Below are positions 1 through 64,000 of a DNA stretch of 64,000 bases, in pieces; position 1 is the first letter of the stretch; every line of letters starts with the position of its first letter. Both the position numbers and the translations under genes were made by a program. The notes below the pieces were generated by a model. The model saw only the letters and a list, made by a program, of their open reading frames with translations. It ran no database searches and had not been told where the DNA came from. The stretch is from the sequence record MW749003.1; one strand, written 5' to 3'.

Positions 1-2
1 AA

Positions 3-3000
3 ATGTATGATTATTCTACTAGAAACCTAAGTTTTATTAAGATCTGGAAGTTTCTAAAAGATCAAGGTATAAAAAATAATAAATTCTTTTTAAAATTAAA
101 TGATGAAACATTACAGGGTGTTGATCCATATGATCCAAATTTAACTGATGAACAAAAGGTAAGAATACAGGTTGAAGTAATGACTAACTTTTGGTATTTC
201 TTAAGGGAAGTAGTAAGAATTCCTGAATCGGGCGGTTCTATTCATTTCATGTTACACAGAGCCAATCTTGGTCAAATGTTTCTTATGGAAAATAATATTG
301 ATATGATTGAAATATTACCTCGTCAGAATGGAAAAACTATCGGTGCAGTATGTCGTTATATATGGGTATATCATTGGGCTACCAAAAATACTCATATGAT
401 TTTTAGTAATAAACAATACGCCGATTCTCAATTAAATATTAAACGTTTTAATGATATAACTGAATTATTACCTAGTTATTTAAAGACTCATTTAGACCCT
501 AAAAAAGATACAAATAACTTAGCACAAATTTCATGTGCAAAAAACAATAATAAAATTGATGCAATGAGTACTGCTAGGACTGTTACTGACGCTGACAAAC
601 TGGGTTAACTAACTATGGCTCAGTATAAACTCCTTTAATTTCTGGAACGTCCTTCCAAGGATAATCAGAAGCTAAGACTTTTAAAAGTAAAGTTCAACGA
701 CTATCGAAACCGACTTATTAGATCGTTGTGATAACGCTAGATAAGGATAAGGGAGTAGAGTAGAATACAAGCTATAGGTATTCAAAAAGGGGAGCACCGT
801 ATTTAGGTGAAGATATAGTCTCATCTCTATGGTAACATAGAGCAGTTCATAAGAGAACGGTATAGGCGTAGCGAACCTATATGAAGGTAACTTGCGTGGT
901 TGTACAGTACCAATTATATGGTTAAATTTTTAGCCCATTATAATAGTGATATTATAATGAATCCTTCTTAACTGCTGGAACATCCTTTTAGGACAATCAG
1001 CATCCAAGCATTGTTATATAAATAACAATGAAGGTTCAACGACTATCGAAACCGACTTATCAGATCGTTGTGATAATGCTAGATAAGGATAAGGGAGTAG
1101 AGTACAACTCAAGCGATTGGAGTTGGAAATGGAAGGCATCTCAATGAGATGAAGATATAGTCTCATCTTCATGGTAACATGGAGCAGTTCATAAGAGAAC
1201 GGTATAGGCGTAGCGAATCTATATGAAGATAAATGATGATGAATTTGCATTTTTAAAATATAATGATACGGTATACGCTAAACTGGTGCAAACTGGCGTA
1301 TTAAAACTCTCTTAACTGCTGGAAACTCCTAAAGTCTTTAGTACCAAAGTGTAATAATCTAAAGGATATATGGACAATCAGCATCCAAGCATTGTTATAA
1401 ATAACAATGAAGGTTCAACGACTATCGAAAAATATAATTTGTATTATATTGAGTAGAGTACTTTCAAGCGAAAGGAAAAGGAGAGCATGATGAAGGTATT
1501 AAATACTGGAGTGAAGATATAGTCTCATCTCTATGGAAACATAGAGCAGTTCATAAGAGAACGCATTAGACGTAGCGAATCTAATGGAAGGTAATTATGA
1601 GTGCTGCACCAGCACTATCAAAAGCATCAGAAGCCGCACAGCGTAATGGTACTCCTTACGGAAAATTAATTACAACAACTCCTAAACTATTGGGCAATAC
1701 ATTAGTAATAATGTAATTGAATCTTCCTTAACTGCTGGAAACTCCTATATGGACAATCAGCATCCAAGCATTGTTGTTTATAACAATGAAGGTTCAACGA
1801 CTATCGAAACCACTCTAACAGATCGTTGTGATAACGCTAGTTAGAAGGAAGGGAGTAGAGTACAGCCTAAGTGATTGAGGTTGGAAAAGGGAAGCATCTC
1901 AATGAGATGAAGATATAGTCTCATCTTCATGGCAACATGAAGCAGTTCATAAGAGAACGCATTAGATGTAGCGAATCTAATGGAAGATAAATGAATGATC
2001 TTGATACAGAAATGGGTAAATATTGTAAGGGTATGATTGATGATGCATGTCCATTTGATGAAGCTTGGTATGATTGGGATATTGATGAAATTAAAAAATA
2101 TATTGAACAGAACTCTCGAAATGACTTTGTTTATTTAGTATTTAATTATAAAGAGTTAGGACATGATGACAAATGGTATCAAAAACAATGTCGTCAGCTC
2201 AATAATGATTTATTAAAAATTAAACGTGAAATATTATTGGAATGGACATTGGCTAACGATACTTCACCTTTTTCAGAGGAACAATTAGCAGAAATTGGAC
2301 AACATGCAGGTGAACCTATTGGTAAGTTTTATGTAATGAAAAGATATAAATTTGAAATTTTCAGTGAAATGCGAAATATATTTAAAAAATCATGGCTAAT
2401 CGGTATAGATATTGGGGCAGGTTTGAATCGAGATTTTACAGTGATATCTATTATTGATCCTAAAGATATGGTTCAAAAAGCAGTATTTAGAAGTAATAAT
2501 ATATCTTTGCCCGATTTAAAAGATTTGGTTATACACCTAGTATTAGAATTTTGTCCTAATGGTGTCATTATTCCAGAACGAAATAACTTAGGTATCTCTT
2601 TAATACAAGATCTACTACGTTCAGAAGTAGCTAATAACTTATATTATGAAGTTAGAGAAGTAAAGGGAGAAAAGAAAGTTGATGACCCAAAAAGATCATC
2701 TAAAAAGACAGTTAAGACTAAAACAAGAGTTTATGGGGTTACTACTAGTAAAGATAGTCGGGATATAATGATCAATGAGATTCTTAGTAATGCAGTTAAT
2801 GATACTCCACATGTGTTTACAAGTAAATATATTTTTGAAGAATTAAGAACATTAGAAAGAAATAAGAAAGGAAAGATTGAACATAGGGATGGAGGTCATG
2901 ATGATACATTATTCTCATGGCTAGTGGCATGCTATGCTTTCTTATATGGAAATAATATAAATAAATTTGTTAAAGTCATCAGTGATGGCGATAATAATGA

Positions 3001-3205
3001 GAATGAAGAAAATAATAAAGATAGAGCTAGAAATATTTATGCATTGTCTAAAATTAATACTGGTAAAAAATCACAGAGTGAGATATTATTAGAAATGTAT
3101 AAGAATGAAAGTAGATTTTTTGAAGATCATAATGAGAATGATAATAATATTAGAAAGCAAAAAAGAATGAAAAGCCTAAATTTTATTACTAGTTTAAATA
3201 GATAA
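3..3205 (+). CDS. terL: Terminase large subunit, spliced: join(3..605,895..922,1236..1279,1600..1683,1994..3205), 656 aa from the ATG at 3 (true start may lie upstream of the window)
   Basis: Walker A PRQNGKT in exon 1. Removing four introns gives one open frame (1971 nt) reading DKLG|RGCTVPIIW|YDEFAFLKYNDTVYA|SAAPALSK...ITTTP|NDLDTEMG, which restores Walker B (IIWYDE) and the TTP coupling motif. The C-terminal RNase H-like nuclease has IGIDIGAG and HDD motifs. Confidence 0.95.
606..894 (+). mobile_element. Group I intron terL-I1 (289 nt, ORF-less)
   Basis: Exon ends in U; P1 CUGGGU/GCUCAG with U.G. P4 UUCUG/CAGAA, R element UUCAACGACUA, S element AAGAUAUAGUCU, terminal G at 894. Confidence 0.93.
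923..1235 (+). mobile_element. Group I intron terL-I2 (313 nt, ORF-less)
   Basis: P4 UGCUG/CAGCA, R and S elements, terminal G at 1235. Splicing restores the W-Y-D-E Walker B codons (t+at = Tyr). Confidence 0.93.
1280..1599 (+). mobile_element. Group I intron terL-I3 (320 nt, ORF-less)
   Basis: P1 UACGCU/GGCGUA, P4, R and S elements, terminal G at 1599, frame restored. Confidence 0.93.
1684..1993 (+). mobile_element. Group I intron terL-I4 (310 nt, ORF-less)
   Basis: P4, R and S elements. The terminal G at 1993 is the G of the ATG that the ORF track used as a start. Junction reads ITTTP|NDLD. Confidence 0.93.
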
Positions 3206-3208
3206 ATG

Positions 3209-3242
3209 AAAGAATGTAGATGAAAATCTACATTCTTTTTTA
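3209..3242 (+). terminator. Intrinsic terminator after terL
   Basis: AAGAATGTAGAT/ATCTACATTCTT hairpin followed by a T-run. Confidence 0.8.
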
Positions 3243-3259
3243 TATTGAAGAGAATTACT

Positions 3260-3271
3260 AACAAATTCATA
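3260..3271 (+). promoter_or_regulatory. Late (non-virion RNAP) promoter AACA-N6-TA
   Basis: AACA aattca TA, matching the AR9 late consensus, upstream of the 3291 gene. Confidence 0.65.
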
Positions 3272-3290
3272 TGAATTTAATTAAAATTAG

Positions 3291-4085
3291 TTGACACATA
3301 TAGGAGGAAGTCTAATGGCTGAAATGATGGATGAACAAGAAGCAAAATTTTTAACAGATGAAGATATTGATCATGTAATTACATCTTTATCAGATGATAT
3401 TATTTTTGATAGTTTGAAAGAACAGATTAGCAATGTATTTGTACAATCTGATAGTAATCCAGTATACTATATTACTTATTTTACTGGTAAATATAATTAT
3501 ATTATGAATAAATATTCAGAGTATGAAGAAGTATGTGAAAAAATAAAAGAAATTAGAGAAGAATTTTATGAAAAACTTAAAACACTAATTGAAGAAAAAT
3601 TTGATTTTACATTAAATTTACCTGCATTCTTTGATGATGAAGAGAAGTTTAATATTATTGGGAACCTTTATGATTTCTTCATAATTAGAAATAAAGTAAA
3701 TTCAGTTAATGTTATCTCTGGATATATTGACAAAGAAATTAAGGATCTTATTAAATACTATAAACCTTTAATTGATAAAAAAGATCTTACCTATAATAAC
3801 ATCAAGAAGACTATTAATAAAGATATTGCAGTAATTATTTGTAAACTACCTGACATTATTTCAAATCTGACTGTGGAATCTGGTTTTGATCTAGTACAGC
3901 TAATGATAGATGATGAACAAGAAATTACGAATATGGTTATTGGTTCTTTATTTGATGAGAATACTGAATATATTAATATTGGAGAAAGCTTTATTGATAA
4001 TATTCTTAATGCTATTAAGAAAAATGAAGTATATTATTTGCAGGCTAGAACTCAATTAGTAAATAAATATTCAGATAAAAAATAA
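3291..4085 (+). CDS. Hypothetical protein, late class (likely start ATG 3315)
   Basis: Long ORF; GGAGG RBS before ATG 3315; late promoter. Confidence 0.8.
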   Translation: MTHIGGSLMAEMMDEQEAKFLTDEDIDHVITSLSDDIIFDSLKEQISNVFVQSDSNPVYYITYFTGKYNYIMNKYSEYEEVCEKIKEIREEFYEKLKTLIEEKFDFTLNLPAFFDDEEKFNIIGNLYDFFIIRNKVNSVNVISGYIDKEIKDLIKYYKPLIDKKDLTYNNIKKTINKDIAVIICKLPDIISNLTVESGFDLVQLMIDDEQEITNMVIGSLFDENTEYINIGESFIDNILNAIKKNEVYYLQARTQLVNKYSDKK

Positions 4086-4105
4086 ATTATTGGAGGACTA
4101 TATAA

Positions 4106-4816
4106 ATGGCAATTATTGATAGTAAAAATAATGATATGATTAAAACAATGAAAGGTCTTCAAGAAAGTTCAGAATCACTATTAAAAACTTTTAAAGATTT
4201 AGGTTTAGATAAAGAAAATAAAGAAGAGTTTGAAGAATTAGAAAAGTCTGCTAATGAAATTAAGCAAGAATTTGATACTATTGCTACGATTGAGGAAGAA
4301 GTTAAGAAATATTCTGGCTGTAGTGCTTTTATTAAACAGCTAGAAGAGGTTCTTGAAGATGATTCACAGAGTGAAGAATTAAAAGAAAAAATTAAGAGAC
4401 AGATTTTTATGATTAAAAGTAGTTATAATTTTAAAGCATTTAGTGAATTACAACCTACTTTAAAGCCTAAAACTTTACTTAATAATTATAAAGCATTACG
4501 AAATAAAGCTGAAAATAAATTAAAGAATAATGATACTTTCACATTTAATACATCCTTTTATTTAGAAAAAATGATTAAAGGAGTATTACCAGATGATTTG
4601 AAATCTTACTCTAGAATGACAGCATCATATATTTATGCTTTTATTAATACTGCTTCTCTTAAACGTGGTGGTTATGCTATCTTTGTTGGATTTTTAATTA
4701 ACAATATTAATAATTTAGATAAAGAGTATCCAGAAAAACAAGAACTTGTAGATAATCTTATTAAATTAACACAACTTTTAAAAGATGAATTGATTAGTAA
4801 TGCTAAATGGAAATGA
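4106..4816 (+). CDS. Hypothetical protein
   Basis: 236-aa ORF with GGAGG RBS, followed by a hairpin at 4830-4866. Confidence 0.8.
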   Translation: MAIIDSKNNDMIKTMKGLQESSESLLKTFKDLGLDKENKEEFEELEKSANEIKQEFDTIATIEEEVKKYSGCSAFIKQLEEVLEDDSQSEELKEKIKRQIFMIKSSYNFKAFSELQPTLKPKTLLNNYKALRNKAENKLKNNDTFTFNTSFYLEKMIKGVLPDDLKSYSRMTASYIYAFINTASLKRGGYAIFVGFLINNINNLDKEYPEKQELVDNLIKLTQLLKDELISNAKWK

Positions 4817-4874
4817 AATAAATAAAATGAGTAAACCTATATATTAAATTATATATAGGTTTACTTATTATTAA

Positions 4875-4886
4875 AACATAATATTG
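4875..4886 (+). promoter_or_regulatory. Late promoter AACA-N6-TG
   Basis: AACA taatat TG upstream of 4917. Confidence 0.6.
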
Positions 4887-4916
4887 AACTACTAAGTCAT
4901 GAAAGGAGTTTAACAA

Positions 4917-5663
4917 TTGAAATATAATTTTTTAAAGAAAGTTGATAATAAAATAATTTTTGATGGTGAATATATGGAAGTTTATATTCCTAAAGACTAT
5001 TTTTCAAAAGGAATTGCTAGTTATCATGGTGATATGGTGAATACATTAGGGGTTTTTAACTTTATGGTTTACACTCAACCAAAAGAATCCAAAAATAAAG
5101 GTGAGATTCATCTATTAAAGCTTCCTATGGAAATAAAGTTTGAATTTACAACATACCATGATATATCTACTAAATTAAGAGCAGACTTAGATAAGGACGA
5201 TTATAGAGTTTTTCAATTGGAAAAAGGCTCTGTATTCATTGATAATGTTATTAAAGAACAATCTGCTGAAAACAGTAAAAAATTTATTTACCTACTTCAT
5301 GGTGGAAAATTACCTAAATCACTAAAGTACAGTGATATAATTGACTTATATCATGAAAGTATCTCTTTAAATAAAGTAAAATTAAATAACCCATCAGTAA
5401 TATTTGAATTAATCATTGCTGAACTATGTCGCTATAGAAATAATACAGAAGTTCCATTTAGAATGATGATTGGTAAAGAGAATGCTAAAGTATCCGACTA
5501 TGACTATAATAATATAGCTCTTAAGAAATTACCTGCTATTAACTCAACATTTAATGCAATGACATTTGAAGATATTAACCAAGCCATTATATCTTCAATT
5601 CGTAAAACTCGTAATAATGAGAATGAAAATCCATCACCTGTAGAAAGAATAATTAAGTACTAA
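4917..5663 (+). CDS. Probable RNAP beta' C-terminal-fragment-like subunit (virion RNAP)
   Basis: C-terminal FELIIAELCR...STFNAMTFEDINQAII...SPVERII parallels SELIIREMMK...SLSRSLLFEQVKKQL...SSILDKLL in the 31421 beta' subunit. Confidence 0.55.
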   Translation: MKYNFLKKVDNKIIFDGEYMEVYIPKDYFSKGIASYHGDMVNTLGVFNFMVYTQPKESKNKGEIHLLKLPMEIKFEFTTYHDISTKLRADLDKDDYRVFQLEKGSVFIDNVIKEQSAENSKKFIYLLHGGKLPKSLKYSDIIDLYHESISLNKVKLNNPSVIFELIIAELCRYRNNTEVPFRMMIGKENAKVSDYDYNNIALKKLPAINSTFNAMTFEDINQAIISSIRKTRNNENENPSPVERIIKY

Positions 5664-5683
5664 AATTTTCTTATTTGTAAAAG

Positions 5684-5695
5684 AACATTTAATTA
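5684..5695 (+). promoter_or_regulatory. Late promoter AACA-N6-TA
   Basis: AACA tttaat TA upstream of the sheath gene. Confidence 0.7.
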
Positions 5696-5728
5696 ATGAA
5701 ATAAAGATTTCTGTAAAGGAGAGATAAA

Positions 5729-8692
5729 ATGGCTACTGAAGCTAGTACATCACAATCAATTTCTACTGGTACTGAAGTAAGTCCTACTTGGTTACACCCA
5801 AGCGTTACAAGTGTAATCAATAGTGAAGAGATCACTTATCAAAGTGGCTCTGGACAACAAAAAATGCTTTCTATCTTTACTTCTGAAAAAGGTGAAGATA
5901 ATAAACTAGTACTATATACTGATCCTGATGAATTTATTGCCAAAACTGGTAATCCAAATCTTAAAAAATATGGTCAATCAGCTTATAACATCATTAACTG
6001 GTTAAAGGCTGGTGGTGAAGTTTATGGTATGCGTGTAATGCCTGATAATGCAGGTTTTGCTCATGCATTCTTAAATGTTCTTTCTAAAGTTGATACTAAA
6101 AAAGTCAAGGATAAGGACGGTAATGCTGTTTCCTATAAAAATGTTACATTGAAACCAGCAGTTGCTTATTCAGATGTAAATAATGTATCTGAAACTCTAT
6201 TAAACTATGAATTAAACAAAGATAGATCTGCTGATGAGACTATTGATGGATTTAAGAATCATTTATTATTTGCAGTCTATCCTACAGGACGAGGAAGCGC
6301 ATATAATAACTTAGGGTTCCGAATTACTCTAAATACTTCTTATGATGAACAACATGATTTCCGTGTTTATAATTTTGAAGTAATTAGATATGATGAGTAT
6401 AATACTGCTAATATTATTGAAGGTCCATTTTATGTATCTTTAAGTCCTGACGCTCTTTCTTCATCTAATGAAAGTATGTTTATTGCAGATGTAGTTAATA
6501 AGTATTCTACTCATTTAAGATGTATGTTTAATGAAGATGCTTTCCTTGATCTTTGTCGTACTATTAATCCAGATGTTTCTCCATCTAAGATTGATCCACT
6601 AACAGGTAAGACAAGAACTGTTCGAGGTGTAGTTGATACTTTCTATAGTAACATTACTAAGAAATTTGAAGATACTCATATTTCTTTACATCGCTATGAT
6701 ACTAACGGAAATGTCATGACTGATTCTAATGATAATCCAATCTTGAATATTATTGATGCTGGTGATCTAATTGAGCAATCAATTCTATTGGCAGATAACA
6801 CTTATCGTAAACGTATGTATGAAAGATATCTTGCTGGTATCGATTATATGAAACAAGTGTTCAATAGTATTGAGAATAATGATTATAATACAATCATTAC
6901 TAAATTGCTTTATACTCCTGATGGTGTAACTCCTGAATCTGGTTTAATTCCAGAAATGGTTGAAAAGCTAAATGGTTATCATACTACTATTCAAAACCTT
7001 GTAACAGTATTTAATAGTAGTCATTTAGAATCAGATTTCAATCGGATTGTTACTGAAAATACTCTTGTTGAACAAGGTATTAAAGATATTATGAGTCTGA
7101 TTGGTCAACTTCTAAGTTACCATAAAGCATTAGAAATGAGTTCAACAGTCCTTGATCTAGATGAGAAAGTTAATTCTGTTTACAACAAGTTAAATCTTAA
7201 AGAGATTATTGATATCCGTGCAGTTTCTAAAAAAGATAAGATTAATGAAATTTCTGACACTATTCTTACTTTAAAAGGAACTGGTGATGAAGATGAACAA
7301 GCAAGTGCTTTAACTTCTATTCTTTCTGATATTAAAACAACTATTGATTATCTTCTTATGATCATCAACGAAAATTCTCTATCTGCTACAGATATTAATC
7401 AAGCAGTAACTCGTTATAATGCAATCATTGATATGTATAATGCTATCTTTGATCCAATTGTATCTAACGATGCGGCTAAAACTATTCTTGCTAATATTTA
7501 TAACAGTCTAGATGAATTAGTTGCAGATCTTTATAATATTTGTGAACTTGCTATCGTTAATATTGATTTACTTATTATTGATGATATTATTAGTAAGAAA
7601 ATTGCAAATATTGTATCTGGTATTGTTCCTGTAACATATACTAATACTGAATTGTATGCACAAAAGGTTTCTACAACTGAAGGCAAAGCTGAACTATTAT
7701 CTAGTATTCGTAAGAATATTGATAACTCTACAGCTGTTGTAACTGTGATGAAATCTATTGTTTATACTACTCAACTTCAAGATTTTAATTCTCCTGCTAT
7801 TTTTATGAATGGTAGTGATGGTGATCTTGATGAAAGTAATCCTACACTTAAGAGTAAAACTATGTTGAGCCTCCTAGTTAAAGGATACCAAGGATTAATT
7901 GATGATAGTGTTACTAATCGTAAAGTTGCTCCTTTCCAATTTGTATTAGACGCCAACTATCCAACAGATGTTAAGAATGCAATTGTTACATTGGCGAGAG
8001 ATATCCGTAAAGATATTTTCTTCTATGCAGATTCTGGTATTCAAGCTAGTCCTGCAGATGCTATTAGTTGGAGAAATGCTTCTTTCAATGTATCTTCCCA
8101 ATTCCTTGGAATTTATACTCAAGACTTCGTAGTTTATGATGAGTATAATGGAAGAGATATTAAAGTAACACCAACTTATTTCTTAGCTACTAAGATTCCT
8201 AGTGTTGCATCTCAATATGGATTGCAATATCCAATTGCAGGTAACAAACGTGGTACAATTGATGGATTTAAATCTATTAGTTATGTACCAAATGAATCTT
8301 ATAAGGAACAATTATATACTCGTCAGTTGAACTATGTAGAACATGATAGTAAACGTACTAAGTTTGGTAGTCAATTAACAGCTGATATGCAAAGAACTCC
8401 ATTGTCTAATATCAATAACGCTATCATTGCTCTTGATATCAAACGTAATGTTGAGGAAATGGCTGAAGATTATCAATTCGAGTTTGAAGATGATGAAACT
8501 ATCAGAACATTCCAGTACAATCTTAATGATTATCTATCTACCTACATTTCTAATAGAAGTTGTGATGAAATTTCTGCAACCGTATATGCATCTGATTATG
8601 ATAAAACTCAACAGATTCTTCGTGTTAAAATCACAGTTAAGTTTAAAGCGGTTGTTGAACGCATCGTAATTAGTATTGATGTAGTTAAGTAA
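5729..8692 (+). CDS. Contractile tail sheath protein
   Basis: 987 aa. Sheath-like N-terminus (GNPNLKKYGQSAY...GGEVYGMRV) and C-terminus (DANYP...IAGNKRG...LSNINN...FEFED). Followed by a tube-like gene. Confidence 0.88.
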   Translation: MATEASTSQSISTGTEVSPTWLHPSVTSVINSEEITYQSGSGQQKMLSIFTSEKGEDNKLVLYTDPDEFIAKTGNPNLKKYGQSAYNIINWLKAGGEVYGMRVMPDNAGFAHAFLNVLSKVDTKKVKDKDGNAVSYKNVTLKPAVAYSDVNNVSETLLNYELNKDRSADETIDGFKNHLLFAVYPTGRGSAYNNLGFRITLNTSYDEQHDFRVYNFEVIRYDEYNTANIIEGPFYVSLSPDALSSSNESMFIADVVNKYSTHLRCMFNEDAFLDLCRTINPDVSPSKIDPLTGKTRTVRGVVDTFYSNITKKFEDTHISLHRYDTNGNVMTDSNDNPILNIIDAGDLIEQSILLADNTYRKRMYERYLAGIDYMKQVFNSIENNDYNTIITKLLYTPDGVTPESGLIPEMVEKLNGYHTTIQNLVTVFNSSHLESDFNRIVTENTLVEQGIKDIMSLIGQLLSYHKALEMSSTVLDLDEKVNSVYNKLNLKEIIDIRAVSKKDKINEISDTILTLKGTGDEDEQASALTSILSDIKTTIDYLLMIINENSLSATDINQAVTRYNAIIDMYNAIFDPIVSNDAAKTILANIYNSLDELVADLYNICELAIVNIDLLIIDDIISKKIANIVSGIVPVTYTNTELYAQKVSTTEGKAELLSSIRKNIDNSTAVVTVMKSIVYTTQLQDFNSPAIFMNGSDGDLDESNPTLKSKTMLSLLVKGYQGLIDDSVTNRKVAPFQFVLDANYPTDVKNAIVTLARDIRKDIFFYADSGIQASPADAISWRNASFNVSSQFLGIYTQDFVVYDEYNGRDIKVTPTYFLATKIPSVASQYGLQYPIAGNKRGTIDGFKSISYVPNESYKEQLYTRQLNYVEHDSKRTKFGSQLTADMQRTPLSNINNAIIALDIKRNVEEMAEDYQFEFEDDETIRTFQYNLNDYLSTYISNRSCDEISATVYASDYDKTQQILRVKITVKFKAVVERIVISIDVVK

Positions 8693-8704
8693 TACAGTAA
8701 TAAT

Positions 8705-8737
8705 GTATAGTGTGAGGATAATTGCCTCACACTATAC
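8705..8737 (+). terminator. Hairpin between sheath and tube genes
   Basis: GTATAGTGTGAGG/CCTCACACTATAC perfect 13-bp inverted repeat. Confidence 0.6.
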
Positions 8738-8752
8738 TATTTATAATAATTA

Positions 8753-8764
8753 AACATATTGATA
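8753..8764 (+). promoter_or_regulatory. Late promoter AACA-N6-TA
   Basis: AACA tattga TA upstream of the tube gene. Confidence 0.65.
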
Positions 8765-8801
8765 TAGAACTTTTATATTATGAGAGAAAGGTGAATGATT
8801 A

Positions 8802-9599
8802 ATGATTAAACAAGGTAACGTTAGAGTTTTTGACTCTTCACTGGCGCAACAGCAATCATTCTTCACTGGTGGCTTAAATCTCAAACAACTAGCTTTTGAC
8901 CCATTGGTTACTGGTTATGCGTTTATTGTTTGGACTAAATTACCAAAATGGATTGTCCAAGAATATCCAGGATTCAAAGCTATGACAGAGAAGAACTTTA
9001 AAGGATTCACTGGTCTAGAAGATATGGAACTTCAGACACAACAATACCAATATGGTTTTGCTAACAATGATTATAACGTTGCGGCTGGTATTACTAAAAA
9101 TAACACTGAATTCACTCTTCGTCATCAAGAGTATTCTGGTAGTCCTATTAAAAATATGTATCAGTTCTGGGTTTCTTCTATTTCAGATCCAGAGACAGGT
9201 ATTGCAACATATCCAAAAGTATATGGTATGGAATATGCGGCTAAAAACCATACTGGCGAGTTAATGTATATTGTTACACGTCCTGACGTTAATAATACTG
9301 AAAAGAGAAATATTGAACAAGCTGTTTATTATACTAATGTAATGCCTAAACGTATTCCATTATCTCATTTTGATTATACTCAGGGTGAACATAACCTAGT
9401 AGAGCTCGAAATTCCATTTAGTGGAAATATGCATATTTCTTCTAAAGTAGATAACTATGCTAAGAAACTTCTTGCTACTACTTACTCCTTTGTTACTGCT
9501 GGTCTATTTGATCCAGAAAAAGCTAATGTTGGTGGACGTTATCTTTCTGAATTTAATAATAGTGCTGGTAGCGTACAACAAGGTCTTGGTGATATTTAA
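8802..9599 (+). CDS. Tail tube protein (probable)
   Basis: Directly downstream of the sheath gene; 265 aa, beta-rich, with FDPLVTGY and WV...DPETG motifs typical of jumbo-phage tube proteins. Confidence 0.72.
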   Translation: MIKQGNVRVFDSSLAQQQSFFTGGLNLKQLAFDPLVTGYAFIVWTKLPKWIVQEYPGFKAMTEKNFKGFTGLEDMELQTQQYQYGFANNDYNVAAGITKNNTEFTLRHQEYSGSPIKNMYQFWVSSISDPETGIATYPKVYGMEYAAKNHTGELMYIVTRPDVNNTEKRNIEQAVYYTNVMPKRIPLSHFDYTQGEHNLVELEIPFSGNMHISSKVDNYAKKLLATTYSFVTAGLFDPEKANVGGRYLSEFNNSAGSVQQGLGDI

Positions 9600-9608
9600 T
9601 AATAAAAT

Positions 9609-9642
9609 AAAAGCATATATCATAATTGATATATGCTTTTAT
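9609..9642. terminator. Bidirectional terminator between tube and portal genes
   Basis: AAAGCATATATC/GATATATGCTTT flanked by A- and T-runs between convergent genes. Confidence 0.75.
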
Positions 9643-9650
9643 TCTTTAAA

Positions 9651-11864
9651 TTAAAATCCTCCTCCTAAGTCTTCTCCATCTCCCACAGAATTATTTGTCT
9701 TAAGGGCAGTTTCAGTAGAATCCATTAGAGCATCTTCATATAATTTGTCCATTAAATCCCAATCAATATTTGGAATCATATGTCTAACGATTTTCTTCTT
9801 GAAATTAGTCTTTTTAGATGAATCTGCATCTGTTTCATCTATATAGGATGATGTAATAAAATCAACAGTTTGGCTAGCATTGGAAATTTGATCATTAATA
9901 TTAGTTAGATTAAGGGATATTGGAGGTGGAAATAGCACTTCAATATCATTAACATCAATATAATCTTGACTATCTTTTTTCTTCTGCTTATCATCTTTAT
10001 CTTTTCTATTGTCATTCAAATGATATTCATTACGATATAACATTCTAATTAACTCTGAAAAGCTTTCAGAGAATGATGCCTGATCTGATACAATAGTTCT
10101 TACAAATGTAGAGTTTTGCATAACAAGTGATCTAGCAAAATCAACATCTTGAGAAGCATCAATATAGTTAGCAGGTACTCCTGTACCATTTACTGCTGAC
10201 TTTAATAAGAATTGAAGGAAATCGCTGTCTGCATCCACGTCCATACCGCTCAATGTATCAAAATCTAAAGGTTTTTCTCCATCTATAAGAGGAATATAGT
10301 AGTCATCAAATACTCCAATACTATTTAGAATTGTAGAAACACTTTTTAAAATATCTGTCTGAATTTCTTTTGACTTAATATCTTTAACTACTCCTTGAAT
10401 AGCACCTTCAATATCTGCATCTAATCCGGTTTCAACATACACCAAACGTTTATCTCTACCACGAGAGATCTTTTGCATTAATTCCGTAATCAAAGTAGCA
10501 AGATATAATTTAGCAAAGAACAAACTTCTTGCTAATTTTGATTGTCCATATAATTCATCACTATCAGTCATAAAATGTACTACTTCATCTGGTGCTAGAT
10601 ACGTGATCTTAACTTTCTTCTCAGTGATATATTTTTCCTTTAATAACGCATAGATATAGTCTTTGAATTCTTTATTATCTTTAATGAATTCGTTATCTAT
10701 CTTTTTTGAAATCCCTTTAATAAACACATTGGCAATAATTTCTTCTCTATCCTTATGATTTGATTGCTCAATATCCACTCTTGAATTGAAGAAATCACTA
10801 ATTGCTGTTGTACCTGAACCCTGTGTTGCAATCTCATCAGTCTTTTCAATATGAATATAACCAAAATTTATTCCATCTACTTCGAGTTTAATAACATTCT
10901 CAGGTGAAAGCATTCTTATAATAGAACCCTTAATACCAAAATGTGTAAACTCATCTTCATCATTTTCTTTATTTTTCTTTTTGTTTAATTGAGATAATCC
11001 ATCCGCAGATAAATTAAGTAAAGCTTTTCTTGGGTCATCCTCATAGTCAATATTTTTATTTATAACACTTGAGATTTCTGATTTAATCTGATTATAATTA
11101 TACTCTGATTTCTCATTCAAATTAGTTTCGAATAGCATTTTTAAATCTTTATCATCAATATCTTCTTTCATGATAAATCTAGAATTTTGCGGTTCCTCAT
11201 TATTTGAATTAAATAAATCCTTATTATCTTCTGTCAATAGCATTTTATTAAATTCTTCATCATACTTTAATACTGCAACAAAATAATCACCAAGTGTTAA
11301 TGTTTTTCTTATAATATTCTTTGCTCTCTTATTTAATTTATACTTTTTAACGAGAAAGTTAGTATTCTTTATAACATCATTACTTAATTCATCTTTTACT
11401 TTATCTGATTTATAACGGATATTTAAAGAGTCTTTAGTCAAATCATCTGGTGACATGATACTATCTCTATAAACATTAATACACTCAGCTAATTGAGGGA
11501 TATAAGAGTAGATAATACTATAATCACTATATCTAGAGATTCTTTCTTTTTCAAAACCCATTAATTGTGATAAATTCTCTTTGGATAAGACTTTTTCTAA
11601 CTGACCTTTATCAAATTTCTTTTTAGGTTTTTCTCCACTCATATTAGCATCATTATTAAATTCAGATGCATTTAGAAAGTCCATCATATTTGGAGTAGTA
11701 TAAGATTTATTTTGATCTATAATCTTATTAATAGAGTTAGATATTTCTTTTGTATCGTTCTCGAAATTATCAGATGTATCAGTACCAAAGATCTGATTAT
11801 TTATCTTATGTTCTAAACCATCAATTTTTCCTCTTGGATCTGCCATTTCATCACCTTTTTCCAT
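9651..11864 (-). CDS. Portal protein (T4 gp20-like)
   Basis: YGQS...LMQKISRGRDKRLVYVE, DDYYIP, DTLSG and TGVPANYID...FARSL motifs of the gp20 family; late promoter at 11875-11886. Confidence 0.82.
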   Translation of the reverse strand: MEKGDEMADPRGKIDGLEHKINNQIFGTDTSDNFENDTKEISNSINKIIDQNKSYTTPNMMDFLNASEFNNDANMSGEKPKKKFDKGQLEKVLSKENLSQLMGFEKERISRYSDYSIIYSYIPQLAECINVYRDSIMSPDDLTKDSLNIRYKSDKVKDELSNDVIKNTNFLVKKYKLNKRAKNIIRKTLTLGDYFVAVLKYDEEFNKMLLTEDNKDLFNSNNEEPQNSRFIMKEDIDDKDLKMLFETNLNEKSEYNYNQIKSEISSVINKNIDYEDDPRKALLNLSADGLSQLNKKKNKENDEDEFTHFGIKGSIIRMLSPENVIKLEVDGINFGYIHIEKTDEIATQGSGTTAISDFFNSRVDIEQSNHKDREEIIANVFIKGISKKIDNEFIKDNKEFKDYIYALLKEKYITEKKVKITYLAPDEVVHFMTDSDELYGQSKLARSLFFAKLYLATLITELMQKISRGRDKRLVYVETGLDADIEGAIQGVVKDIKSKEIQTDILKSVSTILNSIGVFDDYYIPLIDGEKPLDFDTLSGMDVDADSDFLQFLLKSAVNGTGVPANYIDASQDVDFARSLVMQNSTFVRTIVSDQASFSESFSELIRMLYRNEYHLNDNRKDKDDKQKKKDSQDYIDVNDIEVLFPPPISLNLTNINDQISNASQTVDFITSSYIDETDADSSKKTNFKKKIVRHMIPNIDWDLMDKLYEDALMDSTETALKTNNSVGDGEDLGGGF

Positions 11865-11874
11865 TTCAACATTA

Positions 11875-11886
11875 TAATTAAATGTT
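11875..11886 (-). promoter_or_regulatory. Late promoter AACA-N6-TA
   Basis: Minus-strand AACA tttaat TA upstream of the portal gene. Confidence 0.65.
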
Positions 11887-11933
11887 TTTCTTTATGAAAA
11901 AAATAAAAAAAAAATAAAGCATGTAAACATGCT

Positions 11934-12701
11934 TTATTCTGCTATATCAGTAATAAGTATATACTGTTTTACCTCAATATTATTTGAAGGAACAATAATC
12001 TCGATAATATAGAGATTTTCATCTGAATTATAATCATATAATTTAAAGTAGATATCTTGTTTAGATGTCTTAGTGCCTTTGAATCCAACTAAAAATTTCT
12101 TATTATAAATTATTCTAATATAACTATCATCATCTTCTAATTTTTCATCTATAGTACAATTACCAGTATTAGGGTAGAAATAAATAGAAAATGGTGAATT
12201 CTTATATTCTTTTATTACCTCGGTTTGATCACTATTTAATTGAAATTCTCCTAATAACTTATAGTTTTCTATCTTAAATCTATTAGAATCATCAATGAAT
12301 TCATATCTTTGTTCTACTAAAGGTACGTTAGTGTTAAATTCAATATAATTATTATCTATTCTTACTTCAGTTATATTATTCTTATATTCTTTAAAAAAGG
12401 CATAGTAATCAGATCCCCTAATGGAAAATTTACAGTTATTAATTATATCTTCTAAAAATGCATTCTTTTTAGAATAGATAGGATAAGCAGTAATATAAGG
12501 AGTTAGTTGTTCATGACCATTAGCAATTATAACTCCATTAATGTAGTTATAATGTTCCCTGCTATTATGTACCTTTTTCATATATTGATTAAGATCATTA
12601 AGCAGTTTACAAAATTCTTTAACCTCATTCGCATCAGATAATACAATCATATTATCACTCCTATTATAATGATTCCAGTAGAATTTATCTACTGGAATCA
12701 T
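11934..12701 (-). CDS. Hypothetical protein
   Basis: 255-aa ORF in a tightly packed minus-strand operon. Confidence 0.75.
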   Translation of the reverse strand: MIPVDKFYWNHYNRSDNMIVLSDANEVKEFCKLLNDLNQYMKKVHNSREHYNYINGVIIANGHEQLTPYITAYPIYSKKNAFLEDIINNCKFSIRGSDYYAFFKEYKNNITEVRIDNNYIEFNTNVPLVEQRYEFIDDSNRFKIENYKLLGEFQLNSDQTEVIKEYKNSPFSIYFYPNTGNCTIDEKLEDDDSYIRIIYNKKFLVGFKGTKTSKQDIYFKLYDYNSDENLYIIEIIVPSNNIEVKQYILITDIAE

Positions 12702-12707
12702 ATTTAT

Positions 12708-12992
12708 TTATTTATCTTTCCACTGAAATCCAATATTTAAGTTCACTTGTTTAGGACTTAAGATAGTTATTGAATCCCAGTTTAAACCAAATTTAAACTC
12801 TTCTTTATTTGAAAATACTTTTACATTCAAATCTTTTAAGTTAACTAAAAATATTCTACTTGTACAACTATCATAATTTACCATCCATGCCATATCATCA
12901 TCTCTTACAAGGAAATAGCCATCACTAATATCTTTAAACTTTAATTTTTTTGGCTCGTCTTTAATAATTTTTAACTTAATTGACATACTCAT
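12708..12992 (-). CDS. Hypothetical protein
   Basis: ORF with RBS, same operon. Confidence 0.7.
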   Translation of the reverse strand: MSMSIKLKIIKDEPKKLKFKDISDGYFLVRDDDMAWMVNYDSCTSRIFLVNLKDLNVKVFSNKEEFKFGLNWDSITILSPKQVNLNIGFQWKDK

Positions 12993-12999
12993 TCCCCTT

Positions 13000-13215
13000 T
13001 TAATAGTCCTCTATCGGTTCACCTTCATAAAATCTAAAATATTCTGTAGCATAGGTTTCATAGAGACCTTTATCATTAGTAATAATAATTTGATTTACAC
13101 CAGCATTTTCATGCACTAAATAAACTTTATTTCTAGTTAAATTAAATTCAGAAGTCTCAGCTACTACCAAATCGAGATCATTTACCAGCTTGTTATAACA
13201 ATTTCCCTTTTTCAT
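13000..13215 (-). CDS. Hypothetical protein
   Basis: ORF with GAGG RBS, same operon. Confidence 0.7.
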   Translation of the reverse strand: MKKGNCYNKLVNDLDLVVAETSEFNLTRNKVYLVHENAGVNQIIITNDKGLYETYATEYFRFYEGEPIEDY

Positions 13216-13225
13216 AATATATCCC

Positions 13226-13462
13226 TCATTTACTTGTTATCTGTTCTTTATTTTTAAATTGAGATTTCTTTAGACGCTTATTTTGGTGTTCTAATAAGTT
13301 ATTATGACTGTTAATCCTAATGTTCTCATTTGATAAGTATTCAGTTTTTGTTCGTTCTTCATTATATTTATCCATTAAACTTCGATATTTATATAATAAT
13401 GAAAAAGCAGCAACATTAACTATCATAAATTCCACTCCTAGAAATATATTAATAGTATCCAA
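13226..13462 (-). CDS. Small membrane-anchored coiled-coil protein
   Basis: N-terminal hydrophobic helix INIFLGVEFMIVNVAAFSLLY followed by a charged coil. Confidence 0.65.
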   Translation of the reverse strand: MDTINIFLGVEFMIVNVAAFSLLYKYRSLMDKYNEERTKTEYLSNENIRINSHNNLLEHQNKRLKKSQFKNKEQITSK

Positions 13463-13475
13463 TATTATATCTCCT

Positions 13476-14069
13476 TTAGTGTTTTTTACTAACTAATGCT
13501 CTCTTATTAATTACCTTTCTATGATAAGCACTATTAAGTTTGTAATAACATTCTTTAATTACTTTAGCATCATGGAGTGCATTATGTTTATTTTCACTAA
13601 ATGGTAATCCAATATATTCTTCTCGATTAATATCAGGATCAATGTCTAGGATTTTAAATAGAGTACAAATATCAAAAGGAATATAATTAATATTATCTGG
13701 AATATCGAAAGCACTACCAAATAAATTATTAAATAATATCCAATCATAAGATAAACAATCAGACCACATGTCAATGTAATCAAACTGTTCTAACCATGTT
13801 TCTAATGCTTCTTTAATTTCTTTAGAATTTCCTTTCATCGTTACAGTGTAATCATCTCTATTAGACTTAAAATTATTAAATTGATTATAGCCATTGTATA
13901 GTAATTTATCAATAACATTTTCCTGTAACCATTCATCTACTTGATCTTTGTTATAATCATTAAATTCAGCATAAAAAGATCTTCCATTTTCAGCAACTAG
14001 TCCAATACTAATAAGACTGGTCTCCTGATGAAGACCAGTAAATTCTGTATCAAAGAAAATTTTTGTCAT
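13476..14069 (-). CDS. DEDDh 3'-5' exonuclease (Rv2179c/exoribonuclease-like)
   Basis: IFFDTEFTGL, SYDW and HNALHDA motifs. Confidence 0.85.
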   Translation of the reverse strand: MTKIFFDTEFTGLHQETSLISIGLVAENGRSFYAEFNDYNKDQVDEWLQENVIDKLLYNGYNQFNNFKSNRDDYTVTMKGNSKEIKEALETWLEQFDYIDMWSDCLSYDWILFNNLFGSAFDIPDNINYIPFDICTLFKILDIDPDINREEYIGLPFSENKHNALHDAKVIKECYYKLNSAYHRKVINKRALVSKKH

Positions 14070-14082
14070 TTATATCTCTCCC

Positions 14083-15747
14083 TTAAGATACTTGTAATTG
14101 TTTTTGTTGTTTTAATTTTTGAATCAAATCACTTGTTGTTGGTAAATTATGCCATTTATTACCAAAATTGATATAATCCTTACTTGAATAGTCATCAACA
14201 TATTCTTTTGAGATATCATTACCATCTTCTTCAATAACGACTCTCCCATAACATGTTTCAGGTGAGATATTAAATGCTTGAATGATTGATGGATATAGAG
14301 AGCTTAAATCAAAGTCAATACAATTCTCAAATAGGAATTTAGATTTTTCCCCTAATAACTCAATTCCGATATTATCAATGTTATTTGGATTAGCTACAAA
14401 TGCACCTTTAATTTTTCCCTCAGTCTGCTCTCTAATTTTTGCTCTATTATTAGAGATATAAACTCCTTTTTCACGATAGAATTTAGAAGCAAGATTTCGT
14501 AAACAAATTGTTTTCTTCATTGCTTTCTCAATACGTGTTTCAGTTAACATTGCTACTGAATAGATTGCATCAACATCTCTATTCTTTTCTTCCATCATCA
14601 TCATCATAACAGTATCTTGAATATTATAAAACATAAATTTCTTATAATCGGTAATATGGAAAGTTTTAAATCCTTCTTCCATTACATCTTTTGTTAGTCC
14701 TACTTCTTTTTCCCCAATATAGTCCAAACTATAAGACTCTTCTTTACCCATACCTTTTCTTAAGTTAGCATAGAGGTTCATTGCGTCTAGATATACTGAA
14801 TAAGATGTAACATTCATTTCATTACCATTATCAGATGGATCTTGGTTAAATGTATCTTTTCTATAGCTAACTCTCTTATATTTAAATTCTTTTGGACACA
14901 TAATATCTTCTGGATTATGCCCTAATCTCATAATTCTATTCATTAAATAAGGATTATCGAATCCATGTCCATTCCAAGCTAATACAAAATCAGGTTTAAT
15001 TTCAATATTAATAAGATCGTAGAATCGTTTTATCATATGAATCTCACTTTCCCATTCTTCAATGATAAAATTCATCTTTCTACCTTTTAAGATCTTTTTA
15101 TATCTTTCTTCTAGTTCACTCTTAATACTATCTAGGTTACTCATTGTTTCTACATAAGTATCATGATTATATTTTAAGCAAAGTGTATAACAATTAAGAT
15201 TATCCATATCAATAAGTGTCATAATATTTACTGGTGCTTCAGCTTCTTCTGGTTCAGGGAATCCAACAATTTTCTCAATATCAACCTCTATATCGTATAC
15301 CACTTTAGTTAAACCGAAGTTATTTTTATCGGCTGGGTGTTTCTTTAAAAATTGAGAAATATAATAATCTTGAATGTTTACATCTGAACCATGTAAACGA
15401 TAGTCTAAATGAATTCGATTTAATTTCTTTCCAATTCCATAGCCACCAGATTTTATTGTATCCCAGAAATAATTTGTAAGATTTTGATCATTTAATGTAG
15501 TGATAATTGACTTATATAAATCTTTCGCATAACATTTGATTGGAAGTACTTTATCTTTTTCAATGTAGTTTCTTAGTTTTCCATCCCAATATTGTGGTTT
15601 TGTAATGTAATATTCAATGACTGGTTTTTCAATTGTTTCACAACGCTTATTACCATTTTCATCTTTAACAATAAATAGTACCTTATCAAAACCATCTTTA
15701 CTTTTTCTATCTGGATAAAAATAATGTGTATTAATCATCTGAACCAT
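14083..15747 (-). CDS. Family B DNA polymerase, N-terminal subunit (proofreading exonuclease plus motif A)
   Basis: ExoI YDIEVD, ExoII WNGHGFDNPYL, ExoIII YNIQDT and motif A DFDLSSLYPSII; the ORF ends before motif B. Confidence 0.9.
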   Translation of the reverse strand: MVQMINTHYFYPDRKSKDGFDKVLFIVKDENGNKRCETIEKPVIEYYITKPQYWDGKLRNYIEKDKVLPIKCYAKDLYKSIITTLNDQNLTNYFWDTIKSGGYGIGKKLNRIHLDYRLHGSDVNIQDYYISQFLKKHPADKNNFGLTKVVYDIEVDIEKIVGFPEPEEAEAPVNIMTLIDMDNLNCYTLCLKYNHDTYVETMSNLDSIKSELEERYKKILKGRKMNFIIEEWESEIHMIKRFYDLINIEIKPDFVLAWNGHGFDNPYLMNRIMRLGHNPEDIMCPKEFKYKRVSYRKDTFNQDPSDNGNEMNVTSYSVYLDAMNLYANLRKGMGKEESYSLDYIGEKEVGLTKDVMEEGFKTFHITDYKKFMFYNIQDTVMMMMMEEKNRDVDAIYSVAMLTETRIEKAMKKTICLRNLASKFYREKGVYISNNRAKIREQTEGKIKGAFVANPNNIDNIGIELLGEKSKFLFENCIDFDLSSLYPSIIQAFNISPETCYGRVVIEEDGNDISKEYVDDYSSKDYINFGNKWHNLPTTSDLIQKLKQQKQLQVS

Positions 15748-15852
15748 AAATTTATAACCTCCTCAATATTCATCAATAATTTAGTTTTCCATTTTTATAA
15801 AAAGTTAGGCTAAATCACTATATTCTTCCTTTCTATTTATGTAATCATTTAT

Positions 15853-15862
15853 ATAATATATA
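15853..15862 (-). promoter_or_regulatory. Early (virion RNAP) promoter-like TATATATTAT
   Basis: The same motif precedes 21460, 31421, 43014, 44012 and 30715. Confidence 0.55.
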
Positions 15863-15907
15863 TTTAAAGTGATTATGTGAATTTAATATCCACATAATCA
15901 CTTTTTA

Positions 15908-16162
15908 TTATCTAGTATTTACTTTATTAGCCTTTAGTTTAATTAATTTTAATTTTCCGTCTGAAAATTCAACAGTCATCCTATCAGTTTCACCATTACT
16001 GTTGACTTTAATAATATTTTTAATACTATATCCATAAGTAGTAGCATTACTTACTTCATTAATTACCTCTTCCTCTGATTTTGCTTGGTTGAAGTATATT
16101 TCATCATTTTCATCTTTACTAATTACAATAAAGCTATTCTTTTCAATTTTTTCTTTATTCAT
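15908..16162 (-). CDS. Hypothetical protein
   Basis: 84-aa ORF with RBS. Confidence 0.65.
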   Translation of the reverse strand: MNKEKIEKNSFIVISKDENDEIYFNQAKSEEEVINEVSNATTYGYSIKNIIKVNSNGETDRMTVEFSDGKLKLIKLKANKVNTR

Positions 16163-16189
16163 TTTATCTTCATCCTTTGATAAATTATT

Positions 16190-16570
16190 TTAATTACTCT
16201 CAGATCCAAATTTCTTTTTTAGTTCTTCATATCTTTTTCTATCTGCTTCTTCTTTTCTTCTTAGACGATCTTTTCTAATTTGCTCTTGCTTTTTCTTAAA
16301 TTCTTTATCATACTCTTCCCAATCTTTTTCAGTAACAATTCCTCTCTTATCAAGTTCATCTCTAATATATTTATCATTATATAGACTATGTTGTGCTTGT
16401 ATTTTTGGATACACTCTAATTTCAGTATTTCCAAATTCATCAGTCTTTTGCCGAATCAAACAAACTCCACCATCTTTAGTAGCAATAGTAATATAGTCGG
16501 CAAATTGATTTGCTGAAACAAAGCCAATTACTTTTCCTTCTAAATCATTAGTATTTTCGATAAAATACAT
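16190..16570 (-). CDS. Hypothetical protein with charged C-terminal helix
   Basis: 126-aa ORF with GAGG RBS. Confidence 0.7.
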   Translation of the reverse strand: MYFIENTNDLEGKVIGFVSANQFADYITIATKDGGVCLIRQKTDEFGNTEIRVYPKIQAQHSLYNDKYIRDELDKRGIVTEKDWEEYDKEFKKKQEQIRKDRLRRKEEADRKRYEELKKKFGSESN

Positions 16571-16757
16571 ACTATTATACCTCTTCCATTTTTAATATTT
16601 TTACGAATTGCATTATTTACATCTGAAATTCCTTTATTTTTTCTGAATATATTTTCCTTCAATAGATTGTTCTAAATCTTCTTTATTTTTAATATTTCCA
16701 AAGAAAAATTGACCAGCAAGATCTTTTAAATTATATACTTTATTCATTATTAATCTC

Positions 16758-17024
16758 CTAACATTCACTACATTTTTTACATACTCTATAATAATAAAAT
16801 TTACCTAAATCTATTCCTACCCAGTATTGACAACTGTTTCCCTTTTGTATCGTCTCATTACAGAATTCACATATAAAATTTTTTCTTGATTCTCTAACTT
16901 GTCTAATTTTCATGAATGGAGGATAGGTGGGGATTCTTCCTAAACTCTCATCATTATTATAAAATTCACTCATTATTTTTAAATAGATTAATAAAATTCC
17001 AAATATCCCCATAAAAAACATCAT
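16758..17024 (-). CDS. Small membrane protein with a Cys4 zinc-binding motif
   Basis: N-terminal hydrophobic segment; CEFC...CKKC. Confidence 0.6.
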   Translation of the reverse strand: MMFFMGIFGILLIYLKIMSEFYNNDESLGRIPTYPPFMKIRQVRESRKNFICEFCNETIQKGNSCQYWVGIDLGKFYYYRVCKKCSEC

Positions 17025-17038
17025 TTAATATTTTAAAT

Positions 17039-17539
17039 TCACGCATTTTTAACCATCTCTTTCTTCATAGTTATATACCAATAATTATACTTATTATCAA
17101 ACTCAATATTTGTATATGGATTGTTATCAAAATAAGACACAATCATATGAATCAAATTATTCCCATAAACATTAAAACTCTTATTCTTATCAAAGATATA
17201 TTTATATACTTTGCGACTTACTTTATTTTTCTTTCTCCAGAAATCAAATCTAAAGAATTCGTCTAATGATACATCAGCATTAGACTCAGATATAGCTAAT
17301 TCAACACCTTGTGATGGATATTTTACTAATGCATTTTCAATATAGGATATTACTTCATTGACTGCAAGCTTATAATACTTGTGTTTATTTTTATTATATC
17401 TTTTTCTTTCAAAAGCCTGAAACTTCTTATAGAAGAAGTTACAAGGCTTTTCAATGAGAAATAAAAGTATACTATAGTACAACTTTTTATATTTTTTCTT
17501 TCTTTTTTCTTTATTGATTCTTTTTGGTATGTGACTCAA
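17039..17539 (-). CDS. Hypothetical basic protein
   Basis: 166-aa ORF between SbcC and the downstream genes. Confidence 0.65.
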   Translation of the reverse strand: MSHIPKRINKEKRKKKYKKLYYSILLFLIEKPCNFFYKKFQAFERKRYNKNKHKYYKLAVNEVISYIENALVKYPSQGVELAISESNADVSLDEFFRFDFWRKKNKVSRKVYKYIFDKNKSFNVYGNNLIHMIVSYFDNNPYTNIEFDNKYNYWYITMKKEMVKNA

Positions 17540-17550
17540 TTAAATTCCCC

Positions 17551-20325
17551 CTAGTACTTATAAACAATTCCTTTATTTTGCATGAACTCTTCATTATCTG
17601 TATCTATATTATGACCATTTAATAAAATTAAATCAACTGGACTAGAATCAAATTCATTGTTATGACTGATCACAAATACTTGTTCGATACCTAATTCTTG
17701 AATTTGAGACTCAAGCAATGATGTATATAGTCTTCTATTTCTTGCAGATAACGTACTATCAACCTCATCTAAATAAAGAATATTATATTTAGTTGATTCC
17801 ATCATTCTTTCTATCATTCCTAGTGATAGCGAAATAATTGTTAATGATGTTTCCCCTTGAGAAGCTTCTTTAATATCTTCTAAAAAAGTGCCATCAGATT
17901 TAAACACATTAATAAAGAAATCAGATGCACTTATATCAAATTTAATCTTAAATTGATCACCATATGCGATATCTAATAAGTTATTAGCTCTCATTGCTAT
18001 ATCTTTAAGATAGTTATCAATAAAGAATAATGGAATTCCTTTCTTTGGATCAAGTGCTTCTTTAATAATCTTATAATTATTATAATTTTCCTCAATTTCT
18101 TTTAATCTTTCAGTGCAATCATCAATAATGATTAAGTCTCTTTGAACTTCTTTTAATTTAATTTCTAATGGTTCAAGTTCAGATCTTTTACTTCTCAATA
18201 GAAGAAGATTATCATTAATGATTTTCTCATTTGCTTTAATAGAATTATAGATGTTTAATTTCTTTTGGTAATCAGCTTCTTTTTTATTTAGCTCATTAGT
18301 ATTATTCTCAATAATACTTTTTTGATTTTTAATAGTTTCTAAAATTGCTAATTTTGTTTTATTATTTTTAATTTTCTTGTCTATTGATTTTTTACTAGAA
18401 ATTAGAGTATCAATTTCACTCTTACACTGAAAATACTTTTCCTTAATTTCCAATAATTCCTTTTTAGCCTGTTCAACAATTTCATTTTGCTTTTGTGCTG
18501 TTTTAAGATGAGATAATAAATTTTCTTTTTTATCTTTTTCAATTATAATATCCACTTTTACACTAGCTATTTCAATAATATCCTTAATTGAAAACTTTTC
18601 TTGGATGTCACTAATGCTACTTTTTAGAATATCAATTATATTTTCCTCTGTTATAGCATTATCATAAATTAATGAAATTACTTCTTTATTAGAATTAATT
18701 TTCTTATTCAATCTCATAATATCTTGAGCATAGTTCCATCTATTTCTTAATTCTTCAAGATTTTTCTGATCTTCAATAATACTATTTTCAATATCTATTA
18801 ATTCGCTAAGTAAGGGTTCTAACCTAGAATAATCATTATTTCTATAATCTAAAGCTTTAACAATAAAAGGACATGTATCAATTATACAATTACTTGGTCT
18901 TTTCTCAAGTGTTTCAAGTAAATAAGAATTTGACTCAATTTTATTAGTCTCTTTTTCAATAGTATCTTTTCTATTTAGATCAACTTGTAATTTTTCATCA
19001 AGCCTCTTAATCTCATTAGGTATAGTAATTATTTCAGAAACATTAAATGATTCAATGATATGACTAGTATGATCAGACTTAATTGATTCAATTGTTTCAA
19101 CAATTCCATCCAAGATATATTGATATTGAGTTGCCATTTGAACTGTTATATCTAGATCTGAATAAGGACTATTTAAAATTTTCTTTTCATACTGTTCAAT
19201 TAATGAATCTTTATTTTTTATTTGTTCCTCTATATAGTCAGTATCAGCTTTATTTTCAATGATACTATTTTTAGAAGTAATTTCATTTCCTAGACGAACG
19301 ATATCTTTTTCAAGATTATCAATCTGATTATTGATTAAATTTAGTTCTCCATTTAGTTCAACTTCTAATTTATTACATTCCATAATTGAATTATTAATTC
19401 TATCAATCTCATAATTTTTAAGATTTGGATATCTTTCATAATAAGTATCCAAAATCTTTTCACCTTTTATAATTTCAATTTGCATACCTTTAATGGTATT
19501 ATTTAGATGGTTAATATAATGATCATAATCATCAAAGCCCTCAGTATCTAGACTTACTTTTAATTCGTCTATCTTTCCCTCAGTTCGGTTAATATTCTTA
19601 TCAATATTCTCAATCTCTTTATTTAATTCATTAATTCTTTTGGTCAATGTTTCATTTAATTTTTCCAAGTTATCCTTGGAATCTAATTTTTCTAATTGAC
19701 TTCTAATGCTTTTAATAGTACTTGTAACATTCTTAAATTTTTCATTGACTATCTCAAATGCTTCTAAATAATCATCAATATCTGGAAGAAAATTGTTTAT
19801 ATATTTCTTCCTATCAGCAGTTTTTAAATCTACAAATGTAGTTACATTACTCCCAAGTCTTGCTACTCTAAAATAATCCCTTGTTAGATTAAATTCTTCT
19901 TGAAGAATTTTTTCAAATGTTCTAATACCGCCATTTTCATTCAGTTCTTCACCATTCTTTGAAATAAATGATTTATTACCACTACTATTAAATTTACCAT
20001 CTACCACTTTTGCATAGTAATGTCTAATAATGTAGTTATCTTTTCCACTAGAGAGATGAATTTCTTTTTCACCTTTCTTGCCATCAAGAATGATAGATTT
20101 TCTCTCATCATTAGTATCTCTATAAGGAGTTAATAAACTTAAAATAGTCGTTTTACCAGAACCATTATCACCGATTAAAGCAATAATTTTATTAGTAGAT
20201 TTTGAGAAATCAAGCTCTAGTTCTGTTTTACCTAATCCAGCATAAATTCCAGCAAAGTTAACAAATCTTGCATAAGTGATTTTCATTCTCTCACTCTCCC
20301 ATAATATCTCATCTTTCATTTTCAT
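17551..20325 (-). CDS. sbcC: SbcC/Rad50-like SMC ATPase
   Basis: Walker A GDNGSGKTT, long coiled coil with CIIDTC hook-like motif, signature SQGE, Walker B LYLDE, ISH loop. Confidence 0.9.
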   Translation of the reverse strand: MKMKDEILWESERMKITYARFVNFAGIYAGLGKTELELDFSKSTNKIIALIGDNGSGKTTILSLLTPYRDTNDERKSIILDGKKGEKEIHLSSGKDNYIIRHYYAKVVDGKFNSSGNKSFISKNGEELNENGGIRTFEKILQEEFNLTRDYFRVARLGSNVTTFVDLKTADRKKYINNFLPDIDDYLEAFEIVNEKFKNVTSTIKSIRSQLEKLDSKDNLEKLNETLTKRINELNKEIENIDKNINRTEGKIDELKVSLDTEGFDDYDHYINHLNNTIKGMQIEIIKGEKILDTYYERYPNLKNYEIDRINNSIMECNKLEVELNGELNLINNQIDNLEKDIVRLGNEITSKNSIIENKADTDYIEEQIKNKDSLIEQYEKKILNSPYSDLDITVQMATQYQYILDGIVETIESIKSDHTSHIIESFNVSEIITIPNEIKRLDEKLQVDLNRKDTIEKETNKIESNSYLLETLEKRPSNCIIDTCPFIVKALDYRNNDYSRLEPLLSELIDIENSIIEDQKNLEELRNRWNYAQDIMRLNKKINSNKEVISLIYDNAITEENIIDILKSSISDIQEKFSIKDIIEIASVKVDIIIEKDKKENLLSHLKTAQKQNEIVEQAKKELLEIKEKYFQCKSEIDTLISSKKSIDKKIKNNKTKLAILETIKNQKSIIENNTNELNKKEADYQKKLNIYNSIKANEKIINDNLLLLRSKRSELEPLEIKLKEVQRDLIIIDDCTERLKEIEENYNNYKIIKEALDPKKGIPLFFIDNYLKDIAMRANNLLDIAYGDQFKIKFDISASDFFINVFKSDGTFLEDIKEASQGETSLTIISLSLGMIERMMESTKYNILYLDEVDSTLSARNRRLYTSLLESQIQELGIEQVFVISHNNEFDSSPVDLILLNGHNIDTDNEEFMQNKGIVYKY

Positions 20326-20373
20326 GTTTTTAAATAATTTTTTTATTTACAAGAATATAAATAAATTATTTTA

Positions 20374-20514
20374 TTATATATCAGACTGATTATATTCTTC
20401 AAAATTATCACATTCTTCACATTGTATTATAAGTAATGATTCGAATTCATCATCATCTACTATAAAACTAATATTGTTTGATCCACACTCATCACATCTA
20501 ATAGTAAAACTCAT
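20374..20514 (-). CDS. Small acidic zinc-ribbon protein (46 aa, below the ORF-track cutoff)
   Basis: MSFTIRCDECGSNNISF...IQCEECDNFEEY with a GGAG RBS. Confidence 0.6.
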   Translation of the reverse strand: MSFTIRCDECGSNNISFIVDDDEFESLLIIQCEECDNFEEYNQSDI

Positions 20515-20697
20515 TTAAATCACTCCATTTTTCTTTTATTTTATTAACTTATTTATAATATATTCTTTAATCTTTTTTTATTTTTAGAGAATTAATTATA
20601 ATAAAACAAAATTATAATAAAATAAACCCCTCAATAAAAGCAGAACAATATTGTTTAATTAAACCAAGGATATCAGATAATGATATCCTTGGTTATT

Positions 20698-21384
20698 TTA
20701 TTCTTCATCTTCAGTAAATTCTACTACATCATAAATATTTCCATTTTCATCTCTTGCAATGTATTCCCCATTTTCTTCTGTAATCTCTATTTGCAGATCT
20801 GGTAATTCAGCATCTTCTATAATATTATAATCGCCATCCAGACAATAAATATTTTTCTCCATATCTACTACATATTGATAGTCATTTATTTTTTCCTCTA
20901 TTACTGTCTCTTCCTTTTCAGAATTGCTTTCATTTTGTTCTTCTTTCAATCTTGCTTCTAATAATGCATCTACTTCTTCATCATTTTTCTGTGATCCAGA
21001 AATATCTTCAGATTCTTGTTTATTTATAATTTCACTAAATTTTTTATCTTTTTTATTATTAAGAATATAATCATGAACACCAGCAACAATTTCTCTAATA
21101 TCAGAGTTATCGCCACCCTCTTGATTTCTTTGATTTTTAAGTGCAATATCAGCCTCAGTTTTCTTAGCATTTACGATTTGCTGAATGATAGATATCTTAC
21201 CAGTTTTAAGTGAAATTAAATTAGAAGTTTGTTTTTCTATAAATGTAAGAGTTCCATTACTGCCACTATTTTTAACTTTATCATAATGCTCTTTTGTTTC
21301 ATCATATAATTCATCGATTTTTTCTAATTCATTCTGAAGAATACTTAATTCTTTAGAAATATCGATATTAATATTATCAGCCAT
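20698..21384 (-). CDS. Hypothetical acidic coiled-coil protein, late class
   Basis: 228 aa; late promoter AACA ttatat TA at 21413-21424; hairpin at ~20663-20695. Confidence 0.8.
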   Translation of the reverse strand: MADNINIDISKELSILQNELEKIDELYDETKEHYDKVKNSGSNGTLTFIEKQTSNLISLKTGKISIIQQIVNAKKTEADIALKNQRNQEGGDNSDIREIVAGVHDYILNNKKDKKFSEIINKQESEDISGSQKNDEEVDALLEARLKEEQNESNSEKEETVIEEKINDYQYVVDMEKNIYCLDGDYNIIEDAELPDLQIEITEENGEYIARDENGNIYDVVEFTEDEE

Positions 21385-21446
21385 TTTTTATCACCCCTAT
21401 AATATTTAATACTAATATAATGTTCCGTATTAAAAAGATTTTCAAG

Positions 21447-21456
21447 TATATATTAT
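21447..21456 (+). promoter_or_regulatory. Early promoter-like TATATATTAT
   Basis: The motif sits immediately upstream of the structured intergenic region. Confidence 0.6.
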
Positions 21457-21776
21457 TACTGTGACGATATCGAAGTAATAGAATTTCGTCATAATTCCTA
21501 CGGTATCATTGTAGGGTAATTTTCTTAGATATTGTTCATTTACACGGACTCAAACATGTTCCCGTAGCTGTAACAATAAGAAACACAAAAACTAGTAATA
21601 AATAAGGTAATAAAAGAATGGTTGGAAAGACAAAAATATTCATCAGGCTACATACCACGAAAAGTGTATTGAACGAATGACAATACCCACCTAGTGATTA
21701 TAGCAAGATCTTTCACCATTCTCCGTATCCTTATAAAGAGAAAAAGGATTTTTTAAAATGGAGAGGAGAATACGCT

Positions 21777-21857
21777 ATGACAAACACAGTTGAGAAAAAT
21801 GATTGTCTGGGAAAATTCCCTATTGATGCAGTAAGAATTAGAAGTTCTATTATTTAA
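21777..21857 (+). CDS. 26-aa small ORF MTNTVEKNDCLGKFPIDAVRIRSSII
   Basis: Strong RBS GAGAGGAG 8 nt before the ATG; lies inside the structured transcript. Confidence 0.45.
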   Translation: MTNTVEKNDCLGKFPIDAVRIRSSII

Positions 21858-21879
21858 ACATATACGACGACTACTTTTA

Positions 21880-21917
21880 CTATGGGTGGGGGCAACCCCA
21901 CCCATAGGGCTTTTTTT
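21880..21917 (+). terminator. Strong intrinsic terminator
   Basis: CTATGGGTGGGG-GCAA-CCCCACCCATAG followed by GGC and T7. Confidence 0.9.
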
Positions 21918-21966
21918 GGTCAATGTATAAAGATTTCGTCAAAATACTTAATGGGGAGGTTTTTGA

Positions 21967-22740
21967 TTGAATTGGTTTAAAAGAATGTTTATGGCAAAGG
22001 AGAAGGATAAGGAAATTGATTCACTAAGAAGGATGGTTGAACAGAGTAATGAAACTATTAAACTCATGGATGGTGTCATAAAAAGATTAGAGGATAATAT
22101 GACTAAATCCAGACAAGAATCAGCAGCAACTCTTCAGGAAGAAAAAGAATATCAAGATCAAATGAAATTGGAATCAGAAAGGATGCGGGAATATGAATAT
22201 ATTCAAAATGCTCAAAAAGTTGTTTCTACTTATTTAACTAAATATCTAGATCGTTTTAATCTAATTGAAAATCGTTTTTCACTTGCTCATAATATAGATC
22301 TTCTTTCTAATTCTGATGACTTAATGTTTAAAATTGTACAAATGATTAAATTGTCTAAGACAAGTGTTGAATTTGCTACTGTTTGGAACAATCATGTTAT
22401 AAGAATTAGTATTGATAATGATGAAGATGATGTATATTATAGTATTAATGGTGGAAAAAATCTAAGTTCCGACATTGTAGGAACCAAATTTCTTACTAAA
22501 TTTAAGAAGGATATCCAATTAGATATATTGAATTTTCCATGTGTTCAGACAAATAAGATTTACGAAGTAACTGGTAAAAAGTACAAGTATGTCTTAGCTA
22601 ACTCAAGAAGAGAATGTTATTATATACTTAAAGATAAAGAGATGAAAACAAAAATAAAAGAAGTTAGTTTTGTTGAACCAAGTGCATATACACGTTCTAT
22701 TAGATCTAGACTAGTATATGTAGTGCCTCATCAAACTTAA
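21967..22740 (+). CDS. Hypothetical protein with N-terminal coiled coil
   Basis: 257 aa; GGGGAGG RBS and TTG start. Confidence 0.8.
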   Translation: MNWFKRMFMAKEKDKEIDSLRRMVEQSNETIKLMDGVIKRLEDNMTKSRQESAATLQEEKEYQDQMKLESERMREYEYIQNAQKVVSTYLTKYLDRFNLIENRFSLAHNIDLLSNSDDLMFKIVQMIKLSKTSVEFATVWNNHVIRISIDNDEDDVYYSINGGKNLSSDIVGTKFLTKFKKDIQLDILNFPCVQTNKIYEVTGKKYKYVLANSRRECYYILKDKEMKTKIKEVSFVEPSAYTRSIRSRLVYVVPHQT

Positions 22741-22748
22741 TGCTTATA

Positions 22749-22782
22749 AGAGTAAAGTCTTTTATAGACTTTACTCTTTTTT
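22749..22782. terminator. Bidirectional terminator
   Basis: AGAGTAAAGTCT/AGACTTTACTCT plus T-run between convergent genes. Confidence 0.75.
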
Positions 22783-25700
22783 TTATTCCCTAGTTAGAGA
22801 ATAGATTGCTTGTATTGCTTCATTCCCAATTTGGCGGGAGTTTCGACCCATTTGATCTAACATATTTTTCTTTTCCCATATTAGTCGTTCTGCTTCTTCA
22901 TTAGCTTCTTTACTAAATACTCCACGTAGAGATACTGTATCACCCAAAATCTTCCAGTAGATTCGCTACATCTACTGCGTTCTCTTATGAACTGCTCTAT
23001 ATTACTATAGAGATGAGACTATATCTTCACAATATAATTGTGCCCTCCGTTTCCATTTAAAGAGGAATTATAACCTTATTACGGAATACCTCTACCGCTT
23101 GGCTGTACTCTACTCCCTTCCATCTAACTAGCGTTATCACAGCGATCTGTTAGAGTGGTTTCGATAGTCGTTGAACCTTCATCTTTAAATGAATTAAAGA
23201 CGCTTGGATGCTGATTGTCCATATAGGATTTTCCAGCAGTTAAAAGGGTTTTACTACGACAGTAGATTATTATCTTTTATAGGTAAATACTAAATTACCA
23301 CAATCCCATATTCTTTTAAATCTAGTTTTATCCATGATTTCAAATTCAGTACTATTATCACTATATAATTTTGGAAATTTCTTTTTGAGATTAGACTTTC
23401 TATAATTAAATCTATGGAATCGTTGAGTTTTTTCAACATTAACATACCAATAGTTGGGTTTACTAATATGACTTAATTCAAATTTATTATTGATATAAAC
23501 ATTACCATCTGACCAGCGTCTATCTGCATAGGTTATTAATTCTTTCCACTCATAATTTCTCTCGAAGTATTTGAGAAGTTTACTAAAAGCACCTATTACT
23601 CTATAGTCCATATCGGTAGCGAATCTTGATAGTTCAAAAATATTATCAACACTATTTCTACCTAGACTTTTTCTAAGTTTACTAAAAGTCATAACCGCTA
23701 CAAGTTCATCGCCATCTTCTTTTGGAAGCCATAAGCCTAATTTAATTGATGACAAATCTTTTCCCTGAATGTGATTTCTTTCTAGGAATTCATTTTTAAA
23801 ATTGTTATCAATTACTTCTACATAACAATTTCTAGCGTATATTTTAGTAGAATTATTTAATTTTAGTAAGTGTCTTATTTTTTCTTTTACTATGAGAGGT
23901 TTGTTAACCCATTCGTCTTCAAAAATTTGAATTAGTCTAATCCCTTTACTATTACATTTTTCTAATTTTTCTAAATGATAGTTTCTTTTCTTCCCCATTT
24001 GCTCTGAATGCCAATATAAACCATTAAATTCAAAAGCAATTTTTTTGGAAGGAATAAATATATCAATCTCTTTACCTTCAAGTAATTTCCTGTCATTACA
24101 TATGACTTTATCTACAACTAATCCTTTAATAAAAGAAGATAGTTCTTTTTCCATTTTTGATGAACTTTTAAATGCACAATATGGACATCTATTTCCATTA
24201 TTAAAGTTTTTAATTGTAACTTCATACTCCTTATTACAACTATGATGTAACAACCTAATCTTCGTTTTATTATTACGATATTCACCTAATAATGAATACT
24301 CATTATTTGTAACTAAGCTAATTTTTCTTTTAACCTCATCAGTAGTTAGCCTTCTTTTACCAGAACATTGAGGACATCTATTTTTCAAAGCATAATAAGG
24401 AGTAGTCTTCCATTCATAATTACAGTCATTACATCTGAAAAGTATTTTGGTATCGATATTGATATATTTCTCAAGACTTATAAGTCTTCCATTAGTCTTT
24501 TCTTTTAATTCCTTCTTAAACTCATCATTGCTTTTTAATCTTGATTTACCTTTATTAATATCAGCACACTGAGGACATCTACTACCATTATGAAATATAT
24601 CAGGTCTAACCTCATATATATTTCCACATAGTTCATGCCTTAATTTGATTTTAGTCTTATTGTTAATATATTCATTGGATAAAACTGTATAGGTATTGTT
24701 AGTTAGTAATTTAACTTCTTCTTTGAATTCATCCAGTGTCTTTTTGCGTGGCATACACTAATACCTCCAAATAATTAATAATTATTTGTTTATTTGACAC
24801 TGTATTCCCTTAAAAAGAAATAATATTGAATTTATCGTAGTCCCCGCCTAAAGCCTTTAAATAACCATTATAAGGAATTACTGTATCAACAAAAAGTTCA
24901 TCCTCTGCGGGATAGTCAGGGTATATAACAGGATAATCAGGTAAGTATCTATCTTCCAGCTTTTGAGGTCGTGTTTCTTTTGTTGAGAGAATTCTAATTT
25001 TACTTGGATAAATATTCTATAGTGATAGGTAAAGATTTGATATAATCTCCTCTTTTTCCCCCACTTCACACCCTACGTGCGACTTTCACCGCATAAGGCG
25101 TTCCATCAAAATATATTATTTTGACTATGACCCTTCGCTCCAATGGAGTTACCCATCTTCATAACTACTATGGTCTGCTGACTTTCTATATAAGAGTATC
25201 AACTATAATTTCTCTTATATAGAATCTCTGACGTTCCGTAAATGATAGTATAGCTATAACTTAGATGCCTTCTGCCCTATATAAACTTCTATTGTACCAC
25301 ACTTTACAATCAGGTCGTTCACCAGTACCGTATTACTAAACCCTGAATTTATATAGTATAAAAAGGTTCGTGTTCCTCATCATATTATAGCACCGCCCAC
25401 CCTATCTATTAGTATTATAGCATTACTAATATTCAGATGACTTCACCTAACTTCATACAAATATTTTATATAGTTTAAAATAGATGCATGTAGGAGTATT
25501 AGCGACAAGTCTTCAATGAAAATGGTCATATCTTTTACTTGTTCTCATTTACAGTTTAGATTATAAAATCTACTCCATTTCACATTAAATGCTTATAGGA
25601 GAACGTCACATACGATACTGCTCTATTGGATATCTTGTTACATATACATGTTTATCTTTGGTAATATCAACTGCCGCAATGAATAGAATATCAGTTAATG

Positions 25701-26778
25701 TAAAGTTACGTCCTAGTTCTTCTCTATATAATGGAATAGGAATTTCATTCCCCTTATCATCTTTAATCATTAAACTATTAAAACGACTTTCAATAGACTT
25801 AATGTATAATGAGATCATCTTTTTAACTGCTTCCTCAGAAAATTGTTCTCTTATATTACTAATAGTTATCTCTTTTCCATTATGCTTAAATTTACTAAGT
25901 TCTGATTCACGTTCAAGAATATAATCTTGGATATATTTAAGAAAGAATGGATAAAATTCTACCACTAATTGTGATAGGGGAATACCTGTCCATCCAAATC
26001 TAATAGGGTTATCCTTCCAGCTATTTGACTTAAATCGTGGTGCTGAGATTACACTACGAGTTGCATAATCAACAGATTTACCTAAAGAGTTTTGATGGAA
26101 CATACCATTTTTACCAGCTAAAGAGGATGTAAAATAGTCATAGATATCATATAAAAGAGTCTGAATAGATGATTCTGTTATTACTCCCATAAAATCATAA
26201 TCTTCACCCTTAGAAATTGATTGGCTATACCTAATTAATTTAGCATATTTGTCATTCACTTCATCAACAGCTTTAATCGTATCATTAGAAGATTTTGAGG
26301 GATTATAATCTCTATAAAATGCTGGAATCACTAAATATTTGTCAATAAATATATCATCCTTACCAAGTTTATTTAATAATGTAAGATAACTTGTTCGTCT
26401 ATCAGTTCCAGTATTACTAAATTTTAATTGGTCGTAAATAGTATAAAAATAGGTAACTCCAGTTTTACCATTATCTTTATCTTCAACTAACTTGCCGCCC
26501 TCAACTTTAAAATATTTCTTTCCAGATAGACAATCTGCAATTTTTCGATCCATAGAGGTTAGAAGCTTATAAATTACTGGATGGAGAAATTTTCTCTTTA
26601 AGTCTATATAACCGAAAATTATTTTTCTTTCTTTACTTCCCGGATAACCAAAAATACTAGTTGAAAATAATCCATCTTCAGTTGGTATATTTCCCATATT
26701 AAAGTAAATCGGATTTGTTACTTCTTTACATGCATGAGAAGTAATAAATTTATCTATATTTAATGTATCTATTTTCAT
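22783..26778 (-). CDS. Multisubunit RNAP beta' N-terminal (catalytic) subunit, probably virion RNAP, spliced: complement(join(22783..22944,24834..25018,25614..26778)), 503 aa
   Basis: GLFSTSIFG, GKSVDYATRSVI and TRYP motifs. The spliced frame (1512 nt) reads TRYPIEQY|QNIYPSKI...NGYLKALGGDYD|GDTVSLRG, restoring the DxDGD catalytic motif. The late promoter at 26801-26812 fits a packaged enzyme. Confidence 0.92.
22945..24833 (-). mobile_element. Group I intron (1889 nt) with a homing endonuclease gene in the P1 loop, inserted in the DYD|GD active-site motif
   Basis: Exon end CUACGAU pairs with GUCGUAG (23254-23260). P4, R and S elements and the conserved 3' module lie at 22945-23250; terminal G at 22945. 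Confidence 0.93.
23270..24754 (-). CDS. Intron-encoded homing endonuclease: Zn-finger repeats + Vsr/EDxHD-like nuclease + C-terminal Mom-like GNAT domain
   Basis: Three H/C-xx-C...RCPxC repeats; EIDIFIP...FEFNGLYWH; ELSRFAT...ITYADRRWSDGNVY. Own late promoter at 24779-24790 and GGAGG RBS. Confidence 0.8.
   Translation of the reverse strand: MPRKKTLDEFKEEVKLLTNNTYTVLSNEYINNKTKIKLRHELCGNIYEVRPDIFHNGSRCPQCADINKGKSRLKSNDEFKKELKEKTNGRLISLEKYINIDTKILFRCNDCNYEWKTTPYYALKNRCPQCSGKRRLTTDEVKRKISLVTNNEYSLLGEYRNNKTKIRLLHHSCNKEYEVTIKNFNNGNRCPYCAFKSSSKMEKELSSFIKGLVVDKVICNDRKLLEGKEIDIFIPSKKIAFEFNGLYWHSEQMGKKRNYHLEKLEKCNSKGIRLIQIFEDEWVNKPLIVKEKIRHLLKLNNSTKIYARNCYVEVIDNNFKNEFLERNHIQGKDLSSIKLGLWLPKEDGDELVAVMTFSKLRKSLGRNSVDNIFELSRFATDMDYRVIGAFSKLLKYFERNYEWKELITYADRRWSDGNVYINNKFELSHISKPNYWYVNVEKTQRFHRFNYRKSNLKKKFPKLYSDNSTEFEIMDKTRFKRIWDCGNLVFTYKR
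25019..25613 (-). mobile_element. ORF-less group II intron (595 nt, IIB/bacterial class B-like)
   Basis: 5' end GUAUG; D1 closure UGACGUUC/GAACGUCA; ~25-nt D4 hairpin; D5 ACGCCUUAUGCGGUGAAAGUCGCACGUAGGGUGUG (CGC triad, GAAA loop); D6 ending CCUAUCACUAU. Excision restores the frame (c+ag = Gln). Confidence 0.9.
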
Positions 26779-26868
26779 TTAAATTTCCCTCCTATTATTA
26801 TAATAATTTGTTAACGGTTTAAGAGAAATGAACAAAAAAAAAAATATGAAGGGATTAACCTTCATATT

Positions 26869-27132
26869 TTATTTAAATTCAATTTTTTCATTTCCCAATG
26901 GCATAATTCTAATACTGTTACTAACTGAGTCGTTTACAATAATACAATCAATTGATCTATTATCTTTTAAATAAATTAGTCTTTTAATGAGAGTTGGTTT
27001 TTTAGGATCAGACATTTTATTTAATGTATCAAGCTTATTTATTACATCTTTAGTAGTTTCTCCGCATAATAATTCTGATTTTTTATATCCTTTAACAATA
27101 GTTAAATAAAAGTTTTCATTTAGGTATTTCAT
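26869..27132 (-). CDS. Hypothetical protein
   Basis: 87-aa ORF with RBS, followed by a hairpin at ~26843-26868. Confidence 0.7.
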   Translation of the reverse strand: MKYLNENFYLTIVKGYKKSELLCGETTKDVINKLDTLNKMSDPKKPTLIKRLIYLKDNRSIDCIIVNDSVSNSIRIMPLGNEKIEFK

Positions 27133-27160
27133 ATATTAGTCCTTTTTATTATATTTTTGA

Positions 27161-27622
27161 TCAATGATTATATGATTCAATTGTTACTGAAATCTCTTTA
27201 ATTCCAAAGCTTTTAATAGTATTTTTAATTCTTTCAAATTGTTCATCAATATTATCAATATTAATATCTTGGATGTTTAAACTTATAGAACCACTATCAA
27301 ATTTCTTTTCAATTGGTTTATTTAAAGATTCATTAACTATGTGAGTTGGTGTAATTCCCTTTACATTATCCTTTTCTTCTGTATAATTTAAAGGTTTTCT
27401 AACTCCATATCTAATTTCTTCTTCTGGAGTCATTTTTCTAGTGATTACCTCACCATGCATACTTTCTTTTCGTGGTCTCTTACCTCTAATTTTTGAACCA
27501 TGATATTGTACTGTTTGATATTTTACCCCAGTCTTTTTAGAAATATCAGAATAAGACAGATCAGTCTCTCCAATTAATCTTTTTGCTTCTTCAATATTAT
27601 ATTGCCCATTCTCTCTTCCCAT
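27161..27622 (-). CDS. Helix-turn-helix DNA-binding protein
   Basis: N-terminal LSYSDISKKTGVKYQTVQYH HTH pattern. Confidence 0.65.
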   Translation of the reverse strand: MGRENGQYNIEEAKRLIGETDLSYSDISKKTGVKYQTVQYHGSKIRGKRPRKESMHGEVITRKMTPEEEIRYGVRKPLNYTEEKDNVKGITPTHIVNESLNKPIEKKFDSGSISLNIQDINIDNIDEQFERIKNTIKSFGIKEISVTIESYNH

Positions 27623-27672
27623 TATTTTTCCCCATTTCTATTTAATATTTATATAGTTTTGTTTCTCAAATT

Positions 27673-27894
27673 TTATAATTCTTTAAATAAAAGATAAAAT
27701 AAAATAATAATGATTATTAAAATAATTCCAAAGGGAATGTATATAATAGGATCACTTATATGAAGAATTGTACTACTTTTATCATCTTCATAGAGGTAGT
27801 TAACAGGATGTGTAGGACTTAATAAATTATTTGGACTGGTAGGATTTAAAGGACTTGTTGGATTAGCAGGATTTAATTGACTAGATGGATTCAT
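27673..27894 (-). CDS. Small membrane protein with NPxSP repeats
   Basis: NPSSQLNPANPTSPLNPTSPNNLLSP followed by a C-terminal transmembrane helix. Confidence 0.7.
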   Translation of the reverse strand: MNPSSQLNPANPTSPLNPTSPNNLLSPTHPVNYLYEDDKSSTILHISDPIIYIPFGIILIIIIILFYLLFKEL

Positions 27895-27957
27895 CTTATT
27901 CTCTCCTTTGTAGACAAAAATAAAAACATAAGAGACTTATAAGTCTCTTATGTCATG

Positions 27958-28683
27958 TTATACTGCTTTCTCTTCCGTTTCTGGTCTTTCAATGATTACA
28001 TATGGAACTGCGTTAAATCCTTTTTTCATTAGATTTTCATTAAAGCCATCAATATCTTTATTGTTATAACCAGTTGATGGAATATAAATATCTACTTCTT
28101 CAAAACCATCATTACAATTTTCTACAATATCATTAATATTTGATAATTCATCTTCTACAATCATTTTTACATTCTTTAGATTCTTAATATAATCTGATTT
28201 CTTTTCATTTTTCCCAACAAAAATAATCTCTACTTTATTAGAATTTAAGAAAGTTTCAATAAATTTTCTTTTTCCTTCTTTGGTTCCTTCACTTGTTCTT
28301 GTTACAACATAGATTTTATCTACGAATTTTTGTAATGATAATTTATAAATTCCTTCACACATTTTAGTTGGCATACAATCTTCATAAAATTCATCGTTAT
28401 CATATAATGAATAAAATCTTTCAAATAATTCTTTTTCTTCTTCATCTGATAATACAAGATTTTCTTTTCTTAACCATTTATTTAAATGAAATTCTGGACG
28501 TGATAGTACTGTTTGATAATGTTCAAATGTACCAAATTCCAATCCTTCTAGTTTACTTAAATCAAAGTATTTTCCAAAATAATCAGCATTTTGCTGAATC
28601 TTATGAACCCATAAAGGACTAATGTCAGTTAATACCTCATCGCAGTCTGTAACAATTGAAAATGGTTCTTTAATAGAAAACAT
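27958..28683 (-). CDS. HAD-superfamily 5'(3')-deoxyribonucleotidase
   Basis: Motif I DCDEVLTD, motif II VVTRT, motif III K, motif IV IVEDE. Confidence 0.75.
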   Translation of the reverse strand: MFSIKEPFSIVTDCDEVLTDISPLWVHKIQQNADYFGKYFDLSKLEGLEFGTFEHYQTVLSRPEFHLNKWLRKENLVLSDEEEKELFERFYSLYDNDEFYEDCMPTKMCEGIYKLSLQKFVDKIYVVTRTSEGTKEGKRKFIETFLNSNKVEIIFVGKNEKKSDYIKNLKNVKMIVEDELSNINDIVENCNDGFEEVDIYIPSTGYNNKDIDGFNENLMKKGFNAVPYVIIERPETEEKAV

Positions 28684-28762
28684 TAAATCCTCTCCCTGTA
28701 ATTATAATACGCACGAAGGAATATTAGAATAATACCATTATATTCTAATAATATAAATGCTT

Positions 28763-30715
28763 TTAGAATGTTAAGATATTGGTTGGAAATTGTGTCTGCT
28801 TAGTTGTTTCTAGTATTTTAAATCCTAAAGATTCTAACATAATCATACCACTCTTAATATGGTCGTTAACCATCGTTTCAATATCAATAAATGGAGTAAC
28901 CCACTCAGGTAATTTTTTGATTGATTTTGGTAGACACAGGATTGTAAAACCATACTTAGAAAGATTTTCATTATCATAAATAGTTTCTTTAATAGTTTTA
29001 TAGACATCCATTGGTATTTTACCTGCTAAATCGTTTAAACTCTCAGTTGTTAATTTAATTAGATTTACTTTGGTAGGTAACACAATTTCATTATCAGGAA
29101 ATAATTCATTCCAAATAATAGTTCCTCTAATAGATTGCATTGCATAAGGATTAGCATATGATTCAATTTCATTAGCCTTAGATGGTAGAGTATAAGTAAT
29201 TTCTCCATTCATTAGCGAATTAGCAATTTCATTTTGTAAATGAACAAAGTTCCCAAATACTTTACTTAAATCAATTTTATCAGAAGATAAAATATTTTCA
29301 TCTAGCATGTCAGTAAAGTAGTCTCTTACATTTTTGTTTACACTTACTTTTCTAATAGCTAAACCTTTAATATCAAGTTTAGGCTTTTCAAACATACGAC
29401 CTTCTTGCATGATTAATTTACCAGCATAACTTTTCTTATTACGAGTAAGCATTAGACGTTTATAGAAAAACTCATTTTTCATATTGATAATAGGACGTTT
29501 TTCAGAAGGAATATTTAGTTCAGATGTCATTTTCCAATAAACATTTTCAATTACCTTTGCCAATAAATATGATGCAATATTAACAACACTTACTTTACCT
29601 TCATCCGTCTCGTCTACATTATCTGGGTAATTTTCTTTTAAGTATTTATAAAATGGATCTAACATTAAGAAGTTTGAGTCAGTATCTACTACTAATACTG
29701 TTTGTCTCTTTTCATTCTCTGCATTTTCATAACGATAGAAACTTAAATAATTATATAAAACCCATTCTTGAATATATGTCCATAACATTTCTAGTGAATC
29801 TTTAATATCTTTAGGTGGATCATTTGGATCTAAAAATTCTTTATTAATTACTTTTCCTAAAAGATTAGAGATCTCATTATTACCTAAGAATTCATAAAGA
29901 TTATTTTTATAATAAATTTTATTAAGTGTTTGTTGATCCATTCTCTCAATAATATCTGAAAGAACTTTTATATCTGAATCATTTCTATTTCTCCATTTAC
30001 GTAGAAGATATTGTAATAATTCTCCACTTTCAATATTTCTATTAATAATATGTGTATATACATATTTCTGTTCTTGAATATTATTAATGTATAGAAGAAC
30101 GTCATTTAGATTTTCAAAGTGAAAGTTATTAGACATAAAATTCTCAAATGCATTTACAGCAGTCGTAATAATAATTACACCACTATATGTAATACTTGGA
30201 CCAAAGTTTTGATTAAAGAAGATACTATTTTTCTCAACTGTTGCTCCATAAAATGAGTTAGCAAGAAGTTTAAAGGTTTTTTGCATTAAATCTAAATTAT
30301 TATATTCCGTTCTATCTTCATCATTAACATGCTCAAACATTTCTTTTTTTACTTTCTTACGTGATACCAGCAAGTAATCAACCATATCAGAAAGTAAATT
30401 TACACCTTCATTATGTTTTCTATAGAATGCTCCGTAACCAGTAATTATTGGTTTCTTTTCTTCTAACCATTCAGTAACACTTAATAAATTTTTTACACTT
30501 TTTTGCTCACCATCATTAAATACAACATTTTTACCTTGAATAGTGCTATTAATTTCCTTGTCTAAAAATTCTTCAATCTCTTCTTCTCTAATATCAGGAA
30601 ATGAAAGAAGTAATTGTTTCTTTGCCTGTTCTTTATATTTTTCTAAGAAATTTGGATATGAATTTACATAATCTTTAGTTTCCTGCAAATTTTTCTCCTC
30701 CCAAGTGTTTATCAA
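28763..30715 (-). CDS. Family B DNA polymerase, C-terminal subunit
   Basis: Motif B KLLANSFYG, motif C VVDTDSNF, KKSYAG; early-type promoter at 30772-30781. Confidence 0.9.
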   Translation of the reverse strand: MINTWEEKNLQETKDYVNSYPNFLEKYKEQAKKQLLLSFPDIREEEIEEFLDKEINSTIQGKNVVFNDGEQKSVKNLLSVTEWLEEKKPIITGYGAFYRKHNEGVNLLSDMVDYLLVSRKKVKKEMFEHVNDEDRTEYNNLDLMQKTFKLLANSFYGATVEKNSIFFNQNFGPSITYSGVIIITTAVNAFENFMSNNFHFENLNDVLLYINNIQEQKYVYTHIINRNIESGELLQYLLRKWRNRNDSDIKVLSDIIERMDQQTLNKIYYKNNLYEFLGNNEISNLLGKVINKEFLDPNDPPKDIKDSLEMLWTYIQEWVLYNYLSFYRYENAENEKRQTVLVVDTDSNFLMLDPFYKYLKENYPDNVDETDEGKVSVVNIASYLLAKVIENVYWKMTSELNIPSEKRPIINMKNEFFYKRLMLTRNKKSYAGKLIMQEGRMFEKPKLDIKGLAIRKVSVNKNVRDYFTDMLDENILSSDKIDLSKVFGNFVHLQNEIANSLMNGEITYTLPSKANEIESYANPYAMQSIRGTIIWNELFPDNEIVLPTKVNLIKLTTESLNDLAGKIPMDVYKTIKETIYDNENLSKYGFTILCLPKSIKKLPEWVTPFIDIETMVNDHIKSGMIMLESLGFKILETTKQTQFPTNILTF

Positions 30716-30875
30716 TTTTTAGTTATTATTTCTCTTAAAAATATCTAAGATTAAAAATAACTAATCAATATAATAATATATTTTTAAAAAGGTTTTTATT
30801 TAAACAATTAAATATAAAAGTATTTATTTCAAATAAACATTTAATTATATTAATCTGAAAGGAAAGTGATTTTTA

Positions 30876-31175
30876 ATGTCATCATTCTTCAACTTACTCA
30901 CTGAGTCAAATACTAGTGATATTATTCTTGAGCAAACTTTTCAAGAAGCTAACGTAGTTCGTATGGATAAACAAACTCTTAAAAAACGTTTGCTTACTCA
31001 AGCTACACTATTAGCGGCTAAAGATGCTAACGATCCAATTTATCAAAAATATGTTAAAGCGGCTAAACAAAAACGCCACTTCCGTTCTCAAATTCAACAA
31101 AAATATGGTGCTAAAGGTCAAGCTAAAGTCCGTGAGTTCCTTAAACAGCAACAACAAGCTAAACAAGCTCGTTAA
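30876..31175 (+). CDS. Small late protein, probable virion/head component
   Basis: Two late promoters (30803-30814 and 30836-30847), highly expressed codon usage, N-terminal LLTES. Confidence 0.65.
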   Translation: MSSFFNLLTESNTSDIILEQTFQEANVVRMDKQTLKKRLLTQATLLAAKDANDPIYQKYVKAAKQKRHFRSQIQQKYGAKGQAKVREFLKQQQQAKQAR

Positions 31176-31356
31176 TTTTCGGATCATAGAAATATGAATG
31201 AGAAGGATTACTATTAATGTAATCAGATTTGAAAGTGAAGAATAATTTTAAATTATCCTTAAGATCTTTAATAAGATCTTAAGGATACTTATATGCCGTT
31301 TACATATAATACTTAGTTATTTTTAAGATATTAAAAAACATAAAAAGTGATGTAAA

Positions 31357-31366
31357 TATATATTAT
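31357..31366 (+). promoter_or_regulatory. Early promoter-like TATATATTAT
   Basis: Upstream of the non-virion RNAP subunit, as expected for an early gene. Confidence 0.6.
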
Positions 31367-31420
31367 TAACTTGTATTTTTCCATGTTTCATGTTATAATT
31401 AATCAACGGAGGGATCATCA

Positions 31421-33316
31421 TTGGAAAAGACCTATAATTTAAATGATATTCTATTATCAAATGAGTATGAAAAAATTAAAGAGGATATCAAAGAAGAAAT
31501 AATTAATGATATGGCATCTAAGAAAGTAGAGTATAGCAATACTTCTGAATTTGCTAAAAATGATTTTCTTAAAGATGAATTCATTGATTTAGTTGTTGAT
31601 GGAGAAACATATGAAATTACATATGGAAATCTAATCACATTATTAATTGTTGCAAGACCATTTAATCACTTTAAAGTACCAATGACTGAAGATTTATTAT
31701 TTGATCTATCTGATTTAAAAGAATACCAAAATTATTATACTACATTGCTAGAACATTTTAGTTACAGTAATGAAATTAAATCTATTATTAAAGATGTTAT
31801 TAGTGAGTTAGCAATTTTCTCTGGGGATATTAACGTAACATTTGGTAATACAGTTTCTATTAAATCACTTATTGATTTGGGAAATAAAGTAAAGAGATTT
31901 AGAGAACTATTACATTATCGTTTACCAAATGATGAGGCATTAGAGTTTAATGATATTGAGGCTATTATTAAAAAGAATTTAGATGAAATTATGAAAATTC
32001 TTTCTGAAACTGATAATATGCTAAGATATTACATTGATTCAGGTGCTGGTATTAACTCAAAACAATTTGGTCAAGTATTATCATTAGTAGGTTCTAAACC
32101 GGATTTATTTGGTAAAATTATTCCTTATCCAATTAATACTAGTTTCCTAAGAGGATTAGATGTACGGTCTTTCTATATTAATGCTTTAGGGGCAAGAAAA
32201 GCTTTAATCACAAACTATCAACAAGTAAGAAACTCTGGCTATCTAACAAGAAAAATTAGTATGTTATTGATGGATACAAAATTAATTGATTTAGATGATT
32301 GTGGAAGCCATGAAAACAACTATCTTTCAATTAATGTTGAGAATAAAGATGTTCTAAAAAGATTCTCTAAAAGAAGTTATTTAAATGATAATGGTGAATT
32401 AGTTGAAATTGATATTAATGATGAAAGTCTAATTGGACAGGTAATAAAAATTCCTTCCCCAACTACTTGTGCGTCTAATGAAGGCGTTTGTCGTAAATGT
32501 TATGGTAAATTATTTGATATCAATAAAGATCTAAATATTGGTATGATTGCAGTTCTACTATTAACAGATCCATTAACTCAGCGTTTATTAAGTGCAAAAC
32601 ACTTACTAGAGACTCGGTCTTCTAAGATCGATTGGGGAACTAATTTTGAAGAGAACTTTATCGTAAACAGAAACTTAATTTATCCTAAAGTTTATAATGG
32701 AACGGTTATTATTAAAGAAGATGATTTTAAAGAAGATGAGGAAACAGAAGAACAAGTATTTGATACATTTACTTTAAAAAGTGGTAATAGATTTATTTCT
32801 ATTAGTTCACCAATGAGATTATTCCTAAATAAAGACCTTAAGAAACAACTTGATGAAAGCTTTTATAATATAGAAGAAATGCAATTTGAAATTCCATTAA
32901 ATAAGCTTGATGAAGGCGATAGTTTTGCAACATTCATCATGGATAATAACGAATTATCAAAACCATTAAGGGAAATTAAAGATCTTATTGAAACTAATAA
33001 ATATATTAAAGATCATAATGTTAATGAAGTGGTAAACTATTTTATTTACCTCTTAAATGAATCAGGTATCAATATTCAGTCTGTTCATTCAGAGTTAATC
33101 ATTAGAGAAATGATGAAACTAGATGATTCAGATAGAACACAATTTAAAAATGATAAAATGCCGGATTATGAAATCTTCCGTATTACAGATGCTAATTTAA
33201 AGGGAGATAGTCTATCAAGATCATTATTATTTGAGCAAGTTAAGAAACAGCTAACTACACTAGATTATGATACATTTAATAAAACAAAATCTTCAATTTT
33301 AGATAAACTACTTTAA
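31421..33316 (+). CDS. Non-virion RNAP beta' C-terminal subunit (AR9 gp154 ortholog)
   Basis: Bridge helix GARKALI...SGYLTRK, Zn site C...SPTTC...VCRKCYG, trigger loop PLTQRLLSAKH. The 631-aa sequence matches my recollection of AR9 gp154 almost exactly. Confidence 0.93.
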   Translation: MEKTYNLNDILLSNEYEKIKEDIKEEIINDMASKKVEYSNTSEFAKNDFLKDEFIDLVVDGETYEITYGNLITLLIVARPFNHFKVPMTEDLLFDLSDLKEYQNYYTTLLEHFSYSNEIKSIIKDVISELAIFSGDINVTFGNTVSIKSLIDLGNKVKRFRELLHYRLPNDEALEFNDIEAIIKKNLDEIMKILSETDNMLRYYIDSGAGINSKQFGQVLSLVGSKPDLFGKIIPYPINTSFLRGLDVRSFYINALGARKALITNYQQVRNSGYLTRKISMLLMDTKLIDLDDCGSHENNYLSINVENKDVLKRFSKRSYLNDNGELVEIDINDESLIGQVIKIPSPTTCASNEGVCRKCYGKLFDINKDLNIGMIAVLLLTDPLTQRLLSAKHLLETRSSKIDWGTNFEENFIVNRNLIYPKVYNGTVIIKEDDFKEDEETEEQVFDTFTLKSGNRFISISSPMRLFLNKDLKKQLDESFYNIEEMQFEIPLNKLDEGDSFATFIMDNNELSKPLREIKDLIETNKYIKDHNVNEVVNYFIYLLNESGINIQSVHSELIIREMMKLDDSDRTQFKNDKMPDYEIFRITDANLKGDSLSRSLLFEQVKKQLTTLDYDTFNKTKSSILDKLL

Positions 33317-33323
33317 TTAATAA

Positions 33324-33363
33324 AAAACAGTATAAAGGTCTATATGATCTTTATACTGTTTTA
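33324..33363 (+). terminator. Intrinsic terminator
   Basis: AAACAGTATAAAG/CTTTATACTGTTT plus T-run. Confidence 0.75.
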
Positions 33364-33438
33364 TTTTTACATATTAATGTATAAATAAATAAAAATATAG
33401 ATAACAAAATATCAGAAATAAATTTAGGGAGAGATTTT

Positions 33439-34029
33439 ATGTTAGCCTTTCAAGATCAAAAAGAATTCAGAAATCATATTAATGATTTTACAAAAAGACA
33501 AGAAGAAATTGATGAACTTATGATAGATATTACCGAGTATATAAAAGAATATTTATGTACTAATTATATTATTGGTGAAAAATTAGTTTTAGTACCTGAT
33601 GAGCGTAAAATTGATATTTATTTCTTAGAGGAAGTTGATTCATTACTTATGTGTAGCATTGATATTTTTAGTATGGTTATTACAGGTTATAAAATAGATC
33701 CTAGATTATTAAAGAAACATAAAAAAATGATTGAAAAACAGTATAAAGATATACATGACGCTAAAAAAGGACTTACAAAACGTTTATCATTTTTAAAATC
33801 TATTAAACTCCCAATTAAAAAAAGATATGAACAAATAGAAAGAATTGAATATGAAATCATTCAGACAGATATTGTAATTGGCTATATAAACGACTATATT
33901 TATTTTACTAATACTAGAGATGATTTAGTCAATCAAATTTCTTATGATATACAAATCAATTTTAATGAAGAAAATGATAAATATCCATTTTTAAAATTCT
34001 CTAGAGAGTATGAATTTCTTGGTTCTTAA
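33439..34029 (+). CDS. Hypothetical protein
   Basis: 196-aa ORF with RBS. Confidence 0.75.
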   Translation: MLAFQDQKEFRNHINDFTKRQEEIDELMIDITEYIKEYLCTNYIIGEKLVLVPDERKIDIYFLEEVDSLLMCSIDIFSMVITGYKIDPRLLKKHKKMIEKQYKDIHDAKKGLTKRLSFLKSIKLPIKKRYEQIERIEYEIIQTDIVIGYINDYIYFTNTRDDLVNQISYDIQINFNEENDKYPFLKFSREYEFLGS

Positions 34030-34045
34030 TAGGAGAGGATAATAT

Positions 34046-35479
34046 ATGATAAGAGTACAACCAACTAGAATTCTTGTTGAAAACTATAAAGCTGGTGAAA
34101 GTGATAAACTAGAGAAATCACTATCTGTATGGGATAAAACTATTTTTCAATATACCTTTTCAGCATTTTTAATTGATGAAGATACAAATCAATTATTAAT
34201 TCCTGGAGGTTATGATTACACTAAATTAAAAAAGTGTTTTCCAAGAGATAAGATAGTTAATGAAAGATTAAATGTTGATCCTTACAATAAAGTAACCTTT
34301 TCACTAAAATATCCTCCTAGAGATTCAATACAACAAGATGCAATTAAATTTCTTTTACAAACAAATGATTCACAGAAATTCTTATGTTTACCAACAGGTA
34401 AAGGAAAGACATACTGTTCTATTAACTACGTATTTAAGTCTAAGAAATTACCAATGGTATTTGTAGACCAAGAGAACTTAATGGAGCAATGGAAGAAGAG
34501 TATTCTAAATTTTACGTCAGTAAAAGAGGAAGAGATATTTCTTATTAGTGGTAGAAATAGTATTGATAAGTTAATGAAAATGAAAAAGAAAGAGCTAAAA
34601 AAATATAAGTGGTTCATTGCTATTCATAAAACTATTGGTAACTATATTGACGATAATCCAGATAATATTGATAAGTTAATGAAACACTTAGGCATAGGTG
34701 TTAAATTGTATGATGAAGCACATGTCGAATATAAAAATATATTCTATATTGATTCATTAACTAATACTGAAAGTGTTTATATAACAGCTACTCCATCCCG
34801 AAGTGATCCAATTGAAAATAAAGTTTATCAAAATATTTTCAATGATGTTCCAATGTATAAAGTTAAAGAAGATGAAATTGTTAATTATCACAATATAATT
34901 ATTGTGAAATTTAACAGCAAACCTAGTATTGATGATCAAGCCAAGATGAAATCAAAATACGGTTTTGATACAAATAGATGGTGTAAATATATTCTGGATA
35001 ATATTAAATATGAAGAATTTATGAATCATATTACAAAAAATATTATTGAAAGAGTAAATAAGAATTTTGATAAAAAAACAGTACTATTATTTCATACAAT
35101 GGCTGGCAATGATGTTATTATTAATGATCTTAAAGAAACTTACCCAAATATAGAAATTGGGAGATATAATTCCAGTATTAAGGACAAGGATAAACGCTTA
35201 AAGGAATTAGAAAAAGATATAATAGTAACAACAGATGTATCATTTGGGAAAGCTATTGATGTTAAAGGATTAGAGATACTTATAAATACGGTTCCATTTG
35301 GATCAAAAGTTCTAACTGAGCAGTTATTAGGTAGATTAAGGGAGATTGAAGGAAAAGAAGTATGGTATATTGATCTTGTAGATATTGGTTTTGATAGTTG
35401 TAAAAAACAATTAAAACAGAGACAAAATATATATAATAAAAAAGCAAAGAGAATTTATGAATTAGACTTGACAAAATAG
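34046..35479 (+). CDS. SF2 DNA helicase (UvsW-like)
   Basis: LPTGKGKT, YDEAH, TAT, GKAID and QLLGRLR motifs. Confidence 0.88.
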   Translation: MIRVQPTRILVENYKAGESDKLEKSLSVWDKTIFQYTFSAFLIDEDTNQLLIPGGYDYTKLKKCFPRDKIVNERLNVDPYNKVTFSLKYPPRDSIQQDAIKFLLQTNDSQKFLCLPTGKGKTYCSINYVFKSKKLPMVFVDQENLMEQWKKSILNFTSVKEEEIFLISGRNSIDKLMKMKKKELKKYKWFIAIHKTIGNYIDDNPDNIDKLMKHLGIGVKLYDEAHVEYKNIFYIDSLTNTESVYITATPSRSDPIENKVYQNIFNDVPMYKVKEDEIVNYHNIIIVKFNSKPSIDDQAKMKSKYGFDTNRWCKYILDNIKYEEFMNHITKNIIERVNKNFDKKTVLLFHTMAGNDVIINDLKETYPNIEIGRYNSSIKDKDKRLKELEKDIIVTTDVSFGKAIDVKGLEILINTVPFGSKVLTEQLLGRLREIEGKEVWYIDLVDIGFDSCKKQLKQRQNIYNKKAKRIYELDLTK

Positions 35480-35567
35480 ATAAAAAATGGTATAATCATA
35501 TTTAGATATGATTATACCATTTAAAATATTCATTTTAAAAGTATTATGGGGGAAAGAAGGAAGATAA

Positions 35568-36458
35568 ATGATCATCACACATTATGATGCAGATGGAAAA
35601 ACATGTTTAGTTCTAGCCAAAAAATATATGAATGGAATAGGTAGTTATCGAATTTGTGACTACTCAAATGTGGATGAGGTAGTAAATGATTATCTAGATG
35701 CTATTGAAAACTGGCAATGCACTGATTCAGTTTTAGTCATTACAGATATTACTATTTCTAAAGAAACCGCAGAGAGAATTGAAAGTTTAAAACACTTATT
35801 CAATTTTATTATGCTAATTGACCATCATCCAGCAAATCACTATTATCTCAAGAAATATGAGTGGTGCTTACTATTTAAGGATAATACCAGTGCTTCTAAG
35901 GAATTATATCAATATTTAAAGCAAAAAGGTTTAATCAATATGAATGATGACAGCTATGATGAACTAATTGACTCTGTTAATTCATTAGAAACATGGGATT
36001 ATGATAACGAGAATGCTAAGATTATTAATGATTTATCTTATAACTTAAAGACTCATGACTTTTTAGCAAGATTCTTAATCAATCCATCTCTCACATTGAG
36101 TAAGAAAGAAAAGATTATTCTTGGAATGAGACAAGATGATATTCAGGCAACTATTCAAAAAGTTAAACCAATAATTAAAGGTAAAACATGTTATATTTTT
36201 GTAGATAGATATGTTACTGAAATTACAGAACATATATTTGGGAATTTTGATAATGTAGATGTACTTATTGCTATTAATCCAATGAATCATTCTATCTCAT
36301 ATAGAAGTAGAGATACTAGAAATGATGTTTCAAAGGTAGCAAGTGAGAATGGTGGAGATGGAAGAAAAACAACTAGTGGTAGTCCTATTAGCGAAGACGC
36401 AATGTTAAAAATTGTTGATATTTTATTAAAGGATGGTGCTAAAGATTATGCAAAGTAA
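35568..36458 (+). CDS. DHH-family phosphoesterase
   Basis: THYDADG, ITD and IDHH motifs; DHHA1-like SYRS...GG.G. Confidence 0.82.
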   Translation: MIITHYDADGKTCLVLAKKYMNGIGSYRICDYSNVDEVVNDYLDAIENWQCTDSVLVITDITISKETAERIESLKHLFNFIMLIDHHPANHYYLKKYEWCLLFKDNTSASKELYQYLKQKGLINMNDDSYDELIDSVNSLETWDYDNENAKIINDLSYNLKTHDFLARFLINPSLTLSKKEKIILGMRQDDIQATIQKVKPIIKGKTCYIFVDRYVTEITEHIFGNFDNVDVLIAINPMNHSISYRSRDTRNDVSKVASENGGDGRKTTSGSPISEDAMLKIVDILLKDGAKDYAK

Positions 36459-37005
36459 AAATGAAATTTCATTGGGATTAAGTGTTAAAATTACAAACAA
36501 AAATAAAAATGCAAAGATTATTAGTCTTTGCATTTCTGATCTTGGAGGTAAAAACTTATTTTATGCAGAATTTAATGATTATTCTGAGCACTTTTTAGAT
36601 CATTATGCTAAGAAAGATATCATTCCTAATTTATTATTTAATGAGAAAAATGATTTTATTATAGAGAGTAACAATCATTTTCACATCAAATCTAATAGTG
36701 ATATAATAAGAAAAGAAGTTTCAAAATGGCTGGCAAACTATTATCTAAAACATAAGAAGAAGATTAAGTTTATTATTGATGATAAACAATTTAGCTGGCT
36801 GTTCTTTTCAGAATTAATTGATTATGAAATTTTTCCTAAATTTATGTTATCCAATGATACAATTGATTTAGATTCTCTTCTAGAGTTCCTAAATATTAAT
36901 CTATCAGGAACATCATTAGAGAAAAAATCCAATGCTATTATTAGCGCCAAAGGGAACATTAGTATTTGGAAGCAACTATTTGATGTATATCAAAATAAAA
37001 GATAA
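36433..37005 (+). CDS. Probably inactive paralog of the 13476 DEDDh exonuclease
   Basis: IISLCISDLGGKNLFYAEFNDY aligns with LISIGLVAENGRSFYAEFNDY, but the DTE and HNALHD residues are replaced. Confidence 0.6.
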   Translation: MVLKIMQSKNEISLGLSVKITNKNKNAKIISLCISDLGGKNLFYAEFNDYSEHFLDHYAKKDIIPNLLFNEKNDFIIESNNHFHIKSNSDIIRKEVSKWLANYYLKHKKKIKFIIDDKQFSWLFFSELIDYEIFPKFMLSNDTIDLDSLLEFLNINLSGTSLEKKSNAIISAKGNISIWKQLFDVYQNKR

Positions 37006-37030
37006 ATTTATATTATAATAGTGTCTTTAA

Positions 37031-37219
37031 ATGAAAAGGAGGAGTAGCATGAATACTTATTATGATTATTCAAATCAGACTAAGAAGACGTTAAAAACTA
37101 ATGAAAGAAGTCTCTCTAGGAAAGAAAGGAGGGAATTAGCAAAACTAGAAGAAAGAGAAAGGAGGCTTTATGATAAGAAGCAGAGGGAAATTGCAAAACG
37201 ATTGGGGTTCATTAAATGA
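37031..37219 (+). CDS. Small basic hypothetical protein
   Basis: AGGAGG RBS before the second Met (37049). Confidence 0.6.
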   Translation: MKRRSSMNTYYDYSNQTKKTLKTNERSLSRKERRELAKLEERERRLYDKKQREIAKRLGFIK

Positions 37220-37503
37220 TAGATGTTTTTATTCAAGGTAAATTTAATATTAAAAGATTAAAAAAGTATTTCCATGATAATACTAAAACGATGTTTCTAA
37301 ATGTAAATGAAAAAAATTATCTTATAGCATTTGATAGTAAAGAGCAAAAAGAGATAAATACTAGGGAATTGAGAAACTGTATAGAATGTCTACAAGATCA
37401 CATGGACAATGTACCATTAGATAGCTGGACAGATAAAGTTGCAGGTATTAATTATGGTACATATTTTGGACAAAATTTATCCTTAAGAGTATATATTTTG
37501 TAG
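37216..37503 (+). CDS. Hypothetical protein
   Basis: Start overlaps the upstream stop codon (translational coupling). Confidence 0.65.
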   Translation: MIDVFIQGKFNIKRLKKYFHDNTKTMFLNVNEKNYLIAFDSKEQKEINTRELRNCIECLQDHMDNVPLDSWTDKVAGINYGTYFGQNLSLRVYIL

Positions 37504-37572
37504 ATTAATTTTCATAAAAAGTTAGAAAAAATTAAACATAAAAATGTATCAAAAAAAAAAATAATTAGAAAT

Positions 37573-38613
37573 ATGGGGGAACACTTAATGAGCAGACTAG
37601 ACACAGTAGAAAGAATTGAAAAAACTTTATTTTCAGTAGGAAATCTATTCTCCGTGAAAAATGTAATTCTTAATGGAAATAAAGGAAAGAACGATAATAA
37701 ATTAAATTCTATTTATACACGCTCATATGATTCACAAAAATATTCAGATAGAAGTACGTTAGATCAAATCCAAATCAGAACTTCTGATTTCCTTGTATTT
37801 TCATATCATGATTTTCAAAATAAAATTAATGAGGATATTTTTATCAGCTATCCTCATATGATGAACTTTATGACAATCTTAACATCTGCTTATAATATGG
37901 TTAATGCTGATGAGGTTTATCAAGGAAATAATATTAATCCAAAATATGCAAATTTTTCTTTAACAACAAATCCTCTTGGTGGAGGTAAACAATTAGCTTT
38001 TATTCCTACTATTATTCAAAGAGATCAAGTATATACTAATGGTGTTATTTTATTCCTTGGATCAGAAGATTATGCAATTGAATTAGATGCTTCTCAACTA
38101 GGCGCTCTTTATTATATCTTAAATAATTTCAACCTATTATCTGAAAGCTCTACTTTGTTCCTTACAGGATTAATGTTTGATTCAGCTGTAGAAGGTTCTG
38201 AACCATCTGTCAACACATTTAGCTCTGCACCTAAAAATAATGCTGGCTTTAATGCTAAACCTAAACGTGGAATCTTTGGTGGGAATAATGGTGCTTCTAG
38301 AGGTAATGGTAATACATTCGGTGGAAATAAGAGCGAAGAATCAAGCCCTAAACGTAATGCAGGATTTAAACCGCAAACAAAGAATGTTACTCCAGATGAG
38401 TTAGAAAGTGCCATTGAGAATGGAACTGATCTAAATCCTCCTATTCCTAGTGATGACGATATCCCATTCACTGGTGGAATTGAAGATGATTCTCCTATTG
38501 AAACTGGAAGAGAGAATAATGATTCTCCTATTAGTTTTAATGATGTAATGGCTGGAGCAACAGAGATCGAAGTTCCTGATCTTGATGATAAAGACGGCGG
38601 CATTAATTTCTAA
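37573..38613 (+). CDS. Putative single-stranded DNA-binding protein
   Basis: Folded N-terminal domain, G/N/P-rich linker, acidic tail containing DDDIPF and ending DDKDGGINF. Confidence 0.45.
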   Translation: MGEHLMSRLDTVERIEKTLFSVGNLFSVKNVILNGNKGKNDNKLNSIYTRSYDSQKYSDRSTLDQIQIRTSDFLVFSYHDFQNKINEDIFISYPHMMNFMTILTSAYNMVNADEVYQGNNINPKYANFSLTTNPLGGGKQLAFIPTIIQRDQVYTNGVILFLGSEDYAIELDASQLGALYYILNNFNLLSESSTLFLTGLMFDSAVEGSEPSVNTFSSAPKNNAGFNAKPKRGIFGGNNGASRGNGNTFGGNKSEESSPKRNAGFKPQTKNVTPDELESAIENGTDLNPPIPSDDDIPFTGGIEDDSPIETGRENNDSPISFNDVMAGATEIEVPDLDDKDGGINF

Positions 38614-38642
38614 GATTACAAAGCAAAGGGTGAAACAGAACT

Positions 38643-38981
38643 ATGACAAACAGCAATGATTTCCTAGATAAAATCTCTCAAATTAGTAATACAAAAGAAA
38701 CAGAAAAGAAAAAACCTTCTAGAAAAGGACGTAAGGTTGAAGTAGAAGTATTGGAATTTGAAATTGATGAAGAAAAAGACACTGAGTTAGCAGTATTTGT
38801 TAAACAGATAGTTAATAAAGCTCAGATTACCAATCAAGATGTATATAATGCATTAGGAAGAGTTGAAGGTTGGAATCTAATTAATGGACTACGAAAAGGT
38901 AGTGTTAGTTGGGGAAGAGTAAAGAAATGGTGTGAAATAATTGGATATAGGGTAGAAATTACTCTATCAAAAATTGATTAA
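38643..38981 (+). CDS. Hypothetical protein, possible XRE-like HTH
   Basis: ITNQDVYNALG...LRKGSVSWGRVKKWCEIIG resembles an XRE helix pattern. Confidence 0.5.
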   Translation: MTNSNDFLDKISQISNTKETEKKKPSRKGRKVEVEVLEFEIDEEKDTELAVFVKQIVNKAQITNQDVYNALGRVEGWNLINGLRKGSVSWGRVKKWCEIIGYRVEITLSKID

Positions 38982-38985
38982 TGTA

Positions 38986-39026
38986 AATAAGGATAGACAT
39001 ATATGTCTATCCTTATTTTTTTTTAT
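38986..39026. terminator. Bidirectional terminator
   Basis: AAATAAGGATAGACAT/ATGTCTATCCTTATTT between convergent genes. Confidence 0.8.
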
Positions 39027-39481
39027 TTTTCTGGATTTGATTTAATTACAGCATCTTTTAATTTAGAGAGTGTATCATTATATCCATAATTTACACCACG
39101 AGAGTCCAAGATTTCTTTAAGTTCTTTTTTAGTTGCTTCTTCAAGATCTTCCATTGTATATGCTACGTCAGAATCAATTTCCTCTGTTTCTTCTTCTGAA
39201 ATTTCTTCTTGTTCTTCAACTAATGTTTCTTCTTCTTGAGACTCTTTAGGATCTTCTACAGAAACTTCTTGTTCTTCAACAGATTCTTCCACTTGAGGTT
39301 TTGGCTGTTCCTGAATTTTTTGAGGTTTTTCTTCTTCATAACGAACTACATTAAAACCTAGTTTAGTCAACAATTCATACTGACCTACAGTAATACTAAT
39401 AGGACGGTTAATTGGACCTTTTCCAATAGTAGGAATAAGTTTAGAGTCAGTAATTGTTACACGAATTCTTTGTTTACTCAT
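39023..39481 (-). CDS. Acidic-linker protein with a C-terminal HeH/SAP/Rho-N-like module
   Basis: TKKELKEILDSRGVNYGYNDTLSKLKDAV. Confidence 0.55.
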   Translation of the reverse strand: MSKQRIRVTITDSKLIPTIGKGPINRPISITVGQYELLTKLGFNVVRYEEEKPQKIQEQPKPQVEESVEEQEVSVEDPKESQEEETLVEEQEEISEEETEEIDSDVAYTMEDLEEATKKELKEILDSRGVNYGYNDTLSKLKDAVIKSNPEK

Positions 39482-39496
39482 ATACTGTATCCTCCC

Positions 39497-40093
39497 TTAA
39501 AGTAAGTCTAGATCTAATAATGACTCTCCGATGGCTTCTAATTCTTCATCATCTTCGTCATCTTCATCTGCTAATTCTTCAATTTCTTTATCATCAGCAA
39601 TAGTCTCTTTTTCTTCATTAATTAAAATTTCTTCAAGTTCATCCAATGCTTCATCAAGAATAATGTCATCATCTTCGTCATCATCCTCAAAATCAAGAAC
39701 TTCTTCATTAGAAGTTGCTTCTTCTAATTCAAGTTCTTCTAATGTAACTTCATCTTCTTCTTTGACAATCTCTTCATCTTCAGAGATGATTTCTTCATCT
39801 AATAGTTCTTCAGATAACTCTGCACCTTCTAATAGATCATCTTCGTCATCATCATCCATATATAAACCTGAAGTGTCATCATCTTCGTCATCAAGATCAT
39901 TAACATCTAAGTCTACATCAAGATCATCAATGTCAACTGATAAATCCTGACCGTCAATTTTTGCTTCATCAAGAACTTCATCTTCAGTTGTCTCAACTGT
40001 TTCTAGTTCTTCCTCTAAACCCTCAAGTTCCTCATCAATATTAAGCAACTCAGTATCTTCATTAAGCATCTTATTTTTAATAGTTTTAAACAT
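39497..40093 (-). CDS. Extremely acidic late protein (prohead core/scaffold-like or DNA mimic)
   Basis: About half the residues are D/E; repeated L/I-x-E motifs; late promoter at 40131-40142. Confidence 0.6.
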   Translation of the reverse strand: MFKTIKNKMLNEDTELLNIDEELEGLEEELETVETTEDEVLDEAKIDGQDLSVDIDDLDVDLDVNDLDDEDDDTSGLYMDDDDEDDLLEGAELSEELLDEEIISEDEEIVKEEDEVTLEELELEEATSNEEVLDFEDDDEDDDIILDEALDELEEILINEEKETIADDKEIEELADEDDEDDEELEAIGESLLDLDLL

Positions 40094-40133
40094 TTAAGTC
40101 TGCTCCTTCCTTAAATAAGGTAATTATACTTAT

Positions 40134-41321
40134 TTAATTGTTTAAAATTGTATTCTTTATTTCTTTTAGTATGAAGAGAATACATGGAATAATCATATAA
40201 TTATCCAATGTCTCCTTTATTTTTTCCTTAGTAATAAAATTAACAATTTCTTCTTCTACTAAAGCATTGTTTAAAAAATTAATTATAAAATTATTTATTT
40301 TATAATTATCATCAGTATACGGTTCATTTGTTTTAATTCTTTTAATAAAATCACTAGTAAATAAAGGCAATAAATCACTAGAATCTGATTCAGAATAACT
40401 AATATGGAGAATGTTATACTTGTTTTTATAGAGATTAAATATGCTCTTACTATCGTTAATTTCTTCAAGAGTATAGTTTAAATTCTCTAAATTATCTGTA
40501 CTTTTTTCTTCAATGGCTGAGTATATACTATTATCATAAGCAAAAAATTCATCCATACTTTCATTTAGTAGCGGTTCTATTTTAATATTTTTCAAGAATG
40601 TTTTAGAATTGATAAATAGATTATTATTTTGGATAAATTTCATAAGCATATTATCGTATAACTGATTCTTGAAAAGAAAAGTATTATAGAACTTATTATA
40701 AAATAACTTTGTATACTGTTTTGATAAGATATTAAATGCATCATCTATTTTACCTAACAGGAGAAAATCTGTGGTCTTAAGAATACTCTTAGCTTCTTTA
40801 CCAATATTCTCATAAACAACTTTATATTCTTCAGTTAATTGTCTCTCTTCCAGTATTCCAAGATTATCACCTGATAGTATATAAGTAATTCTATAGAATA
40901 CTTTATTATCAATACTACTAGTCTCAACATTACTAATTCTAAATAGATAATCTTTATTTAGATAATTAACTAGGAAATAGTCATTTGGGAGTGGTTTAAG
41001 AGTATTAGGTAGAACGATTGCAGTACTTTCTACTGATGTATCTAGACCATTTTCAGTATCATATTCTAAATTAGGATCAATTTGTTCCATATTATAAATA
41101 GGGAAATTTTCAATTTTATTAAATTTTATAGGAGACTCTACACCAATAACTTCCATAACACCTTGTAGTGTTTGATCCTCCATAGAATTCATTATATCTT
41201 TAGAATAATAAGTGACAAAGTTTGGAGAACCTTCTATGAACCGAGAGAAATCTTTAGTGGTACTCGTAAAATTGTTTATATATTTTTCGATTACATCTTT
41301 TTCTTCAATAAATCGACCCAT
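40134..41321 (-). CDS. Late, probable virion structural protein
   Basis: 395 aa; late promoter at 41355-41366; GGAGG RBS. Confidence 0.6.
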   Translation of the reverse strand: MGRFIEEKDVIEKYINNFTSTTKDFSRFIEGSPNFVTYYSKDIMNSMEDQTLQGVMEVIGVESPIKFNKIENFPIYNMEQIDPNLEYDTENGLDTSVESTAIVLPNTLKPLPNDYFLVNYLNKDYLFRISNVETSSIDNKVFYRITYILSGDNLGILEERQLTEEYKVVYENIGKEAKSILKTTDFLLLGKIDDAFNILSKQYTKLFYNKFYNTFLFKNQLYDNMLMKFIQNNNLFINSKTFLKNIKIEPLLNESMDEFFAYDNSIYSAIEEKSTDNLENLNYTLEEINDSKSIFNLYKNKYNILHISYSESDSSDLLPLFTSDFIKRIKTNEPYTDDNYKINNFIINFLNNALVEEEIVNFITKEKIKETLDNYMIIPCILFILKEIKNTILNN

Positions 41322-41457
41322 TATTTTACCTCCTTTAAATTAATATAAAGTCAATATTCATTTGTTCAGTTATTATTTACATGATAAACTTTGATTCATT
41401 TGTTGAAACATACTATTAGTGATTTAAAAATAAAATAAGAAGGAGGGAGAATAAGAA

Positions 41458-42267
41458 ATGCAAAAAATTGAGAATGAACTAAATAATCTTTTATATGAGT
41501 CTATAGAAATACAAAATCTAATCAATGAAATATATTATATTGAAAGAAGTTTAATTTTATCTGAATATAATGATATTTCTAATAATACAGCTATATTAAA
41601 TGAAAATTTAACTGATAGTATATTAAGAGTTTTACAAAAAATAAAATTACTCATTAATAAAATTATTATTTGGTTTAAAGATATATTTAGCAAGGTAATA
41701 ACAAAAATTAAGAATGATACTCCCAACTATAATTTAAATAGTAAAAAAAGAGTAATATCAGAAATTGATATTATACTAAGTATTAATAATTTACTTAGAT
41801 CTTATGAAGATGTAAGTGTTGATTTGAGTTCAATCAACCTTTTATTGTCGGCTAGTATTAATAATACAAAGCTAAATAATGCTAATATACCAAATATGAA
41901 AAAGACAATTAATAATAAGAAAAAATTAATTAAAGATTCTTGTGAAAATATTGTAGTTAAAAGAACAAATTTAACATATATAGCTAGCGATATTAATGCT
42001 ATTATAAAAAATAAAAATATTTTAGTAAATTATTTAAATAAAAAATGTAATAAACAGATTCAAAATCAAATTATAGTTATGAAAGAATATTATCATACTT
42101 TGACTAGGATGAATAATTCTGGCATTGATCAAGGTAAATTATATATAACTATAAATTCTTTTGCAGAATTTATTAGCATTTCAATAAGTTCATACTCTCA
42201 ACTGCTTACAGCAGGTATTTCTATTCTCTCTGAAAGTACAAAAGTGTTAGAACAATTTACAGAATAA
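41458..42267 (+). CDS. Late hypothetical protein, possible internal head protein
   Basis: Late promoter at 41407-41418; ILNE followed by an amphipathic helix, as in jumbo-phage head proteins. Confidence 0.55.
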   Translation: MQKIENELNNLLYESIEIQNLINEIYYIERSLILSEYNDISNNTAILNENLTDSILRVLQKIKLLINKIIIWFKDIFSKVITKIKNDTPNYNLNSKKRVISEIDIILSINNLLRSYEDVSVDLSSINLLLSASINNTKLNNANIPNMKKTINNKKKLIKDSCENIVVKRTNLTYIASDINAIIKNKNILVNYLNKKCNKQIQNQIIVMKEYYHTLTRMNNSGIDQGKLYITINSFAEFISISISSYSQLLTAGISILSESTKVLEQFTE

Positions 42268-42285
42268 TAGAGAGGTAGATTTATA

Positions 42286-42501
42286 ATGCGTGGTAGAAGT
42301 AGATATTATAAACATTCAATCATGTCCAATGCGACATTCGGAGAGTTAACTATCAGAAATAAAGATATGGAATTAATTATTCCACAAAAATATATTACTT
42401 TAGAAGGTAAGATTTATCAGAATATTCAGAAACTTATTGATAAAGGTAATATAGTTGAGTTAAAAGAAAGAGGAATTAAAATAAATAATCTAATGTCATA
42501 A
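42286..42501 (+). CDS. Hypothetical protein
   Basis: GAGG RBS, 71 aa. Confidence 0.6.
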   Translation: MRGRSRYYKHSIMSNATFGELTIRNKDMELIIPQKYITLEGKIYQNIQKLIDKGNIVELKERGIKINNLMS

Positions 42502-42529
42502 GAGACATTAGATTATTTTTATTATTCTG

Positions 42530-42913
42530 TCAAGAAACTTTCTGTTCTACTTTAAAATGAAATAGTGTATTTACATAATCATTTGTTTCTGGATTTTGAG
42601 AGATAACAAAGACCTTATTCTCATCTTTATCTTCACATACAATATCACTAGTATTACAAATATCCAGATTTGAAATTGCATTAATGATTAACTTTTTATA
42701 GTTTTCATCCTTCATTCTTACAATAAAACGACAAGATGGTTTATCTCTAAATTCTTTATATTTTTCTCTTAATACTTTTAACATCTCTAGATAAATGTAA
42801 TCTTCCATAATTTCATTATTATCCATGAATGAACCTTCAACTAATTTAATAATTTCCATTTTTATGCACCCCTCTAGATATTGGATTAATCTAACTAAAT
42901 GTTGATTATTCAC
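42530..42913 (-). CDS. Hypothetical protein (likely start ATG 42859)
   Basis: GAGGGG RBS before MEIIKLVEG. Confidence 0.6.
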   Translation of the reverse strand: MNNQHLVRLIQYLEGCIKMEIIKLVEGSFMDNNEIMEDYIYLEMLKVLREKYKEFRDKPSCRFIVRMKDENYKKLIINAISNLDICNTSDIVCEDKDENKVFVISQNPETNDYVNTLFHFKVEQKVS

Positions 42914-42960
42914 ATAAAAAAATCAAAAATTCCAGAACCGTATTAAAATTTTAGATGAAA

Positions 42961-42970
42961 TATATATTAT
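42961..42970 (+). promoter_or_regulatory. Early promoter-like TATATATTAT
   Basis: Heads the early-gene block; repeated at 43969-43978. Confidence 0.6.
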
Positions 42971-43013
42971 TAAAGTGAAAAGGATGTTATATTTATTAAA
43001 GGAGAGGTAAATT

Positions 43014-43937
43014 ATGATTTGTGAGAAAGAAAGAGAGATCACAGTAGAAGAGAGAATTAGGAATGTAAGAAAATTAAATGTTAGTAGAGAAGTATTGGAA
43101 GAGATGGTAAAGAGACACTATAGAAAAGTTCCTGTAGATTTAATTCTAAAGAATACATTTATGGTTCCATTATACACTGAAGCTTTACCAAAATGTATTA
43201 TATATCGAAAAGACAGATATCCTAAAAATCGTTATGTTGGTCTTAAAGAGACTATTAAGAAACAACATTTTCAGATGTATCATATTATATCGAATATTAA
43301 AGAAGAAGAAAGAACTGTCGCTGAACAACAATTTTTGAATTATATAGATAGTAAGGACTTCTATAGTCTTCAGATGAAACTTCTCACCATATTTATTTCC
43401 ACATCAGCAATGACTAATCCAAATACTAACTATCTCCAAAACTTCAGTAATAGCGTACTTAAAGTAATAAATAAGATTAAGAATGAAAGAAAAATTGAAT
43501 TTATTGGACAAGCAGAAACAAAATTTAATTTTTATTTCTCTGATCATTTTCAATTTGATAGAATGATACATCGTGGTATTCCCTATCATAATCTAGAAAT
43601 GGCATTAACGCCAATCGTTCAGTTTGAAAACTATAATAAATTTAAGAAAGGGACAGTGATAGCATCACAACTAAACTTAGGTGATACTGAAATTAGTCCT
43701 ATTATCCTAGTAGGCGTTACTAAAAATGAAGATAAAGAAATTGAATTTACAATTATTACAGTACTTTATAATCAAGATAAAAATTATGTAATAAAGGATT
43801 GTGATGATTTTATATGTAGATATTATCATGAAGAACAGAAAAGATATAGAAGTATTAATTATAAAAGTAATAAGAAAGTATTTAGAAAATATTTCCCTAC
43901 TATTAAGGTAGTAGACGAGGAGGAAGGCATTTATTAA
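43014..43937 (+). CDS. Early hypothetical protein
   Basis: 307 aa; GGAGAGG RBS; terminator hairpin at ~43920-43952. Confidence 0.8.
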   Translation: MICEKEREITVEERIRNVRKLNVSREVLEEMVKRHYRKVPVDLILKNTFMVPLYTEALPKCIIYRKDRYPKNRYVGLKETIKKQHFQMYHIISNIKEEERTVAEQQFLNYIDSKDFYSLQMKLLTIFISTSAMTNPNTNYLQNFSNSVLKVINKIKNERKIEFIGQAETKFNFYFSDHFQFDRMIHRGIPYHNLEMALTPIVQFENYNKFKKGTVIASQLNLGDTEISPIILVGVTKNEDKEIEFTIITVLYNQDKNYVIKDCDDFICRYYHEEQKRYRSINYKSNKKVFRKYFPTIKVVDEEEGIY

Positions 43938-44011
43938 TGCCTTTCTTTTTTTTATTGAAAAAATTAAATATATATTATAAAAAAGAATAAAATTATTAAG
44001 GGGGAAGTATA

Positions 44012-44371
44012 ATGGAAATTGTTGTAAAAGCATTAACTGCTGTAGCTGAAGTAACAGAATTGGAAACTCTATATGAACATTTTAAGAATGGTTATACTCA
44101 TATTCTTGCGTCTAATTATCAAGATGACTTATGTTTAGTAGCTAGAGGTAATATTGAGGGAGATATAATTGAAGAATTAAAAAATGAATTGTCTGAAGAG
44201 GCATTTGAAGAATTAATGTGGATTAGTAAAGAATTTAATTTAGTAGATAAATTTAAAGATGAATTATATCATATTGAAGTATTATATAATGAAGATGATT
44301 ATCTGATTGCTAGAGTTAAAGATAATGATTATCTAAAAGATATTAAATTTCATGTGGAAAAAGGAGATTAA
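44012..44371 (+). CDS. Early acidic hypothetical protein
   Basis: Own early promoter motif and RBS. Confidence 0.75.
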   Translation: MEIVVKALTAVAEVTELETLYEHFKNGYTHILASNYQDDLCLVARGNIEGDIIEELKNELSEEAFEELMWISKEFNLVDKFKDELYHIEVLYNEDDYLIARVKDNDYLKDIKFHVEKGD

Positions 44372-44372
44372 T

Positions 44373-44753
44373 ATGTCTAAAGTACTAGGACTAGGGTTAG
44401 GTGATATTGTAAATTTAGCAAGTGAAAGAGATGGAGTAAAATATAAGTTAATTGAAAGTACTAAAGGTGATAAATGTTATGCATTATTGCGTTCAGATGT
44501 AGAGACAATATTTTTCTACTATGATGGAAATCATAAAGGAACACATCCAATTATGGCAGAAGATAAAAATGGAATAGACTTAACTAGTGATGAATATATG
44601 CCTTTTCTTATTTTTGCTGATGAATTATATGATGGAAGAATTTTAACTGAAGAACATACTGGATTAAATAGAATCATTACTAAAAAAGGTTTCTTGTCAG
44701 ATAGTGAAAAGGTACATTGGAAATCCAAAATGCATTATTTTGATGTTAACTAA
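44373..44753 (+). CDS. Hypothetical protein
   Basis: AAGGAG RBS before ATG 44373. Confidence 0.7.
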   Translation: MSKVLGLGLGDIVNLASERDGVKYKLIESTKGDKCYALLRSDVETIFFYYDGNHKGTHPIMAEDKNGIDLTSDEYMPFLIFADELYDGRILTEEHTGLNRIITKKGFLSDSEKVHWKSKMHYFDVN

Positions 44754-44819
44754 ATAGATATTAAAATTAGGAATTTAATTATGAAGATAATTTCATCATG
44801 AATATACATAAAAGGAGTA

Positions 44820-44978
44820 ATGAAAATGGATATCTATGAATCATTTTGTTTTTCACTATTAGGATTTGGTTTAGCAATTGCAGTTGTATGTGTAACATTA
44901 AGTGTTATTTTAGTATTAAATACCAATATTCTTATTAAAAGACAAATTGAAAAGTTGGAGGATAAAATAAATGACTAA
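44820..44978 (+). CDS. Small single-pass membrane protein (52 aa, not in the ORF track)
   Basis: AAGGAG RBS; hydrophobic segment FCFSLLGFGLAIAVVCVTLSVILVL. Confidence 0.6.
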   Translation: MKMDIYESFCFSLLGFGLAIAVVCVTLSVILVLNTNILIKRQIEKLEDKIND

Positions 44979-45435
44979 AATTATCTCAGGTTTTCCAGGA
45001 ATTGGTAAGAGCACTCTCTATAATAATACTGATTTAAAAGTTTTAGACTCTGATAGTAGTAATTTTTCATGGTCAAGTCCGGGAGTACGCAATAAGGATT
45101 TTCCACAAAATTATATTGATCATATTAAAGAAAATATGGGTAAAGTGGATATTATTCTTGTATCTTCACATGATGTCGTAAGAGAAGCGCTTAATGATAA
45201 TAATATTGATTATTATATTGTATATCCTGATATTAAATTAAAAGATGAATATCTCAAACGTTATAAAGAAAGAGGAAATGATGATAAGTTTTTATCTTTC
45301 ATAGAGAAAAATTGGGAATCTTTTATTAATGCAATTGAAGATGAAAATAACGCAACTTTGATTAAATTGCATTCTAATGAATACTTATCTGATATTATTA
45401 AGTTATTTAAAAATATTGAAGGGATGGGGTTGTGA
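44971..45435 (+). CDS. Small P-loop NTPase/kinase-like protein
   Basis: Walker A GFPGIGKS at the N-terminus. Confidence 0.75.
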   Translation: MTKIISGFPGIGKSTLYNNTDLKVLDSDSSNFSWSSPGVRNKDFPQNYIDHIKENMGKVDIILVSSHDVVREALNDNNIDYYIVYPDIKLKDEYLKRYKERGNDDKFLSFIEKNWESFINAIEDENNATLIKLHSNEYLSDIIKLFKNIEGMGL

Positions 45436-45436
45436 A

Positions 45437-45709
45437 ATGAAAAGAGACTATACAGTAACAATCAGACATTATACTAAAGGGAGTATTTCAGCATGTGACG
45501 TTGCAAATATAATAAAAGAAGAACGACATAATTTATTAGGTGGTAGTGATAGATATATTGATAGTGATGGAATGATTAAGGAAGAAGATTATCGTAGTAA
45601 TAGTGTTGATGTTATTCGAAAAGCAACTGATGAAGAAATTAAGTATTATGAAGCTTTATATGAAGCAGAAGAATATTTTAATAAATTACATTATAGTGAG
45701 GAGAAATAA
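45437..45709 (+). CDS. Hypothetical protein
   Basis: ATG follows the upstream stop codon; RBS present. Confidence 0.65.
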   Translation: MKRDYTVTIRHYTKGSISACDVANIIKEERHNLLGGSDRYIDSDGMIKEEDYRSNSVDVIRKATDEEIKYYEALYEAEEYFNKLHYSEEK

Positions 45710-45710
45710 A

Positions 45711-46802
45711 ATGAAGAAAAAAATAATTGACACACTAGAGATGTATGGCTATAAAAACATAAAATGGGATAAAAACAATGGATATACTTTTGATGGCAAT
45801 TATAGATTTGCTGAACTAGCACATGATATTAATAAAGGATTTTACATTAATACTACTTCTGGTCATATCAATATCAATGAGTCAGAAGAATATATTGAGC
45901 AACTTAAAAAAGTAGCACTTTTTGTAAAGACACTTAATGAAATAAATAAAATAGAATTAAATCCAAATTATTGTTTATTGATTGATTCACATTTTGATGA
46001 TCCACATGTAGCATTTTTATCAGGAGCAATATTATTTAAACCAAATGTTGGTGACATTAATAAAACATTCAAAGATGCATGGACAGTAATTGGTTCTTCA
46101 TTCGCTAGTCCTGAAGATCAATATGAAATATTACGAAATGGGAAGAATACAATTGATGACATGATGGAATTAGCTGGATGCATGGATGACAAAGATAAGA
46201 AATACTTTTTAGAATATCATCCAAATGGTTATAGAACATTAGATGAAATTTCTGATGAGGTTTTATTTGTAGATAGAGTTATCACTATATCTCATCAGCC
46301 ATATGATGAGCAAATTTTAAAAGATCGATTTTCATATAACGTTATAAATGGAAAAAATGCTGATGACTATGTAAGGGAAGTTAAAGTTCATCCTTCTAAT
46401 GATATGGAGGGAAAAAATATGACTTTAATTTTGTTATATGATGATATGAATGATGGTGCTGTTTATCATGCTTGGTTGGTTGAAACAAAGAACGAAATAT
46501 ATGGATATATTAATAGGCTGTTCCATCATTTTTTGGAAAGACATAAAAGTAGTTATTCACATGTTATTAATAGTATATCGAATATTAAATTTTCTGATGA
46601 AAAGATAAATGAAATAAAATCTATGTTCCTAGAGGGAATTCAAGACAAGATTATCAAAGAAGCTATTCATCAATTTAAAGATCGTTTAGAATTTAATGAA
46701 GATATCTACCAGAAGATTGATAATATATTTATTTATGACAGAGATGGTGGTTATTCAAATATGGCTGAAGTATTTACTAATGAAAGTAACAATAAACTAT
46801 GA
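45711..46802 (+). CDS. Hypothetical protein
   Basis: GAGGAG RBS before ATG 45711. Confidence 0.75.
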   Translation: MKKKIIDTLEMYGYKNIKWDKNNGYTFDGNYRFAELAHDINKGFYINTTSGHININESEEYIEQLKKVALFVKTLNEINKIELNPNYCLLIDSHFDDPHVAFLSGAILFKPNVGDINKTFKDAWTVIGSSFASPEDQYEILRNGKNTIDDMMELAGCMDDKDKKYFLEYHPNGYRTLDEISDEVLFVDRVITISHQPYDEQILKDRFSYNVINGKNADDYVREVKVHPSNDMEGKNMTLILLYDDMNDGAVYHAWLVETKNEIYGYINRLFHHFLERHKSSYSHVINSISNIKFSDEKINEIKSMFLEGIQDKIIKEAIHQFKDRLEFNEDIYQKIDNIFIYDRDGGYSNMAEVFTNESNNKL

Positions 46803-46869
46803 ATAAATATACAAAAAAAAGTAAATAATAAAGATAACACCTAGAGCTATTCATTTTCATATATGAATA

Positions 46870-47000
46870 ATGCTAGTAAAATGTCCTGATTGTGAAGGTA
46901 CAGGGTATGATACTTGGTTTGTTGGTGATAAAAAATACAAGATCATAATACTCCATGCATTAATTGCAATGGATATGGTAAAATTAAGGAGGAAAATAAA
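46870..47000 (+). pseudogene. Frameshifted DnaJ-type zinc-finger mini-gene
   Basis: CPDCEGTG in one frame and CINCNGYG in the -1 frame, joined at an A6 run (46930-46935). Confidence 0.5.
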
Positions 47001-47504
47001 ATGAGTAATCAGTGGACTAAAAAAATAGAAATAGATGTATTTGATAAGGAAAAATTTACCATTGGTAATCCCTATATGATTATTAATAATAATCCCTATA
47101 AGATTGGTAATGAAATTTATTTTGGTCTATTAAAGAAGATAACTAGTGATGAATTAGTATTTAAAGGTCTTGATGATGATATTTTTGTTAGTATTAATGA
47201 TATATTAGACGATAATATAAAAATTATTAATATGACAGCAATTAACGTATCACCACAATTATTTTCACCTGGACAAATTTTCAAAGTAAAGAGTGATATA
47301 GAACTAAATAAAGAAAAAATTCTTAATAATGGCTCATTAATAATAATTGATTCTATACTATTAGGTTCTAAAGGCAAAGACTATTATAATATTGTTATCA
47401 AGAGTAAAGGTCAAATAACAGAAGAAGTAAGCTTACCTAAAGATATTTTTATGGAAATCATTGATAAAAATTCAGAGAAAATAAAGATGATGCCTAGTGA
47501 ATGA
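47001..47504 (+). CDS. Hypothetical protein
   Basis: AAGGAGG RBS, 167 aa. Confidence 0.75.
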   Translation: MSNQWTKKIEIDVFDKEKFTIGNPYMIINNNPYKIGNEIYFGLLKKITSDELVFKGLDDDIFVSINDILDDNIKIINMTAINVSPQLFSPGQIFKVKSDIELNKEKILNNGSLIIIDSILLGSKGKDYYNIVIKSKGQITEEVSLPKDIFMEIIDKNSEKIKMMPSE

Positions 47505-47673
47505 CAGAATATGTAATCATACTGATTATTTAAAAATCAGTATGATTACTAAATATTAGTGTTAACATGATTAATATTGTGTTTTAAAATGTAAATTTAT
47601 TGTTTTAAAAATAAAGTTTTTCTATAACTAAAATAGAGATTTAGTAACAAATCATCAGAGGAGGAATGTGTAA

Positions 47674-47826
47674 TTGAAAGTAATGATTGGTTCAGCAATG
47701 ATAGTACTTGCAATCTTATTTCTCTTGTGGTTGGCAATCAGTCCATTATTCGAGAAAATAGGTAAAAGTACCAGAAAAGTAAAAAATAATATTTTTAAGG
47801 GTGATGAGAATGACAGTGAGAAATAA
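47674..47826 (+). CDS. Small membrane protein (50 aa) coupled to the SPFH gene
   Basis: GAGGAGG RBS, TTG start, hydrophobic segment MIGSAMIVLAILFLLWLAISPLF. Confidence 0.6.
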   Translation: MKVMIGSAMIVLAILFLLWLAISPLFEKIGKSTRKVKNNIFKGDENDSEK

Positions 47827-48616
47827 GATTATTGGTGGTATTGTTGCGGGTGTAGTATTAATTTTAGGTCTGATTATCTCTATCTTTATGGTTGAGAAAA
47901 TTCCAAACGGATATGTTGGTGTAGTTTATTCTCCTAATGGTGGAGTAAAAGAAACTACTCTTGACCAAGGTTGGCATTGGATTAAGCCTTTTGATAAGGT
48001 TACAGAATATCCAGTTCGTATGCAAACAGTAAATAACAAAGATATTAAAGTAGCAACATCTGATGGTAAAAACATTGAAATGGATATTGCTTATAACTAT
48101 GTTGTACAGCCAGATAAAGTGGTAGATGTATTCAATAAGTTTGGTTCAGTTAAAGTTGAACAAATTGAGAATTCATATCTTAAATCACGTTTATGGGATG
48201 CTTCTCGTAAAGTAATTTCTAAATATTCAGTAATTGATACTTATGGTCAAAAATCTTCAGAAGCGGCTAGTGAAATTCAAAAAACATTTGCTGAAGATAT
48301 GAAAAAATATGGTTTCATTATTGATGATCTTACTCTAGGTGTACCAAAACCAGATATGGCTACTCAAGATGCAATTGATGCTAGAGTTAAATCTTCTCAG
48401 GAATTGGAACGTTCTCAAACTGAGATCAAGATTGCTAAAGCAGATGCTGAGAGAAAGAAAATTGAAGCTCAAGGTATTGCTGATGCCAATGAGATTATTA
48501 AAAAATCCATGTCTAAAGAGATTATTATGAATAAATGGATTGAAAAGTGGGATGGTAAAATGCCAAAAGCAACTGGTAGTAACTCACTTCTTCAACTTCC
48601 TCTAGAAGATAAATAA
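47801..48616 (+). CDS. SPFH/band 7/prohibitin-domain membrane protein
   Basis: N-terminal transmembrane helix; IPNGYVGVVYS, V.TSDGKNI and AIDARV...AEA.R..I.A.G.A.AN motifs. Confidence 0.88.
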   Translation: MMRMTVRNKIIGGIVAGVVLILGLIISIFMVEKIPNGYVGVVYSPNGGVKETTLDQGWHWIKPFDKVTEYPVRMQTVNNKDIKVATSDGKNIEMDIAYNYVVQPDKVVDVFNKFGSVKVEQIENSYLKSRLWDASRKVISKYSVIDTYGQKSSEAASEIQKTFAEDMKKYGFIIDDLTLGVPKPDMATQDAIDARVKSSQELERSQTEIKIAKADAERKKIEAQGIADANEIIKKSMSKEIIMNKWIEKWDGKMPKATGSNSLLQLPLEDK

Positions 48617-48751
48617 CAGTAAAATAGGAATTAGAGTCTGAGTGACTCTAATTCCTATTATTAATTTACATAGGAGAATTGTAATATTTTATTAGATAAT
48701 TTTCCAGAGAAAATGTAATTGATCCAGATGTTTTAAATAAAGGGAGATAAT

Positions 48752-49048
48752 ATGAATCAAAAAATATTGCCTATAAAATTTATCCTTATGTCTATGTCTG
48801 AATGTCCATATTGTAATGCTAAAATAGTTAATCATAATTATCATCAATGTTATATAAATTACAATGATATTAAAGGTACTATCAATATAAGATCTAATAA
48901 TCAAGGAGAGAAAAATTTATGCTTAAACTATTCTCAAAGAAAAATAAACCTAAAATATGTAAAGAATGTGGTAGAGAATTTATTAGTGAGCATTGGGCAA
49001 TTTGTCAGAATTGTCTTAAGAAAAGAAATTGGTGGTCTTAAAAAATAA
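48752..49048 (+). CDS. Hypothetical protein (CPYC motif); the 3' third overlaps a second small ORF
   Basis: GGGAG RBS. The C-terminal part is probably read-through overlay of 48919-49041. Confidence 0.45.
   Translation: MNQKILPIKFILMSMSECPYCNAKIVNHNYHQCYINYNDIKGTINIRSNNQGEKNLCLNYSQRKINLKYVKNVVENLLVSIGQFVRIVLRKEIGGLKK
48919..49041 (+). CDS. 40-aa zinc-ribbon protein
   Basis: AAGGAGAG RBS; CKECG...CQNC. Confidence 0.55.
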   Translation: MLKLFSKKNKPKICKECGREFISEHWAICQNCLKKRNWWS

Positions 49049-49068
49049 GTATAAAAGGGGAAACTAAT

Positions 49069-49437
49069 ATGAAAACAACAATTACTGCTGAGGAATTAGT
49101 AGAAGCATATAAAAAGACTGGTATTAAACCCATTAATAAAGTATATGTAAATCCAGTAATAAATTGTGGTTGTGCATTATCAGTTCTATCTATCAGTAAT
49201 AGTGACGGTAAATTATCATTAAGTAAAATTAATGCTATTAGAGATGTTGAAGAATTAGAAGATATTTTTAGAAATAAAATTGGTCTTGATCCAAACTATA
49301 ATATCGAAGCTTTTATGGATGGATTTGATTGCATTATGAGTGGACAAATGGGTACTAGGGAATGGGATGAAGGATATAAATGTGCAAATGTTATTAAAGA
49401 AGAATTTTTAATTAATGATCTAAGTCGGGGGGTTTAG
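49069..49437 (+). CDS. Hypothetical protein
   Basis: 122-aa ORF with RBS. Confidence 0.7.
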   Translation: MKTTITAEELVEAYKKTGIKPINKVYVNPVINCGCALSVLSISNSDGKLSLSKINAIRDVEELEDIFRNKIGLDPNYNIEAFMDGFDCIMSGQMGTREWDEGYKCANVIKEEFLINDLSRGV

Positions 49438-49439
49438 TA

Positions 49440-49946
49440 ATGGAGAAAGAATCTATAAAAGATTTATTAAGATTAAGAGTTAGTAAATTTTCATTAGAAA
49501 ATGAATTTAAAAAAATAAATGAAGATGATATTGAGAATATTACTAATGAAATCATTAATAATGTTGATAGAACAATATTGACTAAACATGATTTTGATCA
49601 TTATTTAAGAAATAATGTAAATCCTCATATTATTGATGATATTATACTAAATGCTACTAAAGAATATTTAAATGGATACACAGTATCAGATCCTAAAGAA
49701 TATATATTTTTGTTAGTAATTTCTAATATGATTAAATATCATAGAGATTTTGACACATCTGGAATTGGATATTCTGAAGAACAGATTGAGAAGAACGAAA
49801 ATGAAGCTAGTTTATCTTCTTCTTTATCTATCATTGACATTAAAAAAATTTTTGGTGGAAAAGAAGATATTGAGAAACATATTACATTTTTAATGAGAAC
49901 TTATGGTGTAAGCAGAAATAGAATTAAGTACTTTTCTATTAACTAA
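49440..49946 (+). CDS. Hypothetical protein
   Basis: 168-aa ORF coupled to the upstream gene. Confidence 0.7.
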   Translation: MEKESIKDLLRLRVSKFSLENEFKKINEDDIENITNEIINNVDRTILTKHDFDHYLRNNVNPHIIDDIILNATKEYLNGYTVSDPKEYIFLLVISNMIKYHRDFDTSGIGYSEEQIEKNENEASLSSSLSIIDIKKIFGGKEDIEKHITFLMRTYGVSRNRIKYFSIN

Positions 49947-49983
49947 AAAGATCTTAGAGGATTAAAAGTAATTGGGGAATAAT

Positions 49984-50030
49984 AAAATAAAGGATAGAGA
50001 TAATTTAATCTCTATCCTTTATTTTTTTTT
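49984..50030. terminator. Bidirectional terminator
   Basis: AAGGATAGAGAT/ATCTCTATCCTT with A/T tails between convergent genes. Confidence 0.75.
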
Positions 50031-51759
50031 TTGTATACTTAAAAACTAAATTTCCACAATCCCAAATTCTATCATAACCAGCTTCTCTCATAATTTGAAT
50101 TTCTGTTTTATCATTACTATAAATTTCTGGAAATAATTCTTTTAATCTTTGTTTTCTATAGTTGTATCTATGTGAAAGACTCAATTTATTTTTATTAAAA
50201 TACCAATAATTTGGCTGAGAATTATGCATAAAGTGAAAGTTATTTTTATAATATACATTTCCTTCTGACCATCTTAAATCAGCATATGTTATGATGTTAT
50301 TCCAATCATAATTCTTTTTAAAATAACTGAATAATTTTCCAAAACTACCTATTACATTATAGTCTCTTTCTGTAGCAAATCTACTTAATTCATAGTCATA
50401 TTTATTCCCTTTTTGCCCTAAGCTAACTCTAGGTTTACAGAATGTCATTACTGCTACTAACTCATCACCCTCATTCCTTGGATACCATAGTCCCAGTTTA
50501 ATAGTAGAGTTATCAGATCCCTGAATATGATTTTTATCTAAAAATTCTCTTTTCACATTATTCTGAATTTCTTTTATATAACATTTTCTAGCATATATTT
50601 TTTCTCCATTATTTAAACCTAAAATATGTTTTATCTTTCCCTTTATAAGTTCTTTATTATCAATCCACTCATTCTCAAATAAATGAATTAATCTTATACC
50701 TTTTTCATTACATTTTTTCAATTTATTTAGATGGTAGTTTCTACCTTTTCCTTGAGATTCACCATGCCAATATAAACCATTATATTCAATTGCTATTTTC
50801 TTTGAAGGTATATAAATATCCAGTTCTAAACCTTCAAGTATTTTTCTGTCTGATAGAATTACATTAGTGCTATTGGGGAGAATTTGTTTAATATAATCAT
50901 ATAATTCAATCTCATCTTTTGAATTATGTTTCTTTAGTTGACATCTAGGACAATCTCTTTTAACTTTTTTACCTCTTGAATTACCATGTAAAATATCGAC
51001 CGGTCTAACCTTCCAAGAATAGCCACATGAATGCTCAATAACTATTGGAGTTTTATTATTAATATATCTACTCTTAATTGTATAATCATTACTATTAAAT
51101 ATTCTATAAAAATCTTCTTTAAAACCATTAGATCCTTTATTTTTTGGATTTTTATTACATATATTACACCTTTTTCTTTTTAGGAAATTAGTTGGTGTAA
51201 TAAAGAAATTATGAGAATCACTAGTATTGTGTCTCATCTCAATTTTATCTTGAGAGCTAATATATTCTCCTAATACAGTATATTCATCTCCTACTAAATC
51301 ATACACTTCTTTAATAAACATTTCAGTAGTCTTTGTCTTTTTCCTTTTTATTAGTTTCTTAGTACAATCAGGACATCTTGAACCCTTACTGAGAAAGTCA
51401 TTAGGTCTTTTTTTAAATTCCTTATTACAGATGTTATGTCTAAGTAATACTAGTTCAGAACTATTAATATATTCTCCTAATACAGTATATTCATCCCCTA
51501 CTAATTCATACACTTCTTTAATAAACATTTCAGTAGTCTTATTTTTTCTTTTAGATATTCTTTCTGATTTATGTAAAGGACATCTATTACCTGCATTTAA
51601 AAAGCCATTTGGTGTGACATAGTATTCATGACTGCATTTTTCATGTTTCATTTTTATTTTATTATTAGTTCCAGTATATTCTCCTAATACAGTATATTCA
51701 TCCCCTACTAATTCATACACTTCTTTAATAAACATTTCAGTAGTCTTCTTTTTAGGCAA
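50005..51759 (-). CDS. Free-standing homing-endonuclease-like protein: Zn-finger array + Vsr/EDxHD-like nuclease + Mom-like GNAT (likely TTG start 51759)
   Basis: Paralog of 23270-24754 (ELDIYIPSKKIAIEYNGLYWH; ELSRFAT...ITYADLRWSEGNVY). It lies outside any intron, after the beta gene stop. The start was chosen by the AAAGGA RBS and similarity to MPRKKT. Confidence 0.8.
   Translation of the reverse strand: MPKKKTTEMFIKEVYELVGDEYTVLGEYTGTNNKIKMKHEKCSHEYYVTPNGFLNAGNRCPLHKSERISKRKNKTTEMFIKEVYELVGDEYTVLGEYINSSELVLLRHNICNKEFKKRPNDFLSKGSRCPDCTKKLIKRKKTKTTEMFIKEVYDLVGDEYTVLGEYISSQDKIEMRHNTSDSHNFFITPTNFLKRKRCNICNKNPKNKGSNGFKEDFYRIFNSNDYTIKSRYINNKTPIVIEHSCGYSWKVRPVDILHGNSRGKKVKRDCPRCQLKKHNSKDEIELYDYIKQILPNSTNVILSDRKILEGLELDIYIPSKKIAIEYNGLYWHGESQGKGRNYHLNKLKKCNEKGIRLIHLFENEWIDNKELIKGKIKHILGLNNGEKIYARKCYIKEIQNNVKREFLDKNHIQGSDNSTIKLGLWYPRNEGDELVAVMTFCKPRVSLGQKGNKYDYELSRFATERDYNVIGSFGKLFSYFKKNYDWNNIITYADLRWSEGNVYYKNNFHFMHNSQPNYWYFNKNKLSLSHRYNYRKQRLKELFPEIYSNDKTEIQIMREAGYDRIWDCGNLVFKYTKKKIKDRD
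51261..51747. repeat. Three 73-bp near-identical direct repeats, 207-bp period (51261, 51468, 51675)
   Basis: Each encodes KTTEMFIKEVY(E/D)LVGDEYTVLGEY. Two copies are identical; the third differs at 2 positions. Confidence 0.9.
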
Positions 51760-51780
51760 AACAATCATCCTTTTATATAA

Positions 51781-51820
51781 ATTGGATTTCAACTATTATT
51801 TTGTTTAGTTGAAATCCAAT
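51781..51820 (-). promoter_or_regulatory. Late promoter AACA-N6-TA forming the loop of a perfect 15-bp inverted repeat
   Basis: Arms ATTGGATTTCAACTA and TAGTTGAAATCCAAT; the loop 51796-51805 is AACAAAATAA on the minus strand. Confidence 0.65.
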
Positions 51821-51838
51821 TTGTTTATCAATAAAAAA

Positions 51839-54800
51839 TTATTCTGAATATATTTTACCAATTTCTCGTTTAAGATGTACTAATGCTTTGTTTAAATATA
51901 GAGCATTATAAATATCAACGGTCATGCGTGAAACAATACTCAATGGACTCATAATAGCTTCAATATTCTCATCTGGATCATTCTCACTAAAAGGCTCTTG
52001 ATCTTTAGGAATAACATCAGATACAATTGTTTTAAGTGCTGTATAATACGTAATCTTATCTCCAATACCAAGTTCATCATCATACTCAATATAAATCTCA
52101 ATGAGTAGTCCGTCTACTTCAGTACCTTTAATTTTCTCACCTGATTGCTTTTGAATAGGTTTAAGATTAACAGAAGTCAGATCATTAGTAACAGACTTAA
52201 TCTTATCTTCTTTCTTCTTACTATCTTTAATATAGTTCTTCAGAATCTTTTGTACTGAAGGAGAAAACTCACTGATATCTTTATTGTAGTACATTACAAC
52301 ATCTACAATCTTACCAGTATATTTAGAACTTACTTTGTTCTTAGATAACTCATTAATAGTCTCATTAAAGTCATCTCCTAGTTTATCTAAGAGTTGGTTG
52401 AGTGATTTATCTTCAAAGGAGTTTTCAAAGATAATCAATGGATCACCAGTCTTAACCATATCGCCTTTCTTAACAATAAAGTCAATGTTTGAGTTAACTC
52501 CAAGAGCAAGTTCTTTCTTCATAGTAATTTTAGTAGATAGGTCTTGAGATAAGCTTTCTGTAATAATACTACTATCTTCATAAGTGTAATCTGCGCTTGC
52601 TAGTGCTACTTTACAAAGCTTCCCTGTAGTATACGTGATATCATCTTTCTTATCGCCAAGGAAGTAACTTGGATTCTTCGCTAGGATATCATCTTTTTTG
52701 AATTTCTCTCCTACTTTGATAATGAGTTCTTTACGATTAGCAATGTAAACAATTATCTTCCACCAAATTCGCTAGTTTTGGTGCGCCCTCTAACGGACTG
52801 CTCCATGTTACCATGAAGTTGAGACTATATCTTCAAAGTTCCCTGTTTCCCAGTATACATAAATAAAAGTATACCAGATTTCATCTCAGAAACCTGCCAC
52901 CAATCGCTTGTGGGGTACTCTACTCATCTTTATTAATAAGATTTTCGATAGTCGTTGAACGTTCTCTATTAGTTTAATAGAGCTTCGCTTCTGATTATCC
53001 TTTTAATAAGGACTTCCCAGAAATTAAAGGAATTTAACGTGAGCCTTTAAACCCACCATTACTATTCTTACTCATATGCTCGGAGAGATCAATGACGTCT
53101 TTCTTACCATCATTATAACGAACGACAGCTAGCTCATGTTCTTCATCTATGGACTCTAGAACTCCATCTTTTTTTGCTCTAAACACAAAGTCGTCACTTA
53201 GAATATAAGCAACAGTCTTCTCTACACCACTACCAAATAGAGGTTTAGATTGCTTTGTGGTAGGAATGATCGTTAACTTCCATTAGATTCGCTACGTCTA
53301 ATGCGTTCTCTTATGAACTGCTCTATATTTCTATAGAGACGAGACTATATCACTATCCTTAATAATTAAGGATAACTCCCATTTCCATTTAAGGGATTCT
53401 CACCCACTCCAAACACTTGAGCCGTACTCCTATTGCGGAATTTCACCGCTACTCACAATCCTAAGATTGCTTTCGGATAGTCGTTGAACTTTATTCAAAA
53501 GTTTTCTTTAAGTATTCTTCTAGATTACTTAACTGTGTATAATTGAATCTGAATAGTTTATAACCCTTTCTTTTACAATACTCATTTTTTAGATTATCAC
53601 GGAATTGTATATCCTCTAAGCCTTCTTCTCCACCAAAAAAATCAGATGGCTTAAAATGTTGCTTACCATCATATTCAACTAATATTTTAGTTCCGTCCTC
53701 ATCTTCAAAATAGAAATCAAATCGTAATCTTCTTCCTGTTTTTGGATTAACTAAGTCTGAAAATGATTTTTCAATTTCAAAGTAGATATTATTCTGGTTG
53801 AAATAATTAGTAATAATTTGAATCCCACTAGAATTTCTTCCAATTCCATTACTACAATGAGGACATCTGTACCCTAAAATAAAGTTATTTGGCTTTATCT
53901 TAAAAGTTTTTTCACATTTTCCATGATATAATGTAACATGTTTGTGAGCATGGGTATATTCATTTGTTAGAGAATATTCATTACCAACCAATTCATAAAG
54001 TTTTTCTTTAAATGTCTCTGTAGTTCTTTTTTTAGTTTTAGCACAATTTGGACAACGATAACCAGAAAGAAAATTTACAGGTAATACAGAATATTCATTA
54101 CCGCATTTGTTATGTCTCATCTTAACGTGAGTCATATTGTTTATATATTCAGAAGTAGGTTTATATTCATTACCGACCAATTCTTCAACTTTTTTTCTAA
54201 AATCAGAATCGGTTCTTTTTTTATTTTTAGCACAATTTGGACAACGATCTCCTCGTCTGATAAACTGATATGGTTGAACCTTATATTCATTACCACATTT
54301 ATTATGTCTAAATAAAATTTTAGTATGCTGTGCTAAAAATCTTCCTAATACCACATATTCATCACCAGTTAATTCTTTTACTTTCTTTACAACTTCCATA
54401 TGTTTTTTATTCAATAAACAAATTGGACATTTAGTTACTTTATTTTTCTTAAAGAAACTATCTGGTCTCATTTCAAATGTACTATCGCATACTTTATGAT
54501 AAAATATAGCATTTATAGTTGATGATATATATTCTCTAACTTCAAATTCATTATTATATACATCTTTTAATCTTCTAGAATAAACTTTACTTAACATATT
54601 ACACCCTCCGACAAACAGTTGTAATAATATGTTAAATTATTTAAAAACTATTTTGAATATTAGCTGCTGATTCTCCAATTCTATTAGTTTTCAAACCTTC
54701 ACGCTTATTATTTCTAATTACGTTGTGGTCTAATAGACTCTAAGGAATTTCCAGCAATTAGAGAGTTTATCTAATAGTATTACTACTATTAGGCACGAAT

Positions 54801-57800
54801 CATGCTTTTGTTGGGTACTCTGCATGCCTACTCGTGGAGGATCAGCATGCCTTACTGTAAAGGAGTTCAATAATTCTGCTGGACCATAGATATTTGTCGT
54901 GTTATTTTTTGTATTAGGATTGGTGTCTAAGAATCCTCGTGTGTTTTTAAATGCTGGATCAAAAGTTAACTGTCTAACCCATTATCTTCATATAGGTTCG
55001 CTACACCTATACCGTTCTCTTATGAACTGCTCCATGTTACCATGAAGATGAGACTATATCTTTATCTAGTCAAAAAAAAAGAAAGGAGATGACTAGATAT
55101 CTCCCATTTCCATTTAAGGGATTCTCACCCACTCCAATCGCTTGAGCCGTACTCCTATTGTGTGTTAACCACTAAAGGATAGTCGTTGAACGTTACTCTC
55201 GTTATAATTAAAAATAATTTATAAAATTATTATTTTATTTTTTCCATAATAGTAGCTCTCCTTTTTAACTTACTACTATTATAATATATTTAACGAGAGT
55301 CTTCGATACGGATTGTCCTATTATTAGGAGTTTCCCGTAGTTAGAGAGATTTTATCATTATATATCACTATATAAGGGGGCAGTTTAATTCACCCCAACT
55401 TTCATTATCTTCCACTAGATTCGCTACATCTAATGCGTTCTCTTATGAACTGCTCTATGTTTCCATAGAGATGAGACTATATCATCATCCTATTAGGATG
55501 CCTCCCATTTCCAACTCCAATCGCTTGAGTTGTACTCTACTCCCTTCCACTAACTAGCGTTATCACAACGATTTGTTAGAGTGGTTTCGATAGTCGTTGA
55601 ACCTTACTCTAATGAGTCTTGGATGCTGATTGTCCTTAAAGGATTTTCCAGCAGTTAAAGAGGTTTACTTATAATATTTCTATTATAAGGGACTATTATA
55701 AATCTTGTCTGGAAATTCAAGAATTATAATAATTCAATCCGAGTCGGGCGTTGACATTGCCATGATTCCACGCATACTAGGGTCATAAGCTCGAATATCA
55801 GTTGTATAAGCATCCGTTTTCCTTCATATAGGTTCGCTACACCTATACCGTTCCTTAGAACTGCTCTAAGTTTCCTTAGAGACGAGACTATATCATCACT
55901 TAAAAAGTGCCTCCCATTTCCAGCCTCAATTGCTTAGGCTGTACTCTACTCCCTTCCTACTAACTAGCGTTATCACAACGATCTGTTAAAGTGGTTTCGA
56001 TAGTCGTTGAACCTTTACCTTATTACAAATAATTTGTAACTTAGGTACTTGGTTGCTTATGATTACCCAATCCTTTAAATTTTTACCATACCTGAATTGT
56101 TATATTCAGCCATCTATTATGTTTCCATATAGATTTGGTATTAAAGGCTCTAAGGGTTTTCCAGCAGTTAAAGAGGTTTTAATTGGACTAAAACACTTTA
56201 ATCCAAGTTCCTTCCTGAAAGCCCCTTGTAAGTAGCCGCACCACCCTTTTCAATTTCCAAAGAAGGGTTAAGGACACTATATTCATCGACAGTAGGTGAA
56301 TTCATTAATGTCTTTAATAGAATATCCTGTGGAACAGACATCTTAATAGGATTACCAGCTTTCAGTGTATCCTTATACGTTTTAAATGAATCTGCCAAGA
56401 TTTTATATAGATAAGCATTTACTTGCTCAGTACCACGGATTCGATATGAATTCATATCATTCAGTGGACTATAGCTCATATCTTCCAATAAGGTATTCGC
56501 ATACAACAATATGTCATAGATATTCTCAGGTAATTCTAACTGTTTCAGCACATCTAATGTGATAGGATCAACCATTAGAGATAGAGTATTGTGAAGACCT
56601 TTACCCATATTTCTACTACCGAACATCTCATAGAAAGTCTCAATATAAGGATCTTTAGAGTTCATTTCTTCAAATGCATACTCTTCAGTAGCCATAGTAC
56701 TTAGACCACTTAATAATAGGGAATTTCTCAATAAAGAATTATTATAATATAGGTATCCATCTTTAAAACGGATCTTATCATAGTCATCATCAATTGTAAT
56801 TCTCTTATTTTTAGTATCAAAGCTATATTCAATATTATATCTTTCTAATAAATCTTCTAATCCTAATTCATATCCAAGAAGAACCACTAGAGGGATCATT
56901 CTATTATTAATACGAACTCGGTTATATGCTAGAGACTTAGAATTACTTAAAGAAGATAATTTTTTATAAGCTTCCTCACTAAGTGAAGTGACAACAACTT
57001 TAATAATGAGTTCTGAAAGACTCATATCAGTATTTTCTTGTTTCTTATTATTAATCAGATAAACTCTTTTACTTGAACGATTAAGAGCAATAACGTTTTC
57101 ATTATCTTTTGTATGACCGATTGGTAAGAATTGTTTATCATCAATATTAATCTTAGCAAGCTTAGCCATATTATCAAGATCACTTTTCAATAAATCTTCT
57201 ACTTCTTTTTGACTGAACATAAGTTTATATTCATCATTCTCTAAGCTTAGAAGGAAAGAAGAAATCTCATTATATTCAAGAGTTGTTTCATAACCCTCAT
57301 TAATTGTTAGAGCGTTACCTAGGCGATAATTAAACTTCTTACCTGATACCTTAAATTCATTTAAATCCATACCAAAGAGTTTCTTAAGTTTCTCAGTTTT
57401 ATGAGATAATTTAGAACCAAAGCGCATGACAAAAAACTTATTGTAGTTAGTAGTAATCTGAACTTCATCAGGTTTTGTTTTTACAATGGGCAAAGATAGA
57501 ATTTGCTTAAGAATTAATTTTTTACCACCATTAATATTCATAAACCTACCATCTCTGATAATAGGATAATCAAATTTAACAGTATGCTTTACATTACGAT
57601 CATCTTGGAAAGTAACAGTATAAGTTAATTTTTTTGATAAATCAGTAGATGTGTCTTCTGTTTTAATATCACTTACAAATAATTTAACATCGCTATCTCC
57701 ATTAAATGATGAAAGAACTGCAACTAAGTCTTTTTTCATCTGTTTTTCAAAGTAGCTCATATCAAAATCTTTGAGATTTGAATATCTAGTTTCTTCTTGA

Positions 57801-58996
57801 ATAACATTTGTATTGGTAATTGGCTTTCGGTCAATACTTGTTGATTTAAAGTCATCAATAATATCTTGAATATTAATATCATCAAGAGTAACTTGTTTTT
57901 GTTTTTCTTTTAGACGTTCAAGAGTCTTTCTCTGTTTAATTTCATCTCCACCAGTAGACTGAAGCTCTTTAAGAGTTGAAATATCGGCTTTTAATTCTTT
58001 ACTGTTATTTAAAATATCAATGATTTCATCTTCACTTTTATCAAGAATATCTTCATCACTTGAATCAATAGCTTTTTCAATATCATCACCAATCTTATCA
58101 GTAACTTCAATTGCACTACTAGATAGTTTTGTATTTCCATCGATTTGGAAATTACTTAATAATTTTTCTTTAACTCTTTCAGATTTTTCTTTTACTAATG
58201 CATCTCTCTTGTTTTCTGTTTCTTGAGTTGCCTCTTCTTTACCTAAAGGTTTTTCATCATTATTAGTCCTCTGATGGTTTGCTGTTTTAATGAGAACATT
58301 TAATGCATTAAGGAATCTATTTGCAAGAAGATTAGAAAGTTCATCATTAATATTGAATTTAATAAATGTATTATTAACTGTAGTATAAAAAATAAAGTCT
58401 ACATTCTTAAGCTCTTTCTTCTGTTCCTCTGTTAACAACTTTCTTTTAATTGCCATATAGATATAAGCAAAAGGTGTTCTTGCATTATTTAAGTCAAAGA
58501 ATGATGGATCAAGAACATTGTCAGGAACAGGAATTGCTACTGCTTTATTCTCATATGATGCGCCCTCTTTAATTTTAGATATAAGAAAATCAAAGTACAT
58601 TTCAACTCGTTTTCTTCCACGAACTTTAATTTCTACTTCATTCTCAAGATGCTCGTTTGTAATATCATAGATCAAGTTAAGATCATTATAATTAGTTAAG
58701 GCACGTTTAGTATAAATAATACTAGAACATTTTGCTTTTACCTCATCATAATATTTCTTTTGATCTACAATAATTCTTTTATTCTTCTGAATGGTATTGA
58801 ATGCTCTTGGAATATATACTCCTCTAAAAAAAGAAGGACTGAATATATTAGAATTAATAAAATCAAATATCTCACTTTGATTATTTCCTGAAAAGAAAAT
58901 CAAATTTGAATTACGGTCATTTTTCCTTTTTTTAATGGATGAAAGTTTTATATTAGAGTACACTCTCAATTCCTTGAGATTATCAAGATAAAACAA
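51839..58996 (-). CDS. Multisubunit RNAP beta subunit, probably virion RNAP, spliced: complement(join(51839..52749,53051..53270,54802..54979,55392..55402,55737..55814,56201..58996)), 1397 aa
   Basis: The spliced frame (4194 nt) reads GLSGRNLD|DAYTTDIRAYDPSMRG...STPDSD|KVGV|VRQLTFD...GMQSTQQKH|IIPT...SNGG|FYIANR...GDKITYYTALKTIVS...PLSIVSRM, giving beta conserved regions in order. Late promoter at 59022-59033. Confidence 0.92.
52750..53050 (-). mobile_element. Group I intron beta-I5 (301 nt, ORF-less)
   Basis: P1 GGGU/GCUC; P4 variant UUCUG/CAGAA as in terL-I1; R and S elements; terminal G at 52750. Confidence 0.9.
53271..54801 (-). mobile_element. Group I intron beta-I4 (1531 nt) with a homing endonuclease gene in the P6 region
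   Basis: P1 GCAU/GUGC. The ORF lies between the Q element (CAGCAG) and the R element (UUCAACGACUA). Terminal G at 53271. Confidence 0.92.
53491..54597 (-). CDS. Intron-encoded homing endonuclease: four Zn-finger repeats + Vsr/EDxHD-like nuclease, no GNAT domain
   Basis: HxxC...RCPxC repeats; LRFDFY...VEYDGKQH; own late promoter at 54622-54633. Confidence 0.82.
   Translation of the reverse strand: MLSKVYSRRLKDVYNNEFEVREYISSTINAIFYHKVCDSTFEMRPDSFFKKNKVTKCPICLLNKKHMEVVKKVKELTGDEYVVLGRFLAQHTKILFRHNKCGNEYKVQPYQFIRRGDRCPNCAKNKKRTDSDFRKKVEELVGNEYKPTSEYINNMTHVKMRHNKCGNEYSVLPVNFLSGYRCPNCAKTKKRTTETFKEKLYELVGNEYSLTNEYTHAHKHVTLYHGKCEKTFKIKPNNFILGYRCPHCSNGIGRNSSGIQIITNYFNQNNIYFEIEKSFSDLVNPKTGRRLRFDFYFEDEDGTKILVEYDGKQHFKPSDFFGGEEGLEDIQFRDNLKNEYCKRKGYKLFRFNYTQLSNLEEYLKKTFE
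54980..55391 (-). mobile_element. Group I intron beta-I3 (412 nt) with a vestigial endonuclease expression cassette
   Basis: P1 GGGGU/GCCCC; P4 variant UACGG/CCGUA; R and S elements; terminal G at 54980. Confidence 0.9.
55403..55736 (-). mobile_element. Group I intron beta-I2 (334 nt, ORF-less)
   Basis: P1 GGAU/GUCC; P4, R and S elements; terminal G at 55403. Confidence 0.9.
55815..56200 (-). mobile_element. Group I intron beta-I1 (386 nt, ORF-less)
   Basis: P1 UUGGAU/GUCCAA; P4, R and S elements; terminal G at 55815. Confidence 0.92.
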
Positions 58997-59086
58997 TTAT
59001 ACCCACTTCCTTTCTTAACAATATCTATTTGTTTACATAAAAAATTAAAAATAAAAAGATAAGGTTTTATCCTTATCTTTTATTAT

Positions 59087-59356
59087 TTATTCTGTTATAG
59101 ATTCATTCAATTTATCTTTATTATAAATAGTAATAATATTATTATCTATAGTATCAGATTCATCTGAAAATGAAAATTCACTTTTTATATATCTAATTAA
59201 ATCATCTTTATCTTTAAAATTTTCTTGAGTATAAGGATCAAATGGTTGGTAATAGAACTGTTGTCCACTAGGAATAAAGTAACCATCTGTAACCCATCTT
59301 CCATCTTTTTCTTGTCTGAGTATAAATTGCTTATCATGACTTTCCATAGTTGACAC
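59087..59356 (-). CDS. Hypothetical protein
   Basis: 89 aa, end of a late operon; terminator hairpin at ~59053-59083. Confidence 0.65.
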   Translation of the reverse strand: MSTMESHDKQFILRQEKDGRWVTDGYFIPSGQQFYYQPFDPYTQENFKDKDDLIRYIKSEFSFSDESDTIDNNIITIYNKDKLNESITE

Positions 59357-59358
59357 CC

Positions 59359-59958
59359 CTATACAGTTTTCGTTTCATCTTCACTAGAAACCTTCAAGTT
59401 AATCAATACTTCACTCTTATTTTTAAGAACTACTGTAATAACAAAATCACCAAGAACTAATGGAGTTCCTTTGATCATTTCACTATCAGTATCATAATAC
59501 AAACTTGAAGGCAATCCTTTAACCTGTTTAATAAGAGATACTTCACTTGTATTTAATTTTACGGTTAGTGAATGTCCTGAAACTGCATTAATTGAAAAGT
59601 CTTGTAGACCATTTACAGAAGGTTTTAGGTAAATAGTATAGTCCATTTTAACATCAATTGTTGACTTAAGTGAAGTTACATTAGTTAAAAATACTTTATC
59701 TTTTTTATTTTCTTTAACAATTAGATTGGAAAAACCACTTAATACAGGTTTATTAGAATTAAAATTACATAGAGTTGCCTGTGTTTTCCCTATAGAATCA
59801 CTAATATTTTTAACATAAAAAGTATTTGTTATTATATGATTATCAAGGTTATTTAAATCTGTAATTTTTCCATCTTTGACATTAAGTTCATTTTTCACCT
59901 TAAAACCATTTAAATAAGTTAATCTAGTTTTAACAATCACTTTACTTAACCCCTTCAT
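59359..59958 (-). CDS. Probable tail-associated protein with an Ig-like C-terminus
   Basis: GLPSSLYYDTDSEMIKGTP...GDFVITV resembles putative Ig (He_PIG) repeats. Confidence 0.5.
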   Translation of the reverse strand: MKGLSKVIVKTRLTYLNGFKVKNELNVKDGKITDLNNLDNHIITNTFYVKNISDSIGKTQATLCNFNSNKPVLSGFSNLIVKENKKDKVFLTNVTSLKSTIDVKMDYTIYLKPSVNGLQDFSINAVSGHSLTVKLNTSEVSLIKQVKGLPSSLYYDTDSEMIKGTPLVLGDFVITVVLKNKSEVLINLKVSSEDETKTV

Positions 59959-61891
59959 AAGAAGTATAAGTAGAAATGGCTCCTGAACCAGTTATTATAA
60001 TTGGTACTCTCGTAGGTGATGTTGAGCTTGTAGAAACATTATATGATTTATCTTGGCTATCTCTAAATATTGCATTTCCTTCAAGCATTAATTTAATTTC
60101 TGTTTCTTTTAATTGTCCTGTCATATCTCTTGCCTCGACTAGTATTGCACTTTCAATATTTTGATCCACATAGGTAATATCTGTATCTTCGAAACTAACT
60201 GAGACATCAACTGACAAGAAAGGACTAATCATTTCTAAATTAGCACCTTCTTTATTTCTTATAAACCAAACTCTTTCTAAATCATCAATACCTATTGATC
60301 TAATAGGATCAGTAATATTCTCTACTAATGAAAATCTCTTTGTAGTAGAATCAGCAGTATAAATCCAGAAACCGTTATTCTTAATAATTGTAATAAATTG
60401 ATCACCTAATGGAAAAATTGCTTTAACACCATCTAAATGAAAATCTTTGAATGGTAGAGAATCTTTTAAAGTTAAATTTAATTCGGTATCATCAAATTCT
60501 AAAAGATGAATTGGGAATTCTTTTGTTTTACTAGTATTTGCTAAGTAAGAAGCATTCTGAGAACCAGTTTTAGCATTTGAATATGATGCATTAGCATAAT
60601 AATAATTATCCCAATCACTATAGAAGATTTCATTTAAATGTGAAAATACATTTCCAATATATAAATACTTAGTATTATTAACAGTAATTGATCCAATTTG
60701 TATTGAAAATAAATTTAAACAATTATCTTGATAATTGTAAAGTGTTTTTAAATCCAAGCCAGTAACACTAAGATTTGTTACAGTTCCTATTTTTCCATTA
60801 GGAATATCTATAGGTAATTTACACAGAGAACTACTTGAACCAGTAGCATATTCCATTTGCAAATAATACAAACAACTTTCTTTAGTATCAAAATATGGTA
60901 TTTGTCTAGCAAATGTAGAATAACCAGTTGTTGCACCTGCATGAATATTTTTACTAAATAAAACTGTTTCAACTAATGTTGGTGAAATCATCTTAACTAT
61001 TAGTCTTGTTTTTGGTCCAGCCACTGTATATGTTGTACCATCTTCCTTGGTTACAGTTTCATTATTAAAAATATAACCTTGTGTTAAAATTATTAAACTG
61101 CCATTGGAAGTTTTACCTAATATATTTAAAATTTCTTCTCCACTTAGAGTATAACTTTTAGTTAGATTTAAATTTTTATCAAATAGGAGTATGCTATCAT
61201 TTAAGTTAACATCATTATAAGCTGTTGAGGTTGAAGCCAAAGAATACTGATTTAAAGCAGCAGCACTATAATAATTATTACTATACAATGAAGGTGATAA
61301 AAATTGATTACTGGCATATTTATTTAATTCAAGATATTCTTTTCCGAATAAACTAATTTTAGAATTTTCATCATTACGTCCAGTATTATTTATCCCAAAT
61401 CCTCCATAATTTATCTTATTCCTAACAACGATGAATGAACTTTCATCTAACTTAACTAACGAAGTTTTTCCCAATCCATTTGAAAATCTATAGGTATTTA
61501 AGATTTTTCCATATTTATATTGATAAATAGCGCAACCAGTATTTCCAGAACTTTCCGATACTCTAATTTCTGTACCATCATTGAATGAAATTGAATTCTG
61601 AAAGATTGTTTCATCTTTCCGATATGGTAATCTTCCTCCTACAAAAGCAGTTCTACCATCATAATTAATACTATGAGTTCTTGTTCTAGTATTAATATTA
61701 TTTGCATTATACATGGTAGAATAACTAAAGTATGGTGATCTTGCAACTTTCTCTTCTTGTAAAGAATTTTTATTATACGTCTTTCCATTAATTAAAATTG
61801 TATTACTCTCTTCCTGAAATAAAGGGAAAGAAGTAAAATTTTCTCTTGTAATTGAGAAATTTCCTTGACCAATTGAATAAATTACACTCAT
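59942..61891 (-). CDS. Probable tail fibre/baseplate-associated beta-rich protein
   Basis: 649 aa, S/T/N/Y-rich and beta-propeller-like, in a late operon. Confidence 0.45.
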   Translation of the reverse strand: MSVIYSIGQGNFSITRENFTSFPLFQEESNTILINGKTYNKNSLQEEKVARSPYFSYSTMYNANNINTRTRTHSINYDGRTAFVGGRLPYRKDETIFQNSISFNDGTEIRVSESSGNTGCAIYQYKYGKILNTYRFSNGLGKTSLVKLDESSFIVVRNKINYGGFGINNTGRNDENSKISLFGKEYLELNKYASNQFLSPSLYSNNYYSAAALNQYSLASTSTAYNDVNLNDSILLFDKNLNLTKSYTLSGEEILNILGKTSNGSLIILTQGYIFNNETVTKEDGTTYTVAGPKTRLIVKMISPTLVETVLFSKNIHAGATTGYSTFARQIPYFDTKESCLYYLQMEYATGSSSSLCKLPIDIPNGKIGTVTNLSVTGLDLKTLYNYQDNCLNLFSIQIGSITVNNTKYLYIGNVFSHLNEIFYSDWDNYYYANASYSNAKTGSQNASYLANTSKTKEFPIHLLEFDDTELNLTLKDSLPFKDFHLDGVKAIFPLGDQFITIIKNNGFWIYTADSTTKRFSLVENITDPIRSIGIDDLERVWFIRNKEGANLEMISPFLSVDVSVSFEDTDITYVDQNIESAILVEARDMTGQLKETEIKLMLEGNAIFRDSQDKSYNVSTSSTSPTRVPIIITGSGAISTYTSYEGVK

Positions 61892-61902
61892 AAATATCCT
61901 CC

Positions 61903-62295
61903 TTAGATACTTTTAATAGAATAAGTTAATGTACAGTTTCCTCCTATAGAAATGACAAGATCACTTCTTTGTGAAGAAAATGCCATTACTTTTCCTGCAT
62001 CTATATTTCCTTCATGTAATACCGAACCTAATGATGTAATCTTAAAAGGAATAGCTATAGAATTTTTGTTTTTAATATTAATACTACAGCTTATTACAGA
62101 TGTTCCCCCAATCGTATTTAATATATTAGACATATTAAATATTTCAGTTAAATTTGTTATATTAGTAAAATCTTTAGTCTCACTTTTTGAGTTTACTGAT
62201 AGGGAATTCTTTTGTAAGCTAAGAATATCTTCCTTAATAGTTTTACCAATGATACCTTTTATTTGATTCTGATTAATCAATAAGTTCACCTCCAC
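61903..62295 (-). CDS. Hypothetical late protein
   Basis: GGAGG RBS; late promoter at 62298-62309. Confidence 0.65.
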   Translation of the reverse strand: MEVNLLINQNQIKGIIGKTIKEDILSLQKNSLSVNSKSETKDFTNITNLTEIFNMSNILNTIGGTSVISCSINIKNKNSIAIPFKITSLGSVLHEGNIDAGKVMAFSSQRSDLVISIGGNCTLTYSIKSI

Positions 62296-62379
62296 TCTAA
62301 ATAATTGTTTTTAATTTAGTAAAAATATAAAAAATAAGCATACCCTTTTTTTAGAGGTATGCTTATCTTGTTTTTCCAA

Positions 62380-63552
62380 TTATTTGACTCTTAATTTTTG
62401 CCCTACATAGATTTTATTAACATCAGCTAATTTATTCCATGATTTAATTTGATCAATTGAAGAGCCAAATTTCTTAGCAATAGCTGATACATTATCTCCT
62501 GCTTTTACAGTATAATACTGTACAGATGAATTAGTGGAACTACCACTAGTAGGAATTTTAAGTGTTTGTCCTACAGAAATTTTATTTGGATCTTTAATTC
62601 CATTAGCTGATGCGATAGCATTAACTGTAGAGCCAAATTTCTTAGCAATAGCAGTTAAATTATCTCCTGCTTTTACTTTATAAGTTGTAGAAGAACTAGA
62701 TGTCTTAGTAGAACTTACTGATTTAGAATTACCGCTAAGTTTAAGAACTTGACCTACATAGATTTTATTTGGATCTTTAATTCCATTAATACTTTGAAGA
62801 GTAGAAACAGAAACTCCAAATTTACTAGCAATTTTGGAAAGAACATCACCTTTTTGCACTGTGTACGTACCAGAAGGTTTACTTTCTTTTTTAGGTGCTG
62901 ACACTGTAACTGGTTTTACAGCAGATTCTGTTTTAACAACTTTTTTAACTCCGCCAGTAAACCAAGTAAGTGATTTATCACCATTTAGTAAATTCATGTC
63001 AAGAGTACCGTTATACCATGATACTTTCCCATATTCGGTATATTGCCAGATGCAACAAGGGAAATCTGGTTTTTTATTAGCTGTACCATCATTACGACCA
63101 TAACGAGGAATCCATAAGAAGTCAGCATCAACTTTATTCAGTCCATAAGACATATAAAGATTGTGAGATACATAATAACCAGTCTTATAATCAGCTTTTC
63201 TACAAGTATCAATAAATGCTTGTGAGGCTTCTCTAAGATTAGCAGTTCCGCAAGATGCAACTGTATCATCCTCAACATCAAGAGCTAGAAATTTAGCATC
63301 TTTATCAATACGGCTTAGGAAATCATTTGCTTCAATAATAGCATCTTTAACTGATACATAGTGTCCATAAGCATAATGACCAAAAGGAATGCCGTATTTC
63401 TTACAATTAGCCACATGATTTTTGTATTCTCGGTCAATAGTCTTTGAACCATATTGAACACGAATAATCATAAGATCTACTTCTTTAGCCGCTCTTGCCC
63501 AATCAATTGCACTTGAAGGTTGGTGGTGAGAAATATCAATAATGTAACCCAT
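62380..63552 (-). CDS. Endolysin: GH25 muramidase with three LysM domains
   Basis: [13 protein letters not shown] and IWQYTEYG (GH25); three Y.V..GD.L..IA.KFG LysM repeats; late promoter at 63581-63592. Confidence 0.93.
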
Positions 63553-63706
63553 ATATAAAAGTTCCTCCTTTAATTAAGATTAATAAAATGTTACTTTAAT
63601 AATGCGATAAAATAATATTAGACAGATATAGGTATATTATTAATATTTCTATCGTCTTCAAGCATCCAAGGCTTACCTTCATATAGACTATACTGCTAAA
63701 GAATTA

Positions 63707-64000
63707 TTAGGACATTATTACTACACGATATTGATTCAATGTAGGCGCTTGAGAGAAGCTAACAGTGATATTATTTTCATCTATTCTTACAATATCTGTA
63801 CTAATATTAGCGAATGTTTCATTATCGAATACTTGCACAATAACATCACGAGTATTAAAATTATGATTAACTGTAAAAGATGTAGCAGTTCCATCCCCAA
63901 TTGTTGATACAAATTTAGGATTTAAACTACCTACAATTTTTAGACCATCAGCATCTGTTGCTAAACGTGAATCATTTAATTTAACTTTTAAGCTACCATC
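63707..64000 (-). CDS. C-terminal end of a tail fibre/structural protein (5' part outside the window)
   Basis: Open frame GDGTATSFTVNHNFNTRDVIVQVFD...IDENNITVSFSQAP, a common phage tail-fibre C-terminal module. Confidence 0.6.
   Translation of the reverse strand, partial: DGSLKVKLNDSRLATDADGLKIVGSLNPKFVSTIGDGTATSFTVNHNFNTRDVIVQVFDNETFANISTDIVRIDENNITVSFSQAPTLNQYRVVIMS

What the first reader, a model, noticed from the sequence alone, without database searches (positions are those of the whole stretch)
55392..55402. An 11-nucleotide exon between two group I ribozymes in the RNAP beta gene
Seen in sequence: AAAGTTGGGGT (K-V-G-V) lies between the terminal G of beta-I2 and the start of beta-I3. 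Its last five bases form P1 of the downstream intron (GGGGU/GCCCC). Its first bases are all that is available as 3' exon for the upstream intron. Established: this is the conserved TP(D/E)xxxxG region of beta. Inference: two ribozyme cores must share 11 nt, which probably forces an ordered pathway; skipping it would frameshift the polymerase.
Basis: partly seen in the sequence, partly recalled or inferred. Interest (0 to 1): 0.8.

Follow-up and report, generated by a model that had tools for sequence, protein, structure and literature searches.

The report
11-base exon between two self-splicing introns
A Bacillus giant phage's virion RNA polymerase gene really does carry an 11-base exon between two self-splicing introns, but the same exon is already part of the published gene model of its sister phage AR9, so it is a confirmed curiosity and not a discovery.

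Summary
The window is Bacillus jumbo phage vB_BspM_Internexus, a relative of PBS1 and AR9. [quoted passage not shown] It is split by five group I introns. Intron I2 (55736-55403, Rfam 104 bits) ends in G55403. The exon AAAGUUGGGGU (55402-55392) follows. Intron I3 (55391-54980, 74 bits) starts at the next base.

Joining the six exons gives one open 4194-nt reading frame, 1386/1398 identical to AR9 gp189. Intronless relatives read DSD-KVGV-VRQ without a break. Leaving the exon out gives D-G-stop at codon 960.

The proposed P1 of I3 (GGGGU with GCCCC, U·G at the splice site) is the minimum-energy fold and fits the rule seen in all five introns. I2 shows no P10 pairing with the exon, so the two ribozymes do not compete for bases. 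A forced splicing order is not supported.

The AR9 GenBank product already reads STPDSDKVGVVR, so the exon sits inside its 6-piece join. Shorter exons between group I introns are known, down to 1 nt in placozoan cox1.

New here: relatives use four different insertion sites within 14 nt, and I3 in this phage has lost its homing-endonuclease gene.

The parts
56201..58996 (-). Exon 1 of the virion RNAP beta N-terminal subunit gene (aa 1-932). Ends ...GGAAGGAACTTGGAT.
   Evidence: tblastn of AR9 gp189 gives 99% identity over aa 1-932. Goe21 lacks intron I1 and reads straight through ...TTGGAT|GATGCT....
55815..56200 (-). Group I intron I1, 386 nt. P1 is UUGGAU with GUCCAA.
   Evidence: Rfam RF00028, 70.2 bits. 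Boundaries come from the intronless Goe21 and L005 alleles.
55737..55814 (-). Exon 2, 78 nt, encoding DAYTTDIRAYDPSMRGIMAMSTPDSD. Its last four bases, GGAU (55740-55737), are the 5' strand of P1 of I2.
55403..55736 (-). Group I intron I2, 334 nt, no ORF. The internal guide GUCC (55693-55690) lies directly 5' of P2. The terminal G is 55403.
   Evidence: Rfam 104.4 bits over the full-length model. 97% identical to the AR9 intron. Goe21 and L005 lack it and read GAT AAG without a break.
55392..55402 (-). Exon 3, the 11-nt micro-exon AAAGUUGGGGU, coding K, V, G and the first two bases of V. Bases 7-11 are the 5' strand of P1 of I3.
   Evidence: Identical in AR9 and PBS1. Present in the deposited AR9 gp189 product.
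54980..55391 (-). Group I intron I3, 412 nt. The guide GCCCC is 55381-55377. P10 is possible between GGUU of exon 4 and AACU (55385-55382). It is the AR9 intron with the g190 HNH-AP2 gene deleted; the ribosome-binding site and first codons remain.
   Evidence: Rfam 74.4 bits. blastn against AR9 I3: nt 1-164 and 166-412 match AR9 nt 1-167 and 806-1053 at 98%.
54802..54979 (-). Exon 4, 178 nt. Starts GGUUAGACAG and encodes (V)VRQLTFDPAF...QQKH.
53271..54801 (-). Group I intron I4, 1531 nt. It carries a 368-aa ORF (53491-54597) with DUF4379 treble-clef and CapR-like domains, a probable homing endonuclease.
   Evidence: The 3' half matches Rfam at 45.4 bits, below the 50-bit gathering score. Pfam hits. 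This endonuclease class is described for AR9/PBS1 introns in PMC12350094.
53051..53270 (-). Exon 5, 220 nt.
52750..53050 (-). Group I intron I5, 301 nt. P1 is GUGGGU with GCUCAC.
   Evidence: Rfam 76.3 bits. Boundaries were chosen so that the product reads GGFYIANRKE, as in uninterrupted homologs.
51839..52749 (-). Exon 6, 911 nt including the stop codon. Contains RNA_pol_Rpb2_6.

Best explanation
Two related but independent group I introns (I2 and I3) sit 11 bp apart in the most conserved stretch of the phage's virion RNA polymerase beta gene, the TPDSDKVGVV motif that matches bacterial ETPEGPNIGLI. They probably arrived by endonuclease-driven homing.

Each ribozyme uses its own internal guide. 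I2 pairs GGAU at the end of exon 2 with GUCC and releases its 3' end at G55403. I3 pairs GGGGU, the last five bases of the micro-exon, with GCCCC, and aligns exon 4 through a short P10 (GGUU with AACU).

The micro-exon is therefore kept in the mRNA, joined on both sides, and supplies K-V-G-V. I2 makes no detectable pairing with the micro-exon, so the ribozymes do not compete for bases and either can splice first. I infer that the usual order is 5' to 3' as the RNA is made.

Shown: the anatomy, the frame, the homology, the P1 pairing and the conservation among relatives. Inferred: self-splicing activity, splicing order and mode of arrival.
For: - Both flanking introns match the full-length Rfam group I model, at 104 and 74 bits.
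- The spliced CDS is one 4194-nt ORF, 1386/1398 identical to AR9 gp189.
- The intronless allele L005 reads GAT AAG GTT GGG GTG GTA without a break.
- Goe21 lacks I1 and I2 and, after removal of its own intron, also gives DKVGVVR.
- 29 uninterrupted homologs keep K/V/G/V at these positions.
- P1 of I3 is the MFE structure.
- In all five introns of the gene the guide complements its own 5' exon with U·G at the splice site. Over these five introns plus two further guide/exon pairs (the I3-site intron of L006 and the first terminase intron), the mean is 5.6 contiguous pairs for cognate guide/exon pairs against 2.9 for non-cognate pairs.
- The serine codon before I2 is TCG where the intron is present, which makes the G-C pairs of P1. 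It is TCA or AGT where the intron is absent.
- The AR9 intron at the I3 site, and unrelated introns at the same site in L006 and L007, carry HNH-AP2 endonuclease genes.
- gp189 is reported as a virion protein of AR9 (PMC5312081).
Against: - No RNA data were examined here, so splicing and the mature junctions are inferred.
- P1 of I2 has only 4 exon base pairs and is not in the MFE fold, which prefers a long hairpin inside the P1 loop.
- Guide/exon specificity among the paralogous introns is modest, because several exons end in similar GGNU sequences.
- Two folded cores held 6 nt apart may clash sterically, which could impose an order I cannot see from sequence.
Confidence: 0.9

Rival explanations
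1. Obligatorily ordered or coupled splicing. Because the two cores are only 11 nt apart, they cannot both be docked at once. One intron must leave before the other can act, and this may set the rate of late polymerase production.
For: Only 6 nt separate the terminal G of I2 from the P1 helix of I3. The last 60 nt of I2 and I3 are 83% identical, so mis-pairing of splice sites is conceivable. [quoted passage not shown]
Against: No base is needed by both ribozymes. I2 has no P10 with the exon, and its P1 lies in exon 2. Either order leaves a valid substrate. The placozoan 1-nt exon shows both half-spliced intermediates.
Confidence: 0.2
2. I2, the exon and I3 form one composite tandem intron (twintron-like) that is removed as a unit, so the 11 nt are a pseudo-exon absent from the mRNA.
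For: Tandem group I modules that splice as one unit are described in fungal mitochondria, for example the cox3-640 intron (PMC12308204).
Against: Removing the 11 nt gives D-G-stop at codon 960 and loses about 440 residues, including Rpb2 domain 6. KVGV is conserved in every uninterrupted homolog. Each module has its own guide, U·G pair and terminal G.
Confidence: 0.02
3. The exon is 12 nt. Both I3 boundaries lie one base further 3' (GGGGUG|AAUU...AAUGG|GUUAG), which gives the same mRNA.
For: The mature sequence is identical under either choice, so protein homology cannot decide.
Against: The 5' exon would end in G, not in the U that pairs with the guide G. In the MFE fold U55392 pairs with G55381. 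I2 and I3 share the terminus GAAGATAATG.
Confidence: 0.04

Closest known systems
Bacillus phage AR9 g189 (KU878088, protein AMS01273.1; Lavysh et al. 2016, Virology 495:185)
   Same: Same gene, 99% identical product. The same I2, 11-nt exon and I3 arrangement, with an identical exon sequence. The CDS is deposited as a join of 6 pieces, and its product reads STPDSDKVGVVR. PBS1 has the arrangement too.
   Different: In AR9, I3 carries the HNH-AP2 gene g190, which has its own early promoter (PMC5312081). Here that gene is deleted. Here I4 carries a CapR-like endonuclease ORF that AR9's I4 lacks. I could not read the AR9 paper, so I do not know whether it discusses the micro-exon in the text.
Placozoan mitochondrial cox1 micro-exon (Osigus et al. 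2017, PMC5436844)
   Same: A very short exon flanked by two independent group I introns. It is needed to restore a conserved codon and is explained by a second intron inserting next to a resident one.
   Different: 1 nt against 11 nt, mitochondrial against phage, group IB introns. RNA-seq intermediates were observed there and none were examined here.
Staphylococcus phage Twort orf142, a gene with three group I introns (Landthaler & Shub 1999, PNAS 96:7005)
   Same: A phage gene with several closely spaced, related group I introns, with exon skipping reported in the title (reference lists). The I2 core shows blastn similarity to introns of Staphylococcus myophages.
   Different: The paper is not held in the library, so its exon lengths could not be compared. 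The host gene is different.
PhiPA3 gp210 intron in the vRNAP gene gp211/209 (Birkholz et al. 2024, PMC11620839)
   Same: A group I intron with an HNH nicking homing endonuclease, inserted at conserved residues of a jumbo-phage virion RNAP gene.
   Different: A single intron, a different subunit site, and a demonstrated role in phage competition. No micro-exon.
Ophiostoma cob-201/219 tandem group IB introns separated by 18 nt (PMC12308204)
   Same: Two group I modules separated by a very short sequence that can be read as an exon.
   Different: There the 18 nt may be a duplicated pseudo-exon and the reading is ambiguous. Here the 11 nt are unique and required.

Membership tests
Group I self-splicing intron (Rfam RF00028), for I2 and I3 | Full-length match to the covariance model above the gathering score (50 bits) | tested here: met
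   I2 104.4 bits and I3 74.4 bits, both over model positions 1-253.
Group I self-splicing intron (Rfam RF00028), for I2 and I3 | The 5' exon ends in U, which pairs with a G of an internal guide sequence (P1) | tested here: met
   I3: U55392·G55381 plus four G-C pairs, present in the MFE fold. I2: U55737·G55693 plus A-U and two G-C pairs, assigned by position directly 5' of P2 as in I3 and I4, but absent from the MFE fold.
Group I self-splicing intron (Rfam RF00028), for I2 and I3 | The intron ends in a G (omega-G) | tested here: met
   G55403 and G54980. Both lie in the shared terminus GAAGATAATG.
Group I self-splicing intron (Rfam RF00028), for I2 and I3 | Catalytic self-splicing with guanosine as cofactor | not testable with these tools
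   Needs in vitro transcription and splicing, or cDNA.
Micro-exon flanked by two independent group I introns (placozoan cox1 type) | A complete intron core on each side, and the exon bases restore conserved codons | tested here: met
Micro-exon flanked by two independent group I introns (placozoan cox1 type) | Half-spliced intermediates and a mature mRNA that contains the exon | not tested
The AR9 RNA-seq of PMC5312081 could be re-mapped.
Tandem composite intron (twintron) spliced as one unit | The sequence between the modules is absent from the mature RNA | tested here: not met
   Removing it gives a stop at codon 960 and loses conserved KVGV. This is indirect evidence from coding only.
Virion RNAP beta N-terminal subunit of PBS1-like jumbo phages (AR9 gp189 orthologs) | Collinear high identity to gp189 and homology to bacterial RNAP beta | tested here: met
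   1386/1398 identical. A profile of 29 homologs matches bacterial beta chains at E 2e-30. Pfam RNA_pol_Rpb2_6 is present.

The most novel reading that the evidence does not exclude
The 11-nt spacing makes docking of the two ribozyme cores mutually exclusive. Splicing would then be kinetically coupled, and a measurable share of transcripts would skip the exon, using the 5' splice site of I2 and the near-identical 3' end of I3. The result is a beta fragment truncated at TPDSDG-stop. The intron pair would then act as a built-in throttle or quality gate on late production of the virion polymerase, not as a passive pair of parasites.
Probability: 0.08. Interest if true: 0.55.

Novelty: already known. 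Interest (0 to 1): 0.28.

Why it matters
In this phage's own GenBank record the gene is split into separate fragments with no join, and one spurious ORF is called inside intron I1. The exon map given here corrects that.

The locus is also a compact natural test case. Two related, ORF-less, presumably self-splicing ribozymes lie 11 nt apart in about 950 nt of RNA. That is suitable for asking how neighbouring group I cores fold and choose splice sites, and how often exon skipping happens.

The comparative result is the part that goes beyond the AR9 gene model. Relatives place introns at four different positions within 14 nt of the same beta motif, and some of those introns carry HNH-AP2 endonuclease genes. 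This marks the site as a homing hot spot in jumbo-phage polymerase genes, the kind of locus shown in PhiPA3 and PhiKZ to serve in competition between phages (PMC11620839).

Tried and rejected
- I tried to read Lavysh et al. 2016 (AR9 genome) and Landthaler & Shub 1999 (Twort). Neither is held. Whether the micro-exon is discussed in print, and the Twort exon lengths, stay unchecked.
- I looked for a P10 pairing between the micro-exon (AAAGUU) and the bases 5' of the I2 guide. None exists in register or one base off, by reading the sequences.
- The MFE fold of the I2 5' region does not show P1. I kept the GGAU/GUCC assignment on positional analogy and on the TCG/TCA/AGT codon correlation.
- A Pfam scan of gp189 for the Rpb2 fork domain covering the motif found only Rpb2_6. 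The motif equivalence instead rests on a weak sub-alignment (stretch i-E 1.3) within a strong overall profile hit to bacterial beta.
- A scan of IMG/VR for GATAATGAARGTNGGNGT gave 53 loci. Only AR9 itself has an intron tail upstream, and the rest are chance matches. Under this strict pattern, no further instance of the I2/exon arrangement turned up outside the PBS1 group.
- A search for complementarity between the micro-exon and the rest of the precursor found an 8-10 bp match, including G·U pairs, to exon 4 (UUAACUUUUG, 54969-54960). I treat it as probably chance in AT-rich sequence.
- Composite-intron and pseudogene readings were rejected on coding grounds.

Full report
**Identity of the window.** The window matches Bacillus phage vB_BspM_Internexus (MW749003.1) from base 1. 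Bases 1-2400 are 100% identical, and ORF coordinates agree with that record. The phage is a Takahashivirus, close to PBS1 and AR9. The finding lies on the minus strand, in the gene for the N-terminal part of the beta-like subunit of the virion RNA polymerase. This gene is the ortholog of AR9 g189, which GenBank annotates as a CDS joined from six pieces. AR9 gp189 is a late gene product and a virion protein (PMC5312081).

**The observation.** Rfam finds nine group I introns and one group II intron in the window. Rfam finds four group I introns above threshold in this gene and a sub-threshold match for a fifth. Read on the minus strand, the sequence is ...ACGCCCGACTCGGAT | I2 ...GAAGATAATG | AAAGTTGGGGT | GAATTAAACTGCCCCC... 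I3 ...GAAGATAATG | GGTTAGACAG....
- I2 is 55736-55403, and Rfam matches its core at 104.4 bits.
- I3 is 55391-54980, at 74.4 bits.
- Both Rfam matches cover the whole model.

**Is the exon real?** I mapped the exons with tblastn of AR9 gp189 and by reading the junctions. The map is E1 58996-56201, E2 55814-55737, E3 55402-55392, E4 54979-54802, E5 53270-53051 and E6 52749-51839. Joined, they give one open frame of 4194 nt. Its product is 1386/1398 identical to AR9 gp189 and aligns without gaps across ...MSTPDSDKVGVVRQLTFDP.... Three independent intronless references agree:
- A near-identical metagenomic phage contig (L005, ERZ777002) reads GAT AAG GTT GGG GTG GTA AGG without a break.
- Goe21 lacks I1 and I2 and reads ...GATAGTGATAAGGT before an intron of its own.
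- More distant full-length homologs of 1367-1430 aa all carry the motif.

Among 29 uninterrupted homologs the four positions are K 17, V 21, G 27 and V/I 25. A profile built from them matches bacterial RNAP beta chains (best E 2e-30). One weak sub-alignment (i-E 1.3) pairs tpdsdkvGvvrqLs with ETPEGPNIGLIGSLS. Without the exon, the message reads GAT GGT TAG, a stop at codon 960.

**RNA anatomy.** The fold of 55440-55340 gives, as the minimum-energy and centroid structure, a 3'-tail hairpin of I2. It is followed by an unpaired GAAGAUAAUG-AAAGUU. Next comes a helix GGGGUG/UGCCCC in which U55392 pairs with G55381, and then P2 of I3.

The same rule holds for all five introns: the guide lies just 5' of P2 or P3 and complements that intron's own 5' exon with U·G at the splice site. 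The pairings are I1 UUGGAU/GUCCAA, I2 GGAU/GUCC, I3 GGGGU/GCCCC, I4 GCAU/GUGC and I5 GUGGGU/GCUCAC. Over these five introns plus two further guide/exon pairs (the I3-site intron of L006 and the first terminase intron), cognate pairs average 5.6 contiguous base pairs and non-cognate pairs 2.9, which is a modest separation.

P1 of I2 is short and absent from the MFE fold, which prefers a long hairpin within the P1 loop. It is supported by a codon correlation. The serine codon before the site is TCG where I2 is present, and TCA or AGT where it is absent.

P10 is plausible for I3 (GGUU of exon 4 with AACU) and for I5. I found none for I1, I2 or I4. So I2 makes no visible base-pairing use of the micro-exon.

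**Consequence for mechanism.** The two ribozymes do not claim the same bases. I2 needs exon 2 and its own terminal G. I3 needs exon bases 7-11. If I2 goes first, I3 sees a normal 5' exon. If I3 goes first, I2 sees a normal 3' exon. Nothing in the sequence forces an order.

I infer a 5'-to-3' co-transcriptional preference, because I2 is complete about 400 nt before the core of I3. The 6-nt linker may well prevent both cores from being docked at the same moment, but that is a steric argument I cannot test. The placozoan cox1 precedent argues against obligate order: a 1-nt exon between two group IB introns showed both half-spliced intermediates (PMC5436844). The last 60 nt of I2 and I3 are 83% identical, so exon skipping is a realistic side reaction. 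Its product would be truncated.

**Origin.** The five introns of the gene are 70-79% identical to one another. Their cores resemble introns of many phages.

Relatives place introns at four positions within 14 nt of this motif:
- After TPEG in L008, 3 nt upstream of the I2 site.
- The I2 site itself.
- After AAGGT in Goe21 and L009, 5 nt downstream of the I2 site.
- The I3 site, 11 nt downstream, in AR9, PBS1, L006 and L007.

The I3-site introns of AR9, L006 and L007 carry HNH-AP2 endonuclease genes. The L006 and L007 introns use a different, longer guide (GCUCCAAC) against the same exon. In this phage, I3 is the AR9 intron with the endonuclease gene cleanly deleted; the ribosome-binding site and first codons remain. 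The picture is repeated, independent homing into a motif too conserved to change. It matches the general account of intron homing and the PhiPA3 vRNAP case (PMC12908238; PMC11620839).

**What is known.** The deposited AR9 gp189 sequence (AMS01273.1, found as P0081) reads STPDSDKVGVVRQ. AR9 has the identical I2, exon and I3 arrangement, so its 6-piece join must include the 11-nt exon. The feature is therefore already in the public record for the sister phage. I could not read the AR9 paper to see whether it is discussed. Shorter exons between group I introns are documented in mitochondria. A pattern scan of IMG/VR found the arrangement only in AR9.

**Verdict.** The structural reading is supported. 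The claim of forced order is not supported. The feature is already known through AR9. Interest is low to moderate. The insertion hot spot and the corrected exon map for this phage are the useful additions.

Noticed in passing
window 1-2400 (+): The terminase large subunit gene is split by four group I introns (Rfam 596-842, 914-1184, 1266-1546, 1673-1942). By my reading two exons are very short, about 28 nt (895-922) and 37 nt (1236-1272), and together they encode ...RGCTVPIIWYDEFAFLKYNDT.... Short exons between related introns recur in this genome. AR9 and PBS1 share the arrangement.
   Followed up: partly
window 52750-53050 (-); AR9 protein P0081 around residue 1095: The deposited AR9 gp189 reads NSNGGFVYIANRKE. 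Uninterrupted homologs read NSNGGF[Y/F]... with no extra V; for example, P0030 has NSNGGFYIANRKE. Boundaries that obey the group I rule (5' exon ending in U, intron ending in G) give GGFYIANRKE. The AR9 join at the fifth intron therefore looks misplaced by 3 nt.
   Followed up: partly
L003 (Goe21) 4002-5358, L008 5822 onward, L009 3492 onward, L006 6761 onward, L007 4143 onward: Relatives carry introns at four different insertion points within 14 nt of the TPDSDKVGV coding sequence (-3, 0, +5 and +11 relative to the I2 site). This is a dense homing hot spot. Goe21's exon downstream of its intron is heavily recoded at synonymous sites (TGGCGTAGTCCGGCAACTCACA).
   Followed up: partly
window 55150-55300 (-), inside I3: I3 keeps the ribosome-binding site and the first codons (MEKIK-stop) of the HNH-AP2 endonuclease gene g190, which AR9 carries at this place. 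About 640 nt have been deleted. The flanks are 98% identical to AR9.
   Followed up: yes
window 53491-54597 (-) and 50005-51792 (-): Intron I4 carries a 368-aa ORF with DUF4379 treble-clef and CapR-like domains. A free-standing 595-aa ORF just downstream of the gene has the same domains. Both fit the CapR-like/Vsr-like homing endonuclease class described for AR9 and PBS1 introns in PMC12350094. AR9's I4 has no such ORF.
   Followed up: partly
window 25019-25559 (-) and 22995-23306 (-): Rfam finds a group II intron (D1-D4 80.5 bits, D5/D6 55.1 bits) and a nearby group I intron. This is probably the virion RNAP beta-prime N-terminal subunit gene reported for AR9/PBS1 in PMC12350094.
   Followed up: no
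window 56053-56235 (+): The GenBank record of this phage calls a 60-aa 'hypothetical protein' (INTERNEXUS_69) here. The ORF lies on the strand opposite intron I1 and is most likely spurious. The record also lists the exons as separate 'putative RNA polymerase beta subunit' genes with no join.
   Followed up: no
window 55396-55404 and 54960-54969 (-): The end of I2 plus the first bases of the micro-exon (UGAAAGUUGG) can pair with UUAACUUUUG in exon 4 (10 bp, 4 of them G·U; the core is AAAGUU with AACUUU). This could bring the two ends of I3 together, but it may be chance in AT-rich sequence.
   Followed up: no
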